Of a DNA stretch of 64,000 bases, positions 1-64,000 are shown piece after piece. The notes beneath the pieces were generated by a model. It worked only from the letters and a program-made list of their open reading frames with translations. It ran no database searches and was not told where the DNA came from. The stretch's first letter is position 1; every line of letters begins with the position of its first letter. The stretch comes from an uncultured Verrucomicrobiae bacterium (lineage in GTDB: Bacteria > Verrucomicrobiota > Verrucomicrobiia > Chthoniobacterales > Chthoniobacteraceae): positions 128,001-192,000 of the forward strand of contig CAWIKF010000001.1 of assembly GCA_963836755.1 (NCBI GenBank), written 5' to 3'. Position numbers and translations under genes: made by a program.

Positions 1-3000
1 ACCTTGAGCGACTTCGCGCTGAATTTTCCGCGTGCGCCCATGTCGCGCAGGCCGCGCGCGAGCTGTGATGCGGCGAGGTCGTCGCCAGCGCACATTGCGG
101 CTTGGAGTTCTTCGCGGCCGCGCGTGGCGAGGACTTCGTCGAGCGCGTGTGCGGCGGCGGCGTGGAGTTGTTCGAGCGGGAGTGGCTTGGACGGAGTGGG
201 CGCGACGGACGCGGGCGTGCGTTCCCAATCGACGTGATAAAGCACGTCGCGCGTGCCGCCTGAAACGCCTGCGCGGCGGATGCCGGCGACGCTGATGGCG
301 CGGAAGCCATCGACGAGCACGCACGGCTGGCCGGCGTCGTCGTAGATGCCGAGGCGGCCCTCGAAGAATTCGTCGTTGCAGTGGACTACGCTCGCGCGCA
401 CGCGCGCCGACGCGCCGGGCGTGCGGAGGAAAAGGATGCGTCCGAAACGCACCGGCAGCTTCATGCTCGAGCCGCGCGTCTCGACCGTCGAGCGGCCCGC
501 GGAGAGGACGTGCAGCGCGCCATCGAGCAGCACGGGGTGCAGCGGATATTCGTCCGCGCGCTTCGCGATTTCCTCCGAGAGCGCGACGCGGCCCTGCGAT
601 TCACCCGCCGCCGCCGAGAGCTCGCGGACCGATCGGAACTCATCGCCGTATTTCAAGCCGAGGTCGGCCATGTAGCGGTAGAATGCCTCGACCTCGACAG
701 GCTGCAGCGACGGATTTGCGTCGAGCGTCGAGTGGGCAAACGGCGACTCGGTGCGCTCGCCGCGCATCGAGCCGACGACGTGCAGCGACCACGACGCGCT
801 GTTTTCAAAGCGGCTCTGAATGGCGAACGTGCGCTCGTTTTGATCGTAGGAAAACTCGATGCTCACGCCGGACGCGGGCTCGGGCAGGATGAGCGGTTTC
901 CGGATTTCGAAATCCTCGACGACGAACGCGCGGCCCTCGAACAACTGCACGCCGGCTTCGAGCACCAGCTCGACGAATCCGGCGGCGGGGAAGATGACAT
1001 GACTGTCCACTTTGTGGTCCTTGAGGAAGGCCATGTGGCGCGCGTCGAGGCGCGCGACCCACGTGGGCGTGGCGCGCGGCAGACGGACATCGAACATGCC
1101 GCGTCCGCCGGGCGCGAGGCGGCCTTCGCGCCAATCGGCGGCTTCGTTCCACCAGCGCGCTTTGTCCCACGCGTAGGCGGGCAGCGCGAGCAGGCGGCGC
1201 GAGGGCGTCATCGCGGCGAAGTCGAGTGCGACGCCGGCGCGGTGCAGGTCGGTCGCGGTTTCGAGCAGCGACTCGTGCTCGCGTTCTCGGCGGGCGGAGG
1301 AAAAGACAGGCGCCTTAGTGGTGCGCGCGGCGAGACATTCGTTGATGGATTGGACGAGCGCGGGATGCGCGCCGATTTCGAGCCACACGTCCACGCCGAA
1401 ATCCGCGAGCGCATTCACCGCGGGCGCAAACTGCACGGGCTGCCGCACGCCGCGGCCCCAGTGCTCTGCGTCGCACGTTTCGCCCGCGCAGCGTTCGCCG
1501 GTGACGGTGCTGAAAAATGGAATCGTGTCCGGCTGCGGCGCGAGATCGGCGATGGCAGCTTCGAGTTCCTCGGACGCGGGCCGCATGAGCGGGTGATGGA
1601 ACGGATGATCGACGCGCACGAGCCGCGCGAAGACGCCTTGCGGTTCCAGTTCGGCGAGCATCGCTTCGAGCGAAAGGCGCGGGCCGGCGAGGGTCAACGA
1701 ACGCGGGCCGTTGATCGCGGCGATCGTGACCGTGCGGTCGTGGCGCGAGATGAGCGTGCGCGCTTCGTCTTCGCCGAGGCCGACGGCGAGCATGGTGCCT
1801 TCGCCGCGCGCGCAGCCATCCATGAAACGCGAACGCAGCACGATGACGCGCGCGCCTTCCTCAATGCTGAACACACCGGCAACGCACGCTGCGGCGATCT
1901 CGCCAACGCTGTGCCCGACCACCGCCGCCGGCTCGATGCCCCACGAACTCCACAGCGCCGCGAGCGACACCTGCATCGCGAAAATCGCGGGCTGCGCGAC
2001 TTCGGTGCGGTGCATTTGCGACGCCGCTTCGTCGCGCGCGAGTTCGTCGAGCAGCGAAAATTTCGCCCACGGTTTCATTGCGACGGCGCAGCGCTCCATC
2101 GTTGCGCGGAAGACCGGTTCGTGCCGCATAAGTTCGCGGCCCATGCCCCACCATTGCGGACCCTGGCCGCTCATCACGAAGGCCACGCGCGGCGCGTGCT
2201 CGGGGCGCGGGGTGAAGCTCGTGCGCGCCTTCACCGTCTCGCCTTTGACCCCGAATGCGTCGAGTTCCTGCACCAATTCGGGCATCGAATTCGCGATGAC
2301 GGTGAGGCGGTGCTGATGATGATTGCGGCGCGCGCCGAGCGAGTAGACGAGGTCGGGCAGCATCGGCGAATCACCGTTGGCGTGCGCGCGCTCGTCGAGC
2401 CACTTCGCGAGCTGGAGCGCGGTGCCGCGCAGCGCTTCTTCCGAACGCGCGGAGAGGACGATGGGCCAAGGGCGTTCGACGGGTTCGTCGGCATGTTCAT
2501 GGTGCGGGCGATGCGGCGGCTCCTCGAGGAGGACGTGCGCGTTCGCGCCGCCGAAGCCAAATGAGTTCACGCCCGCCATGCGCGGCCCGACCGTTTCGGG
2601 GAAAGGCTCGAGCGTGGTGTTTACGCGGAGCTTCAGCTTCTCGAAATCGATGTTCGGATTCGGCGTTTCAAAATGGAGATTCGCGGGAATCTGCCGGTGC
2701 TTGAGGACGAGCACGGCTTTGACGAGGCCGGCGACGCCCGCGGCGGTTTCCAAGTGGCCGAGGTTCGTTTTCACCGAGCCGATGACGAGCGGCTCCGTGC
2801 GGTCGGCGCAGAGTGCTTCCGCGAGCGCGTGAGCCTCAATCGGATCGCCGACCGCGGTGCCGGTGCCGTGCGCTTCGACGAAGCCGATCCGCGAGGGCGC
2901 GACGCCCGCGAGCTCGCAGGCGTCCTTCACGAGCTGCGCCTGCGCCTCGGGGCTCGGGAGCGAAATGCCGTTCGTGTGGCCGTCTTGATTCAGCGCGGTC

Positions 3001-3805
3001 GCGACGATGACGCCGTGGATCGGGTCGCCGTCGGCGACGGCCTGCGAGTAGCGCTTGAGCAGCACCATGCCCGCGCCTTCGCCGCGCACGAAGCCGTTCG
3101 CGGAGGCGTCGAACGCCTTGCACTTTGCCCTCGGGCGAAAGCATCGACGCCTGCGAAAAGCCGATGAAGCCGCCAGGGGTGATCATCACCGTCACGCCGC
3201 CCGCGAGCGCGGTGTCGCCGCGGCCGGAGCGGATGTGCTCGCACGCCGCATGCACGGCGGTGAGCGCGGACGAGCATGCCGTGTCCATCGCGACGCTCGG
3301 TCCGCGCAGGTTCAGGCAGTAGGAAATCCGGTTGGCGGCGATGCTGTGCGCGCTGCCCGTCGGCGAATGCGCGGTGATGCCCGTGCGACTCCCACGGCGT
3401 GCCTTGGATCACTTGGTAATCATTGTGCGAAATGCCGACGAACACGCCGATGTCGGTGCCGTTTTCAAAATCGAGAACCAAACCTGCGTCTTCGATCGCC
3501 TCCCAGGCCGTCTCAAGAAGGAGACGTTGCTGGGGATCGACGTAGGGCGCCTCGCGCGGTGAGATCCCGAAAAACTGCGGGTCAAACTGATCGATGCCAT
3601 CAATGAAGCCGCCGCGCCGCGCGACTGACTTTCCGACAATTCCTGGCTCGGCATCGTAAAAACGCTCGACATTCCACCGATCGGGCGGCACGTCGCCAAC
3701 GGCCTCGCGACCCTCGACTAAAAGTTTCCAGAGCGCGTCCGGGTCGTTGACTCCTCCGGGAAATCGGCAACCAATTCCGATGATGGCAATGCGGTCTTTG
3801 GGCAT
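1..3805 (-). CDS. Type I polyketide synthase, N-terminal part (KS-AT-DH, continuing off the left edge); two apparent +1 frameshifts
   Basis: Starts MPKDRIAIIGIGCRFPGG. KS motifs DTACSS, EAHGTGT and KTNLGHLE; AT GHSVG (~1902-1916); DH DHKVDSHVIFP (~990-1020) and HPVLLDGALH (~510-540). The frame is broken by one extra base at CCC 3380-3382 and at TTT 3124-3126. The frame below 3122 was spot-checked as consistent through AT and DH to ~225. Confidence 0.93.
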
Positions 3806-3974
3806 AAACTTTTAGCGTGCTGGAAGCGCGCGATTCACAGGTCGCAACACGGTTTCGTCAAGGTTCGATTTTTGTGCGGAGTTTTCAAAGCCTCCGCCTA
3901 TTGGACCTTGGTCTTACTCCGCTGGCACAAGAAACCCGTCGCCAACCAATGGCGTCCGCGTTAGAGGAAGAAAC

Positions 3975-5909
3975 ATGTGCGGCATCGCAGGCATTCTTGA
4001 TCTCTCCGCGCGACGCACGGTGCCCGGCGAGATTGCCCGACAAATGGCCCGCGCCCTCGTGCATCGCGGTCCGGATGAAGAGGGTTTTCATTTCCGACCC
4101 GGCCTCGCGCTCGCCTCGCGCCGGTTGAGCATTGTCGGCCTCGCGGATGGGCAGCAGCCGGTGACGAACGAGGACGGGAGCGTTGTCGTGGTTTTCAACG
4201 GCGAACTTTTCGATCATCTCGAAAAACGCGCGGAGCTGGAGGCGCGCGGACATCGATTGGTGAAGCACTGCGACACGGAGATCATTCCGCACCTTTGGGA
4301 GGAACATCAGCACGCGATGTGGGAGCGGCTGCGCGGGCAGTTTGCGATTGCGCTTTGGGACGAGCGACGACGGCGGCTCGCGCTCGGCCGCGACCGCTTC
4401 GGAATCTGTCCGCTCTACTGGACGCGGCAGGGCGACTGGCTGCTCTTTGCGTCGGAAATTAAGGCGCTGCTTGCGTCGGGGATGGTGCCCGTGCGGCCGG
4501 ACCGGCGCGGCATCGATCACATTTTTTCTTTCGCCGCGCTGCCGGGACCGATCACGTGCTTCGAGGGCGTGCAGTTGCTGCGCGCCGGGCACTACCTCGA
4601 CATCGCGCCGGGCGGTGAAATCGTGGAGCGGGCCTATTGGGAAATGGATTTCCCCGACCATGGTGACGAGGAGCGCGGTGACGATCCGCGGAAACTCGTG
4701 GATGAATTTGAGCGGGTCCTACTGCGTGCGGTGGATACGCGGTTAAAAGCGGACGTGCCGGTCGGCTCGTATCTGTCCGGGGGCGTCGATTCCAGCATGA
4801 TCGCGGCGCTGGCCTGCCATTTGAAAGGCTCGGCAATCAACACCTACACGATTCGCGTGGATTCTCCCGAGCTGGACGAACTCGATGCTGCCAACCTCGT
4901 CGCGCGGCACATCAAGACAAAGCCGCCGGTCGTGCAGGAGTTTCGCGACAAGGACGCGGTAAATACTTATCCCGAGCTGATCCGAGCCGCCGAAGCGCCG
5001 GTGATCGATACGTCGTGCGCGGCGCTGCTGCAGCTCGCGCGGCGCGTGCACGAGTGCGGGCAAAAAGTTGTGCTCACCGGCGAGGGCGCAGACGAATGGC
5101 TGGTCGGCTACCCATGGTATAAGGCGGCGAAGGTGATGGAGTATCTCGACATTCTGCCCGGCGTGCGGCTGAGCGACATGGCGCGGCGCAGCTATCTGCG
5201 GCTGAACAAAGTGCCGCAATACCCGCGCGAATTTCGACGCGATGCCGAAGCTGCGGTTGGCGGCCCGAATGCGTGGATCGATTCCTACGGCCTGCTCGGC
5301 CTCTCAAAGCTCCGCTTTTACTCCGACTCGATGCACGCCATCCGCGAGCGGGCGAGGCCGTGGGAAGATTTGCAGATGCCGCTCGAACGCGCCAAGCGAT
5401 GGCATCCGCTCAACCGCGGCATCTGGATCGCGGGCCGCGTCACGCTCGCGGGACATTTGCTTCAGGCGAAGGGTGATCGCGTGTCGATGCATTCCTCCGT
5501 GGAAGTGCGGTATCCGTTTCTCGACGAGGAAGTTTTCGATTTCACGTCGCGCCTCGATCCGATGTGGAAATTGCGCGGCTTTCGCGACAAGCATCTGCTG
5601 CGAATGCTCGCAGAGCGGTGGCTGCCGGCGTCAGTTTATCGGCGCCAAAAGGTCATCTTCCGCGCGCCGCTCGACAGTTTCCACATGGACCCGGAGCCGC
5701 CTTACGTGGCGCAGCTTTTGAGCGAAGAATCGCTCTTGCGCACCGGCTACTTTGATCCCATCGCGGTGCAGCATTGGCGGCGCGCCTTTCGCCAAATGCG
5801 GCCGGGTTCATTGCCGCGGCTCTCGATTGAAGGCGGCCTCGCGGCAGTCGTGGCGACGCAGCTTTGGCACCACCTCTACATTGACGCTAGCCTCGCTGAA
5901 CTGCCATAG
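3975..5909 (+). CDS. asnB: Asparagine synthetase (glutamine-hydrolysing)-family amidotransferase
   Basis: N-terminal MCGIAG (Ntn Cys), HRGPD, FNGE, SGGVDSS PP-loop, TGEGADE, EVRYPFLD. Confidence 0.92.
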   Translation: MCGIAGILDLSARRTVPGEIARQMARALVHRGPDEEGFHFRPGLALASRRLSIVGLADGQQPVTNEDGSVVVVFNGELFDHLEKRAELEARGHRLVKHCDTEIIPHLWEEHQHAMWERLRGQFAIALWDERRRRLALGRDRFGICPLYWTRQGDWLLFASEIKALLASGMVPVRPDRRGIDHIFSFAALPGPITCFEGVQLLRAGHYLDIAPGGEIVERAYWEMDFPDHGDEERGDDPRKLVDEFERVLLRAVDTRLKADVPVGSYLSGGVDSSMIAALACHLKGSAINTYTIRVDSPELDELDAANLVARHIKTKPPVVQEFRDKDAVNTYPELIRAAEAPVIDTSCAALLQLARRVHECGQKVVLTGEGADEWLVGYPWYKAAKVMEYLDILPGVRLSDMARRSYLRLNKVPQYPREFRRDAEAAVGGPNAWIDSYGLLGLSKLRFYSDSMHAIRERARPWEDLQMPLERAKRWHPLNRGIWIAGRVTLAGHLLQAKGDRVSMHSSVEVRYPFLDEEVFDFTSRLDPMWKLRGFRDKHLLRMLAERWLPASVYRRQKVIFRAPLDSFHMDPEPPYVAQLLSEESLLRTGYFDPIAVQHWRRAFRQMRPGSLPRLSIEGGLAAVVATQLWHHLYIDASLAELP

Positions 5910-5912
5910 GCG

Positions 5913-6683
5913 TCACGGCAATTTCTCGAGGATCTCGCGCCCGCGCTGCTTCGTCTCCGGATCATCCTTTTCTGTATCAGGCATCGAGAGGCCCTTGGTG
6001 ATGAAGTTCCTCGCTTCCGCGGTTCTGCCCATCGCGGCATAGGTGCGACCGAGCTCGATGTAGTGCATGAGTCGATTCGGATTGAGCTCGATTGCTTTCT
6101 CGAAGCACTTCTCCGCATCTTCGTATTTTGCATGTGGCAGCTTGCCGTAGAGCATCTCCACCAGAGCGCGCTTTACGGTGCTCACATTGGCGACGTTGAA
6201 ATACCAGCGACCGAGGACATGCCAGCCGAAGTCGTTCGTCGGGTCGAGCGCGATCACCTTGTCGGCAGCCGCTTTGATCACGCTCGAGTTGGCAAACTGC
6301 TCCTTGTTGCTTTCAAATGGCAACAGCTTTCCGAGGCTGATGGCCAGCGCGAGGTGCGCCTCCGGGTCGTCCGGTGCTAGCGTCACCGCACGCTGCGAAT
6401 ACTCCACCGCCGTCTTGCCAAGCTCCACTTTTGCTTGGCGCTTCGTCGCGTCACTCATCAGATGCCGATATTGCCGCGCGATGCGCACCAGCAGGCGCGC
6501 GTTGTCTGGGTCCAGCTTTTCTGCCGGAAGATAAAAGTTCAGCGCCGCGGCCGGCTGTAGCTTGTCGTAAAAAACGTCGCCCTTTTGAATCAATTCCGTT
6601 GCCGAAACCGCACCGTTTCCCGTGCTCGCGAGTGCCAGCGCAGCCACTGCCGAGAGAGTGTAGACGAGAAAGGCGGGGCGCAT
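5913..6683 (-). CDS. Secreted TPR protein, RMD1/RMDN-like
   Basis: N-terminal signal-peptide-like stretch; TPR-like helices; WHVLGRWYFNVANV...YEDAEKCFEKAIELNP. Confidence 0.75.
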   Translation of the reverse strand: MRPAFLVYTLSAVAALALASTGNGAVSATELIQKGDVFYDKLQPAAALNFYLPAEKLDPDNARLLVRIARQYRHLMSDATKRQAKVELGKTAVEYSQRAVTLAPDDPEAHLALAISLGKLLPFESNKEQFANSSVIKAAADKVIALDPTNDFGWHVLGRWYFNVANVSTVKRALVEMLYGKLPHAKYEDAEKCFEKAIELNPNRLMHYIELGRTYAAMGRTAEARNFITKGLSMPDTEKDDPETKQRGREILEKLP

Positions 6684-6772
6684 GTCTTCGTAAGTCGGGG
6701 TCGGCTCTATTGATCATTCGTCGTCGCGGACTCCACCATCGAAAGTTCATCACGCCGACAATTTTTCAATGC

Positions 6773-8065
6773 TCATTTCTTCACCGCCGCCTCCACGAAC
6801 CGGCCCGCGTTTAGAAGCTCCGCTTCGCTCAGCCGCGGCCCGATCAATTGCAGGCTCGCCATGGGAAAGTGGTCATGACGCAGGGGAACCGGCACAGCCA
6901 GCGCGGGGTTGCCGGCGAAATTTGCCGGCACCGTATTTTGAAGCTGGAGCGTGATCGCTTCCATAATTCCTACTTTGAAATTGAGGGAATATACTGGCGG
7001 CGGCTTCTGCATCGTGGGCAGCGCAATGAAATCTACTTTCTTGAAAATCTCCTTCAGTGTGTGCTGCCACGCGGCTTGTCTCGCGAGAGCCTGACGGTAA
7101 GAGGTCCGGTAGGCTACCCGCCCTGCGAGGATTACCACCTTTGACCGAAGGCTCACTCCCAGCGCGTAGCGGTATTGGCTGTCGCTCAGCCAGGCTCCGG
7201 TGGCGGCAATGGCATTGCCATCTTTTTTTGCTTGCTCCCATTTGTTGGAAAAATCTTCGTCCAGCGGGATCACCTGAAAGCCCGCCTTGGCCAGCGCATG
7301 GTCCACGGCAAGGTCGACCTTCGGGTCCGTGTTATTCAGCTTTAGGCGTCCGATCCGGATAGTCGCCGCAGAAGGTTTGGCGACTTTCGCCGCTTCATAT
7401 TTGGCAGCGAAATCATTCTCCAGCAGTTCCATGCCCTGCACGGTGCGGGTGATATCTTTTGCCATCGGGCCGACGGTATCGAGGTGCTTCGGCTCGATCG
7501 GATGAATTCCTTTGAGAGAAACCAGGCCATGCGTCGTCTTCAAACCCACCACGCCGCAGCAAGCCGACGGCACTCGGATCGAGCCAGCCGTGTCCGTTCC
7601 GAAAGCTACGTCCGCCATTCCGCTCGCCACTGCTACCGCCGAGCCGCACGATGAACCTCCGGGGATGAGCTGTCGCAAGTGGTTGAATGGATTTTTTGGC
7701 GTTCCGAAATAATCGTTGATCCCGGACGGAGAGATCGCGAACTCAGTCAGATTCGTCTTGCCTACGAACTGCACACCGCGCTGCCGCGCAATCGCCAGAC
7801 ACGGCGCGTCCTTTTCTGCCGGCTTATGGGATTTCGCAAAAAGCTCCGAGCCCGCCGTGGTCACCACGCCCTTCATGTCGATGTTGTCCTTTACCGCCAG
7901 CCGCAGAGCGTGGCTGCCATGCGGCGGAGGCCAGTAGGCGATGAATGCGCGATTGCCCGAAAGTCTCGAATGAAAGCGCGGCAATATTGAACAACCGCCA
8001 AATAGGACGATTGATGCCAGCCCGACCGAAAACAATCTAAAGAAAGCGGGGCGAAAATCCTTCAT
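6773..8065 (-). CDS. Amidase-signature family protein, probable lipoprotein
   Basis: AVKDNI, GGSSCGS and GTDTAGSIR give a Ser-cisSer-Lys triad; ATG at 8065 yields a signal peptide ending LFGG-C. Confidence 0.88.
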   Translation of the reverse strand: MKDFRPAFFRLFSVGLASIVLFGGCSILPRFHSRLSGNRAFIAYWPPPHGSHALRLAVKDNIDMKGVVTTAGSELFAKSHKPAEKDAPCLAIARQRGVQFVGKTNLTEFAISPSGINDYFGTPKNPFNHLRQLIPGGSSCGSAVAVASGMADVAFGTDTAGSIRVPSACCGVVGLKTTHGLVSLKGIHPIEPKHLDTVGPMAKDITRTVQGMELLENDFAAKYEAAKVAKPSAATIRIGRLKLNNTDPKVDLAVDHALAKAGFQVIPLDEDFSNKWEQAKKDGNAIAATGAWLSDSQYRYALGVSLRSKVVILAGRVAYRTSYRQALARQAAWQHTLKEIFKKVDFIALPTMQKPPPVYSLNFKVGIMEAITLQLQNTVPANFAGNPALAVPVPLRHDHFPMASLQLIGPRLSEAELLNAGRFVEAAVKK

Positions 8066-8291
8066 GCTGTTGCGCGATGCTACGTCCCCGCCGCGACAAA
8101 GCCAAGAATTTGTCAGGTCTGCAGCCGACTCTCCCCGACCCCAAACCAAAGTGAATAAAGACGCTTCGCGCTCGGAGTAGCGGTTTGCGTCCCGGTCGGT
8201 GCGATGATGAGACGGTGGAGATTTTGCAATTGCACGGCTTGGCGCGCGAGGGTTTTTGCGCGAGGGTGCGGCGGTGATTGCTGAAACAAAA

Positions 8292-9380
8292 ATGCCGATC
8301 AAGGCTTTGTCTTTCGAAGAAATCGAGGCGCGCTTGCTGGCGCTCGGGCAGAAGAAGTATCGCGCGAAGCAGGTGGTGCAATGGCTTTATGAGAAGCGGG
8401 TGAGGTCGTTCGCGGAGATGAGTGATCTGCCGGCGGCGTTGCGCGAGCAGCTGGCTGCGGAGTTTTCGTTCGATGAGTTGACGCCGGTGCGGAAGACGGG
8501 GTCGCGCGATACGACGCAGAAGTTTTTGTTTCAATTGGGCGACGGGAGTTTGATCGAGTCGGTGCTGATCCCGGCGTCCCCAGCGCTGTATAGTGAGACG
8601 TCGGATCGGCGGACGATCTGTGTCTCGACGCAGGTCGGGTGCGCGTATGGGTGCAGGTTTTGCGCGAGCGGGCTGGATGGATTTTCGCGGAATTTGAGCG
8701 CGGGGGAAATTGTAGAGCAGATTTTGCGGGTGGAGGAGAGCAGCGGCGAACGGGTGGATAATGTGGTGTTCATGGGGATGGGGGAGCCGCTGGCGAATTT
8801 CGAAAATCTGTGCCGGGCGCTGACGATCATTAATGCGCACTGGGGAATTGGGATCGGTGCCCGCCACATCACGGTCTCGACGAGTGGGCTGGCGCCGCGG
8901 ATTCGCGAGCTGGCGGAGCTGCCGCTGACGGTGCGGCTGGCGATTTCGCTGCACGGGGCGACGGATGAGGTGCGGGAAAAAATCATGCCGGTGAACCGGA
9001 AGTATCCGCTGGCGGAGCTGCTCGATGCGTGCGGTTTTTGGATGCGCAAAAAACGGAAGGGGCTGACGTTTGAATACATCCTCATCCACGAGGTGAATGA
9101 CACGGCGGAGCAGGCGCACGCGCTGGCGCGGCACGCGGTGCGACTCGGCGCGAAGGTAAATTTGATCCCATACAATACGGTGGAGGGTTTGCCGTGGGAG
9201 CGCCCGCCGGTGCCGCGGCAGGAGGCGTTTTTGCGCATTTTGAGAAACGCGGATGTCGTGGCGACGATTCGCCGCGAGAAGGGTCACGATATCGACGCGG
9301 CGTGCGGGCAATTGCGACTGCGGACGGCGCGCGAGCTCGCCGGCGACAAATCTTTTGCAGAAAGCGCGAACGAGCATTAA
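8292..9380 (+). CDS. rlmN: 23S rRNA m2A2503/tRNA radical SAM methyltransferase
   Basis: CAYGCRFC (CxxxCxxC), MGMGEP, IDAACGQL. Confidence 0.95.
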   Translation: MPIKALSFEEIEARLLALGQKKYRAKQVVQWLYEKRVRSFAEMSDLPAALREQLAAEFSFDELTPVRKTGSRDTTQKFLFQLGDGSLIESVLIPASPALYSETSDRRTICVSTQVGCAYGCRFCASGLDGFSRNLSAGEIVEQILRVEESSGERVDNVVFMGMGEPLANFENLCRALTIINAHWGIGIGARHITVSTSGLAPRIRELAELPLTVRLAISLHGATDEVREKIMPVNRKYPLAELLDACGFWMRKKRKGLTFEYILIHEVNDTAEQAHALARHAVRLGAKVNLIPYNTVEGLPWERPPVPRQEAFLRILRNADVVATIRREKGHDIDAACGQLRLRTARELAGDKSFAESANEH

Positions 9381-9389
9381 CTAGAAGCG

Positions 9390-10034
9390 ATGGCCGACGA
9401 CGAGCCGCCAGCACGGATGTGGGATGAATACGATTGGGAGCGCTTTCTGCAGCAGCAGGATCGCAAGACGGAGCGTTACATGGAGCTGCTGGAAAAATAC
9501 ATCGATGATCCGAATCGCGACCAAATCATCGCGTGCGAGATGGGCTGGCATCATCTGCTCAATGACGAGGAGATGGAGGATATCGATTCGCAATTTTCGG
9601 AGGAGATGAAGTCGCTGGCGGCCGAGGAAGACATGGATCTCGACGCAGAAGCGGAGGCGTTCGAGGCGCATCCGCTGTATCAGGCATCATTCGCGCTGAC
9701 GGTCTGGCTGGATCAATTTTTCGACGACAACGGCGATCTGCAAAATCACCCGACCGCAGTGAAGCTCGCGACGCAATGCGCGATCGCGAGCGCGAAGCTC
9801 GCGGCTGCGCTCAGCGATGACGATGTGGATGAAATCGGGATGACGATCGCGTATTTAAAACGGGCGCTGAAGGCCGTGACGAACGCGATCGACGCCGGCG
9901 CGCAATTAAAAAAAGAAATCAATCTCAGCACCGCGCGGTGTGCGTCGCTCAACCATCGCCTGTTTCAGATTCGCGACCGAATCATCGCGCTCATGGGCGA
10001 ATACCGCTGCGAATGGCGCCGGCGCCAAGGGTGA
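9390..10034 (+). CDS. Hypothetical protein, acidic N-terminus and helical C-terminus
   Basis: 214-aa ORF packed between rlmN and the sigma gene on the same strand; protein-like composition. Confidence 0.75.
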   Translation: MADDEPPARMWDEYDWERFLQQQDRKTERYMELLEKYIDDPNRDQIIACEMGWHHLLNDEEMEDIDSQFSEEMKSLAAEEDMDLDAEAEAFEAHPLYQASFALTVWLDQFFDDNGDLQNHPTAVKLATQCAIASAKLAAALSDDDVDEIGMTIAYLKRALKAVTNAIDAGAQLKKEINLSTARCASLNHRLFQIRDRIIALMGEYRCEWRRRQG

Positions 10035-10074
10035 AAATTTTTCGAATGAAGTCCCTGCGGCTTCGTCAAACACC

Positions 10075-10695
10075 GTGCCGTTAGCAGCTGAACCCGTAGC
10101 CGAGCCGCTCTCCACGGCGGCCGAGGACGCCGTGCTGGTGGCCCGCTGCCAGCGTGGCGACACGCAGGCTTTTAATGAGCTGGTTACCAAGCATCGCCAA
10201 AAAGTTTACGCAATGATTTACAACATGGTTCGCAACGAGCAGGACGCGTGGGACCTCGCGCAGGATGGATTCCTGAAGGCGTGGAAATCGATCGCGCGTT
10301 TCCGCGGCCAGTCCTCTTTTTACACGTGGCTCTATCGCATCATGATGAACGTCACGATCGATTGGGTGCGCAAAAAACGCATCGAAAGCCAAGCGGAATT
10401 TGACGAGACGCTTGGGCTGCGCGGCGTCGAGGCCGGCGCGGTGACGGCGCCAAAACAGGACGCACTGCCGTTAAAAAAAATGGAGCAGGTGGAGATTCGT
10501 GCACGCATCGATGCGGCGGTGGAAAAGCTGACGCCCGAGCATCGCGCGGTGATTTTGATGCGCGAGATGGACGGCCTCGAATACCAGGAAATCGCCGACG
10601 CGATGGAATGCTCGATCGGAACGGTCATGTCGCGCTTGTTTTACGCCCGCAAGAAACTGCAGGTCCTGCTGAAAGACGTTTATGAAAACATTTGA
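10075..10695 (+). CDS. ECF RNA polymerase sigma-70 factor (start uncertain)
   Basis: DAWDLAQDGFLKAW, FYTWLYRI, region 4 YQEIA...GTVMSRLFYAR. Confidence 0.92.
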   Translation: MPLAAEPVAEPLSTAAEDAVLVARCQRGDTQAFNELVTKHRQKVYAMIYNMVRNEQDAWDLAQDGFLKAWKSIARFRGQSSFYTWLYRIMMNVTIDWVRKKRIESQAEFDETLGLRGVEAGAVTAPKQDALPLKKMEQVEIRARIDAAVEKLTPEHRAVILMREMDGLEYQEIADAMECSIGTVMSRLFYARKKLQVLLKDVYENI

Positions 10696-11191
10696 GGAAA
10701 AATTCACCGCATGGATTGACGGAACTTTGCCCGCACCGGAGCTCGCGGATTTCGAGCGCGAACTTTCCGCGAGGCCCGATGCCGAGTCCGAGCGATTCGC
10801 CGCAAAGCGGCTTGGCGGCTTGCTTCGCGAGCACATGGGAACGCCGCGGCTGAGCAACGAAGATTTTTTCAATCATCAGCTGATGCAGCGGATTGAAGCG
10901 GAGCAGCCGCGCGAGGAGCGCGCGCCGCTACGGACACTTTTCTGGACTTTGCCGCGCATGGCGTGGACCGGGGCGCTCTGCATGGTGCTCGCTGCGGCGC
11001 TTTATCGCGTCACGGTTCCGAAGACGCAAAAGCAGGTCGCGTCGAGCCAGCAATACGTGGCCAGTATCCTCAACGCGCATGCCGACGATCCGGACGTTTC
11101 TGCCACCGCGTATCACGACCAAGACGAAAACGTGACGGTGCTCTGGCTCGACGGATTGAACTACATTCCCGCCGACCGGAAGCTAAAGTAA
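10682..11191 (+). CDS. Putative anti-sigma factor (single TM)
   Basis: Overlaps the sigma stop; N-terminal AWIDGTL anti-sigma-like helix; one hydrophobic segment. Confidence 0.7.
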   Translation: MKTFEEKFTAWIDGTLPAPELADFERELSARPDAESERFAAKRLGGLLREHMGTPRLSNEDFFNHQLMQRIEAEQPREERAPLRTLFWTLPRMAWTGALCMVLAAALYRVTVPKTQKQVASSQQYVASILNAHADDPDVSATAYHDQDENVTVLWLDGLNYIPADRKLK

Positions 11192-11194
11192 CCG

Positions 11195-11632
11195 ATGCGC
11201 GCGACGATTCTTCTTTGCGCGCTCAGCGTGTTTTTGCCGCTGCAGTTTGTGCGCGCGGCAGCGCCGAGCGTCTGGAGCGGACTCGTGCTCGCGACGAACG
11301 AAGATCATCCGAAGGAAGCTCCGCTCGAACTGCGGAAGTTTAAAACAAAGCTGGAAAATGTTTTCGGCTACAACCAGCTCGAATTGATCGGCCAGCACAC
11401 GGAATCGATGGACGATCCGCTCGAGCATTGGCTCATCCCGAGCAAGAATTTCTGCCTGCGAGTGGATGCGAAACCGCTCTCGAAAATCGGCTGGCCGCTA
11501 CGGCTCCAGATTTTCGAGGACAAAAAATTGCTCGCGCATTTCGATGCGAACCTCGGCCCGCAAAGCCCGTTGTTTATCCGCGGCCCGCTTTACGCCGGCG
11601 GACAGTTGATCATCATTTTGCTGGTTAAGTGA
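11195..11632 (+). CDS. Secreted hypothetical protein
   Basis: Signal-peptide-like N-terminus; 3 bp after the anti-sigma gene. Confidence 0.7.
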   Translation: MRATILLCALSVFLPLQFVRAAAPSVWSGLVLATNEDHPKEAPLELRKFKTKLENVFGYNQLELIGQHTESMDDPLEHWLIPSKNFCLRVDAKPLSKIGWPLRLQIFEDKKLLAHFDANLGPQSPLFIRGPLYAGGQLIIILLVK

Positions 11633-11661
11633 AAAGCAGCCGCCGCGAGCGCGGACGATTT

Positions 11662-12984
11662 TTAAATCGCGAAATCGTTATACTCCGGCTTCACCAGCTC
11701 GACGGGCGGATTCAACATTCCAGCGGCAACGGTGTGATTCGTCCCTTGCTCGATCAGGATGAATGAGCCGGTCAGCCGGTTCGCCGAGTAGCCGTCGAAA
11801 ACCAGCGGCCGCGCCGCGCGCAGGCGAATTTCGCCGATGTCGTTGAGCGCCAGTTCCGCTGGTTCGGGCTCGGGTTCGAATGTGGAAATATTGATGCGGT
11901 TTTCGATTGATTGAACAATTGCCTGCACGGTTTGCGACGTGTGCTTGAGGAAATATTTTCGCCCGCGCTGAAGCGGCCGCGGATTCATCCAGCAAATTTT
12001 TGCATGCAGATCAGTGCTCATGCCGGGCAAATTTTCGACGCCGATGATCGTGTCGCCGCGGCTGATATCGAGATCGTGCTCGAGCGTGATCGTCACCGAT
12101 TGCGGGCAAAATGCCTCGGGCAAAATTTTCTCGTGCAGCCGAATTTCCTTCACCGTGCTGCTCCAGCCGCCGGGCAGCACCATTACTTTTTGACCAACTT
12201 TTACGAGGCCGCCGGCGATTTGTCCGCTAAAGCCGCGGAAGTCGTGCAGCTTCGGATCGCGCGGATGATTCGGGCGATTGACCCATTGCACGGGCAGGCG
12301 AAACGCGGTCATGTTCCAGTCGCTCGCGATGTGGATCGTCTCGAGATGCGCGAGCAAAGCGGGGCCTTCATACCACGGCGCGGCCGAAGTTTTTTCGACT
12401 ACGTTGTCGCCATTGAGTGCGCTGATCGGGATGAATTTTACATCCTTGAAAATGTTGAGCCGCGGCAAAAACGCTTCGACTTCGTCGCGAATTTTCAGAA
12501 AGCGTTCCTCGCTCCAATCGACGAGATCCATTTTGTTCACGGCGATGACGAGATGCGGAATGCCGAGCAGCGCCGCGAGGTAAGTATGCCGCCGGCTTTG
12601 CTCGATCACGCCTTGTCGCGCGTCGATGAGCACGATGGAAAGATTGGCCGATGACGCGCCGGTGACCATGTTGCGCGTGTATTGGACGTGGCCCGGCGTG
12701 TCGGCGACGATGAACTTTCGGCGCGGCGTCGCGAAGTAGCGGTAGGCGACGTCAATGGTGATGCCTTGTTCGCGCTCGGCGCGCAATCCGTCGGTGAGAT
12801 TCGCGAGATTGATCGCGCCGCCGCCGGTGATGTCCGCCGAGCGTTCCATCGCCTCGATTTGATCCTCCATCAAAGATTTCGAGTCGTAGAGCAGCCGGCC
12901 GATGAGCGTGGATTTGCCGTCGTCCACGGATCCGCAGGTGTTAAAACGAAGTATGTCGATGGGATGATGCGCCGGCGCGGTCAT
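11662..12984 (-). CDS. cysN: Sulfate adenylyltransferase GTPase subunit (no fused APS kinase)
   Basis: GSVDDGKST, EREQGITID, DTPGH, NKMD, TGSFILI. Confidence 0.95.
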   Translation of the reverse strand: MTAPAHHPIDILRFNTCGSVDDGKSTLIGRLLYDSKSLMEDQIEAMERSADITGGGAINLANLTDGLRAEREQGITIDVAYRYFATPRRKFIVADTPGHVQYTRNMVTGASSANLSIVLIDARQGVIEQSRRHTYLAALLGIPHLVIAVNKMDLVDWSEERFLKIRDEVEAFLPRLNIFKDVKFIPISALNGDNVVEKTSAAPWYEGPALLAHLETIHIASDWNMTAFRLPVQWVNRPNHPRDPKLHDFRGFSGQIAGGLVKVGQKVMVLPGGWSSTVKEIRLHEKILPEAFCPQSVTITLEHDLDISRGDTIIGVENLPGMSTDLHAKICWMNPRPLQRGRKYFLKHTSQTVQAIVQSIENRINISTFEPEPEPAELALNDIGEIRLRAARPLVFDGYSANRLTGSFILIEQGTNHTVAAGMLNPPVELVKPEYNDFAI

Positions 12985-12985
12985 T

Positions 12986-13888
12986 TTAAAAATAGCCCTG
13001 CTTTTTCCGATCCTCCATCGCCGCCTCGGATGTTTTATCGTCGGCGCGCGAACCGCGTTCCGTCACGCGCGCGGCAGCGATTTCCGCGATGATGTCATCG
13101 ACCGATTGCGCGGGCGATTCGACCATGCCGGTGCTGATGATGTCGCCGATGGTGCGGACGCGGACGATGAGCTCGCGCACTTCCTCGTTCGGTTTTGGCG
13201 GCAGCAAATCGTTCACGGGTAGCCACTGGCCGGCGCGTCGCACGCACTTGCGCGGATGGCTGAAATAAATCGTCGGCACTTCGAGATTTTCCTCGCGGAT
13301 GTATTCCCACACGTCCATTTCCGTCCAGTTCGAGAGCGGAAAAACGCGCATGTGTTCGCCCGGATTTACGCGCGCGTTGTAAAGATTCCAGATTTCCGGC
13401 CGCTGATTTTTCGGATCCCATTGGCCGAACGAATCGCGAAAGGAAAAAAATCTTTCCTTCGCGCGCGCCTTTTCTTCATCGCGCCGCGCGCCGCCAATCG
13501 CGCAATCGAAACCGAACTCCTCGATCGCCGCGAGCAGCGTCGGGATTTGCAAACGATTCCGACTGATCTCGCCCGGCGCGGGCACTGCGATTCCCTGTGC
13601 AATTGCGTCGTCGACTTTGCGCACGATTAATTTCGCGCCGAGTTCGTGCGCGCGTTTGTCGCGGAAAATATTCAGCTCGGGAAAATGATGACCCGTGTCC
13701 ACATTCAGCAGCGGCATCGGCAGCTCGGATGGCCGGAATGCTTTTTCCGCGAGCCGCAGCAGACAGATCGAATCCTTGCCGCCGGAAAACATCAGCGCCG
13801 GATGCTCGAATTCCGCGGCGACCTCGCGCATCACGTGAATCGCCTCCGTTTCCAAATATTGCAGATGATCTAAATGATAAGACTTCAT
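12986..13888 (-). CDS. cysD: Sulfate adenylyltransferase subunit 2
   Basis: FSGGKDS, GARRDEEKARAKER, WDPKNQRPE, C-terminal RKKQGYF. Confidence 0.96.
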   Translation of the reverse strand: MKSYHLDHLQYLETEAIHVMREVAAEFEHPALMFSGGKDSICLLRLAEKAFRPSELPMPLLNVDTGHHFPELNIFRDKRAHELGAKLIVRKVDDAIAQGIAVPAPGEISRNRLQIPTLLAAIEEFGFDCAIGGARRDEEKARAKERFFSFRDSFGQWDPKNQRPEIWNLYNARVNPGEHMRVFPLSNWTEMDVWEYIREENLEVPTIYFSHPRKCVRRAGQWLPVNDLLPPKPNEEVRELIVRVRTIGDIISTGMVESPAQSVDDIIAEIAAARVTERGSRADDKTSEAAMEDRKKQGYF

Positions 13889-13927
13889 GGAATGGCGCGC
13901 GCGATGGCGCGGGATTTCCTCGCCGCG

Positions 13928-14590
13928 TCAGCTCACGGCTTCCGCGGCCTTCCCGCCCCACGCCGCGTGCAGGCCGCACTCGCGCTTTTCATCGGCCTTC
14001 GCGGGATCGAAATAATCCCACTCATTCGGCAGGCCGTGCGCGGCGAGATACGATTCCATTTCCGCGTCGTCGAAATAAAAAAACGGGCTGACTTTCAGCG
14101 CGCCGAAATTTTTGTCCTCGGAAACAATGTCGAGCTCAGCGCGATTCGGATTTTGCACTTTGCGCAAAGCCGTCAGCCAGACGGTCGGCGCGAGTTCTTT
14201 CATGCCGCGCTGAAATGGCTCGAGCTTGAAAATGGCGCTGAATTCTTTCAGCGCCGCTTCATTTTCCGGCGTCGGAATTTCGCCGTGAATCGCGTCGCGA
14301 TGCGCGGCCGTCATGCGCGGGACGAATGCCTTGATGTTTAAATTCAGCAACTTTTTCAGCTCTTCCGCGTGGCGATAAGTCGCCGGCCGGTTGTAGCCGT
14401 GATCGACCCAAAGCACCGCAATGTCCGGCTGCGCCTGGACGCAAACGTGCAAAATCGCCGCTTCGTATGGACGAAAATTTGTCGAGACAATCGCGCGACC
14501 GGGCGCAACTGCGAGCGCCCATTCCACGATTTCGCGCGGCGATTTTTCGCGCAGTTCCGCATTTGCGCGGACGATTTGATCCGGAGACAT
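13928..14590 (-). CDS. cysH: (Phospho)adenylylsulfate reductase, lacking FeS-binding cysteines
   Basis: C-terminal KRECGLH; upstream of cysD; no CC/CxxC motif. Confidence 0.85.
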   Translation of the reverse strand: MSPDQIVRANAELREKSPREIVEWALAVAPGRAIVSTNFRPYEAAILHVCVQAQPDIAVLWVDHGYNRPATYRHAEELKKLLNLNIKAFVPRMTAAHRDAIHGEIPTPENEAALKEFSAIFKLEPFQRGMKELAPTVWLTALRKVQNPNRAELDIVSEDKNFGALKVSPFFYFDDAEMESYLAAHGLPNEWDYFDPAKADEKRECGLHAAWGGKAAEAVS

Positions 14591-14609
14591 TTTGCGAGCG
14601 GCGATCCTT

Positions 14610-16614
14610 TTAAGCTTCCGTCAATTGCGGCAGCGATTCGGCCGCTGCAACGACGGCGTCGGCGGTGATGCCGAGCTCTTTCATCACGGTTGCGCCCGGA
14701 GCGCTGAGGCCGAAGCGATCGATGCCGACAACTTTTCCGTCGAGCCCGACGTAGCGATACCAAAGATCGCTGACGCCCGCTTCGATCGCGACGCGGCGGC
14801 GGCAACTCGATGGCAAAACTTCCTCGCGATAGTCCGGCGATTGCCGATCAAAACGTTCGAAGCACGGCATTGAAACGACGCGCGTCGAGGCGCCAAGCGT
14901 CTTCGCGGCGGCCACGGCGTGCTGCAATTCACTGCCGCAGGAAAGCAAAATTGTCTCGAGCGGCTCGGTTTCTTTCACGGCAACGTAGCCGCCTTTCGCA
15001 ACGCCTTCGCGTCGATCCGCGACGGAAATTTCGCTGAGCATCGGCACGACCTGGCGCGTGAGTGCGAGCAAAGTCGGGCCGTCCGTGCGCTGCATCGCCG
15101 CGACAAATGCGCCCGCCGTTTCCTCCGGATCGGCCGGACGAATGACATCGAGATGCGGAATCACGCGCAGGCCGCTCACCGTTTCGACCGGCTGATGCGT
15201 CGGGCCGTCCTCGCCGACGCCGACGGAATCGTGCGTGAAAATGTAAGTGACCGGCAGCCCCGCGAGCGACGCGAGGCGGATCGATGCGCGACAGTAATCG
15301 GCGAAAACCAAAAACGTCGCGCAGCTCGGGCGGAAGATGCAGTCGTAGGCAAAGCCGTTGCAAATCGCGGCCATGCCGTGCTCGCGAATTCCGAAGCGGA
15401 TGTTGCGGCCGCTCCAGTTATCCGGCGAAAAATCTTTGTCGGAGTTGATGTAGTTCAACGTCGAGCCGTGCAGATCGGCGCTGCCGGAAATCAGCAGCGG
15501 CATCGCCTCGGCGATCGGCTGCAGCACTTCGCTGCCGGCTTTGCGCGTCGCGAGTTTTGCGTCGGCGGCGAACGGAGGAATTTTTTCCAGCAGATCCGCC
15601 GGAACATTTTTTTCGAGACCGGAATCGAGCAGCGCGGCGAGTTCCGGATTCGCTTTGCGCCAGGCGCGATACGTCTCATTCCATTTTTCATAGCCGGCGA
15701 CAAGCTGCTGCTTGCGCTCGAGGAAAAATTCGCGCGTTTCTTTTGAGACAAAAAAATGTTCGTCCGCCGGAAGGCCGAGCTCGACGCGATCTTTGTCCAC
15801 AAATTTTGCGCCGCCTTCGCCGTGCGCCTTTGCGGTGCCGGCGACTTCGGGAATGCCTTTGCCGATCAGCGTCCGCGCGATGATCACCTGCGGCTTGCCA
15901 GTCGCCGCTTTCGCTTTCTCGATCGCCGCGTGGATCGTCTCGAGATCGTTGCCCTCGATCGTCTGCACTTCCCATTCGATTGCCTCGAAACGCTTCGCGG
16001 CGTTTTCGCTTTGCGTGGCATTCGCCATCGCGTCGAGCGTCACGTCGTTCGAGTCGTAAATGAGGATCAGGTTGTCGAGTTTGAAATGCCCGGCGAACGC
16101 CATCGCTTCCATCGCGACGCCTTCCTGCATGCAGCCGTCGCCGGCGAGGCAGATGATGTGGTTGTCGAAAATTTTGTGCTCGGCCGATATTGAAACGCGC
16201 CGCGGCCATTTTCTGCGAAACAGCGTAGCCGACCGCGTTGCCGACGCCCTGGCCGAGCGGGCCCGTCGTCGCTTCGACGCCGTGCGTTTCAAAAGATTCC
16301 GGGTGGCCAGGCGTGTGGCTGTGCAACTGGCGGAAGCGCTTCACGTTTTCCATCGGCACGTCGAAGCCGGAAAGATGCAGCCATGAATAAAGGAACATCG
16401 AGCCGTGGCCGGCGCTGAGCACGAAGCGGTCGCGGTTGATCCAGCGCGGCTCGTCGGGATTGAAGACCATCGCGTGGCCATAAAGCACCGCGCCGATTTC
16501 CGCGCAGCCGAGCGGAAGCCCGAGATGGCCGGATTGGCACGCATGCACGGCGTCCATGGCGAGCCCGCGCGCTTCGTTTGCGGCGCGGGAGAGAGCTGTC
16601 GTGTTCATTTTCAT
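14610..16614 (-). CDS. tkt: Transketolase (one apparent +1 frameshift at ~16189)
   Basis: [21 protein letters not shown] in the first frame; [23 protein letters not shown] in the second. Removing one base in AATATCGGCC joins the two. Confidence 0.93.
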
Positions 16615-16627
16615 AAATGGGGAGCCG

Positions 16628-16655
16628 AGATTAAAACGCGCCCGCCGCAAGTCAA
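16628..16655 (-). promoter_or_regulatory. Putative sigma70 promoter of tkt-cysHDN
   Basis: TTGACT-N16-TAATCT on the minus strand, 13 nt upstream of the ATG. Confidence 0.45.
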
Positions 16656-16754
16656 GACGGAGCGGTTTTGATTTCGCCGCGCGGTTTTTCTATTCTGGAA
16701 AAATCTCCGCGCGAAAAAATCTAAAAATGCGAATCCCAAAAATCCTGAATCCCG

Positions 16755-17594
16755 ATGCTCGTCTGGCGAAAACTTAGCTCCGCAAAATGGGAGGACGCGT
16801 GGATGGAACGGCTTAGCTGCATCGATCCGCAGCGCATCGTCATCAGCAATTTTGCCGGCGCGAAAACGATCCGCATCGAGGCTTACGACATTTCGCCGCG
16901 CGACGCGAAACAGCTTGTGAAGCACTTTGGCGGGCAGGTGAGGGAAATGAAGCGCCGCGACTTTGTCGCAGAGCACGCCGCGCTGCGGCCGCCGTTGCGC
17001 ATCCGCGACAAACTCCTCATCACCCGCACGCACGAGGAAAAAGAAAAACTTCGCGCGCAATTTCCGCGGCGGCACGTGCTCGTCATTCCCGCGGCGATGG
17101 CATTCGGCACGGGCGAACATGCGACGACTGCGACTTGTTTGCGGTGGCTGTGCAAACTGGCTGCGGAGTTTTCCGCGCCATGGGATCTGCTCGATCTCGG
17201 CACCGGAAGCGGCATTCTCGCGCTGGCGGCAAAAATGCTCGGCGCGCGCCGCGTCGATGCAGGCGACTTTGATCCCGACTGCATCCGCATCGCGCGCGAC
17301 AACTTTGACGCCAACGGATCGGCAGAAATCCATCTCCGCCAGCTCGACGTCACGAAATGGAAGCCGACGCGGACGTGGGATTTGGTCAGCGCAAATCTTT
17401 TCAGCAGCGTCCTGATCCGCGCCGCGCCGCAAATTTCGCGGGCGCTCAAACCGCGCGGCGCATTTCTTTTTTCCGGCATTCTCCGCGAGCAGGAGCGTGA
17501 TTGCGTGCGAGCGTTTGAACGCGAAAAAATGCACGTCGAGCAAATCATTCGCAAAGGAAAATGGGTGACCGGCCTCGCGCGGCGCCGGTCCTGA
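16755..17594 (+). CDS. prmA: Ribosomal protein L11 methyltransferase
   Basis: AMAFGTGEHATT, LDLGTGSGILA, FSGIL. Confidence 0.9.
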   Translation: MLVWRKLSSAKWEDAWMERLSCIDPQRIVISNFAGAKTIRIEAYDISPRDAKQLVKHFGGQVREMKRRDFVAEHAALRPPLRIRDKLLITRTHEEKEKLRAQFPRRHVLVIPAAMAFGTGEHATTATCLRWLCKLAAEFSAPWDLLDLGTGSGILALAAKMLGARRVDAGDFDPDCIRIARDNFDANGSAEIHLRQLDVTKWKPTRTWDLVSANLFSSVLIRAAPQISRALKPRGAFLFSGILREQERDCVRAFEREKMHVEQIIRKGKWVTGLARRRS

Positions 17595-17647
17595 AATTCG
17601 TTTGACGTGCCGCGCGGCGTGCCGCTAACGTGCCTCCCCTTTTCGCC

Positions 17648-18811
17648 ATGCCAGAAGAACTCAGCTACGTCATCCTCACGCCATATTCGATGCGCAAATC
17701 GCGCACCGGCGGGATCATCGCCCGGCTCATCTCACGCACCGGACTCGATCTCGTGCGCGCGCGGATGTTCGCGCCGAGCAAGGAATTGACGGAGAAATAC
17801 GCGGAGACGATCGTGACCGACCCGGAGCCGCGTCATCGCAAAACGCAGGAGCAGGTGCGCGATTACGTTTTGCAGAATTTTCAGCCCGACGCTTCCGGCC
17901 AGCGGCCGCGCGTTTTGTTCCTCGTCTTCCGCGGCGAAAATGCGATCGCGCGCATCCGCAACGTCGTCGGCCACATCGTCAATGAACGGACGAGCGGCGA
18001 GACGATTCGCGACACGTTCGGCGATTACGTCACGAACAAAAACGGCGACGTCACGTATTTTGAACCGGCCGTGCTCGCGCCGCCCGATGCGCAATCGGCC
18101 GAGCGGAATATGAAACTTTGGGCCGAATATTCCGACCGTGACGGCGGCCTGCTCGACGACGTGGTGCAGCACTCGACCGGCGCCAACGTCCAGAAAACGC
18201 TCGTGCTCATCAAGCCGGACAATTTCCGCTTTCCAAACGCACGGCCCGGCGGCGTCATCGATCTTTTTTCACGCACCGGCCTTTATATTATTGGCTTCAA
18301 AGTCCACCGCATGAGCGTCGCGCAGGCCGAGGAATTTTACCGGCCCGTGCTCGACGTCCTGATGGAAAAACTCAAGGAGCCGACCGGCGTGCGCGCGCGA
18401 CTCTCGATCGAAAACGAAATCGGACTCCCGCTCACCGAGGAGGTCCAGCGCAAGCTCGGCGAATTGCTCGGCCCGATCGCCGGGCGTCAAAACTGGGAGT
18501 CAATCGTGCAGTTCATGGCGGGGTTGAAACCGAGCGAATGCCCCGCCGATCGCCGCAACGATCCGGGAACGGAAAAATGCATTGCGCTCGTTTATCAAGG
18601 CGTTGATGCCGTGCGAAAAATCCGCGAGGTTCTCGGCCCGACCGATCCTTCCAAGGCGCCTCCCGGCTCGATTCGCAAGGAATTTGGCCAGACGATCATG
18701 GTCAATGCCGCGCACGCATCCGATTCCGCCGAGAATGCGGAGCGCGAGATGAAGATCGTGCAGATCGACGAGAATAATCTGAAGCCGTTGATCGAAGTTC
18801 AATTTGCGTAA
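17648..18811 (+). CDS. ndk: Nucleoside-diphosphate kinase with two NDK-like domains
   Basis: C-domain has LIKPD, GPTDP...PGSIR and NAAHASDS; N-domain is homologous but degenerate. Confidence 0.85.
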   Translation: MPEELSYVILTPYSMRKSRTGGIIARLISRTGLDLVRARMFAPSKELTEKYAETIVTDPEPRHRKTQEQVRDYVLQNFQPDASGQRPRVLFLVFRGENAIARIRNVVGHIVNERTSGETIRDTFGDYVTNKNGDVTYFEPAVLAPPDAQSAERNMKLWAEYSDRDGGLLDDVVQHSTGANVQKTLVLIKPDNFRFPNARPGGVIDLFSRTGLYIIGFKVHRMSVAQAEEFYRPVLDVLMEKLKEPTGVRARLSIENEIGLPLTEEVQRKLGELLGPIAGRQNWESIVQFMAGLKPSECPADRRNDPGTEKCIALVYQGVDAVRKIREVLGPTDPSKAPPGSIRKEFGQTIMVNAAHASDSAENAEREMKIVQIDENNLKPLIEVQFA

Positions 18812-18846
18812 ATCAAAAATCGTTAAAACTTAAAAATCCAAATCTC

Positions 18847-20010
18847 ATGACCATTTCATCCCGCGCCAGCAGCCTCACCCCATCGCTCACTCTTTCCATC
18901 GACAGCAAAGCGAAAGCCATGAAAGCCGAAGGAATCGACGTGTGCGGTTTCGCCGCCGGCGAGCCCGATTTTGACACGCCCGAGCACATCAAAACCGCGT
19001 GCATCGACGCGATCAAATCCGGTTTTACAAAATACACGCCGAGCTCCGGCATGCCGGAATTGCGTGCGGCCATCGCGGAAAAATTTCTCAAGGACAACCA
19101 GCTCGAATACAAATCGCACCAGATCATCGTTAGCAACGGCGCGAAGCAATCGTGCTTCAACGCAATCGCGGCGACGTGCGAACCGGGCGACGAAGTTTTG
19201 ATCCCGACGCCGTATTGGCTGAGCTATCCGGAGATGGTGCGGCTCGCCGGCGCGGAGCCGGTGTTCGTCCAGACGGCCCAGGAAAACGGCTGGAAAATGA
19301 CCGCAGAGGATTTTGAAAACGCGATGACGCCGCGCACAAAAATGGTGATCATCAATTCGCCCGGCAATCCGACCGGCTCTGTTTACACGCGCGAGGAACT
19401 TTCCAAGATCGCCGAGGTCGCGATTGAGGAGGACATTCTCATTCTCTCGGACGAAATTTACGAAAAGTTGACTTACGACGACGCGGAGCATGTCAGCATC
19501 GCGTCGCTCTCGCCGGAAGCTCACGACCTGACAATCACCGTGAACGGCTTCAGCAAAGCCTACGCGATGACCGGCTGGCGTCTCGGCTATCTCGGCGCGC
19601 CCGAACCAATCGCGAAAGCGATCGATTCCATCCAAAGCCACAGCACCTCGAATCCATGTTCGTTCGCGCAAAAAGGCGGCCTCGCCGCGCTCCGTGGCGA
19701 TCAGCAGGCGGTCTCAGACATGCGCGATGAGTTCAACCTTCGCCGCGATTATATGTTTGATCGGCTTTCAAAAATGAATGGCATCAGCGCGGTCAAACCG
19801 CTCGGCGCATTCTACATTCTCGCGAACATCAGCCGCCTCTCGCTCACGTCGCAAAATTTCGCCGACCGTTTGCTCAGCAAGGCAAACGTCGCCGTCGTCC
19901 CCGGCATTGCTTTTGGCGACGACCGGACGATCCGTTTCAGCTACGCGACGAGCATCGATATCATCAAAACCGGTCTCGACCGGTTCGAAGATTTCTGCCG
20001 GACGCTGTAA
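18847..20010 (+). CDS. PLP-dependent class I aminotransferase (aspartate aminotransferase-like)
   Basis: GEPDF, NPTG, SDEIY, SKAYAMTGWRLG. Confidence 0.93.
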   Translation: MTISSRASSLTPSLTLSIDSKAKAMKAEGIDVCGFAAGEPDFDTPEHIKTACIDAIKSGFTKYTPSSGMPELRAAIAEKFLKDNQLEYKSHQIIVSNGAKQSCFNAIAATCEPGDEVLIPTPYWLSYPEMVRLAGAEPVFVQTAQENGWKMTAEDFENAMTPRTKMVIINSPGNPTGSVYTREELSKIAEVAIEEDILILSDEIYEKLTYDDAEHVSIASLSPEAHDLTITVNGFSKAYAMTGWRLGYLGAPEPIAKAIDSIQSHSTSNPCSFAQKGGLAALRGDQQAVSDMRDEFNLRRDYMFDRLSKMNGISAVKPLGAFYILANISRLSLTSQNFADRLLSKANVAVVPGIAFGDDRTIRFSYATSIDIIKTGLDRFEDFCRTL

Positions 20011-20014
20011 AAGT

Positions 20015-20164
20015 TCAGCGCAAAATCGCCAGCCCAAGCAGGCCGGTGATGATCAAATAAATCGCGACGATGTAGTTGAGCAGCTTTGGCGCGATCAGAA
20101 TCAAAATTCCGGCGATCAGCGCCACAAGCGGCCCGAAGTGAACGACATGCAGGTGCATGAACAT
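20015..20164 (-). CDS. DUF3096-like small membrane protein (49 aa, not in ORF track)
   Basis: Manual translation: MFMHLHVVHFGPLVALIAGILILIAPKLLNYIVAIYLIITGLLGLAILR. Confidence 0.85.
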   Translation of the reverse strand: MFMHLHVVHFGPLVALIAGILILIAPKLLNYIVAIYLIITGLLGLAILR

Positions 20165-20233
20165 CGTTCGTGAATCGGCTGCTTCGCGAGCGCATCGCGC
20201 GCGGAATTTGCGAGCTTTTAACGCATCGTTAAA

Positions 20234-20322
20234 TGTTCACGGCGTAAACATTGATGCCGATGAATGTGCATATTTTCTTGTTTTGTGAACATATCCGGCG
20301 TGATCTGTTCATGACGTGAACA
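20234..20322. promoter_or_regulatory. Two TGTTCAC-N3-GTGAACA-type palindromes upstream of and over the fic start
   Basis: TGTTCAC-GGC-GTAAACA (20234-20250), half site GTGAACA (20285-20291), TGTTCAT-GAC-GTGAACA (20306-20322). Confidence 0.55.
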
Positions 20323-21422
20323 CGTTCAATCGCACCAAACCTTACAACGATCTGCCATTGCTGCCGCCGCGCGGCACGCTGGAAACAGTGCCCGTGCTGA
20401 AGGCGGCGACGCGCGCGCATCGCCGGCTGGCCGAGCTGAAAGGCCGCACGAACACCGTGCCGAACCCGACGATTTTGCTGAACACAATCGCCCTGCAGGA
20501 AGCAAAGGCGAGCTCGGAAATCGAGAACATTTTCACGACGAACGACGAACTTTACCGCGGCATGAGCATGGAGGCGCTGAGCGCGAGCCCGCACGCGAAG
20601 GAAGTTTTGCATTACAACGAAGCGCTGTGGCAGGGCGCGGAAACGCTGCGCAAAAGCGAAGTTTTTTCCACGAACCTCGCGGTTAAAGTTGTCAACACCA
20701 TCAAGGAAAACGACGCGGGAATTCGGAATTTGCCCGGCACGCAGTTGATCAATCCGAACACGAAGGAGGTCATCTACACGCCGCCCGACGGCGAAAAGCG
20801 CATCCGCAATTTGCTGCACAATTTCGAGAAATTTGCGAACCAGGGCGGCGACGATCTGGACGCGCTCGTGAAGATGGCGATCCTCCATTATCAGTTCGAG
20901 GCAATTCATCCGTTCCACGACGGGAATGGCCGCACGGGCCGGATCCTGCTGATTCTTTACCTGTTGCACGAAAAGTTGCTCGACCAGCCGATCCTGTTTT
21001 TGAGCCGTTACATCATTGAAAACAAAACACGTTACTATCGGTTGTTGCGCAGTGTGACGGAGGAGGGCGCGTGGGAGCAATGGATTCTGTATCTCCTGCA
21101 CGCCGTGGAAATGACGGCGCATGAAACGTGCGAAAAAATCAACGCGATCGCCGAGCTGCTGGTCGCGATGATCGAGGAAGCGCGCGTCAAACTGCCGAAG
21201 CGAATTTTTTCCAAGGAATTAATCGAGCAGCTTTTCGTGCAGCCGTATTGCAAAATCAAATTCCTCGAGGAAGCCGGCATCGCGCGGCGCGTGACAGCGT
21301 CACGCTACTTGCACGAGCTGGAAATGGCGAAGCTGGTCCGCGTGCAAAAAGTGGGCACGGAAATGCTTTTCATCAATTTCCGGCTCGTCGATCTGCTCGG
21401 CGGCGAGTCGCGTAAACGTTAA
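20316..21422 (+). CDS. Fic family AMPylase (class II) with C-terminal HTH-like domain
   Basis: HPFHDGNGRTGR; N-terminal inhibitory motif SSEIEN; C-terminal RVTASRYLHELE. Confidence 0.93.
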   Translation: MNTFNRTKPYNDLPLLPPRGTLETVPVLKAATRAHRRLAELKGRTNTVPNPTILLNTIALQEAKASSEIENIFTTNDELYRGMSMEALSASPHAKEVLHYNEALWQGAETLRKSEVFSTNLAVKVVNTIKENDAGIRNLPGTQLINPNTKEVIYTPPDGEKRIRNLLHNFEKFANQGGDDLDALVKMAILHYQFEAIHPFHDGNGRTGRILLILYLLHEKLLDQPILFLSRYIIENKTRYYRLLRSVTEEGAWEQWILYLLHAVEMTAHETCEKINAIAELLVAMIEEARVKLPKRIFSKELIEQLFVQPYCKIKFLEEAGIARRVTASRYLHELEMAKLVRVQKVGTEMLFINFRLVDLLGGESRKR

Positions 21423-21429
21423 CGCGCGT

Positions 21430-22806
21430 TTAAATATGAATCGCGCGACCGAAGGCGGCTTCGGTCGCTTCCTTCACCGCTTCGCTCAGCGTCGGGTGCG
21501 CATGGATCGTCGCCTCGATCTCCTCGTGCGTCGCCTCGAGCGTGATCGCAAGGCCGAGCTCCGCGATCAGCTCCGTCGCTTCCGCGCCAATGATGTGCGC
21601 GCCAATGATTTCACCGTGCGGCTCGCCAATGAGCAGTTTCACGAAACCTTCGCTCTCGCCCACTGCCAGGGCTTTGCCGCTGGCCTGAAATGGGAATTTG
21701 CCGACTTTGAATTTGAGCCCTTTTTCTTTCGCCGCGCGTTCGGTGAGACCGACGCTCGCGACTTGCGGCTGGCAATAGGTGCAGCCGGGAAACGTGGTTA
21801 CTTTGCGCGGAGTTCCTTTGTTAAACATTCCGTCAACGGCTTGCGTCGCCTCGTAACTCGCAACGTGCGCGAGCCACGGCGGTCCGATGATGTCGCCCGC
21901 GGCGTAAACGCCGGGCACGCTCGTCTCGTATTTGTCGTCGGTTTTGATGTAGCCGCGCTCAGTCAAATCAAGTTTGACGCCACCGGGCAGCAGCGGCGCA
22001 ACACCGATTGCCACAAGCGCGACGTCGGCTTCGATGATTTCGGATGTTTTGCCCTCGACGGAGATTTTGACGCCATTTTCCGTGACCTCGGTCTTCGTTG
22101 TTTTCGTGCTGGTGAAAATTTTGATGCCGGCTTTTGTCAGCGATTTTTCCAGCAACACGCTTACTTCCGTGTCTTCGACGGGAAGAATGTTCGGCATCAT
22201 TTCCACGACGGTGACTTCCGTTCCGAATGCGTTGTAAAAATACGCGAACTCGATGCCGATCGCGCCGGCGCCGATGATGACCAACGACTTCGGCTGTGGA
22301 TCGAGCACCATCGCTTCGCGGCTGCCGATGACGGTCTTGCCGTTGAAATCCAAGCCCGGCAATTGCCGCGTGACGACGCCGGTTGAGACCAAAATCTTCG
22401 GCGCGGTGTGCGTTTCTTCCTTGCCGTCCTTGCTTTTCACCGTGACGGAACCGGCCTTTGGAATCGACGCTTCGCCGCGCAGGTAGTCGATTTTGTTTTT
22501 CTTGAAAAGGAATTCGATGCCGCCGGCGAGCTTGTCGGCGACGTTGCGGCTGCGCTTGATGACCTTGCTCCAGTCGAAGCTCAGGTTGTCGAATTTGAAG
22601 CCGAAATCTTCGGCGCGGTGGCTCATTAGATGAAAAAGCTCCGCATTGCGCAGCAGCGATTTCGTCGGGATGCAGCCCCAGTTCAGGCAGGTGCCGCCGG
22701 CGCGTTCTTTTTCCACGCAGGCCACTTTCTTTCCGAGCTGCGCGGCGTGAATCGCGCCGACATATCCCGCTGGGCCGCCGCCAATGACAATGAGGTCGTA
22801 ATTCAT
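21430..22806 (-). CDS. lpdA: Dihydrolipoyl dehydrogenase
   Basis: GGGPAG, GGTCLNWGCIP, GAGAIG, HAHPTLSE. Confidence 0.96.
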   Translation of the reverse strand: MNYDLIVIGGGPAGYVGAIHAAQLGKKVACVEKERAGGTCLNWGCIPTKSLLRNAELFHLMSHRAEDFGFKFDNLSFDWSKVIKRSRNVADKLAGGIEFLFKKNKIDYLRGEASIPKAGSVTVKSKDGKEETHTAPKILVSTGVVTRQLPGLDFNGKTVIGSREAMVLDPQPKSLVIIGAGAIGIEFAYFYNAFGTEVTVVEMMPNILPVEDTEVSVLLEKSLTKAGIKIFTSTKTTKTEVTENGVKISVEGKTSEIIEADVALVAIGVAPLLPGGVKLDLTERGYIKTDDKYETSVPGVYAAGDIIGPPWLAHVASYEATQAVDGMFNKGTPRKVTTFPGCTYCQPQVASVGLTERAAKEKGLKFKVGKFPFQASGKALAVGESEGFVKLLIGEPHGEIIGAHIIGAEATELIAELGLAITLEATHEEIEATIHAHPTLSEAVKEATEAAFGRAIHI

Positions 22807-22921
22807 AGGAACAACAAAGATGCGTGCGGCGGCGGAGCGTCGTCAAAGGATTTGTCGCGACGAAAGCGGAGATCGCCGCGACGGAGCTCGTGAACTTTTA
22901 CTGCAAACGCGATTCGCGTTC

Positions 22922-23386
22922 TTACGTCAAATCGAGCGAGTCGAGCAGCGCGCCATTGATGCGGCCGGTCGGGGCGAGGCCGTGATCGCGTTGATAGGAA
23001 GCGATCGCTCCGCGCGTGCCTGGCCCGATGACGCCATCGACCGCGCCATAGTAATATCCTTCGTGGCGCAGACGGCGCTGCACGTCGACGACGACGTTTG
23101 CCCCGACGACTGTGGCTTGATAGACGGGCCGTGAATAATAAACCGGCTCGTCGTAAAAATATGGATTGTAGGAGTAGCCGCCGTTGATGAAGACGACGCT
23201 GTCGTGGCGATGATAGCGATTCCACCAATCGCGGTCGTGGTGATCGTGGTGGTCGCTGTCATGATGATCGTCGTGGTGATCATCGTGGTGGCTGTCGTGA
23301 TGATCGTGGTGATCGTAGGCGTTTGCCGAGCCGATGAAAGCGAGGCTGGCTGCGGCAGCGAGTGACGGGAGATTAAAAAGTTTCAT
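22922..23386 (-). CDS. Secreted His/Asp-rich protein with C-terminal peptidoglycan-binding domain (PG_binding_1-like)
   Basis: Signal peptide, DHHDHHDSHHDDHH tract, then VQRRLRHEGYYYGAVDGVIGPGTRGAIASYQRDHGLAPTG. Confidence 0.85.
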   Translation of the reverse strand: MKLFNLPSLAAAASLAFIGSANAYDHHDHHDSHHDDHHDDHHDSDHHDHHDRDWWNRYHRHDSVVFINGGYSYNPYFYDEPVYYSRPVYQATVVGANVVVDVQRRLRHEGYYYGAVDGVIGPGTRGAIASYQRDHGLAPTGRINGALLDSLDLT

Positions 23387-23436
23387 TGGTTTCTTTTCGA
23401 CGGGACATTGTCCTTCGTATTCAAAATCGGATGGCG

Positions 23437-23994
23437 TCAATTTTTTGCGTGGTCGCTCCACTCAGCCGCGACGCTCCGTTTTTGCTGCGAATGATCGTGG
23501 TAAAAAAGACGCCGGTTCTTGCAGCCGTATTCGTGGAGCAGCTTCGTCACTTTTACGTCAAAGCAGCAATACTCCGCGATCTCGAGCAGACGGCCTTCGC
23601 GGAACCATTTGATCGCGTCGATTCCGCCTGCGGTTTTTCCCGTGCCGAGCGTCGCCTGCGCGAGCGCGTTGAGCGCGACGCGATGCCCGAGGCGCGGCTC
23701 GAGATCAGCGAGGATATCGAAACTGCAAAGCTGGTGCTTCAAGTCGAGCACCGTGTAACCCATCAGCACCTCGTAATCGAAATTGACCGTGTTGAAACCG
23801 ATGACCAAATCCGCGCGCAAGAGCTGCTCGATCAAATCATCGACGCGCTTTTCCGGGAACACCCGATATTCGCCGGTGCGCGTGCTGTAAGTGACGCCGA
23901 CGGACATTCCCATGTCGCGTTTTTTTTGCCAGCCGCCCGCGTCATTAGCCGTCCGTTGCGTTTCGAGATCAAAGTAGACGATGTCGCGAGCCAT
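23437..23994 (-). CDS. RNase H-like (DEDD/YprB-type) exonuclease domain protein
   Basis: FDLETQ, GFNTVNFD, YCCFDV. Confidence 0.8.
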   Translation of the reverse strand: MARDIVYFDLETQRTANDAGGWQKKRDMGMSVGVTYSTRTGEYRVFPEKRVDDLIEQLLRADLVIGFNTVNFDYEVLMGYTVLDLKHQLCSFDILADLEPRLGHRVALNALAQATLGTGKTAGGIDAIKWFREGRLLEIAEYCCFDVKVTKLLHEYGCKNRRLFYHDHSQQKRSVAAEWSDHAKN

Positions 23995-24024
23995 GCAGCC
24001 TTGTAAAAAAGTGCGTGCGCGATT

Positions 24025-25251
24025 TCAAGCTTCGCTCAACTCCACCGACTCGCCGACAGGTGCTGGCGAAGTGCGGAAAAGTGTGAGCACAAGCACGAAC
24101 GCGACCAGGAGCAGCAGTCCGCTGAGCGTAAACGGAGTGCGACCGTAGCGTGAACTGATGTCAAACGTGGCCACCCAGCCGCCGATCGCCGGCCCGACCG
24201 CGCGGCCGAGGCTGCCGGAACTTTGCATCAGCCCGAGCGCGCGGCCCTGCCAGCGCTTGTCCACGCTGCGCGAAAGCAGGCCGTTGAGCGTCGGCGTGAG
24301 GAAGCTGTTGCCGATCGCGAGCCCAGCGCTGGCGGCCAAAAGCGCAGTGATGCCGCCGAGTTCCTTGCTCACAGCCAGCGCAAAAAGACTCAGCGCCAGC
24401 AGGATCGCGCCGAATGCCGCGAGCTTGCGTTCGCCATATTTTTTCACCATGTGCCGGATCATTCCGCCCTGGATAATGACGCCAATGACGCCGATTCCCG
24501 CAAAGACATAGCCGGTGTGTTTCGCGTCAAAACCGAAGCGGTGGTCCATGAAGAGCGCGTAAAGCGCCGTCATGATGGAGAAGCCGGTGATGAGGAAAAA
24601 ATAGATCGCGATGACTGTCGTGAGGATCTGGCGGTTCGAGTGCTGCAACACGTCGCGGATTGGCTGACGCTGCGCGGGATGCGATCGATGTTCAGCGTCG
24701 AGGCTTTCGGGCAGCCGGAAAAAAATCCAGATCGCGTTTAAAACCGCGAGCGCAGACGCGAAATAAAATGGCGCCGAATAGCCGTAGCGCCCGCTGAGCA
24801 ATCCGCCGATCGCGGGGCCAAAAATAAACCCGAGGCCGAACGCTGCGCCGATCAACCCCATCGCGCCCGAGCGCTCCTCCGGTGTCGTGATGTCCGCGAT
24901 GTATGCTTGAGCCGTTCCGATATTCCCGCCGGAAATTCCATCGATGATTCGCGCCGCAAAAAGCATCGCGAGCGTCGTCGCGGCGCCCATGATGTAAAAG
25001 CCGATCGCCGATCCGATCACGCTGATGATGAGCACCGGCCGGCGTCCCACGCGGTCCGAAAGTTTTCCCCAAACCGGTGCGCCGAGAAATTGCACAGCCG
25101 AATAAATGCCGACGAGAAAACCGTTCATCACCGACGAAGCGCCAAAGTGCATCGCATAAAGCGGCAGCACCGGGATTACGATGCCGAAGCCGATCATGTC
25201 GATGAAAATGGTCAGCAAAATAATGCTGAGCTGTGTCTTTTTAGTAGCCAT
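24025..25251 (-). CDS. MFS transporter (TetA/DHA1-like)
   Basis: Motif A GKLSDRVGRR, motif C GFIFGPAIGG, about 12 hydrophobic segments. Confidence 0.92.
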   Translation of the reverse strand: MATKKTQLSIILLTIFIDMIGFGIVIPVLPLYAMHFGASSVMNGFLVGIYSAVQFLGAPVWGKLSDRVGRRPVLIISVIGSAIGFYIMGAATTLAMLFAARIIDGISGGNIGTAQAYIADITTPEERSGAMGLIGAAFGLGFIFGPAIGGLLSGRYGYSAPFYFASALAVLNAIWIFFRLPESLDAEHRSHPAQRQPIRDVLQHSNRQILTTVIAIYFFLITGFSIMTALYALFMDHRFGFDAKHTGYVFAGIGVIGVIIQGGMIRHMVKKYGERKLAAFGAILLALSLFALAVSKELGGITALLAASAGLAIGNSFLTPTLNGLLSRSVDKRWQGRALGLMQSSGSLGRAVGPAIGGWVATFDISSRYGRTPFTLSGLLLLVAFVLVLTLFRTSPAPVGESVELSEA

Positions 25252-25287
25252 TGAAATGAGAGCTGCGGGAACTTTGACGCGCAGCGC

Positions 25288-25500
25288 TCAATGGCACCCG
25301 CAACCGCCGGAGCCGCATGAATGCTTGCTCGGCGCCGAATCCGGCGATCCTTTTTGCACGAAGCCATAGCCGCCGCTGATCACGCGCCGCACCGGCTCGC
25401 CCGTCTCCGGATCCGCCGTCAGCGGCGCATCGCGCATGCTTTGCTTCAGCTCGAAACGGCGCTTCGTCTGGCCGGTCGTCTCGTAAACATAGATGGGCAT
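25288..25500 (-). CDS. FmdB-family small protein (ribbon cysteines lost, Cys-rich tail)
   Basis: MPIYVYE...FELKQSM...P.TG..VRRVIS...HSCGSGGCGCH. Confidence 0.8.
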   Translation of the reverse strand: MPIYVYETTGQTKRRFELKQSMRDAPLTADPETGEPVRRVISGGYGFVQKGSPDSAPSKHSCGSGGCGCH

Positions 25501-25507
25501 GCGGGAA

Positions 25508-25535
25508 AATTTAGACGATGCGCGAGCGGTGTCAA
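25508..25535 (-). promoter_or_regulatory. Putative sigma70 promoter, probably leaderless, for the FmdB-like gene
   Basis: TTGACA-N16-TAAATT ending 7 nt before the ATG. Confidence 0.55.
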
Positions 25536-25636
25536 AGCTCTCATCCGCGCGCTGCGGCGTGTCGATTTCCGCCCGTTTTTTGCGCACGTGGAAAATCTTG
25601 CACTTTGCGCGTGAACCTTTGAACTTGTGCGCACTG

Positions 25637-26341
25637 ATGCTCTCCGAAATCGCGCAGTTGCTCGTTCTCCAGGATCGTGATCGCAAAATCCGCACGCTGC
25701 GGATGGAGCTAAAAATGGTGCCGCTAGAGCGGGGCGATCTCGAAACCAAACTCGCTTCGCAGCGCACGCAGCTCGACGCCGTGAAACAAAAAGCGAAGGA
25801 GATTGAGGTCGAAAAGAAAAAACTCGAGGTCGAGGCGCAGTCAAAACGGGACTCGATCGCGAAGTTTAAAACGCAGCAATTTCAGACGCGCAAAAACGAA
25901 GAATTTCAGGCGCTGGGAAATGAGATCAGACATTTCGAGTCGGACATCCAGGCGGTCGAAGATCGTGAACTTGAACTGATGGACGACGCGGAAAAATTGA
26001 AAACCTCGAACGCGGCGGCGGAAAAAGATTTCGCGCAAATCAAGAGCCGCATCGACGCGCAGCTCGCGGATTTGGATGCGAAAATCCAGTCGATCGAGAC
26101 GCACCTGAAGGAGCTGGAAACCGAGCGCGCCGGCCTCGCCGCAAAGGTCGATGAAGATTTACTGGACCGCTATGATCGCCTGTTTGCGAGCAAAGGCGAC
26201 GCGGCCGTCGTGCCGCTCGAGCACGAGGTTTGCATGGGTTGCCACATGAAAATCACGACGCAGACTGTGTTCCGCGCGAAGGCGGAAAAAGAGGTGGTGA
26301 ACTGCGAGCAGTGCGGCCGGATTCTCTATCTCGCCGACTAA
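25637..26341 (+). CDS. Coiled-coil protein with C4-type zinc ribbon (DUF164/CT398-like)
   Basis: Long coiled coil; CMGCH...CEQCGRIL. Confidence 0.9.
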   Translation: MLSEIAQLLVLQDRDRKIRTLRMELKMVPLERGDLETKLASQRTQLDAVKQKAKEIEVEKKKLEVEAQSKRDSIAKFKTQQFQTRKNEEFQALGNEIRHFESDIQAVEDRELELMDDAEKLKTSNAAAEKDFAQIKSRIDAQLADLDAKIQSIETHLKELETERAGLAAKVDEDLLDRYDRLFASKGDAAVVPLEHEVCMGCHMKITTQTVFRAKAEKEVVNCEQCGRILYLAD

Positions 26342-26344
26342 AGT

Positions 26345-28975
26345 TTACCGCAGGTTTCCGCCGTCCTCGCGCAACACGTTCTCGGCCGTCGGCGCCGTGA
26401 TCGGCGATGGCGTCGCAACCGCCGGCGGTTGCGGTTCGGCGGGCGAAGGCGCCGGAGTTTCGGTCACGATCATCGTCGGCGCGGTCTGGATGAAAAGCGC
26501 GACGTCATCAGTATATTTTTCCTGCGTCTGCGCCGCCTCCACGAGCAGCGTGCGGCCGACGCGCGCCATGCCGAACTCAAATGCGAAAACGCCGTTGAGC
26601 CAGTTCCGGTCCGCGATCAAATCGGGCGAAGATTGATGCTGCGCAAAATATTCGCCCATCTGCAAAATCGTCTCCGGCGGCAGCTCGGTCCACGCGATCG
26701 GAATGTAGCCGTAGGGCGTCGCCATCTCCATTTCGCTTGGCGAGGCAACCTTGACGCCGCCCGCGACGGTCACTCCATTTTTTTTGAAAACCGGCAGCGG
26801 ATAGCCGCTGTAGTTGATGTCGCGCACGAGCGTTTTTTTGAACTGATCGAGCCACGTCGCCTTTTTTAACATGGTCGCACGTTCCGTTTCGACTGCGCTG
26901 TTGCCGCTGATTTTGGCGGCTTGCACCGCCGCCAGCGCTGCGGGGAAATCGTAGTCTCTCCACGCCGCGGCGACTTTCGCCTTCGCGGCATTTAATGTTT
27001 TCACGGCCCCGTCCCTTTCGCTGGCGATTTGTCGCGCCTGGTTTTGTTCCAGCTCCGTGAAATGCCGCCGCAGATTTTTCAACATCGTTGCGGTCGTCTC
27101 CGCCATTTTGCCGTGGACATGCGTGCTCAAACTTTCGAGCGCTTTCAACGCGGCCGCGCGCTGCTCGGGCGTGCTCGCCGCCTTGATCTGGTCGTTCACC
27201 TTTTCATATGCGTCAAAGTCAGCCGCGTATTTTTGCGCGAGCGGCTTGTATTCAGCGATCCACGCATACGGCTCGGCGGGATTTGAGCCGAGAAAAGTTT
27301 GCAGCAAAACATTCGCATCCTCGAAGCGCCCAAGCTCCCAATCTTTCGCGGCGAAGATGAACGGCGCGAGTGCGCCGCAGCTCGTGAGATCAAAGTTCTT
27401 CGCGGCATCAGGCGGCACGGAAGTCTTGCCTGCTGCAAGCTTCGCGACCGCTGCGAAGAATTTTCCCAGCGCCGCATCCAGCGGTTTCTCTTCAGGAAAA
27501 AACGCTTTGTCCGCGAGCGCCTTGAAAGCGGAATTCGCATCCACCGCGCGGCCCGCGAGCCACGCGCTGAAGCCTTCGTGCAGGATGATCCAATTCTCCA
27601 GCGGCTGCGCGATATCCGGCTGGTCCTGCAGCGTCGTCAACGCATCCTCGGCTCCCTGGAAATTTCCGTCCAATAGCTGCATTCGCGCGGCTTGATAACC
27701 GATGGCACCTGTCTGCTGCGGCATCCCTCCGGCCGCGGCGATGGCTCCTTTGTTGAACAACTTTGCGCGGTAAATGTAGACGAGCGCTCCGCCCGCGAGC
27801 ATCGCGAGGATGAGGATCAGGCTGATGATGCCCATCACTTTTTGCTGTTGCTCGCCTTCCACCACGACACGCGCTTTTTGTCGCTGCGGCTTCGCTGCGG
27901 CCTCGAGTAATTGCGCGCGTGCATACTGCAAGTGCTCCAGCAGTTCGTCATACGTTTGATAACGGCCTGCTGGATCTTTGTGCAGCATGCGATTGATGAC
28001 AAAAGCGGTTGCGCTCGCCACGTTTGGCGCGAACGCCTGAAGGCTGACCGCCTTGCTCTTGATGTGCTTCAACGCAACCAGAGACGCCGTTTCCGCCTCG
28101 AACGGCGGTCGCCCCGCGAGTGCGTGAAACAATGTGCCGCCGAGCGAATAAATGTCGCTGCGAAAATCCTCCGGCTCGTGATTCAACTTTTCCGGCGCAA
28201 CATAATACGGCGTGCCCCAGACTTCGCCGCGCTCCTCCGCCTCATGCTCCGCGAGCAGCGCCAGCCCGAAATCCACGATCTTCGCCGTGTGCGCATCTGC
28301 GAACAAAATATTGCCCGGTTTCACATCGCGATGGATCAGGCCTTTGTTGTGCGCCGCTTGCAAACCCTGCGCGATCTGGATGCCGACTTCGAGCACCTGC
28401 GCCTCTCCGACGCGCCCCTGCAGATTCATCAAATCATCCAGCGAGCCTTTGTCCACGGCCTCCATCGCGATGTAAAACAAACCGTGGTCCGAGCCGAACG
28501 AGAAAACTTTGACCACATGCGGATGATTGACGGACGCGGTGATGCGCGCCTCGCGCTCAAATTTCGCCAGATATTCCGTGTCCGAACTGTATTCCTTTCG
28601 CACCACTTTGAGCGCGACGATGCGGTTTAAGTTCACGTCGTTCGCCTTGTAAACCGCGCCCATTCCGCCCGCGCCGAGCAGCTCGACCAGCGCGAAATTT
28701 TTTAACTGCGTCCGCGCGCGCATCAACGTCCCGCACATCGGACAATGCACCTGCGCGAACGGCTCCTCGTCGCTCACATCGAGCAGCGCCGCGCAGTTCG
28801 GACATGGCTGCAACACCTGTTCGCCAGCGGCTTGCGGCGCCGGTTCCGCATCTTCCACGAGCTCTTCCGCGTATTGCTCGACGTATTCCTCCGCATACTC
28901 GGGAGCGGCCTCGCCCGGCTCGGCAAACTCCTCCGGCTCCGGCTCGGCTTGGGGATCTTCAGGCTCCTCGGGCAT
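26345..28975 (-). CDS. Membrane Ser/Thr protein kinase (acidic N-terminus, Zn ribbon, kinase, TM, large C-terminal domain)
   Basis: CPNC..CPMC; GAGGMG, HRDVKPGN, DFG, APE; TM ISLILILAMLAGGALVYIY. Confidence 0.92.
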   Translation of the reverse strand: MPEEPEDPQAEPEPEEFAEPGEAAPEYAEEYVEQYAEELVEDAEPAPQAAGEQVLQPCPNCAALLDVSDEEPFAQVHCPMCGTLMRARTQLKNFALVELLGAGGMGAVYKANDVNLNRIVALKVVRKEYSSDTEYLAKFEREARITASVNHPHVVKVFSFGSDHGLFYIAMEAVDKGSLDDLMNLQGRVGEAQVLEVGIQIAQGLQAAHNKGLIHRDVKPGNILFADAHTAKIVDFGLALLAEHEAEERGEVWGTPYYVAPEKLNHEPEDFRSDIYSLGGTLFHALAGRPPFEAETASLVALKHIKSKAVSLQAFAPNVASATAFVINRMLHKDPAGRYQTYDELLEHLQYARAQLLEAAAKPQRQKARVVVEGEQQQKVMGIISLILILAMLAGGALVYIYRAKLFNKGAIAAAGGMPQQTGAIGYQAARMQLLDGNFQGAEDALTTLQDQPDIAQPLENWIILHEGFSAWLAGRAVDANSAFKALADKAFFPEEKPLDAALGKFFAAVAKLAAGKTSVPPDAAKNFDLTSCGALAPFIFAAKDWELGRFEDANVLLQTFLGSNPAEPYAWIAEYKPLAQKYAADFDAYEKVNDQIKAASTPEQRAAALKALESLSTHVHGKMAETTATMLKNLRRHFTELEQNQARQIASERDGAVKTLNAAKAKVAAAWRDYDFPAALAAVQAAKISGNSAVETERATMLKKATWLDQFKKTLVRDINYSGYPLPVFKKNGVTVAGGVKVASPSEMEMATPYGYIPIAWTELPPETILQMGEYFAQHQSSPDLIADRNWLNGVFAFEFGMARVGRTLLVEAAQTQEKYTDDVALFIQTAPTMIVTETPAPSPAEPQPPAVATPSPITAPTAENVLREDGGNLR

Positions 28976-29035
28976 CTGCGCGGTAAGCTAGTTTAGCATT
29001 TGCCATTTTCCAATTTCTAACTTTGAGTCGCCGCC

Positions 29036-29941
29036 ATGCCGGAGTTTCGTGTCGAGAAAAGCGAATCCGGCGCGCGCCTCGACCATTTCCTCGCGCAAAA
29101 ACTGCCGCAATTTTCGCGTTCGCGCATCCAGTCCTTGATCAAATCCGGCCACGCGCTGCGCAACGGCCGCGCCGAAAAATCCGGCGTCAAAATCAAAATC
29201 GCCGATGTGGTGACGATTGACGAACCGCCTGCGCAGCCGGTCCGCGCCGAGGCCGAGAATATCCCGCTCGATGTGCTTTTTGAAGACGCCGACCTGCTCG
29301 TTGTCAACAAGCCGGCCGGTCTCGTCGTGCATCCGGCTGCCGGGAACCAGTCGCACACGTTGGTTAACGCGTTGCTGCATCATTGCAAAGAGCTTTCCGG
29401 CATCGGCGGCGAACAGCGGCCGGGCATTGTTCACCGGCTCGACAAGGAAACCAGCGGCTGTCTCGTCATCGCGAAAAACGACATGGCGCACGCAAATTTA
29501 TCGCGCCAATTTGCTGCGCGGGCCGTCACAAAAATCTATCTCGCGCTTGTCGCCGGTCATTTGAAAAACAAACGCGGCGTGATCGAAAACGCCATCGGGC
29601 GTCATCCGATTCATCGAAAAAAAATGGCCGTCACCGCACGCGGTCGGGCGGCAAAAACGGAATTTCGCGTCGTCGAGGAGCTCGCACATTGCTCGCTTGT
29701 CGAGTGCGTTTTGCACACCGGCCGCACGCACCAGATCCGCGTGCATCTCAAGCATCTCTGCCATCCAGTGCTCGGCGACAAACTTTACGGCGCAAAGCTC
29801 GCGGTCAATTTTCCGCGCCAGATGCTGCACGCGTGGCGACTTGGTTTTGCGCATCCGCGCACGCAGGTTCGCATGAATTTTCGTGCGCCGCTGCCGAACG
29901 ATTTTATAAATGCCGGCGTCCACTTTTCCGACGATGAATGA
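29036..29941 (+). CDS. RluA/RluD-family pseudouridine synthase with S4 domain
   Basis: [30 protein letters not shown]. Confidence 0.93.
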
Positions 29942-30674
29942 TTTCCAAAACGCGCTGCAAGTCGTGCACGATTCGCTCGTGCGCCTGCGCGATGCCGGCG
30001 TGCCGCTGCACGCGTCCCGCGCGGCTTTGGAAAATCTCGTCCGGCCGGTTCCGACGATTGACACGCGGATCAAGGCGCTGCGGGACCGCGCGCTCGTTTG
30101 CGTGAAATGTCCGCACCTTGCCGAGACGCGCACGCAGGTCGTTTTCGGCGTCGGGAATGTCGAGGCGGAATTGATGTTCGTCGGCGAAGCGCCGGGCGCG
30201 GATGAAGATTTGAAAGGCGAACCTTTCGTCGGGAAAGCCGGTCAGCTCTTGACGAAAATCATCGTGGCGATGGGATACACGCGCGACGAAATTTACATCG
30301 CGAACGTCCTCAAATGCCGCCCGAACACGCCGCCCGGCGAGAGCGGCAATCGCCGGCCGACGCGCGTCGAAATGGAAACTTGCCTGCCGTATTTGCGCGA
30401 GCAGATCGAGATCATCCGGCCGCGCGCGATGGTCGCCCTCGGCGCGGTGGCGATGGAGGGATTGCTCGGGCGCGTCGAGCCGATGGGCGCGCTGCGCGGG
30501 CGCTGGCACGACTTTGACGGCATCCCGCTGATGGCCACATTTCATCCCGCGTATCTGCTGCGAAACCAATCGCTCACGGAAAAGCGCAAAGTCTGGGAAG
30601 ACATGCTGCAAGTGCTGGAGCGGCTTGGCAGGCCGATCAGCGAGAAGCAGCGGAACTTTTTTCTGCCGAAATAG
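29934..30674 (+). CDS. Uracil-DNA glycosylase family 4
   Basis: [25 protein letters not shown]. Confidence 0.92.
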
Positions 30675-31647
30675 CGCGCGCCAATGCGTCGAGCTGACGG
30701 TTTGAAAATGCCGCGCGCGCTGCGCGAAACATCAGTGCGCGGACTTCGGCGCGGGAAACTTTGATCCGCTCGTCCGTCTCCAAAGGCGGGTGCGCGCGCA
30801 GCATCGCCAGCGTCCGGACGCCAATCGCCCACGGCAGGATGCACGCGAAACGGAGCCGCCAGCTTCGCACCGACTCGATATACCGCCGCGCCTCCGCGAG
30901 ATTTTTCTCCGCGCGGTCGATCCACTTTTCCACGACTGCGCGCGCGGCCGATGCTTTTGCGAAAATGTTACCGGCGTTAACACCTTGCGCCGCCAGCTCG
31001 TCCGCCGGCAGATAGCAGCGGCCGTTCTGAAGATCGGCGCGCAGGTCGCGCAGAATGTTCACAAGCTGCAAGCCCTGACCGAAGCCGCGGCCGAGCGCGC
31101 GCATCGTTGCGGCATCGAGCCGCGCGTAGCTGCGCAGATGCCGAAAACAGATCTGCGTCCAGAATTCGCCGACGCAGCCGGCCACCAGATACGTGTATTC
31201 CTCGAGCGCCGCCGCATCGGGCAGCGCGGAAACTTTTTCCGAATCGGCGAAGCGCCGCAAGTCGAGTTCCTGCCCGCGAACGATGATGCGCAAAACTTCG
31301 ACGATGTCCGCGCGATCCGCTTCAGCACAGGCTCGCAGCGCATCGAGGCATTCGCCGGCGCTCTCGATCAGTCGCCGCTCCGAGACATTCGACGGCACGA
31401 TTTCGCTACGCAAACTTTGCAGTTCAGATTCATTCGCACCGGTCTCGATCATTGCGCCAAAAGCGACCAGATTTTTCAAACGCACTTCCACCGGAGCGTC
31501 CGGCGAATCAGCAATCGTGTCGCTCGCCCGCGCCAGCAAATACGCCAGGCCGACCGGCTCGCGCAGCGGACGCGGTAGCGCGCGGATCGTGAGATAAAAC
31601 GAGCGCGAGACCGATTTCAGCACGTCGCCGATGAGTTCCGCATTCAT
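30637..31647 (-). CDS. Squalene/phytoene synthase family protein
   Basis: VSRSF, DTIAD, YTYLVAGCVGEF, GLQLVNILRD. Confidence 0.9.
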   Translation of the reverse strand: MNAELIGDVLKSVSRSFYLTIRALPRPLREPVGLAYLLARASDTIADSPDAPVEVRLKNLVAFGAMIETGANESELQSLRSEIVPSNVSERRLIESAGECLDALRACAEADRADIVEVLRIIVRGQELDLRRFADSEKVSALPDAAALEEYTYLVAGCVGEFWTQICFRHLRSYARLDAATMRALGRGFGQGLQLVNILRDLRADLQNGRCYLPADELAAQGVNAGNIFAKASAARAVVEKWIDRAEKNLAEARRYIESVRSWRLRFACILPWAIGVRTLAMLRAHPPLETDERIKVSRAEVRALMFRAARAAFSNRQLDALARAISAEKSSAASR

Positions 31648-32663
31648 CGGACGCCTACTTTTTTCAAATCAATCCGCTCGCTCGCGCACTGCCCCATCCC
31701 CGCCGCGGCCGCCGTTTGCAGATAGCTCCCGCGTTTCGCCAGCTTCGGCAATCGCGCCTGTGCCCGCCATTCATCGATCTCGCGCAATGCCGTCGCATCA
31801 AGTGCGACTGGATCACGACTCGCAAAAATCGTCGCGTAATTCCACGCGTAATTCGGCTGAAAATCCGGCCCGCCCGCGAATTGCGCGATGAGCCCGTCCA
31901 CGATATTCAGCACCACCTTTCGCCCGACGTGTTCATCGCGATAAAGTTCGACCAGAGACGGATCTGGCTCCTGCGCAAATCGGCGCCAGTTGTCGAGATT
32001 CGGGATGGTGACGTTGTATAAACAGCCGGCGACACCACACGATTCCTCGCTGCTCAAAACCGGCACGTTGATGATCTTCGTGACCGCGCACAAAACGCGG
32101 CTCCAGTGGCTCTCGTCGCCGAATTGCTCTGGCTCATCATCCGACGGGGTTCGCCTGTTTCTGCGGCTGAACAAAGCATCGCCCCAGATCAATCTGCCGA
32201 CCACGGGCGACGAGAAAATCGCCTTCAAATTATAGCCGGTGATCGGCTCGATCGCGCGCACAGCGAAATCTCGCGGTGGTCGCGCGAAGCCCGCCGCTAC
32301 CATGTCCGCGCGATCCCAAACCACGATATTCTTCGTCGGCACGCCCGCGCGCGAGATGCCCTCGGCGATCGCATCCACCACCGCGCGATGCGTGGAAAAA
32401 AGCGGCCCGCCACGCGCAGAAACTTTGATGCCAACACGATCCGCGGGTTGCACGAGCGAGCGCCACGCCTCATCGAGGTTTGGCTTTTCCGTCACCGCGA
32501 GCACCAGCGCATCGACCATTGCACGCACCACCGGCGCATTTTCCTGATAGTTTGAAATCGCGTCCGAATCCTGCGCAAAATAAACCGTCGCCCGCGGCGC
32601 GGAATCCTGTGCGAGGCAAACCGAACCGGCAGAAATCCCGAGCAAAATCCAGGCGCGCAACAC
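31644..32663 (-). CDS. DUF362-like protein with signal peptide (start uncertain)
   Basis: DRVGIKV, IINVPVL, DGLIAQFAGGP, SRDPVALD; ATGA overlap with the synthase gene. Confidence 0.75.
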   Translation of the reverse strand: MLRAWILLGISAGSVCLAQDSAPRATVYFAQDSDAISNYQENAPVVRAMVDALVLAVTEKPNLDEAWRSLVQPADRVGIKVSARGGPLFSTHRAVVDAIAEGISRAGVPTKNIVVWDRADMVAAGFARPPRDFAVRAIEPITGYNLKAIFSSPVVGRLIWGDALFSRRNRRTPSDDEPEQFGDESHWSRVLCAVTKIINVPVLSSEESCGVAGCLYNVTIPNLDNWRRFAQEPDPSLVELYRDEHVGRKVVLNIVDGLIAQFAGGPDFQPNYAWNYATIFASRDPVALDATALREIDEWRAQARLPKLAKRGSYLQTAAAAGMGQCASERIDLKKVGVR

Positions 32664-32740
32664 AGCGCAGACGATGTCCGCGCCCGCGCCGAATTGCAAA
32701 CGCGCCCTTGCCGTGTCGAAAAGTCGCTCGAATCAAAGTT

Positions 32741-32837
32741 GGCCACGGATGGACACGGATGAAACACAGATGCGGATTGCTCACAGCCTTTCCTATTTTT
32801 TTCCATATCCGTGGTTCATCTGGGTGCATCCGTGGCC
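32741..32837. repeat. REP/MITE-like imperfect inverted repeat (~32-bp arms)
   Basis: Left arm GGCCACGGATGGACACGGATGAAACACAGAT; reverse complement of right arm GGCCACGGATGCACCCAGATGAACCACGGAT. Confidence 0.8.
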
Positions 32838-32895
32838 TAAGACCTCTCGAACGCAGCGAAAGAGTGGAAAGGCGAACCGCGCCGCTTTTCCGATG

Positions 32896-33145
32896 GAGCA
32901 ATTTGCTACGATGAATACCCTCCGGACTGCGATGCCGGAGTGTTTTGCTGCGTCATCGCAGCTATTTGCACCTTGACGGAGCTTTTTGCTCCGGTGGTGC
33001 AGTAAATTGCTGCGTGCTCGCAGCTTTTTGCATCCATGCCGATGCTCCGCGCTGCGATGTCGAACCTTTTTGCTGCGAGATGAGGCTTTTTGCTCCGAGG
33101 TCGGAGCTCCGAGGATGTTCCGCTATGCTTTTTGCTCTGATTTCC
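32896..33145. repeat. Degenerate tandem array of 12 units of 20-21 bp, consensus about SAGCTTTTTGCTSCGATGTCG
   Basis: TTGC cores at 32903, 32945, 32966, 32986, 33007, 33028, 33070, 33090, 33132 (spacings 42,21,20,21,21,42,20,42). Confidence 0.8.
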
Positions 33146-33168
33146 GACCGGTCTTCTCTGTAAACGGA

Positions 33169-33190
33169 CCTCGCGACGGCTCGCGCGAGG
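33169..33190 (-). terminator. GC hairpin directly after the stop of the 169-aa gene
   Basis: CCTCGCG-N8-CGCGAGG; only a weak U-tract follows. Confidence 0.4.
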
Positions 33191-33194
33191 CTGC

Positions 33195-33704
33195 TTAAGC
33201 CGTCGCTGGAAGAGCGGTCGCAGCAGCAGCCGCCGCCGCAGCAGCCGCCTTGCGTCGCCCGGGGAAAAACGCGCTCATTTTATCGAGCAAACCCTTGAGG
33301 CTGTCAGGCGCGCTAATCTTAAGAATGCTGTAAACGCGCAGGGCGAAATTCGCGAGATCGACGCCGATGGCCATCTCCGTGTCGCTGGCCGCCTCCGCCA
33401 GCTTCGCGACGCGGGCAAAGTAGGGGCGGCATTGATCGAGCGAAGCCAGGTCGGCCTGCGCTTCCGCCGTGCCGGAGCCGGCCGGGATGTTATTGGGATT
33501 CTGCACCGCCGCCGTCACCGAATCGCGCACCAACTGCTCGCGTGAGGTGCCCATCTTGAAAAGGTGGGAACGCTGATCGCCGGTCAAGGAAACAAGATGC
33601 GGCAGGAACTTTGTTTCCAAAGTAGTGAGTGCAGCATCGATGGCAGTCAAATCCGCTGCCGGGATGCTAAGGGAAACAAGGTTTTCGTTGGGGTTGGATG
33701 GCAT
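33195..33704 (-). CDS. Small alpha-helical hypothetical protein (169 aa) with basic/Ala-rich tail
   Basis: MPSNPNENLVSLSIPAADLTAIDAALTTLE...SLTGDQRSHLFKMG...; amphipathic helices; GC-rich codon usage. Confidence 0.85.
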   Translation of the reverse strand: MPSNPNENLVSLSIPAADLTAIDAALTTLETKFLPHLVSLTGDQRSHLFKMGTSREQLVRDSVTAAVQNPNNIPAGSGTAEAQADLASLDQCRPYFARVAKLAEAASDTEMAIGVDLANFALRVYSILKISAPDSLKGLLDKMSAFFPGRRKAAAAAAAAAATALPATA

Positions 33705-33831
33705 GCGCAAGCGGTAGCAAGCCGTCAAGTGCTAGGTCAAGGACTAAATGGGATTCTTTTTCAAGCGAGAGCCAACCTTCCCTTGTCGCACAGCGCAGCT
33801 TCTGCCATACAGCTTTCGAATCCGATAGTTT

Positions 33832-34162
33832 ATGAACGACTACTTGCGTGAGATCAAAGCCGCGTCCATCGACGCGACCAGGTTGAGCGTTGAGCTAAAG
33901 GACGGCTTCGCCTTCGAGCCGTGCCGCTGAACTTCTATCCCACGCTGCTGCTCGCAACCGATGAGTAGAACAGGCGATGGAAGTAAGTCCATACTCCCTG
34001 CATTGCGGAAGGGAGCTCACGACACTTGCGATCTGGGTAAACGAAGGTCTGCTGACAAGGCGCAAAAGAACATCTGAAGCTCGCGAGAAAGCATGGCAGC
34101 GTTCCGGCAGCACCGGTGAACAACCCACTAAGGCCGGCTGTTTCTCCGCCAATGAGCTATAA
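33832..34162 (+). pseudogene. DUF2442-like (antitoxin-type) gene, disrupted
   Basis: MNDYLREIKAASIDATRLSVELKDG, frameshift, VPLNFYPTLLLATDE, stop, then SLH..EGLL fragments. Confidence 0.65.
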
Positions 34163-34304
34163 CCGAGGTTTTTAGACCAGATGGAGACGGAAGGCAGTGG
34201 ACCTGCTGCAATCGACTGCATGGCATTTACTCACTGCGACGGATTGCGGGCATGTTGAAGGCGAGAAATGGCACGAAGCTGCGAGAAAGCATGGCAGCGT
34301 TCCG
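34083..34304 (+). repeat. 24-bp exact direct repeat within a degenerate ~200-bp duplication
   Basis: GCGAGAAAGCATGGCAGCGTTCCG at 34083-34106 and 34281-34304. Confidence 0.85.
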
Positions 34305-34492
34305 CTGCGCCAGGACGGGCGGCGTGAACATGGGGACAAGGACGGTGCTTATTTCATAGCGAAGAACGAATCGTTGTAACTATCTTCGACTGCTATCGAA
34401 AGCACGAACTCGAAAGAAATGTGCGTGCTCCTATTTTATCAATCTCTTCAAACCGCCATATTCCGTCTCCCTCCCATTGACCAAACTGACTT

Positions 34493-34617
34493 ATGAACCG
34501 ACTCTACTATGGCGATAACCTGGATGGTGTTGCGCGATCGGAAGAACTTTTCGGATGAGTGCGTGGATTTGATCTATCATCGATCCGCCGTTCAACTCGA
34601 AGCGCGATCAGCAAACA
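34493..34617 (+). pseudogene. N-terminal fragment of an N6/N4 site-specific DNA methyltransferase
   Basis: Joining across two +1 indels gives MNRLYYGDNLD-VLRDRKNFSDECVDLIY-IDPPFNSKRD (catalytic DPPF); homology then stops. Confidence 0.75.
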
Positions 34618-34628
34618 TGACAGCGAGT

Positions 34629-35194
34629 ATGAAATTAGGAGACCTCGCTAACTACGCTCAAGTATTCAGCTTGCCGCTGACGGTTTTTTTTGGTGGGTGA
34701 CGGCAGATCGCTTTTCAAGATTTTGGAAGCAAAGAGGCAAGCTGATCCTTCTAGTTCTTTTTCTCGTAGCCATAGTTGCAGCGAAGCGGATCGGGTGGTT
34801 AAACCAGCAAGCTCCAATCTGGCTTCTAGGGTTGCTGCTCGCATGTTGCGTTCTGATTATGTGGTTCTACCAAAAGGTCGGTAGTATTCCTGCTAGGCAA
34901 CCTTGTTCTTCTGGGAATGTGGAGGGCGTAGAATGGAATTGGCGAATCGTCTATGGCAGGTTTCTTGAAAACAGTCTTGTTCCTATTTGTCCGAATGCCT
35001 CGTGTCGCTGCCAATTAGATCACGAAAGAGTGGAATACGTTGGAAACGAGCAAAGCTACCGGCGTGTCGATCATGTGAAGCTAAAATGTCGTCGTTGCGG
35101 GTTTAGCCGCGTTTTCGAGTGCAACTGGATCGACCTGTTGCATGATATTCGCATTGAGGTCGAGAGACGTTTTCGAACGGAGGAATATCATTAA
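34629..35194 (+). CDS. Low-GC membrane protein with C-terminal Cys (Zn-binding) domain; probable frameshift at the T8 run ~34690
   Basis: MKLGDLANYAQVFSLPLTVFF joined to ORF 34697-35194, which has two TM segments, CPNASCRC and CRRC. Confidence 0.65.
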
Positions 35195-35216
35195 CCTACT
35201 GCAAGCAACCAGCTAA

Positions 35217-36035
35217 CTAAGCTTTGCGCTTCGTATCTTTGACGCCTGCTTTGCGCACGGGGGCTTTTTTTGCACCGTTGCCGTCTAGCGTGGTTTGACC
35301 GGATTTGGGCGTCGCTTTTACCACTTGGAAGTCTTGCAAGGCGGGTGACTCGACGACGGTGATTTCGGCGTTGTCGTTCCATGGGGCTTTGACGTCTTTC
35401 TCGCCCTGGTCGCCTTCGCCGGTGGAGTCGTTATACCATTGGTCGACGATTCCTGGCGTGGGCGGGATGAGTCCGACTGCGAGCGGCGGTTTGCCGAGGC
35501 TGTCGAGGGCTTGCATGAAGGCGCGCATGTGGGTGATCTCGCGGGTCATCAGGAATTGGAGCGCTTCCTTGGTGCCGGGGTCGTCGCAGAAATTGATGAG
35601 GCGTTCGTAGACGATCTTCGCGCGCGCCTCGGCGGCGATGTTGCTCCGCAGATCGACGTCGAGTTCGCCTGTTACTTTTAAATAATCGGCGGTCCACGCG
35701 TCGCCCATGGAGTTGCAGAGCGCGACGCCTCCACCGCCCGCGATGGCGATGAGCGGATCGTGCTCGGCGGCATCGGCGTCGGTTTTCATCGGTTTCAAAT
35801 GCATGCGCGCGAGCGTGCCGATGATTTCGAGATGGCTGAGCTCCTCGGTGCCGATGTCCATGAGGAGGTCTTTGCAGGCAATGTCCTCGCAGTTGATGCC
35901 CTGGATGGAGTATTGCATGGCGGCGGCGAGTTCGCCGTTGGCGCCTCCGAATTGCTCGAGCAGCATATTGCCAAAGCGCGGCTCGGGACGGCCGACGCGG
36001 ACGGTGAACATGAGTTTCTTGATGTGATGATACAT
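35217..36035 (-). CDS. Manganese catalase family protein
   Basis: EQFGGANGELAAAMQY, TEELSHLE, NIAAEARA, REITH. Confidence 0.94.
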   Translation of the reverse strand: MYHHIKKLMFTVRVGRPEPRFGNMLLEQFGGANGELAAAMQYSIQGINCEDIACKDLLMDIGTEELSHLEIIGTLARMHLKPMKTDADAAEHDPLIAIAGGGGVALCNSMGDAWTADYLKVTGELDVDLRSNIAAEARAKIVYERLINFCDDPGTKEALQFLMTREITHMRAFMQALDSLGKPPLAVGLIPPTPGIVDQWYNDSTGEGDQGEKDVKAPWNDNAEITVVESPALQDFQVVKATPKSGQTTLDGNGAKKAPVRKAGVKDTKRKA

Positions 36036-36182
36036 GGGAGTGCGAGTTCTAGATTTTGATCCGAGCCGAAATGGCCGCGGCTGCAGGGGAAACGGCGCGT
36101 GGCTTTTGGCCGGTCGTAAAAAGATGGATCGACGACGTTTCGAAACGTCTCCAATCGGAAGCCGCATTCGCGGGCAGCGTGG

Positions 36183-38063
36183 CTATTGCATCGCCGCGGG
36201 CGCGTCGGCGGAGAGGGAGATCGGCGGGCAGTAGGTGCCGATGAGTTCGCGTTTCCACCATGCCTCGGATTCGCCGGAGCGGGTGAATTTGTAATCGTAA
36301 ACAAGCGCGCGGACGTAGCGCGGCGGCTTGTTTGGAAAGGGGTTGTGCCCGAGCAGGTCGAGCACTTCGGGCGTGCCTTCGAGGAGGCGCTCGAGGAAGT
36401 TCACGAACCACGGATTGTCGCGGACGGTGCCGAGCGAGGCGAACCACATTTGCCAATCGAGCCGCGGCTGATGCGGCGCGACGAGGCGCGGACGACGCCA
36501 GACGTCGCCGGGTTTCCATTTGAACTCGTAGGCGGTCCACGCGACGCCGTCGTTGCTGCCTTCGACGATGATTTCCGGCCGGCTCGTGGTCATGACGGCG
36601 AAGAGGCCGTAGCTGTTGAAGCTGCGCAGGGGGGCGACGGCGTTGTAGAGCCGCATGAGCGGCGCGGGCCAATGGATGTCGAGGTCGAATGCGCCGAAAA
36701 GCTGCATCGTGGTGACGGCGACGCTGGTGGCCGCGACGGGGCCGGCGATCCAGGGCGACCAGCCGCCAGGGCGCTTGAAAGCTGGGCGCGCGAGCTTTCG
36801 CCATCGCGCAGGCCATGCGTCGTCATCGATGAGCAGAAGGCAAAGGCCGGCGGTGAGGTAATTGAAAAAGCAGTAGTTGCCGCTGATGGCGATCATGGCT
36901 TGCAGGCCGAGCATTGCGGCGCAGCCGAGACGCCGGACGCGCGTCGGCCCGATCATGGTTAAGGGCGCGCCGAGCTCGATGGCGAACATCACGAGCACGG
37001 AAAATTTTTCCCAATCGAGCGGCGATTGGTTGAGATACCAGCTCGTCCAGATCGGCAGCGGCTGCGTTTCGTAGTGGTAGTTCAAGGCGGTGAGCGCGCG
37101 CCATGTCTGCACGCCATTCTCGCTCGGCGGCGCGTTGAGTTTCACCACGCCCGACTCGAACATGAGCCGGAAAAGCAGCCACAACAAAGCGAGATGCGCG
37201 ATCTTTGTCCCGCTCCCGCTCACTCGCCAATCGGGCAGCAGGCGCAACGGCGGGACGAGGAAAATCGCGAGAAATCCGGTCTCCAAAAGCAGCGCGTCCC
37301 ATTGATAACCGAGGAAGGTCTGGCCGACCACTGAGAGCGAAAGATAAAGCGCCCAGAGCAAAATCAGCGACAGGCACGGCAGGAAGTTGAAGACGACCGC
37401 GAGCGACAAAACCGCGCCGGCCACGCAAAGAAAAATCAAAAACACGTCGTTTACACTCCACCAGCAAACTGTTGGCAGCAGCCAATGGCGCTCGGGGCCG
37501 AGTTGCGCCCGCGCAGCATTGAGATAATCCGCCGCCGGCAGGATGCCGTGCCGCCCGATCAACCCGCGCACTTGCACGAGCAGTGAAAGAAACGCGACGA
37601 AGTAAATCGCGCCGAGCAGTCGCAGAAAAACCCAGCGAGCAATGAAAAATGTGGGCCGGCGAAAACTGCTTCCCCAAAGCACGCGCGTGAAAATGGAAAA
37701 TGTCATCCGATGCGCTGCGATGAAGCGGTAGGCGATGCGCGAGATTTTTGAAAAACCGGGAATCCGTCGCAAAGCCCGCAGCCAGAACGGCTCGCTTCCC
37801 GAAATCTCGAACGCACGAAATACAGCGTCCGAGCCGGCGGTCACCGTGCCGTCGGGCTCGATGAGCTGCACGGCGTGTTCAAAATCGCGATGCGGGATTT
37901 CCGGAAAGCGCTCCGCGACCTGCTGCGAGCGGCGATAATCGATGCGCCGGCCCGTCCGCTCCCGCCAGCGTGCGATCCAGAAACGGCAGAAATTGCAATC
38001 GCCGTCATAAACCATCAGTGGTTCGCGGGGCGGGCGCCGCACGCGTTTTTGCGAAATGCTCAT
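36183..38063 (-). CDS. DCC-family thiol-disulfide oxidoreductase domain fused to lipase maturation factor domain
   Basis: N-terminal YDGDCNFC; LMF motifs QWDALLLETGF, HYETQPLP, YGLFAVMT..RPEI, HQPRLDWQMWF. Confidence 0.9.
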   Translation of the reverse strand: MSISQKRVRRPPREPLMVYDGDCNFCRFWIARWRERTGRRIDYRRSQQVAERFPEIPHRDFEHAVQLIEPDGTVTAGSDAVFRAFEISGSEPFWLRALRRIPGFSKISRIAYRFIAAHRMTFSIFTRVLWGSSFRRPTFFIARWVFLRLLGAIYFVAFLSLLVQVRGLIGRHGILPAADYLNAARAQLGPERHWLLPTVCWWSVNDVFLIFLCVAGAVLSLAVVFNFLPCLSLILLWALYLSLSVVGQTFLGYQWDALLLETGFLAIFLVPPLRLLPDWRVSGSGTKIAHLALLWLLFRLMFESGVVKLNAPPSENGVQTWRALTALNYHYETQPLPIWTSWYLNQSPLDWEKFSVLVMFAIELGAPLTMIGPTRVRRLGCAAMLGLQAMIAISGNYCFFNYLTAGLCLLLIDDDAWPARWRKLARPAFKRPGGWSPWIAGPVAATSVAVTTMQLFGAFDLDIHWPAPLMRLYNAVAPLRSFNSYGLFAVMTTSRPEIIVEGSNDGVAWTAYEFKWKPGDVWRRPRLVAPHQPRLDWQMWFASLGTVRDNPWFVNFLERLLEGTPEVLDLLGHNPFPNKPPRYVRALVYDYKFTRSGESEAWWKRELIGTYCPPISLSADAPAAMQ

Positions 38064-38103
38064 CGCTGCAAAGAAGTTACGCAGCAAGCCGCCGCCACGC
38101 GTG

Positions 38104-39963
38104 TCAACGCACGATGCCGTCGCCGAGCCAATCGAAGGATGGCGTCAAAACTTTTTGCGCAAGCCGGTATCCGCGATGGTCCGCGTTGTGCGAAATGTCG
38201 TTAAACAGGGCGTTGATGCGCAACCGCGCGGTGCGGCAGAAAAAATCGACGAGCGACAGCATTTCGTCCGCGTTTTCCTTTTCGCAAAGCAGCGCCTGCG
38301 CCCGCGCGCATGTCGCGGCAATCGCGAAAAATTCCGTGCCGATATCGACGAATCGGCCAAGCAAAACCTGCTCGCGTTCCAGCTTCGGGCCATATTTTGC
38401 CATCGCGTGAAAAAGTGCGCGCGCGAGCCGTTTCGAGCCGCTCGCCACGCCCCGCATGTGCCGCGCGAGACGCGGATGAAAAGCGTCGCCACCGCCGAAA
38501 ACCGGCAGCCACTGGCGCGGATACCAACCGGCGTAAAAGCCCGTCGCGCCAAGCGCAGCCTTGATTCGCGCGGAAATGGGAAGTTGCGAATTCATCATCG
38601 GCGCGCCGATTTTTAAATGCGGATCGAGCGCCTCGCGCGCGATGAAAAGCCGCATGATTTCGCTCGAGCCCTCGAAGATCGTGTTGATGCGTGAATCGCG
38701 AAAAAGTCTTTCGACCGGCACCGGCTCTTCGCCGCGCGCCGCGAGCGACTGCGCGGTTTCGTAGCCGCGTCCGCCGCGAATCTGCATCGTGTCGTTCGTG
38801 ATTTCCCACGAGCGCTCGGTCGCCCACAATTTGCACAGCGCCGCTTCCAGCCGCACGTCCGCTTTTTTGTCGCGATCGACAATGCTCGCCGCAAAAAGCG
38901 ACATCGATTCCATCGCGAAAATGTTCGCGGCCATGCGCGCGATTTTGTCCGCGATCGCTGCGTGCCGGCCGATCGGCGCGCCCCATTGCACGCGCTCTGC
39001 CGCCCATTTGCGCGTGATTTGAAGACAACGTTTCGACAACCCGACGCAAGCCGCCGGCAGCGTGAGACGGCCGGTGTTCAACGTTGTCAGCGCGACGCGC
39101 AGCCCTTTTCCTTCCGCTAGCAAAATGTTTTCACGCGGCACACGAACGTTTGTAAAACGAACGACAGCATTATAGAGCGCCTTCAATCCCATGAAGCGGC
39201 AGCGGTGCGTGACCTCGATGCCCGGCGTGTCCATGTCGAGCAGGAACGCGGTGATCTGGTTGCGCCCGTTGCGCGGCGGCGTTTTCGCCATCACGACGAT
39301 CACGCCAGCCTTCACGCCGTTCGTGCACCAAAGTTTTTCGCCATTCAAAATGAAATGGTCGCCGTCCGGCTCCGCATGCGTTTCCATCTTCGCCGGATCG
39401 CTGCCGACTTTCGGCTCGGTCAGCGCGAATGCGGAAATTTCTCCGCCGGCCACGCGCGGCAAAAAACGCCGCTTTTGCTCCTCGGTGCCAAACATGATCA
39501 GCGGCTGCGGAACGCCGATCGATTGATGCGCGGAGATCAGCGCGGTGAGATTTCCGCAGTAGCTGCCGAGCAGCATTCCGGCGCGGCAGTAATTGGTTTG
39601 CGATAGCCCGAGGCCGCCAAATTCGGGCGAAATTTTGATTCCAAACGCGCCCATTTCTGCAAGCGCCTCGATGACGTCGTCCGGAATTTCACCCGTCCGA
39701 TCAATCTCGTCGGGATCGACGCGCGTCTTTAAAAAATGCTCGAGCCGTTGCAAAAACGCATCGCCTTGATCGCGATCCTCCGCGCTTTGCATCGGGAATG
39801 GATGAATCTGCCGCACGTCGCAACGGCCCATGAAAAGTCCGCCCGCAAAGCCGCGTTCCGCATGCGCCGCCTCGCGCGCGGACTCGGTCAATTCCAGCGC
39901 TGCGCGCTGTTCCGGCGACATCTTTGATGTGTCGATGACCGATGTGGCGTCGTCAGCTTTCAT
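38104..39963 (-). CDS. Acyl-CoA dehydrogenase (long, ACAD9/VLCAD-like)
   Basis: FALTEP..GSD, NGEKLWCTN, QIRGGRGY, IFEGSSEI. Confidence 0.94.
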   Translation of the reverse strand: MKADDATSVIDTSKMSPEQRAALELTESAREAAHAERGFAGGLFMGRCDVRQIHPFPMQSAEDRDQGDAFLQRLEHFLKTRVDPDEIDRTGEIPDDVIEALAEMGAFGIKISPEFGGLGLSQTNYCRAGMLLGSYCGNLTALISAHQSIGVPQPLIMFGTEEQKRRFLPRVAGGEISAFALTEPKVGSDPAKMETHAEPDGDHFILNGEKLWCTNGVKAGVIVVMAKTPPRNGRNQITAFLLDMDTPGIEVTHRCRFMGLKALYNAVVRFTNVRVPRENILLAEGKGLRVALTTLNTGRLTLPAACVGLSKRCLQITRKWAAERVQWGAPIGRHAAIADKIARMAANIFAMESMSLFAASIVDRDKKADVRLEAALCKLWATERSWEITNDTMQIRGGRGYETAQSLAARGEEPVPVERLFRDSRINTIFEGSSEIMRLFIAREALDPHLKIGAPMMNSQLPISARIKAALGATGFYAGWYPRQWLPVFGGGDAFHPRLARHMRGVASGSKRLARALFHAMAKYGPKLEREQVLLGRFVDIGTEFFAIAATCARAQALLCEKENADEMLSLVDFFCRTARLRINALFNDISHNADHRGYRLAQKVLTPSFDWLGDGIVR

Positions 39964-42055
39964 GAAACTTTTTTCCAGTCGCAGCCATTTGTTTCAGCAA
40001 CTCGCAAGGCGAGAACTGTGGTCCGCCGACAGCCGCGAGCCGCTCGAGCTCGGCGTGAATTTGCGCGACGCCATTCGCGTCTGCGAACCGCAGCGGCCCG
40101 CCGCGAAACGGTGCGAAACCTGCGCCCATGATCATTCCAAAATCGACATCGGCCGCTTCATTCACGACCTGCTCCTCGAGGCAGCGCGCAGCCTCGTTCA
40201 CCATTAATAAAACCATGCGCCGTTGCAGCTCCTGCCGGCCGACTTCGTTAGCCGAATCGCCCTGCCGGAATTGTTTCGCTTCTTCATTGGGCCGGGCTTC
40301 CGCGCCTTTTTTATGAATGTAAAAACCGCGGCCGTTTTTCCTGCCGAGCATGCCCGCCTCCATCATTCGGACGAGCACTTGGGGCACGCGCAGGCGCTCG
40401 GGAAATTTTGCCGCCAGCGTGTTCGCGACATCGGTCGCGATATCGACACCGACCTCGTCGATCAACCGCAACGGCCCCATTGGCATTCCAAAGTCCAGCA
40501 TGGCTTCGTCAATATCCGCCACGCTCGCGCCCATTTCAAAAAAGCGGCCCGCCTCGATGAGATAGGGCAGCAGGATGCGGTTGACTAAAAAGCCGGGACT
40601 GTCGCGCACGACGACCGGCAATTTTCCAATCTGCTGCACGAAACGCAATGCCCGCTGAGCCGCTTCGGTGCTTGTTTCGCGGCCAATCACGACTTCGACC
40701 AGCTGCATGCGATGGACTGGATTAAAAAAGTGAATGCCGACGACGCGCGACGGGTTTTTTGTCGCGGCGGCGAGCTCGGAAATCGAAAGCGCAGACGTGT
40801 TTGTCGCGAGAACCGTGGAAGGATCAACGACTCCATCGAGCTGCGCAAAAATTTGTTTTTTCAAATCCATTTTTTCAACCGCGGCCTCGATCACCAAGTC
40901 AACGTTTCGCAGAGGAACTTCAACAGCCGATGGTGAAATCCGATCCATCCCATCGCGCGCTTCGAGCCGGCTCATCGCGCGCTTTTTCACGCCCGCATCG
41001 TAAAGCCGCGAGATGCGCGCCATTCCTGCTGCAACCCGCTCCGCGTCTATGTCGCGCAGGATCACGCGCAGGCCGCGCGCGCTGAGCCATTGCGCGATTC
41101 CGGCGCCCATCACGCCGGCGCCAATCACCGTCGCGCGGCGCGCCTTTGGCATTTCCAAATTCGGTGCCAGCGCGATTTTTTTCGCGCGTTCCTGCAGCAT
41201 GAAAATGCGGAGCAAATTTTTGCACTCATCCGTTCCAGCCAGCTCCAGCACAGCTTTGCGCTCATGCTCAAAGGATTCATTTTCATTCCATGACGAAGCA
41301 GCGGCAGTCACGACTTCGAGCGCTTTCAAGAGCGCCGGATAATGGCCGCGCGTCTTGCGCATCAGTCGCGAGCGGACCCACGGCGAGATGATCTGGCCGA
41401 GCGCCGCATTCAAAAGTGGAAGCTGCAGTGCGCCATTTCGACGCCGCCTCATGCCTTTGGCAATCACCTGCGAAGCCACGCGCAGCAAGGATTCGCGGGG
41501 AGCGAGGTCGTCAATCATGCCGAGCCGCAGCGCCTGTTTTGACGACGGAGTTTTGCCGCCAAGAATGACATCGAGCGCGCGCCCGACGCCGATCAAACGC
41601 GGCAGCCGCGTCGAGCCACCCCACGCCGGCAGAATGCCGAGCTTGGTTTCTGGCAGCCCAATTTTCGTGACGCGATCCGGCGATGCGATGCGGTAATCGC
41701 ACGCGAGGCAAATTTCATATCCGCCGCCGACGCACGCGCCGTGAATTGCGGCGACAGTCGGAATTTTTAGCGCAGAAACTTTTTTAAAAACATTTTGGCC
41801 AAGCTCGATGAATTGCCGGAGATCGGCTTCACCAAAGGTTTGCAGCGAATGCAGGTCCGCTCCGGCAATGAAGATCGCCGGCTTCGAGCTGATGAAAATG
41901 ACGCCGGAGATTTTTGCGTCGGATGCGATCGCGCCGAGATGTTCGGCGAGCTCAGCGAGAGTCGCGCGGTCGAAAATATTTGCGGCGGAATTTTCGCGAT
42001 CAAACGTTAGCACGCAAATGTTGTCGTCGTTGATTTCGCGCCGGATGTTTTCCAT
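39953..42055 (-). CDS. Fatty-acid oxidation multifunctional enzyme, alpha subunit (enoyl-CoA hydratase/3-hydroxyacyl-CoA dehydrogenase, FadJ-like)
   Basis: FIAGAD, GGGYE, LPETKLG; GAGVMG, HFFNP, PGFLVNR. Confidence 0.94.
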   Translation of the reverse strand: MENIRREINDDNICVLTFDRENSAANIFDRATLAELAEHLGAIASDAKISGVIFISSKPAIFIAGADLHSLQTFGEADLRQFIELGQNVFKKVSALKIPTVAAIHGACVGGGYEICLACDYRIASPDRVTKIGLPETKLGILPAWGGSTRLPRLIGVGRALDVILGGKTPSSKQALRLGMIDDLAPRESLLRVASQVIAKGMRRRRNGALQLPLLNAALGQIISPWVRSRLMRKTRGHYPALLKALEVVTAAASSWNENESFEHERKAVLELAGTDECKNLLRIFMLQERAKKIALAPNLEMPKARRATVIGAGVMGAGIAQWLSARGLRVILRDIDAERVAAGMARISRLYDAGVKKRAMSRLEARDGMDRISPSAVEVPLRNVDLVIEAAVEKMDLKKQIFAQLDGVVDPSTVLATNTSALSISELAAATKNPSRVVGIHFFNPVHRMQLVEVVIGRETSTEAAQRALRFVQQIGKLPVVVRDSPGFLVNRILLPYLIEAGRFFEMGASVADIDEAMLDFGMPMGPLRLIDEVGVDIATDVANTLAAKFPERLRVPQVLVRMMEAGMLGRKNGRGFYIHKKGAEARPNEEAKQFRQGDSANEVGRQELQRRMVLLMVNEAARCLEEQVVNEAADVDFGMIMGAGFAPFRGGPLRFADANGVAQIHAELERLAAVGGPQFSPCELLKQMAATGKKFHES

Positions 42056-42056
42056 A

Positions 42057-43286
42057 TCAATCGCGCTCCAGCCAAAGTGCCGCGCCCTGGCCGCCGCCGA
42101 CGCATGCGGAAACGAGCGCTCTCTTTTCTCCACGCCGCGCCAGTTCTTTTAACGCTGTTAAAACGAGTCGCGCACCCGTCGCTCCGACAGGATGACCAAG
42201 CGCAATTGCGCCGCCATTGACGTTGAGACGATCGCGCGGGACATCGATTGTTTTCAAATCCGCGAGCACTTGCGCGGCAAAGGCTTCATTGATTTCGACA
42301 ATATCGGCGGCGCTCGCTTTCAATCCGTTGGCTGCCTCGAGTTTCTGAATTGCGAAGATCGGTCCGAGCCCCATTCGCGCCGGATCACAACCGACGTAAG
42401 CGTAGGCCGAAAGCCGGCCAAGCGGCTTGAATCCCAGCTCCGCGGCCTTTTGCTCGCCCATCACGAGCAATGCCACGGCACCGTCAGTGATCTGCGAAGA
42501 GTTGCCAGCAGTGACGGTGCCGTGCCGATCAAAGACTGGTCGCAATTTGCCGAGTATCTCGAGCGACTGCTCGCGGCGCGGGCCGTTGTCGGCAGTGACG
42601 GCGCGGTCTTGTCCTGGAAGAAAAACAGGGCAGATTTCCGCCGCGAGTTTTTCCCGCGCCTCCACTGCGCGCGCGTGGGATTTGAGCGCGAATGCATCCT
42701 GCTCCGCACGCGTGACGTGAGCCTCGCGCGCGAGCACCTCGGCCGTTTCGCCCATGTTTAATCCGGAAACTGGATCAGTGAGCCCGAGCCGCAGACCGAC
42801 GCGCGGCGCAAAATCGGAGAAATGAAATGCGCTCCACGCGCGAAGCTTCGCGAAAAAGTTTTTCGCCTTTGCGAGTGCGGCAAATTTTCTCGCCGTCGAT
42901 TGTTTAAAGAATAGCGGGATCTGCGACATGCTTTCCGTGCCGCCGACGATGAATATGGAACCGCGTCCCGCAGCGAGGCGCTCGGCGGCGAGCGTGATTG
43001 CCTCAAAGCCGGAGGCGCAATTGCGATGCACCGTCACCGCCGGAACGGACTCGGGAATGCCCGCCCGCAAAGCGATGACGCGGGCGACATTGGCGGCTTC
43101 ATGAGGTTGCGCAACGCAGCCGAAAATCACTTCGTCCACAATGTTCGGATCGATGCCGGTGCGCAGCAGCATCGCGTTGACTGCGATGCGACCGAGCTCA
43201 TCTGCGGCAAGTCCGGCAAGGTCGGTGCCGGCTTTGCAAAAAGGCGTGCGGACCCCGTCGATGATCACGAGGCGCTGGTCATTCAT
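42057..43286 (-). CDS. Acetyl-CoA C-acyltransferase (thiolase)
   Basis: NCASG, NEAFA, GHPVGATG, CVGGGQG. Confidence 0.95.
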   Translation of the reverse strand: MNDQRLVIIDGVRTPFCKAGTDLAGLAADELGRIAVNAMLLRTGIDPNIVDEVIFGCVAQPHEAANVARVIALRAGIPESVPAVTVHRNCASGFEAITLAAERLAAGRGSIFIVGGTESMSQIPLFFKQSTARKFAALAKAKNFFAKLRAWSAFHFSDFAPRVGLRLGLTDPVSGLNMGETAEVLAREAHVTRAEQDAFALKSHARAVEAREKLAAEICPVFLPGQDRAVTADNGPRREQSLEILGKLRPVFDRHGTVTAGNSSQITDGAVALLVMGEQKAAELGFKPLGRLSAYAYVGCDPARMGLGPIFAIQKLEAANGLKASAADIVEINEAFAAQVLADLKTIDVPRDRLNVNGGAIALGHPVGATGARLVLTALKELARRGEKRALVSACVGGGQGAALWLERD

Positions 43287-44752
43287 GCGCCGCTCCCGTT
43301 TCGTGATCGACGCCATTTGGCCGATGATCGACGACGCGCTGCTCCTTCAACGCAATGCCGACGCCTTGCAGGCGGCGCAGTTCCGCTTCGTTGTGAAATA
43401 AAATCCGGTTCGGATGAATCTCCGTCTCAGCCGCAAAGCGTTCGTTTAACTCCATGCGAAGTTGCTCGTCTGGCACGTCATCGCGTTTTTGCACGTGCAG
43501 GATCAATTCGTCCACATCCAGCGGCATCGTCATTCGCCTTGCGGATCTCGAGCTGCCAGGTTCCGACGTGGCCGGCGTTGTCCAGCACGTGCTCGAGATG
43601 ATTAAAATCGACGAGCGTGCCCTTGAGTTTATCGAGCCGCATTTCCTTGACCTCGGAGCTGCGCGAAATATTCCCGATGAGCCGTGGAAGCTGGCGGCGG
43701 CAATGCGGACAGCGCTCATGCGTGAGGCCGCCCTCGATGAAATCGCCGGTGCGATAACGAAGCACCACGCTGCCACGCGCATCGAGCGGAGTCCAAACCA
43801 GCTCGCCCGGCTCGTGGTCGCCGCGCGGCTCTCCGCTCGCCGGGTCAATTATTTCAAAAATGCCAAGATCGGGGTTCAAATGATATCCGCTCTGTTGCTC
43901 TCCCGCCGGGCATTGCGCCCACGCCATTTTCGCCTCGGTGAATCCATAGGTGGGCAGCACATCGACGGTTTCTGCGCCGAGTTGCCGCGCGAGATGACGC
44001 AATTTTCGTCGCATTCCCGAGGGCACTTTTTCGCCGCCAAGCACGATTTTTTTAAGCTGAGGGCAGCGCACTCCGTCCAGCAGTGCCGCCCGCAAAACAT
44101 GATAGGTAAAGGTCGGCATGCCGATGAGCACATTCGGTTTTACTTTTTTGATGAGGCGCAGATTGCCGTCGGTGCCGAGTGTTTTGCCGCCGCCCGAGCT
44201 GACGACGAAGACGCCGAATTCCGTGCCGGCGTAATGCGTGACCCAAAACGCGAGGTGCGGCGCGAAGGGGAACATATTGATCATGCGCATGTCGCGCCGC
44301 GCGCCGCAAATTTGCATGACACGCGAGCCAGTGAGCCCGAGATGATCGATGTCGCGCTGCGTGTAAATGAACGGGATCGGATCGGCCGAGCGGCCCGTGG
44401 TGCTCGTCATCATGAGCGGGCGAAACTCGCGCTCAAATTTTTCCGTGACGTATTCGCGGCCGTGCAGAAGCGCATCGGCGACGGAGGAAAAACGGCGTGA
44501 AAGAATTTTGCTGTCAGGCGTGAGGACGATTTTTTTCGGATCATCGAGCAGATCGCTTTTCACCGTGAACGGAATGCGGCGAAGATCATCCAGGCTGCGA
44601 ATCGCCGACGCGCTGATTTTATTTTGCCGAAAAAGTTCGCGATAAAACGGCGAAAACGGGAGCACGGTGCGCTCGAGATAATTGAGCAGCTTCGCGGCTT
44701 GGGCCTTGTGGAGCGCGGATTTAGAAAGCGACTGCCAGAGGGGCGTGTTCAT
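43279..44752 (-). CDS. Phenylacetate-CoA ligase (PaaK)-like adenylating enzyme; apparent +1 frameshift at ~43525
   Basis: LRRIPFTVKSDL, STTGRS, YGFTE, LRYRTGD; C-terminal LDVDELILHV...RVVDHRP lies in the next frame. Confidence 0.85.
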
Positions 44753-46718
44753 TTTTTCCAGCCAGCGCCTTGATTTGCGGCAGTTGATCTTCAGCGACCT
44801 TGCGGCCGAGGGCGATATATTTTCCGGGGTTTGTAAAATCGTGCCAGCGCGCGTCGCAAGTCCACGGACGCAACACCACGTCCGCCTCGCGGCCGGCATT
44901 TTCCGCGACGCGTGTCTGCACGCCGTGGATGCTGCGCAACATCGTGTCCAGGACGTTCCCGCGAGCGAAGTAGTTGAGGTGCCTGTTTAAAAACGTGCTG
45001 AGACTAAAGCGATGCGCATGCTGACGGCCGGCTTCTTTTTCCGCGTCGAGACAATGCCGCAGGCGCTCCGGTGTCGGAATCGTGTTGACGGCAATGACGC
45101 GCTCGATGCCCATCTCGCTCAGCACATCCACCGGCAGCGGATCGGCGATGCCGCCGTCGATGAATACTTTGCCGTCGATCGTCACTGGCACGCAAATTCC
45201 AGGGATGGCAATGCTCGCCTCGACTGCTTGCGCGACTTCACCGGTCGAAAACACCACGCGCTCCAGCGTGTCGAGATGAGTGGCTACGACGCGCAGCGGC
45301 CGGACCATTTCAGAAAAATGAGAACGCCCGATGGAGCGATGAAGCCGCCCCAGGGCGCGGCGCGTTCGCAAAAACCCCTGGCGCGGCGGAATGACTGGAT
45401 CGACCACATATAGTAGTCCCCATCGCTTCTCGACCTCGCGCGCAATTTTCTCGCAGACCTGGCCATCGTGTCCATAAGCCCAGACTGCGCCGACATACGC
45501 GCCCATACTGGAACCGGCGACCGCATCGATCTCGATGCCATTTTCTTCCAGCACCTGAATGACACCTATGTGAGCCAGTCCTTTCGCGCCTCCGGAAGAA
45601 AGGGCGAGACCTACACGCGACCTGCTTATTTCGCGCGCAAGACTGTTGACGTGCAAGGGATAATTTCCAACGCGATCCATGAGTCCGGTGGAGCCGACGA
45701 TCGGATAGCCTCTCAAGAAAGAATGCACAGGCTGGCCGAGGTGCCGGAGATCGGAGCTCAAGTCAGTGGCTGGTCCGCTTTGTTCAGCGCAAACGATCGG
45801 TCTGATGTGATGGCACTGGCCATTGGACTGTGCCTCAATTTGTTTGATCAGCAGACGGAAGTTGTAAAGGTTCCCGGCATCGGGTTGAAGAAAGACATAG
45901 GCCAGGTCGGATTGAATTAAACATTCGAGAGACGACGCGACTCCTATTTCATCGCTCACTTGCAGGATGACATAAGGAAAATGTGAACCGAAATGGCTGA
46001 GCAAAGGCGCGATGTAAGTCGCTTCACGAGGATCGCCACTGACAAAGAAGTTCAATTCATGAAAGCCATCACGTTCGCGCAAATCCCTGTAAAAACAAAA
46101 TTCTCCATTTATTTCGGAACCTATCCTAGCCCAGTCTCTCAGCGATAGCTTCTGCGGACTTGGCAGCAGATGAACCAACAGCACGCTGCCAGCGCCAATC
46201 TTATGCAGACTTTTGGCGAGCCGCTCGGCCACTGCCCATTCGTGAACTCGAGGAGACAACGAGAGCAAGGAGACAATTCGTTTTTCTCGTCTTGAACTTT
46301 CGCGCTCCTGCTTGAGCTTTCTTGTAACTGTTTCGGAAAATCGCCCGGCAAGACTCGGCTTTTCCTTAAAGAGCTCAAGTAACTCCTTGCCGGGGATGCG
46401 AAATAAAACACTATGAGTCACCACCGTGACTCTCGAGCGATAAGGTTCCTGATTCAGCAACTCGCGTTCACCCAGAGTATCTCCAGGACCAAAAACTTCC
46501 TGCGCCATTTCGCCATCTGCCACGCGATGAGACTCGCAGCGTCCACTGATGATCAAGTAGATTGCGTCGCAAGGATCGCCTTCACAAAAGACGATACTCC
46601 CTTTTGGATATTCCTTTAACGCAGAGCCAGAGATTAACCCCCGCAGGGTGATGGTGGGCAGCAACGAAAGCAGAGGATGCGACCGCAAAAAGTGAGGATT
46701 GATTCTCATATCCACCAT
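44721..46718 (-). CDS. cNMP-binding domain plus patatin-like phospholipase (NTE-like)
   Basis: N-terminal EGDPCDAIYLIISG..GDTLGE; C-terminal SSGGAKG, GSSMG, DGG. Confidence 0.9.
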   Translation of the reverse strand: MVDMRINPHFLRSHPLLSLLPTITLRGLISGSALKEYPKGSIVFCEGDPCDAIYLIISGRCESHRVADGEMAQEVFGPGDTLGERELLNQEPYRSRVTVVTHSVLFRIPGKELLELFKEKPSLAGRFSETVTRKLKQERESSRREKRIVSLLSLSPRVHEWAVAERLAKSLHKIGAGSVLLVHLLPSPQKLSLRDWARIGSEINGEFCFYRDLRERDGFHELNFFVSGDPREATYIAPLLSHFGSHFPYVILQVSDEIGVASSLECLIQSDLAYVFLQPDAGNLYNFRLLIKQIEAQSNGQCHHIRPIVCAEQSGPATDLSSDLRHLGQPVHSFLRGYPIVGSTGLMDRVGNYPLHVNSLAREISRSRVGLALSSGGAKGLAHIGVIQVLEENGIEIDAVAGSSMGAYVGAVWAYGHDGQVCEKIAREVEKRWGLLYVVDPVIPPRQGFLRTRRALGRLHRSIGRSHFSEMVRPLRVVATHLDTLERVVFSTGEVAQAVEASIAIPGICVPVTIDGKVFIDGGIADPLPVDVLSEMGIERVIAVNTIPTPERLRHCLDAEKEAGRQHAHRFSLSTFLNRHLNYFARGNVLDTMLRSIHGVQTRVAENAGREADVVLRPWTCDARWHDFTNPGKYIALGRKVAEDQLPQIKALAGKNEHAPLAVAF

Positions 46719-46823
46719 CTCACCCGCAGCGGATGGCTGTCATTTACGTGGATCGGCAGTCTATTGCTGCTGGCTTAGACTATCTTATAGCACAAGCCAT
46801 ACTAACTCCAGCGAAGCTGCTTG

Positions 46824-48044
46824 TCAAAACGTATGGATGAAAAGTCCCGAGCGCAGCTTCGGCTCAAACCATGTGCTTTTGGGAGGCATGATTTGGTCCG
46901 CATCGGCGATATTCATCAGCTGCTCGACCGTGGTTGGATACATTGAAAAAGCAACCGCGGCGCGCCCATCGCGGACACGTGATTCCAATTCATCTGTGCC
47001 CCGAATACCTCCGATGAAGTCAATGCGTTTGCTGGTGCGTGGATCATCAATGCCTAGCACTGGCGAAAGCAGCTTCTCCTGCAGGACTGTCACATCCAAA
47101 CGCGAGATAGGATCCGCTGCGGCGTCTGGTTTCCAGGTTAGCAAAAGCCATTCACCATTTAAAAACATACAAATCTCTCCTGACTTTTTCGGAGTAGCGG
47201 CTCTTGCGGGGACTACTTGGAAGATCCCTTTTACCTTATCAAGGAACTCCGCGCTGCTATGCCCGTGCAAATCATGCACAGCACGGTTGTAGGGCAGTAT
47301 CTGGAGCTGGCTTGCAGGAAATAAGACAGCTAGGAACCAGTTGTAGTCTTCCGTCCCATTGTGGTTGGGATTTTTCGCACGGCGTTCGCGGCCTACGCGC
47401 GCGGCGCTGGCGGTGCGATGATGGCCATCCGCGACATATGCCACGGCGACTTCAGTGAAGGTATCGACAAAGTTCGGATACTTTGCAATTCGCCAGACCG
47501 TGTGCTGGATCTCATCCGGTGCAGTAAAATTGTAGAGCGGGGCTTCCTTCTTTTCGGCGACTATCATTTCATTCAGAGCAAGATTGTCGCGATAAGTCAA
47601 AAACACCGGACCTGTATCTGCACTGAGAGTATCAATCAGACGCGTGCGGTCGTCTTCCTTGTCCTTGCGAGTTTTTTCATGCTTCTTGATGACATTGGCT
47701 TCGTAGTCTTCGACATGACATAAGGCGACGAGACCTGTCTGGGAATGCGCTCCCATTCTTTGTTCGTAAAGGTATAAGCAAGGGCTGGTCTCCCGAATCA
47801 ATGCGCCGCTGAATTGCATGGCGTCAAAGTTCTCCCGCGCCTTGGCGTAAACTTCAGGAGAGTAGGGATCAGTCGACGGAGGCATGTCTATCTCAGCGCG
47901 ATCAACATGGAGCAAGCTGTAAGGATTGTCTTTTGCCAAAGCTGCTGCTTCTTCGCGATCAACTACATCGTAAGGGACGCAAGCTACTTGCGAAACCAGC
48001 TTCTCGGCGGGACGGAGACCTTTGAAGGCGCGAATGCGTAACAT
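46824..48044 (-). CDS. DUF1015 family protein
   Basis: PYDVV, IKKHEKT, YVADGHHR, MPPKSTWFEPKLRSGL. Confidence 0.92.
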   Translation of the reverse strand: MLRIRAFKGLRPAEKLVSQVACVPYDVVDREEAAALAKDNPYSLLHVDRAEIDMPPSTDPYSPEVYAKARENFDAMQFSGALIRETSPCLYLYEQRMGAHSQTGLVALCHVEDYEANVIKKHEKTRKDKEDDRTRLIDTLSADTGPVFLTYRDNLALNEMIVAEKKEAPLYNFTAPDEIQHTVWRIAKYPNFVDTFTEVAVAYVADGHHRTASAARVGRERRAKNPNHNGTEDYNWFLAVLFPASQLQILPYNRAVHDLHGHSSAEFLDKVKGIFQVVPARAATPKKSGEICMFLNGEWLLLTWKPDAAADPISRLDVTVLQEKLLSPVLGIDDPRTSKRIDFIGGIRGTDELESRVRDGRAAVAFSMYPTTVEQLMNIADADQIMPPKSTWFEPKLRSGLFIHTF

Positions 48045-48111
48045 TTGATGAGTCTAAGTGTTCTCGGACCACGGCCAAGCAAATCCGAGCTCCAGCGAAT
48101 TCCTTCAGTCG

Positions 48112-48309
48112 TTAGCCGCCGGCGACGATGCGGATAATTTCCACGCGGTCTCCGTGCCGCAATTCTGCGTTCCATTCCTCGCGGTGCAGCGCAAGGCCAT
48201 TCTGCTCTACGAGAAGCGCGGCGGCGGGCAGACCGAGTTCGGTGACAAGTGCGGAAATAGTTTGCGCCGTGGCAATTTCGCGCGCGTCACCGTTGAGGAA
48301 AATCCTCAC
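48112..48309 (-). CDS. thiS: Sulfur carrier protein
   Basis: 65 aa; GDRVEIIRIVAGG C-terminal GG; GTG start overlaps the thiH stop. Confidence 0.92.
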   Translation of the reverse strand: MRIFLNGDAREIATAQTISALVTELGLPAAALLVEQNGLALHREEWNAELRHGDRVEIIRIVAGG

Positions 48310-49421
48310 GAGCCGAGGATCGCATGGTCCCAGTCTTTCCAAACGGGATCGTAGCCGCGCCGACGCAGCAATTCCGCTACTTCGTGAGGCGAGCGCTCAT
48401 CGGCAATCGCAAATTGCTCCGTCGCGTTTGCCGCGGGGTCGAGATGTTCTGGCGTGATTTGCCGGCCGTGCACCGTCTGGTGCAGTGCGCGTTTCCCCTG
48501 GCCGGTGTAGCCGCCCGGCTCGGTGTGGCTGCCCGCGCTCATCATCGTCACGCCGAGCGGCAGCAGACTGTCACGCAATCCAGGCGCCTCGCGAGTGCTG
48601 AGCACCATGCCGACTTGCGGAAAAGTGAGGCGCAGTGCGCAGAGGAGCTGCGCGAATTCGCGGTCGGGCAGGGGATGTGTAGGCTGAAACTCGCCCGGCG
48701 CCGGGCGCAAGCGAGGGAGGCTCACGGTGATCTGCGCCTTCCAGCAGTTTCTTAACAAATGATTGACGTGTGCTGCGAGCATCAGCGCTTCCTCGCGCCA
48801 ATCCCAAAGGCCAAAAAGCGCGCCGACTCCTATGCGCCGAAACCCCGCTGCGTAAGCGCGCTCGGGGCACGCGAGTCGCCAGTCATAATCTTTTTTCGGT
48901 CCGCTCCGGTGCATCTCGGCGTAGGTCGCGCGATGATACGTTTCCTGATAAACAACCAGCGCGTCTGCTCCGGCGCGCACCAGCGGTTCGTAGTCCGCCG
49001 TCTCCATCGGGCCGACCTCGAGCGACACGCTCGGAATTTCCGCCGCGAGCCGCCGCACGCACATTTCCAGATAACCGTTGGAAACAAACTTCGGATGCTC
49101 GCCGGCCACCAGCAGCACATTGCGAAAACCTTCCGCCGCGAGATGCCGCGCCTCGCGCATCACCTCGTCGATTTCCAGCGTCACGCGCAGGATCGGATTT
49201 TCGCGCGAGAATCCGCAGTAAGCGCATGAGTTGATGCATTCATTGGAAAGATAAAGCGGCGCGAAAAGCCGAATTGTGCGGCCAAAATTCTGCAGCGTGA
49301 GCGCCTGCGCATCGCGCGCCATTTTTTCCAGATCCGCATCGCTCTTCGGCCCGAGCATCCCCGCGAAACGGCGCAGCACGGGCGTTCGCAGGGAGTGGAC
49401 GAGCGATTCGGCGAGCGTCAT
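48306..49421 (-). CDS. thiH: 2-iminoacetate synthase (radical SAM)
   Basis: PLYLSNECINSCAYCGF, YQETY, SLPRLRP, SAGSHTEPGGY, EQFAIADER. Confidence 0.93.
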   Translation of the reverse strand: MTLAESLVHSLRTPVLRRFAGMLGPKSDADLEKMARDAQALTLQNFGRTIRLFAPLYLSNECINSCAYCGFSRENPILRVTLEIDEVMREARHLAAEGFRNVLLVAGEHPKFVSNGYLEMCVRRLAAEIPSVSLEVGPMETADYEPLVRAGADALVVYQETYHRATYAEMHRSGPKKDYDWRLACPERAYAAGFRRIGVGALFGLWDWREEALMLAAHVNHLLRNCWKAQITVSLPRLRPAPGEFQPTHPLPDREFAQLLCALRLTFPQVGMVLSTREAPGLRDSLLPLGVTMMSAGSHTEPGGYTGQGKRALHQTVHGRQITPEHLDPAANATEQFAIADERSPHEVAELLRRRGYDPVWKDWDHAILGS

Positions 49422-49546
49422 GGAATGCTTAATATGAAGCGATGCGGCACGATGACAACGCGTTTTCGTCCGTCGGATGAAACAACTTGCGCCGCGTGGA
49501 AAAGGCGGCGTTTATGCGGCGCGATGCGCAAAGTTTTTCGACCGCT

Positions 49547-50737
49547 GTGAATCATTTTTGGATTGCCTATCACGCGGTGGTCGTCGCGTTGCTGCTCCTT
49601 TCGCTCGCGATGCTTGCCATCAATCTCACGGGATTTCCGGCGATGAAGCTTCCGAAAAAGTCCGCAAAAATGGATGCAGACGCGCCGCTGATTTCCGTGC
49701 TCGTGCCGGCACGGAATGAAGAGCGGCGGATCGGCGCGTGCGCCGGTTCGCTGCTCGCGCAGGATTATCCAAACTACGAATTGCTTGTGCTCGATGATCG
49801 CTCCGACGACGCGACCGCGGAGATCCTCGAGCAGCTCGGCATTTCCGAAAGCGGCGGAAAAATAGGTCGCAGGCTCAGCGGAACGGAGCTGCCGGCGGGA
49901 TGGACCGGAAAAAATTGGGCTTGCCATCAACTCTCGCAGCAGGCGCGCGGCGAGTGGCTGCTTTTCACCGATGCCGACACGACGCACGCGCCACAAACTT
50001 TGACGGCAGCGATAGCGCTCGCGCGCAAGACGCACGCGGATTTGCTTTCGGCGTGGCCGCTTTTGGTGACGAAAACGTGGAGCGAAAAAGTGGTCATCAC
50101 CGTGCTGCATCTGCTCGGTGTCGTGAATTTCCCGCACGCGCTCGTCGCGTGGCTGCAGCGCGATCCTGCGCGGGCGCGGCGCGTCCCGCCGCAGATTCGG
50201 CGCGCTCTCGGCGGTGCGAATGGCCAGTTTATTCTCTTCCGAAAAAGTTCCTACGACGCGATCGGCGGGCACGCGGCGGTGCGGCATCATCTTGTCGAGG
50301 ACGTGGCACTTGGGCGCGAAGTCGCGCTGCGGATGGGCGAGGGAATGCGCGTGGTCAATTGCGACGGCGGCAGATTTTTGACGGTGCGGATGTATGAAAA
50401 CTTTCGGGAGGTCTGGGAAGGTTTCACGAAAAATGCATGGGCCGCTTTTGAAAATGCGCTCGGGATTTGGTGGACTCTCGGCATCGGACAGTTGTGCATC
50501 TTTCTGTTGCCATTCGTGTTCGTTTGTTTTCCCAGCCAGAGAAAGCCGGCGCTCATCGAGATTGCGCTGATTTATCTGCTGCGAATCATCCTCGCAGTCC
50601 GTTTTCGCACCTCATGGCTCGGCGTCTGGCTGCATCCGCTCGGGCAGGCGCTGGCGATGGCGATCGCGCTCAATAGCTGGTGGCATTCCACGCGCGGCGG
50701 CGTGACGTGGAAGGGGCGCGTCTATCGCACGGAGTAG
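49547..50737 (+). CDS. GT2 glycosyltransferase (CrtQ/HpnB-like, membrane bound)
   Basis: PARNEE, DDRSDD, GWTGKNWAC, FTDAD, VEDV, C-terminal WKGR. Confidence 0.88.
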   Translation: MNHFWIAYHAVVVALLLLSLAMLAINLTGFPAMKLPKKSAKMDADAPLISVLVPARNEERRIGACAGSLLAQDYPNYELLVLDDRSDDATAEILEQLGISESGGKIGRRLSGTELPAGWTGKNWACHQLSQQARGEWLLFTDADTTHAPQTLTAAIALARKTHADLLSAWPLLVTKTWSEKVVITVLHLLGVVNFPHALVAWLQRDPARARRVPPQIRRALGGANGQFILFRKSSYDAIGGHAAVRHHLVEDVALGREVALRMGEGMRVVNCDGGRFLTVRMYENFREVWEGFTKNAWAAFENALGIWWTLGIGQLCIFLLPFVFVCFPSQRKPALIEIALIYLLRIILAVRFRTSWLGVWLHPLGQALAMAIALNSWWHSTRGGVTWKGRVYRTE

Positions 50738-50761
50738 TTGCAATTCGTCAGAGCCGACAAC

Positions 50762-51253
50762 ATGGTGCGGATTATGACGAGCAGCGATTTCTGGCACGTC
50801 CTGTCGAATCCCTTCACGCTCGGGCTGCTGCTCGGGCTCGTTTTCACAGGCATCGCGCTTTATCAGCTGTTCACGCTGAAGCTCGAGATGAAGCGCTACA
50901 AACGGCATCTCAGCGACAAACTCGAGATCGAGGCGGAGTCGATGAAACGCCTTCGCAGCGAGACAGAAGTTTTGCGAAAGGAAAATGAAAACCTGCGCGT
51001 GAAAGTCGCTGCGCTCAATGAAATGCCCGATCGCCGTGCGCTGCGCGACCTCGAGATTTTCGCGCGCGCCGAAAAGCATATGCTCATTTCCGTTCCCGGT
51101 TTTGCGCCGGCGTGGGAAAGCGCGAAGAACGACGCAGCCGGAGAACTCGCGGATGAGGAAATGGGAAAAAGTTTGCCGCAGCGTGTCTTCACGAAACTTT
51201 TCGGCGCACCGCGTCGCGACGAAAAGGCGCTGCCGGAATCGGAGACGGTTTAG
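50762..51253 (+). CDS. Hypothetical membrane-anchored coiled-coil protein
   Basis: One TM segment followed by a heptad-rich region. Confidence 0.75.
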   Translation: MVRIMTSSDFWHVLSNPFTLGLLLGLVFTGIALYQLFTLKLEMKRYKRHLSDKLEIEAESMKRLRSETEVLRKENENLRVKVAALNEMPDRRALRDLEIFARAEKHMLISVPGFAPAWESAKNDAAGELADEEMGKSLPQRVFTKLFGAPRRDEKALPESETV

Positions 51254-51317
51254 CGCGGCGGCAGGATGAGGGCGCACCTTGTTTTTTCGCGCGCCGTCCG
51301 TTAAATTTGCAGAAGAA

Positions 51318-51785
51318 ATGAGTAAACCCGTCGTCTTGGTGCAGGTGCGCGCGGTGCTGCCGACGAGCGCCGGACGCGCGGTTTTTCTCGGCAACGACGA
51401 AAAAGTTTTCGTGATTTACGTCGATGAAAGCGTCGGCGCGGCGATCACGATGTTCATGAGCAGCGCGCAAAAAGAGCGGCCGCTCACGCACGACTTGATG
51501 GGGCATCTCATGACCGCACTCGGCGCGCACGTGGAGCGCGTGATTGTCAACGACCTGAAAAGTTCCACCTATTTTGCGCGGCTGATCATCGTGGCTGAAA
51601 ACGAATTGCAGCAACGCAAGATCATCGAGCTGGACGCGCGGCCGAGTGATTGCATTGCGATGGCGGTGGCGCAAAAGGCGCCGATTTACGTGAGCCGCGA
51701 AGTCTGGGACGAAGTCGAGGACATGTCGAATGCGCTGAAAGAAATGTCCGAGGGCAAGAGCGAGGAAGGCGAGAGCGAGGCGTAA
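51318..51785 (+). CDS. Bifunctional nuclease (DUF151) family protein
   Basis: RPLTHDL, DARPSDCIAMA. Confidence 0.92.
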   Translation: MSKPVVLVQVRAVLPTSAGRAVFLGNDEKVFVIYVDESVGAAITMFMSSAQKERPLTHDLMGHLMTALGAHVERVIVNDLKSSTYFARLIIVAENELQQRKIIELDARPSDCIAMAVAQKAPIYVSREVWDEVEDMSNALKEMSEGKSEEGESEA

Positions 51786-51830
51786 AATTTTTCCGCCGCA
51801 CGCTGAATTTGCGGCGCAAATAATCTGCGG

Positions 51831-52124
51831 TTATTCGGCGTCTTCGCGATCGGCCCCGCACTTTTTGCACGGGCAATCGAGCAGGTCGCAGATCGCGCCA
51901 GTCGGTTCCTCCTTCACGATGAAACGCATGGTGCCATTTGGCAGATCGCGCACGATGAGCAGCAGATGCCGCGGCGCGAGTTCCTCGCGGCTGAGCCGGT
52001 TGAGCTTCGCCAGGAGATCGTGCCGCGTGAGTTCGTTACTGGAATGCTGGCGTGCGAGCTGAGACAGAACGATTCGAACTATCTCGGGCGGACGCCGATC
52101 CCGCGTTGCAGGGAAACTTGCCAT
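51831..52124 (-). CDS. Small hypothetical protein
   Basis: 97-aa ORF filling the gap downstream of the response regulator on the same strand. Confidence 0.5.
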   Translation of the reverse strand: MASFPATRDRRPPEIVRIVLSQLARQHSSNELTRHDLLAKLNRLSREELAPRHLLLIVRDLPNGTMRFIVKEEPTGAICDLLDCPCKKCGADREDAE

Positions 52125-52194
52125 GATTCATTCTCCACCCAGCGGCGGAAATGAGGTATCGGGCGGCGGCAGGAAAACTACATCCAAAGTTTCC

Positions 52195-52914
52195 CTATCC
52201 GCGGGGCGAGGCGGCGAACGAGCGATGGCCGTCGTGATTTCCCTCACTCTCGTGCTCGACCCAAAGCGTCGCGTGCTGAACCATTTCCAGTGCGCTGCTG
52301 AGGTTCAGCTTTTCCTTGATGTGCGCGCGATGACTCTCGACCGTCTTCGGACTGAGGTGCAATGCGGCCGCGATGTTGCGCGTGCTTTTTCCAGTGCCGA
52401 GCATTTCAAAAATTTCGATCTCGCGGTCGCTGAGCAATTGCAGCGGCGAAGGCGAAGCCGTTTTGCCCGGACCGCAGGTGCCGAGCGCCTTGTGAAAAAT
52501 TGCGCCGACGATGTTTTTGCTGACGTGATAATCGCCCGCGAATGCTTTGCGCAGGGCGGCGATGACTTCGGCGACGCTCTCTTTTTTCATCACATAGCCG
52601 AGCGCGCCGGCGCGCAACGCGCGTTCCGCGTAGATGCTTTCGTCATGCATCGAGAGGACGACGGCGGCGATGCGCGGATGCTGCGCCTTCATGTTTTTTA
52701 AAAACTCGATGCCGTTCATTCCGGGCAGCGAAATGTCCGAGACGAGCGCGTCGGGCAGCAGCGCGTTGATTGCGGAGAGCGCCTCAATCGCATTTTCGGC
52801 TTCGCCGCAAACTTCCATGTCCGGCTCCTGCTCGATGTAGAGCTTCAGCGCCTGCCGGACGATACAATGATCTTCAACGATGAAGATTCGCTTCTTTGCC
52901 TGTGCTTTTTTCAT
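52195..52914 (-). CDS. NarL/LuxR-family response regulator
   Basis: IVEDH, SDISLP, LSMH; LSDREIEIF..SPKTVESHR. Confidence 0.94.
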   Translation of the reverse strand: MKKAQAKKRIFIVEDHCIVRQALKLYIEQEPDMEVCGEAENAIEALSAINALLPDALVSDISLPGMNGIEFLKNMKAQHPRIAAVVLSMHDESIYAERALRAGALGYVMKKESVAEVIAALRKAFAGDYHVSKNIVGAIFHKALGTCGPGKTASPSPLQLLSDREIEIFEMLGTGKSTRNIAAALHLSPKTVESHRAHIKEKLNLSSALEMVQHATLWVEHESEGNHDGHRSFAASPRG

Positions 52915-54424
52915 CGAGTTGACCGAGTTTCTTTTCGGAAAAAACGCAGAGCACCTTCGTCCCGCGTTTCCCCGCCGCGCAGGCTTCAAAGGAGCCGCCG
53001 AGCAGGTTCGTGCGGTATTGCATCGAGTGGAGACCGATGCCGTGTTTCTTTGCCGATGCGCGCAGGATGCCGACGCCGTCATCGGAAATGCTCAGGCGGA
53101 TCGAGCCATCCACCTGGCTGAGATCAATGGCGATGTGCCGCGCGCGGCTGTGGCGCACGGCGTTGTTCACCGCTTCCTGCGCGATGCGGTAGAGATGAAT
53201 GGCGGCGTTTTTGTCCGCGATGGAAATTTGGCCGGACATAGTGAATGTGCACGGAATTTCGCAGCGCACGCTGGTTTCGGCTGCAAGATCTTCGAGCGCC
53301 CATGCCAGTCCATCGCGGCCGACTTTTACCGGAAAAAGTCCAGCGGCCAGCTGCCGCATTTCATCGGCGCTGTCGCGGACCATTCGCGAAAGGTCGCGAA
53401 CTTTTTCCGCGAGAAGCGGGTGATCGCGATCGAGATCACGCGCGATCACCTCGGCCAGCATCGCGAGGCCGGTGAAACTTTGGCACGGGCCGTCGTGCAA
53501 ATCCTGGCCGATGCGCGATTGCTCGCGCTCGCCGATCTCGAGCACTTCGCGCTGGAGCTGCTTTATCTCCGTCACATCCTGGCCGATCATCAGCACGCAC
53601 GGGCGGCCCTCGAGCTCGATCAATTCCGCCGCGATCAAGAAATCGCGCATCGCGCCGGACTTTGTCCGCACTTGCGATTCGTATCCGCGGATCGTGCCGG
53701 CTCTTTGCAGATCGGCGACCCGCTGATCGCGCGCCGTTTCATCAGCGTGAAAACCGAGCTCGATCGAAGTGTGGCCGATCGTTTCCTTGCGCGAAAATCC
53801 GGTGATCTTGCAGAAGCTCGCGTTCACATCGAGGAAGCGCCCATCCTCCAGCGACGTGATGGCGATGGCGCTCGGGCTCGCGCGGAACGCGATCGCGAAG
53901 CGCTCCTCGGATTGCCGCAGCGCGCGCTCGGTGCGACGGCGGTCGGAAATATCGCGCAGCACCGAGCGGCTCACCGTCTGGCCCGTGTGCGTGTCGATCA
54001 CCGGCACGCTGAGGAACTCGATCAACGGACGCTTCCGGCCGGGCGGTCCGATGTTGATTTCGCAGACATTTTTTTCGCGGGCGCTTCGGCAAAGGCGCAG
54101 ATGATTGAGAAAAGTCGGCATGCACGCTTTTTCCACAAACGGCAGCAGCGGCACGCCGATGAGGTGCATCCGCTCCTTGCCGAGAAGCCGCGCGGCCGTG
54201 ACGTTCAGCTCGAGGATGCAGCCGTGGTCATCGAGCGTGACGCAGCCGAACGGCGCGAAATCATAATGGTCGGCGTAATGGCTGCGCGCCTCCTCGAGCA
54301 ATTGCACAGTGCGCTCGAGCTCGAGGATTTTGCGCTCGAGCTCGGCGGGATCGGAGTGGCGCGTCGCGCGTCGTAGCGGCGGTGCGGGCCGGGATTTTCC
54401 ACGGCCCGAAATCCGGCCGCTCAT
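52874..54424 (-). CDS. Cytoplasmic PAS-PAS sensor histidine kinase (HisKA_3 type)
   Basis: Two PAS-like regions; RIGQDLHD, RIAQEAVNNAVRHS, DDGVG, GIGL. Confidence 0.92.
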   Translation of the reverse strand: MSGRISGRGKSRPAPPLRRATRHSDPAELERKILELERTVQLLEEARSHYADHYDFAPFGCVTLDDHGCILELNVTAARLLGKERMHLIGVPLLPFVEKACMPTFLNHLRLCRSAREKNVCEINIGPPGRKRPLIEFLSVPVIDTHTGQTVSRSVLRDISDRRRTERALRQSEERFAIAFRASPSAIAITSLEDGRFLDVNASFCKITGFSRKETIGHTSIELGFHADETARDQRVADLQRAGTIRGYESQVRTKSGAMRDFLIAAELIELEGRPCVLMIGQDVTEIKQLQREVLEIGEREQSRIGQDLHDGPCQSFTGLAMLAEVIARDLDRDHPLLAEKVRDLSRMVRDSADEMRQLAAGLFPVKVGRDGLAWALEDLAAETSVRCEIPCTFTMSGQISIADKNAAIHLYRIAQEAVNNAVRHSRARHIAIDLSQVDGSIRLSISDDGVGILRASAKKHGIGLHSMQYRTNLLGGSFEACAAGKRGTKVLCVFSEKKLGQLDEKSTGKEANLHR

Positions 54425-57345
54425 CCCGGCTGCTCCTCGATCGAGAGCAGGATCACCGGCTCGCCCTGCACGTCATGGTCGATGCGGCGCGCATTGAGCA
54501 GCATCCGCTTTTTTCCGATCTGCGGAAAAGTGTGGATGACCTCGAAATCCTGCACGCGCGTTTTTTTCGGCAGGATTTTTTCCAGCAGCGACCGGAGTTG
54601 CGGGATGTCCCACTGGCCGTTGCCGAGATCGTAGAGCAATTGCCCCTCGGTCTGCCGCGCGGTCACGACGAACGTTTTGTAAAATGCTGCGGTCGCCCAT
54701 TTCACGCGCAGCTCGCCATCGAGCACGAGAAATGACCCGCGCACCGTCTCCACGAACGCCTCCGCGTATGCGCGCGCCTGCTCCCTGTGCTTCGCCTCGC
54801 GCCGTGCCGCGTCGATGTCGAAAAGAATCAGCAGCACGCCGGTGATCTGGTTTTCCGAAGTCTCATACGGGCGCACCTGCAGCCGCCACCAATGGCCATC
54901 CTCGCCGCGCACCTCCGCCTCGCGCGTGTGCAGATGCGTGAGCACGTCGCGCAACATTTTCTCCAGATCCGGCAGATCGAAACCGAGTCGCAGGTTCGTG
55001 ATCGGGCGGCCCAAGTCGCCCGCGACAAGCTTGAACATTTTCTCCGCGACGGGCGTGAAACGGCGGATGCCCAGGTCGCGGTCGAGCATCACGATCGGGA
55101 TGTTCACGCTGCGCAAAAGATTGACGAGATCGTTGTTCACCTCGCCGAGATCGAGGTTCGTGTGCTTGAGTTCCTCGTTGACGGTTGTCAATTCCTCGTT
55201 CGTCGATTGCAATTCCTCCTTCGCCGTCTCGAGTTCCTCGTTCGTGCTTTGCAGTTCCTCGTTGCTCGACTGGATTTCCTCATTCGCCGAGCGCAATTCC
55301 TCGTTCGTCGCCTCGTGCTCCTCGATGACCGATTGCAAATGCTCGCGGCTCGCGGCCAGCTCATCCTCGAGCTGCTTCGCCCGCTCGTCACCGCCTTTCA
55401 ACCCGCCGCGCGCAGGCCGTGCGGATGGCGCCGGCTCCGGCGGACGCTCCTCGAAAAGCACCACGAAACAATGCTCACGCAACGCCGGCGAACCGAGCGG
55501 GATGACGTCGATATTCACGAACCGCGGCGGGCTCCCGCCGTGGCCGTTGATGCGGACATTTTCCTTGCGCACGGGCGAACCGATTTTTTTCGCGCGATTG
55601 ATCGCCGCCCGCAGCTCGATCTCAATCGCCGGCCGCGTCATGCGGAAAAGATTCAAGCTCGCCTCGCCCGACGATGGATCGAGAAAAGGCGCGACGCTGC
55701 CGCGGAACTGGATGATTTCCAGATTCTCGCCAACGACGATCGCTGGCGGACAATAGCGCGCCATCAACAGGCGGTCCGCCTCTTTTTGCACATCCAGCCG
55801 GCTCCAGATTTCCTTCTCGCCGCGCGGTTCGCCCGCCGAGCCGTGCGGCGCGGGCATTTCGAGATGTTCTTCCAAAACGGGATCGCCGGCACCGGCGCGC
55901 CGCACGAAGATTTTGTTTTTCGCATCCACGCTCTCGAAAATATCCGAGAACGCGCCGATCGATTCCGCGCTGCCGAGCAGCAGCCAGCCGCCGGGCTTGA
56001 GCGCGTAGTGAAAGATCGGGATCAACTTTTTCTGCGCCACCGGCTCGAAATAGATGAGCACATTGCGGCAGCTCACGAGATCGATCTTTGAAAACGGCGG
56101 GTCCTTGATCACATTCTGCCGCGCGAAGACGCACCGGTCGCGCACGGCCTTGCTGATCTGCCAGCCGGTTTCCGTGCGATTGAAAAAACGCCGCAGCCGC
56201 TCCGGCGAGACCTGCGCCTCGATACTCGCGGGAAAAATTCCTTTCCGCGCCTGCTCGACCACCCGCTCGCTCACGTCCGTCCCGAAAATCTGGATCGCAG
56301 GCGCGCCCGGCGTGTCACCCATGTATTCCAGCAGGCTGATCGCCAGCGAATACGCCTCCTCGCCCGTCGAGCAGCCGGGCACCCAGACGCGCACCGTGCG
56401 ATTCTGCCCGCGCTCCCGCATCAGCGCCGGATAGACCAGCCTTTCCATCGCCGCGAACGTTTCCGGCTCGCGGAAAAAACTGGTCACGTGGATGAGCGCG
56501 TCCTGGTAGGCCGCGTCCACCTCGTCGGGATGCGTCTGGAGATATTCGGCGTATTGCTCGTGATCGTCGATCCGGTGCACCACCATCCGGCGCTCGATGC
56601 GCCGGTGGATCGTCGTCTGTTTGTATTGGCTGAAATCGACACCCGTCGCGCTGCGCAACAGCGAGTAGATCTTTTTCAATCCATCCACCGGCGCCTCTCC
56701 GGCCTGCGGCTGCCGCCCTTTTACCACGAAGGGATGCTTGCCGAGCCGTGCGATCTCCTCCGCGATCTTCGCAGGCGGCAGCACGAAATCGACGCAGCCC
56801 GACCTCACGGCGCTGCGCGGCATGCCGGGATATTTCGCCGATTTTTCATCCTGCGCAAAGGTGATGCCGCCGTTGGCCTTGATCGCCATCAAGCCTTCCG
56901 TGCCGTCGCTCGCGTTGCCGGAAAGCACCACGCCGATCGACGTCCCGTCGCATTCGCCGGAGAGCGAGCGGAAAAATTCATCGATCGGCAGATGCGGGCC
57001 GTTGGTTTTCCCGCGCGGCCGCAGATGCAGCATCTCCCTGTCAATCCGCATCTCCACATTCGGCGGGATGATGTAAACGTGATCGCGCTCCACATGCATC
57101 CCATCGGTCGCCTCCGCCACCGGCATTTTCGTCGAGCGCTGGAGGATCGCGCTCAGGTGGCTCGGATGTTTCGGGTCGAGATGCTGCACCAGCGCAAAAG
57201 CGAGGCCGGTGCGCGCCGGGAGATGCTTGAAAAGTTCCGTGCAAGCCTCCAGCCCGCCCGCGGATGCGCCGATGCCGACCACTGGGCACGCCTCGGTGGG
57301 GCGGGGCTTCGATCCTTTCGCGCGGGAGGGACGCTTGCTAGCCAT
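54421..57345 (-). CDS. CheB methylesterase-CheR methyltransferase-coiled-coil-PAS fusion
   Basis: GASAGG, QHL, SDG; TSFFRE, GCSTGEEAYS, CRNVLIYF; EELQSTNEEL repeats; C-terminal PAS domains. Confidence 0.94.
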   Translation of the reverse strand: MASKRPSRAKGSKPRPTEACPVVGIGASAGGLEACTELFKHLPARTGLAFALVQHLDPKHPSHLSAILQRSTKMPVAEATDGMHVERDHVYIIPPNVEMRIDREMLHLRPRGKTNGPHLPIDEFFRSLSGECDGTSIGVVLSGNASDGTEGLMAIKANGGITFAQDEKSAKYPGMPRSAVRSGCVDFVLPPAKIAEEIARLGKHPFVVKGRQPQAGEAPVDGLKKIYSLLRSATGVDFSQYKQTTIHRRIERRMVVHRIDDHEQYAEYLQTHPDEVDAAYQDALIHVTSFFREPETFAAMERLVYPALMRERGQNRTVRVWVPGCSTGEEAYSLAISLLEYMGDTPGAPAIQIFGTDVSERVVEQARKGIFPASIEAQVSPERLRRFFNRTETGWQISKAVRDRCVFARQNVIKDPPFSKIDLVSCRNVLIYFEPVAQKKLIPIFHYALKPGGWLLLGSAESIGAFSDIFESVDAKNKIFVRRAGAGDPVLEEHLEMPAPHGSAGEPRGEKEIWSRLDVQKEADRLLMARYCPPAIVVGENLEIIQFRGSVAPFLDPSSGEASLNLFRMTRPAIEIELRAAINRAKKIGSPVRKENVRINGHGGSPPRFVNIDVIPLGSPALREHCFVVLFEERPPEPAPSARPARGGLKGGDERAKQLEDELAASREHLQSVIEEHEATNEELRSANEEIQSSNEELQSTNEELETAKEELQSTNEELTTVNEELKHTNLDLGEVNNDLVNLLRSVNIPIVMLDRDLGIRRFTPVAEKMFKLVAGDLGRPITNLRLGFDLPDLEKMLRDVLTHLHTREAEVRGEDGHWWRLQVRPYETSENQITGVLLILFDIDAARREAKHREQARAYAEAFVETVRGSFLVLDGELRVKWATAAFYKTFVVTARQTEGQLLYDLGNGQWDIPQLRSLLEKILPKKTRVQDFEVIHTFPQIGKKRMLLNARRIDHDVQGEPVILLSIEEQPG

Positions 57346-57761
57346 CTTGGTCAATAGAAAAGGTTATCTGCAAAGATTTCGCAACGATATTTCCCGCGCC
57401 AATTCGCAGACAGATGCGCGGCTGCATCGACGGCAAACTTTTAAAAATTCCCGCGCCAGAATGCATCTTCCGCGCCACGCCCTCAAAAGGGTGCGGAAAA
57501 CCACCCACACATAGCAGGAATTATAAATTCTTGAGCTGTTCACGCAATTCTGGGGTAAAAAAGACGTTTTCTTCAGGTGTTGGGACCAATAGCGAGCGAG
57601 AAATTCGCACTCTTGAGGATCTCGAAAAATTCAGGCAACAAAATGGCAGTTTAAGGACCATTTTCAATACACTCAGGGACAAATTTCTCATTTTCGAGAA
57701 GCGATAAGTCCCGACCATGTCAGGAATTTCCGGCGGAAGCACTGGTGTGGTCACAAAACCT

Positions 57762-57780
57762 CTTCCGGTTTCGCCGGAAG
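57762..57780 (-). terminator. Probable intrinsic terminator after the glycoside hydrolase gene
   Basis: CTTCCGG-N5-CCGGAAG followed by AGGTTTT on the minus strand. Confidence 0.5.
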
Positions 57781-57837
57781 CTCGTGTGTGGAGCTGTTGA
57801 TAAAATCGGTTGTAATTCACGTTCGTTTCGAAACCAT

Positions 57838-58794
57838 TCAGCCCTCAAAAGAAGCTTTTTCGACCGCCTTTTCGCCAGTCACGCCGACATTTTTAAATTC
57901 TTCAAAGGCCGGCTTGCGTGTCCCGTCGTGGCGGACGAGGCCCATGTGGTATTCGTGCTCGTCCACATGAAAACCCTCGATCGACTCGCGCGCCGGGTCG
58001 AGGTCCTGCAGGCAATACCAATAGACGCGCTCGCACGGCGCGGCGGCGGCTTCGTGCAAAAGCGAGCATTGCAGGTCGAGCCGCGCCTCGCATTTCTCCG
58101 CGCACGACCAGGTGGCGTAGCCGGTCTCGGTGATCCAGACCGGCTTTTGCGCGCGCTCGGCGATGCAATCGATTTTTTCGCGCCAGCCGTGCCAGTGCGA
58201 ATGCCATTCCCAGTTCGGGTGGTCCTCCCACCACATCTCTGGAAAGCCGTGGATCGCCACCACGTCGATGTGCGCGAGCGCGCCCGCGCGGCGCATGATT
58301 TCAAGCCAATGCGGATCGACAGGCATCATTCCGCCGAGCACCGTGCGGCGTCCGCGCTTTTTCGCCCAATGCGCGGCATCGCCGATCATGTGCGCGAACT
58401 TTAACCAGCCGGGGTCGCAGCGCTCGAAGTCCCATTTGTAGCGGTTGTTCGGCTCGTTCCAGAGCTCCAGCGTTTCAAAGTCCGCGCCGTGCCGCGTGAG
58501 GATGAGGTCGATGAAATCCGCATAATCGCGCAGCCGCCGCGGCGGGCTCGCGCACGTGCCGCGCTCGGCGATGGATGGCGGCGTGTGCCAGATGGAGAGC
58601 AGCACCTCGAACTCCGCGAGCTGCGTCATCTGCCATTCATACCATTCGCGCCCGCGCGGCCGCAGATAATCCGCCCACGAGATGCCGGTGCGCAGCTGCT
58701 TCACGCCCAGCTCGCGCAGCAGCGCCACCGCGCGCTCGACGGCCTCGTGGTCCTCGTAATGAAACCACTGGCAGAGACCGAAATTGCCCCTCAT
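57838..58794 (-). CDS. Clan GH-A-like glycoside hydrolase (beta-xylosidase-like)
   Basis: LRTGISW, ELWNEPN (acid/base), WITETG (nucleophile). Confidence 0.85.
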   Translation of the reverse strand: MRGNFGLCQWFHYEDHEAVERAVALLRELGVKQLRTGISWADYLRPRGREWYEWQMTQLAEFEVLLSIWHTPPSIAERGTCASPPRRLRDYADFIDLILTRHGADFETLELWNEPNNRYKWDFERCDPGWLKFAHMIGDAAHWAKKRGRRTVLGGMMPVDPHWLEIMRRAGALAHIDVVAIHGFPEMWWEDHPNWEWHSHWHGWREKIDCIAERAQKPVWITETGYATWSCAEKCEARLDLQCSLLHEAAAAPCERVYWYCLQDLDPARESIEGFHVDEHEYHMGLVRHDGTRKPAFEEFKNVGVTGEKAVEKASFEG

Positions 58795-58961
58795 CGCACA
58801 CAAGTCGCACGTCGTCCGCGGAGCGGTCGTCGGTGGGGCAAAAATCGGGATTTTTCCCCTCCCGCCGGTAGGGGGTGCTCCTGACGCACAAACGTGGGGG
58901 TGACAGCGATTTTGATGGCAGCGGAGATATGGGCAAATCCCACCCGCTTATTGAATAGCCT

Positions 58962-60077
58962 ATGAAAAATGTTCTCATCACTGGCGGTGCCGGATTCGTC
59001 GGTTCACACCTCGCCGATGACCTTCTTTCGCGCGGCCACCGCGTGCGCGTCCTCGATAGCCTCAGCCCGCAAGTCCACGGCGACGACGCCGTGCGCCCGG
59101 CGTATCTCGATGGCGGCGTCGATCTGATCGCCGCCGATGTGCGCGACACGGATGCGCTCTCGCGCGCGCTGCGCGACATCGATGTCGTCTATCATTTCGC
59201 AGCCGCGGTCGGCGTCGGGCAGAGCATGTATGAAATCGCGCGATACACGGACGTGAACGGCATGGGAACCGCGCTGTTGCTCGAGGCGCTCGCGCGGCAT
59301 CCGGTCGAGCGGCTCGTGGTCGCGTCGAGCATGAGCATTTACGGCGAGGGCTTTTATAAAAACGCGAAAGGTCGCCGCATCCCCGGCCACGAGCGGAGCG
59401 TCGCGCAGCTCAGGCGTCGCGACTGGGAAGTGCGCGGCGACGACGGCGAAGCATTAACGCCGATAGCTACAGACGAAAGCAAGTGCCCAGCGCTGCCGTC
59501 GGTCTACGCGATCTCGAAATATCACCAGGAACGCCTCTGCATGACGGTCGCCCCGGCATACAACATCGAGCCGGTCGCGCTCCGTTTTTTCAACATCTAC
59601 GGCCCGCGCCAGGCACTCTCGAATCCCTACACGGGCGTGCTCGCAATCTTTGCCTCGCGGTTTTTAAACGATCGCCCGCCGCTGATCAACGAGGATGGAA
59701 ATCAGCGCCGCGATTTCGTAAGCGTTTACGATATCGCGCAGGCGTGCCGGCTCGCGATGGAAGTGCCGGACGCCGCGGGAAAGGTTTTCAACATCGGCAG
59801 CGGCCAGTCGTGGTCGGTGCGCGAGATCGCGGAAAAATTCGCGCGCGTGCTCGGCAGACAACATCTCGAGCCGGAGATCACCGGCAAATATCGGATCGGC
59901 GACATCCGCAATTGCTTCGCGGACATCACGCTCGCGCGCCGCGTGCTCGGCTACGAGCCGCGCGTGGAACTCGACGACGGCCTGGCCGATCTCGCGGAAT
60001 CGCTCGAGGGACAAATCGCGATTGATCGCGTGGACGAATCGCGCCAGGAGCTCGCAGTCCGGGGGCTTGCGATATGA
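58962..60077 (+). CDS. NAD-dependent epimerase/dehydratase
   Basis: TGGAGFVG, YAISK, RFFNIYGP. Confidence 0.93.
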   Translation: MKNVLITGGAGFVGSHLADDLLSRGHRVRVLDSLSPQVHGDDAVRPAYLDGGVDLIAADVRDTDALSRALRDIDVVYHFAAAVGVGQSMYEIARYTDVNGMGTALLLEALARHPVERLVVASSMSIYGEGFYKNAKGRRIPGHERSVAQLRRRDWEVRGDDGEALTPIATDESKCPALPSVYAISKYHQERLCMTVAPAYNIEPVALRFFNIYGPRQALSNPYTGVLAIFASRFLNDRPPLINEDGNQRRDFVSVYDIAQACRLAMEVPDAAGKVFNIGSGQSWSVREIAEKFARVLGRQHLEPEITGKYRIGDIRNCFADITLARRVLGYEPRVELDDGLADLAESLEGQIAIDRVDESRQELAVRGLAI

Positions 60078-61135
60078 AACACCGCGTCAACGGAACGCAC
60101 CCGGTTGTTATAACAGGCGGCGCGGGCTTCGTCGGGACCAATCTCGCGCACCGGCTGCTTTCGCAGGGCGAAAAGGTCTTGCTCTACGACAATCTCTCGC
60201 GGCGCGGCGTGGAAAAAAATCTGCGCTGGCTGCAGGAAACGCACGGCGAACTTTTAAAGATCGAAGTCGCCGACACGCGCGACGCCGACGCAGTTTCGCG
60301 AGCGGTCGCGCGCGGCTCCGCGGTTTTTCATTTCGCCGCGCAAGTCGCCGTCACGACAAGCCTCGCCGATCCGCGCGAAGATTTTGAAATCAACGCGGGC
60401 GGAACTTTCAACGTCCTCGAGGCCGCGCGCGCGGCGGGCATTCCGCTTGTTTTCACATCGACAAACAAAGTTTACGGCGCGCTCTCCGACGTGCCGCTGC
60501 GCCGCCGCGGCGCGCGCTACGAGCCGGCTGATGCCGCGACGCGCGCGCGCGGAATTTCCGAGCGGCAGCCGCTGAGTTTTCACAGTCCGTATGGCTGCAG
60601 CAAAGGCGCGGCCGATCAATACGTGCTCGATTACGCGCGCAGCTACGGCCTCGCCGCGATCGTTTTTCGCATGAGCTGCATTTACGGCCCGCATCAATTC
60701 GGCACCGAGGATCAGGGCTGGGTCGCGCATTTCCTCATCCGCGCGCTCGACCGCGAGCCGCTCGTGATCTACGGCGACGGCGGGCAGGTGCGCGACATTT
60801 TGTTTGTCGAGGATCTGGTCGAGGCGTTTTTGCTCGCGCGAAAAAATGCGGAAAAACTCGCTGGCGAAGCGTTCAACATCGGCGGCGGCGCGGCGAACAG
60901 CGTGAGCCTTTTGCAATTGCTCAAGATGATCGGCGAGCTCGACGAAGGCGCGCCGGAAATCGAGCACGCGCCGTGGCGCATCGGCGATCAGCGCTATTTC
61001 GTGAGCGACTTTTCAAAGTTCACCGCCGCGACCGGATGGACGCCACGCGTCTCCGCGCGCGAGGGCGTCGCGCGGCTTTACGAATGGCTCCGCAGCACGC
61101 GCGCGCCGCACGAAAGCGAACTGCTGACGCACTAA
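60074..61135 (+). CDS. NAD-dependent epimerase/dehydratase (CDP-paratose 2-epimerase-like)
   Basis: TGGAGFVG, STNKVYG, YGCSK, EDQGWVAHF. Confidence 0.92.
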   Translation: MKHRVNGTHPVVITGGAGFVGTNLAHRLLSQGEKVLLYDNLSRRGVEKNLRWLQETHGELLKIEVADTRDADAVSRAVARGSAVFHFAAQVAVTTSLADPREDFEINAGGTFNVLEAARAAGIPLVFTSTNKVYGALSDVPLRRRGARYEPADAATRARGISERQPLSFHSPYGCSKGAADQYVLDYARSYGLAAIVFRMSCIYGPHQFGTEDQGWVAHFLIRALDREPLVIYGDGGQVRDILFVEDLVEAFLLARKNAEKLAGEAFNIGGGAANSVSLLQLLKMIGELDEGAPEIEHAPWRIGDQRYFVSDFSKFTAATGWTPRVSAREGVARLYEWLRSTRAPHESELLTH

Positions 61136-61139
61136 AAAA

Positions 61140-62153
61140 ATGTCCGCCGCGCTGGCCACACCTCCTGCCGTCGCAACGATGAATGCCGCGCGAATCATCG
61201 CGCCCGGAAAAGTTGAGCTGACGCGCGCGCCGGTTCCCGAGCCGCGCGAAAACGAAGTGCGCGTGCGGCTGGAAGGCTGCGGCGTTTGCGCGTCAAATGT
61301 GCCGCCGTGGGAAGGCCGCGATTGGTTTCAATATCCGATGGCGCCCGGCGCGCTCGGCCACGAAGGCTGGGGCCGCGTCGATGCCGTCGGCGCAAATGTG
61401 GACGCAGCGCTCATCGGCCAGCGCGTCGCGATGCTCTCGCAAAATGCCTACGCCGATTTCGATGTCGCGCCCGCCGACGCGATTGTGCCATTGCCCGCGA
61501 AGCTTGATGGGAAGCCGTTTCCCGGCGAACCGCTCGGTTGCGCGATGAATATTTTTCACCGTAGCGAAATCAAATCCGGGCAGACCGTCGCGATTCTCGG
61601 CATCGGTTTTCTCGGCGCGCTGCTCACGCGGCTCGCGAGCGAAGCGGGCGCGCGCGTGATTGCGATTTCGCGCCGCGACGATTCGCTCGCCTTTGCGAAA
61701 AAGTTTGGCGCGGAAGAAATCGTCCCGATGCGCGAGCAGTGGCAAATTATCGGGCAGGTCCGGCAGCTCACGCGCGAAAAGTTTTGCGACGTCGTCATCG
61801 AGGCGACCGGAAAACAATGGCCGCTGCAGCTCGCCGCCGAACTCGCGCGCGAGCGCGGCCGGCTCATCATCGCAGGTTATCATCAGGACGGTTTGCGCGA
61901 GATCAACATGCAGCTTTGGAACTGGCGCGGCCTCGATGTCATCAACGCGCACGAGCGCGATCCGGCGGTTTACATTGACGGCATTCGCCAGGCCGTGCGC
62001 GCGGTCGCGAGCGGGCTGCTCGATCCGCAGCCGCTTTACACAAACACGTTTCCGCTCGCCGAACTTGGTGCCGCGCTCGATGCCACGCGCAACCGTCCGA
62101 AGGGCTTCATGAAAGCGCTGGTGGCGATGCAATCGACCGCGCCGCGTGCTTAA
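61140..62153 (+). CDS. Zinc-binding (MDR) dehydrogenase
   Basis: CGVCASN, GHEGWG, GIGFLG. Confidence 0.9.
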   Translation: MSAALATPPAVATMNAARIIAPGKVELTRAPVPEPRENEVRVRLEGCGVCASNVPPWEGRDWFQYPMAPGALGHEGWGRVDAVGANVDAALIGQRVAMLSQNAYADFDVAPADAIVPLPAKLDGKPFPGEPLGCAMNIFHRSEIKSGQTVAILGIGFLGALLTRLASEAGARVIAISRRDDSLAFAKKFGAEEIVPMREQWQIIGQVRQLTREKFCDVVIEATGKQWPLQLAAELARERGRLIIAGYHQDGLREINMQLWNWRGLDVINAHERDPAVYIDGIRQAVRAVASGLLDPQPLYTNTFPLAELGAALDATRNRPKGFMKALVAMQSTAPRA

Positions 62154-62158
62154 GATTT

Positions 62159-63043
62159 ATGAAAAAATCCACGATGAAAGATCCACGTTCGCTCTATCCG
62201 CGCCCGCCGTTTCCCGAGCAAAAACAGGAACCGACTGGTTCGGAAAAAGAGATGACGCCAGCGGCGGACCATGGCGAAAAAAGTTACGAAGGCAGCGGGC
62301 GGCTCGAGGGCAGACGCGCGTTGATCACCGGCGCCGACAGCGGCATCGGCCGCGCGGTCGCGCTCGCGTTTGCGCGCGAAGGCGCGGCGGTCGCGATCGG
62401 ATTTCACGAATCCGAAAACGACGCGCAAACGACGGAAAACCTTTGCAAAGAAGCCGGCGTGCAAACGGTCACGATTCGCGGCGACATCGCTTCGGCAGAC
62501 GATTGCCGCGACATCGTGCGGCAGGCGACGAGCGAACTCGGCGGCATCGATATTCTCGTCAATAATGCCGCATTCCAGCGCACTTACGAAAAGTTCGAAG
62601 AGATTCCCGACGAGGAATTCGAGCGCATTTATCAGGTCAACATTTTCGGCATGTTTCGCCTTTGCAAACTCGTGCTGCCCGACATGAAACCGGCCGGCGC
62701 GATCATCAACACCGCGTCGATCCAATCATTCGATCCGTCGCCGAGCCTGCTGCCATACGCGTCGACGAAAGCCGCGATCGCGAGCTTCACGAAGTCACTC
62801 GCCGCGCATGCGATCGAGCGCGGCGTCCGCGTCAATGCCGTCGCGCCTGGCCCGGTCTGGACGCCGCTGATTCCTGCGACGATGCCGAAGGAGGACATCT
62901 CGACTTTTGGAAAAAACACAGTGTTTGGCCGTCCCGCGCAACCGGCCGAGCTCGCGCCCATTTTCGTTTTTCTCGCCAGCGACGAAGCAAGCTACGTGAC
63001 CGGCGAAATCTACGGCGCGACCGGCGGGCGGATGCCGATTTAA
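62159..63043 (+). CDS. SDR oxidoreductase (YghA/YhdF-like)
   Basis: TGADSGIG, NNAA, YASTK, APGPVWTPLIP. Confidence 0.92.
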   Translation: MKKSTMKDPRSLYPRPPFPEQKQEPTGSEKEMTPAADHGEKSYEGSGRLEGRRALITGADSGIGRAVALAFAREGAAVAIGFHESENDAQTTENLCKEAGVQTVTIRGDIASADDCRDIVRQATSELGGIDILVNNAAFQRTYEKFEEIPDEEFERIYQVNIFGMFRLCKLVLPDMKPAGAIINTASIQSFDPSPSLLPYASTKAAIASFTKSLAAHAIERGVRVNAVAPGPVWTPLIPATMPKEDISTFGKNTVFGRPAQPAELAPIFVFLASDEASYVTGEIYGATGGRMPI

Positions 63044-63046
63044 AAT

Positions 63047-64000
63047 GTGAGCGCGCGCACGCCGAAACGGATTTTGATGACCGGCGACACTGTCGGCGGC
63101 GTCTGGAATTATTCGCTTGAGCTCGCGCGCAGCCTTGCGCCGCACGGCATCGAGATCACGCTCGCGACGATGGGCGGGCGCGCTTCCGATGCGCAACGGC
63201 GCGAAGCAGCGCAGCTCAAAAATCTCGAGCTCGTCGAAAGCGATTACCGGCTCGAGTGGATGGAAAATCCGTGGGAAGACGTGCGGCGCGCGGGCCGCTG
63301 GCTGCACGAAATCGAGCGGCGCGTGCGGCCCGATCTCGTGCATCTCAACGGCTACGTCCACGGCGCGCTGAAGTGGAACGCGCCGTGCCTCATCGTCGCG
63401 CATTCGTGCGTGCTTTCATGGTGGCGCGCGGTGAAAGGCAAGGCCGCGCCCGCGTCGTGGGATGGCTACAAAAACATGGTCACGCGCGGCTTGCGCGGCA
63501 GCTCCGCGCTGTGCGGGCCGACGCGCGCCATGCTCAATACGCTCGCGCAAAATTACGGGGAAGCCCGCGGCGGCCGCGCGATTTTCAACGCGCGCGCGCC
63601 GTATCGTTACAAGCGGAACGTTAAACAGCCGTTCATCCTGACCGCGGGCCGGCTTTGGGACGAGGCGAAAAATGTTGTCGTTCTCGAGCACGTTGCGGCC
63701 GATGTTCCGTGGCCGATTCTCGCGGCGGGCGAACGGAATTTGCCGCACGACCAGGTGCGCGGCGGCGGCGCGATCGGCTACCTCGGCCAGCTTTCCAATG
63801 AAGCGCTCGCGCAATATCGCGCGACCGCGTCCATTTACGTGTTGCCGGCGCGCTACGAGCCGTTCGGACTTTCCGCGCTCGAGGCTGCGATGTGCGGCTG
63901 CGCGCTCGTGCTCGGCGACATTCCGAGCCTGCGCGAAGTCTGGGAGGACACGGCGATTTTTGTCGCGCCCGACGATCGCGGAGGTCTGCGCGATGCGCTT
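63047..64000 (+). CDS. GT4 glycosyltransferase (partial, runs off the right edge)
   Basis: Manual translation: RILMTGDTVGGVWNY..AHSCVLSWW..AGRLWDEAKN..YEPFGLSALEA. Confidence 0.9.
   Translation, partial: MSARTPKRILMTGDTVGGVWNYSLELARSLAPHGIEITLATMGGRASDAQRREAAQLKNLELVESDYRLEWMENPWEDVRRAGRWLHEIERRVRPDLVHLNGYVHGALKWNAPCLIVAHSCVLSWWRAVKGKAAPASWDGYKNMVTRGLRGSSALCGPTRAMLNTLAQNYGEARGGRAIFNARAPYRYKRNVKQPFILTAGRLWDEAKNVVVLEHVAADVPWPILAAGERNLPHDQVRGGGAIGYLGQLSNEALAQYRATASIYVLPARYEPFGLSALEAAMCGCALVLGDIPSLREVWEDTAIFVAPDDRGGLRDAL

Follow-up and report, generated by a model that had tools for sequence, protein, structure and literature searches.

The small gene and the adjoining 21-bp array studied here likely form a real and undescribed mobile module, whose mechanism we infer below. 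As indicated by the comparison of homologous loci, the pairing of gene and array recurs across bacterial groups. No description of such a gene-plus-array module was found in the literature, of which subscription journals were poorly covered and supplements were outside the scope. In the window, i.e. the whole analysed stretch of 64,000 nucleotides, the locus consists of the following features.

32741..32837, no strand: REP-like dispersed palindrome with 36-nt arms and copies elsewhere, probably a separate neighbouring element.
32848..32895, no strand: distal flank of the array, with a probable cassette edge near 32848, as seen in one contig.
32896..33145, no strand: degenerate non-coding array, 12 units long (ten units have 21 bp and two have 20 bp), with dyad symmetry at the consensus level; an independent contig covers 32896-33123.
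33147..33174, plus strand: probable, tentatively assigned degenerate copy of an edge motif (TTACTCTG; here TTCTCTGTAAAC), running from the array to the 3' end of the gene, antisense into the gene.
33168..33191, minus strand: GC-rich hairpin right after the stop codon, with a weak U-tract; absent from the terminator scan output.
33195..33704, minus strand: gene encoding an all-helical protein of 169 aa, from a large family without a name; a predicted intertwined antiparallel homodimer (from the ORF and models).
33705..33745, minus strand: candidate promoter region, with TTGACC and TTGACG hexamers near the ATG, as read by eye.

A sequence-only reading of this DNA had described the array as lying 3' of a gene for an all-helical protein, with a GC hairpin between the two. 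This layout is correct: the 169-aa gene is on the minus strand at 33195-33704, and the hairpin is located at 33168-33191. A consensus scan of the candidate promoter region of the gene (33705..33745) found no full sigma-70 site. The neighbours of the gene in the window are DUF362 and Mn-catalase genes.

All 12 units listed by that reading are present on the plus strand at 32896-33145, the 20-bp units being units 4 and 9, and the T-tract is indeed replaced by CTCCG in units 2, 8 and 11. The unit cores had also been called mini-palindromes. The dyad exists at the consensus level (z 2.3), but the complete GGAGC-TTTTT-GCTCC is found in unit 5 only. Unit 11 agrees with a hand-made consensus at 7/21 positions. 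At lags 21 and 42, the self-identity within the array is 0.40 and 0.43, respectively, versus ~0.25 at most other lags, and the lag-21 peak ranks second in the 64-kb window. The best-period statistic of 0.415 was reached by none of 2000 dinucleotide shuffles (0.318±0.011), and TRF picks up parts of the array, as 4.3 copies of period 21 and 2.4 copies of period 20.

The region 32848-33123 is also present, with 2 substitutions and 0 gaps, in a short-read contig from a different soil run. Because this independent contig spans the region without gaps, the 20-bp units are real and not assembly errors, and long-read errors were rejected as their origin. The claim that no convincing ORF covers the array stands with a reservation: two ORFs (70 and 72 aa, plus strand) do overlap it, both of chance size. 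The exclusion of a CRISPR was sound, given that the window units vary over their entire length and spacers are absent, i.e. there is no invariant repeat alternating with unique spacers; a search of the array against Rfam gave no match. The polarity along arrays is flat (proximal 0.66, distal 0.68; 27/46), so a CRISPR-like growth from one end is not indicated. A second 21-bp array in the window (55171-55345) lies within a long ORF, which we take to be of the CheB/CheR type, and encodes coiled-coil heptads; as an ordinary coding repeat, it served as a control.

The linkage between gene and array was assessed at the best 80 of 169 confirmed relatives in named genomes, belonging to Verrucomicrobia, Xanthomonadales and Betaproteobacteria, several of which are congeners and thus non-independent. 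The array threshold of 0.165 was taken from the scan of the own genome, and the window locus scores 0.20. By autocorrelation, the check proposed with the sequence-only reading, a 21-bp period was detected within 600 nt downstream of the gene in 55 of 77 homologous loci, three of the 80 having been left out because their downstream DNA was too short. In the control region, 1.2-1.8 kb downstream, an array was present in 1/70 loci. The array is not unique to this genome, unlike the decayed minisatellite named as a refuting case, since 21-bp arrays also occur at most homologous loci. Upstream arrays were found in 10/79 loci, all ten without a downstream array and never on both sides; 65/77 loci have one array on one side of the gene. 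Averaged over the homologues, the downstream autocorrelation at lags 21 and 42 is 0.399 and 0.394, respectively, versus ~0.27. Additional relatives outside G004, a genome treated below, have a downstream array in 9/11 loci, one of which seemingly repeats locus L032.

Array profiles indicate that the unit sequences change with the divergence of the protein, while the 21-bp period stays fixed. All 18 pairs with a protein identity above 85% have profiles correlating at r>0.7, compared with 0/136 pairs below 40%. The unit profile of the window array is nearest to the arrays of the closest protein homologues (four of the top five matches). No neighbouring gene is conserved, the largest neighbour cluster comprising 4/80 loci; several recurring neighbours of the homologues look, by reading, like restriction-modification genes, and a resemblance to genes of defence islands is frequent among the neighbours. 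A terminator-like hairpin is present between gene and array in 18/46 loci, a count for which no control was run. At L012, L022, L024 and L047, the terminator-like hairpin after the gene is in register with the first unit, as if it were the origin of the array.

The protein had been suspected to belong to a widespread unannotated family. The searches bear this out, with 46 close relatives and 2,523 clusters at 50% identity (E<=0.001), and with no Pfam family match in 102 members. For the protein itself, Pfam, NCBIfam, PHROGs and PADLOC gave no match, and among the Pfam families listed for the 102 members at E<=0.1, none matches more than two members. DUF6261/HagB-like proteins, considered for a possible resemblance, were rejected as its identity: there was no match for the query, nor for the 102 members among the families listed (E<=0.1). 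Relatives occur in cultured Lysobacter, Luteimonas, Dokdonella and Zoogloea, and a scan of metagenomes retrieved one distant locus. None were found among viral contigs, plasmids and phages (the latter with one query), and a weak test for a longer fused relative was also negative. A repeated WD(G) motif is part of an N-terminal extension in some of the homologues (P0043 and P0045; upstream of L102, L103 and L111).

The AlphaFold2 model, built from 102 sequences (pLDDT 93.1, pTM 0.73), is all helix, with no strand and with a 53-residue helix at 79-131. Searches for solved folds returned nothing from PDB sequences, Foldseek PDB or Foldseek viral, and the best structural comparison (VIA wide) had a Z of 4.6 and an rmsd of 4.1 over 79 aligned residues. 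No recognisable DNA-binding fold was found in structural searches with the protein model, and in the ESM Atlas there were hypothetical clusters only, no named ones.

The protein is predicted to form an antiparallel, intertwined homodimer. The two-copy prediction had a dimer score of 0.84, a mark reached by 20/30 solved homodimers and 1/23 single chains, and the best control had 0.00. Between runs, at least 96% of the contacts are the same, and the pLDDT is at least 87. The contacts 103-103, 96-110 and 82-120 give the antiparallel, intertwined arrangement, with the dyad at residue 103. About 49 paired residues at 1.5 Å each give ~73 Å, versus 71 Å for 21 bp, which is arithmetic on textbook rises and not a measurement. 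Across the 102 homologues, K/R is present in at least 60% at twelve alignment columns, and Y125, D108 and D116 are almost invariant, but on the whole the family has no basic character, with a median net charge of 0 and a pI of 6.3.

Many more arrays are spread over this genome. At period 21, 72 segments exceed 0.2, of which 65 lie outside long ORFs. Other periods yield 0-4 segments, except 20 and 32, which are probably echoes of the 21-bp arrays. Among 70 catalogued arrays, 26 have an array-type gene or gene fragment no more than 1.6 kb away, a figure that is partly circular because the seed genes were chosen for their neighbouring arrays, and 44 are solo. Nearly all gene-linked arrays (24/26) are on the 5' side, the two on the 3' side being those of the window gene's family. 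At least seven other protein groups adjoin the same kind of array, and some array neighbours carry a true FN3 domain. Homology of these groups to the window protein could not be demonstrated (hhalign probability <1%, equal to the reversed control). The helical part of the window protein and that of the helical+FN3 type have the same order of helix-N..P-long helix, with an hhalign probability of 0.4-0.7%, again equal to the reversed control. The two kinds of genes share the same period, changing units and many orphan arrays. Unlike the helical+FN3 genes, the window gene's family has no FN3 domain (there are no strands in the model) and its array is usually 3'. The FN3-less form of ~160 aa is the smallest version seen.

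Among the genomes sampled, the arrays track the gene. The window gene's family is present in 10/41 related genomes and the FN3 family tested in 12/41, and both occur in 6/9 of the other genomes carrying the window gene's family. Array density was compared in five related genomes, 400 kb each, one of them (G006) 83% complete. The two genomes without the searched gene families had 0 and 0 non-coding 21-bp arrays per 400 kb, and the three carriers had 2, 9 and 15; this genome has 8.2. The carrier with 15 arrays, G004, has 39 copies of the window gene's family; three other array-linked queries found no match in it. An array adjoins 7/36 of its gene copies examined, always upstream and never downstream. 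At L129 and L131 of this carrier, long REP-like repeated blocks upstream of the gene replace the 21-bp array. At G000 C2:763489-766066, a gene that looks like an integron integrase is followed immediately downstream by an array and a helical+FN3-like gene.

These results can be brought together, tentatively and with a chance that we put just short of even, in the following model: the module is mobile, and its protein, a predicted symmetric dimer, binds to the equally symmetric array DNA at intervals of two helical turns. In this model, the protein likely binds the array as double-stranded DNA, with one dimer per 21 bp. The symmetric dimers would all sit on the same side of the helix, two turns apart, and such a spacing would fix the period while the unit sequence drifts with the protein. 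The dimer-coated array could then be a handle for the copying of cassettes and solo arrays, probably by array-to-array recombination, which is proposed because neither a transposase nor terminal repeats nor target duplications were observed. Next to a promoter, the array would also tune the linked gene. Several observations count against this model, namely the lack of a recognisable DNA-binding fold, a protein without a basic character overall, the 44/70 own-genome arrays without an array-type gene within 1.6 kb, and the seven or more other protein groups that adjoin arrays of this kind. The adjacent arrays at only 7/36 copies in G004 count against a tight coupling of gene and array. Strict phasing is eroded by a drift of ±1 bp in ~8% of the steps.

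A broader version of the dimer-binding module is possible, but on the whole unlikely. It would be a transposase-free selfish element, in which the helical dimer coats a two-turn-phased palindromic array, drives the copying of arrays with or without the gene, and gives rise to solo arrays, from tens up to about two hundred in a genome. The same 21-bp code, with a freely exchangeable sequence, would serve several protein families that have little or no relationship to each other.

Alternatively, a host factor could read the array as a phased regulatory platform, such as an enhancer or operator that precedes a promoter, with helical genes as the usual output and the 3' position as an inverted or antisense arrangement. 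We consider this unlikely, even if a motif at the array edges speaks for it. CAGAGTAA is found in the flanks of 19/70 own-genome arrays, where 0.23 are expected. In this genome, 21/31 TTACTCTG sites are within 170 bp of an array, over unrelated unit families and with the array upstream in 16, and in two same-genus genomes 19/30 TTTACTCTG sites abut an array. In four loci, the array is followed by the motif and then, after 30-106 nt, by the start codon (ATG) of a helical+FN3-type gene, which is a position suited to a -10 element. Because of this distance to the ATG, the edge motif is probably a promoter element in this genus. The 5' position of 24/26 linked arrays fits the platform too. On the other side, the array is 3' in 55/77 loci of the window gene's family, and the motif loses its connection with arrays in other genera: none of the 30 TTTACTCTG loci fetched from five of them abuts an array, and no enrichment was found at their arrays (9 vs 6.7 expected). 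An edge motif common to distant homologue loci was not found either. Furthermore, a single host factor is an unlikely reader of dozens of unrelated unit sequences, and the sampled genomes without the genes are also without arrays.

The putative edge motif copy of the window (33147..33174) is identical at 21/28 positions to the end of the array at C1:543866-544222, and one other site ties at 21/28. Three of the five genome sites of CTCTGTAAAC are within 40 bp of an array, the window site included. The array at C1:29636 has inverted edge motifs on both sides.

Comparison of copies with their surroundings shows that gene cassettes and solo arrays get duplicated into unrelated flanks. Recent duplicates in G004 are 680-980 bp long, 87-93% identical and flanked by unrelated DNA. 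One of them consists of array, gene and terminator, and six cassettes stop inside the tail of the gene, so that the stop codon comes from the flanking DNA. The near-identical cassettes at L112, L117, L119, L121, L123 and L124 of G004 open with a 39-nt near-perfect palindrome ~200 nt upstream of the gene and stop within its final codons, and each copy thereby takes a different tail from the flanking DNA. One solo array was duplicated whole, and unit families recur at several sites in this genome.

At the window locus, two same-genus genomes have the DUF362 neighbour without array or gene beside it, and in G001 the DUF362 gene is directly next to the gene whose start is 3.5 kb further along the window. 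A contig from run X2 matches from 32848 onwards and is preceded there by 166 unrelated letters. A 20-mer from this unrelated flank is absent from this genome, and a 19-mer from a second loose end has one site only, with 2 mismatches. Copies of the palindrome at 32741-32837 are found at C1:273580 and C1:615762, each beside a 21-bp array, and at C4:48700; two copies of this REP-like palindrome stand at the start of a cassette of 662 bp (C1:273583, C1:615768), which includes a 21-bp array and is 89% identical between the two sites.

A dispersal of this kind could also be that of a non-autonomous mobile minisatellite, MITE- or REP-like, which is moved by a host transposase while the gene hitchhikes and binds nothing. 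As in the BrickBuilt minisatellite MITE of Porphyromonas gingivalis, which has 19 copies of a 23-nt unit and flanking promoter activity (PMC4596501), the arrays are dispersed, intergenic and head-to-tail, and like a MITE they occur as copies without a transposase. Most own-genome arrays are solo, unit families recur, an edge motif is common, and this genome has two Y1_Tnp matches. We nevertheless regard this explanation as doubtful. A MITE is one sequence, and these arrays keep the period only. In the available text, BrickBuilt is made of a single unit sequence, carries terminal inverted repeats of the IS5 kind and lacks a cognate gene (PMC4596501). The window-type arrays, by contrast, differ by locus with a constant period of 21, have no terminal inverted repeats that were seen, and are tied to a gene family. 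By eye, neither terminal inverted repeats nor target duplications were present at the junctions of 11 own-genome pairs and of the G004 cassettes, whose copies are 85-95% identical, so that old duplications may be eroded. No transposase was seen for the cassettes, and an HUH transposase as the mobiliser is not supported in two array-bearing same-genus genomes, which have no Y1_Tnp match (91% complete). Hitchhiking would also leave unexplained why 65/77 loci of the gene family have an array, across phyla.

The sequence-only reading had offered two mechanisms, a DNA platform for the protein and a structured RNA co-transcribed with it. Judging from the anatomy of the arrays, the DNA platform fits better. 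Arrays have a median length of 12 units. In arrays of at least 8 units, with 15-27 allowed, 1141/1257 steps between units are 21, 106 deviate by ±1, and one is 24. The off-period steps have a bias, with 20 over 22 in this genome (52 vs 6) and 22 over 20 at the homologue loci L001-L080 (44 vs 4). The dyad exceeds z 2 in 43/49 homologue arrays, but only in 27/62 own-genome arrays. Units two apart are more alike than adjacent units, i.e. there is a 42-bp higher order. Single units fit better reversed in 99/1236 cases, versus 68±4 in shuffles, and in 0/9 cases in the window array. As a whole, the window array has a closer fit to four arrays of the Luteolibacter group when it is reversed, by a modest margin (r 0.64-0.80 vs 0.49-0.68), and the orientation of the array relative to the gene thus apparently flips compared with the closest homologues. 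Because of the dyad, the indels of ±1 and not ±3, the lack of covariation and the apparent flipping, the arrays look like DNA sites and not like RNA or coding sequence.

That the array is transcribed to a repetitive protein-binding RNA, similar to a type III antitoxin or a scaffold RNA, appears improbable. The window region does fold at z -4.2 relative to dinucleotide shuffles, as expected of any palindromic repeat, and arrays fold mildly better than their column-shuffled versions (median z -1.4, n=22). The native unit order folds better than permuted ones in 10/104 arrays (z<-2) and worse in none (z>2), with a mean of -0.25, and the edge motif points into the array at 5/21 own-genome and 6/19 same-genus sites. 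However, there is no covariation within units, whose own arms pair no better than arms of different units (differences -0.009 to +0.004). In the window array, the native unit order is irrelevant to folding (z +0.95) and the ensemble is diffuse. A fold-back of whole arrays is not supported either (z>2 in 4/104), and Rfam is without a match. The RNA reading is further weakened by the terminator-like hairpins before the array (18/46 loci, as above without a control) and by the apparent flip in orientation.

The type III toxin-antitoxin systems ToxIN, CptIN and TenpIN do have a gene of similar small size, a tandem repeat array and a hairpin in between; in the available text, their arrays are upstream, with 1.9-5.6 repeats of 31-62 nt that form RNA pseudoknots (PMC3401426). 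The present arrays differ from these in having ~12 repeats of 21 nt, in being mostly downstream (here and in 55/77 loci), in the missing covariation, and in a protein family whose 102 members have no Pfam match to those toxins among the families listed. Very improbable is a heptad-repeat peptide, frameshifted or decayed, since, for all that 21 nt equal seven codons and some G004 arrays have open heptad frames, the 106 steps of ±1 versus one of ±3 rule out the in-frame heptad ORF considered by the sequence-only reading, the codon-lag autocorrelation (lag 3) is 0.276 downstream versus 0.299 in coding controls, and the window frames are broken, with the breaks confirmed by the independent contig.

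By analogy, the DNA-binding module would work most like a plasmid centromere with its binder, and spread like BrickBuilt. Examples of such centromeres are parC of pSK41 with ParR, which has four 20-bp repeats, and the heptad sets of pSM19035 with omega, whose sites mix direct and inverted units (PMC3130281). There, as in the present arrays, tandem degenerate repeats lie up- or downstream of the gene for a small dimer (here a predicted one), and their sequence varies between elements. The centromere binders covered by the available text are ribbon-helix-helix proteins that act with a motor NTPase, on plasmids (PMC3130281), whereas the window protein is all-helical in the model. A check for the RHH or HTH fold of centromere binders gave no Pfam family match in 102 members, next to the all-helical model and the best structural Z of 4.6. 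A partner NTPase gene was not found, no neighbour cluster exceeding 4/80 loci. Also unlike plasmid centromeres, the window gene's family has no conserved neighbour and no plasmid or phage match, and it reaches up to 39 copies per genome.

A period that is conserved across phyla, without conservation of the sequence, implies that length and symmetry are measured by whatever reads or makes the repeat. In carrier genomes, the arrays number from tens to about two hundred; they are intergenic, often by promoters, and may shape gene expression and genome rearrangement unnoticed. If it is true that the protein reads changing sequences on a fixed grid, it would be a candidate natural scaffold for modular DNA recognition.

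The stretch at 33705-35216, beyond the start of the gene, has a low GC content (0.51) and contains broken gene relics, one of which presumably resembles the start of a DNA methyltransferase. An unknown membrane-type ORF of 165 aa is found at 34697-35194, and 115 bp of the stretch recur beside another array-linked gene, at C2:1249086.
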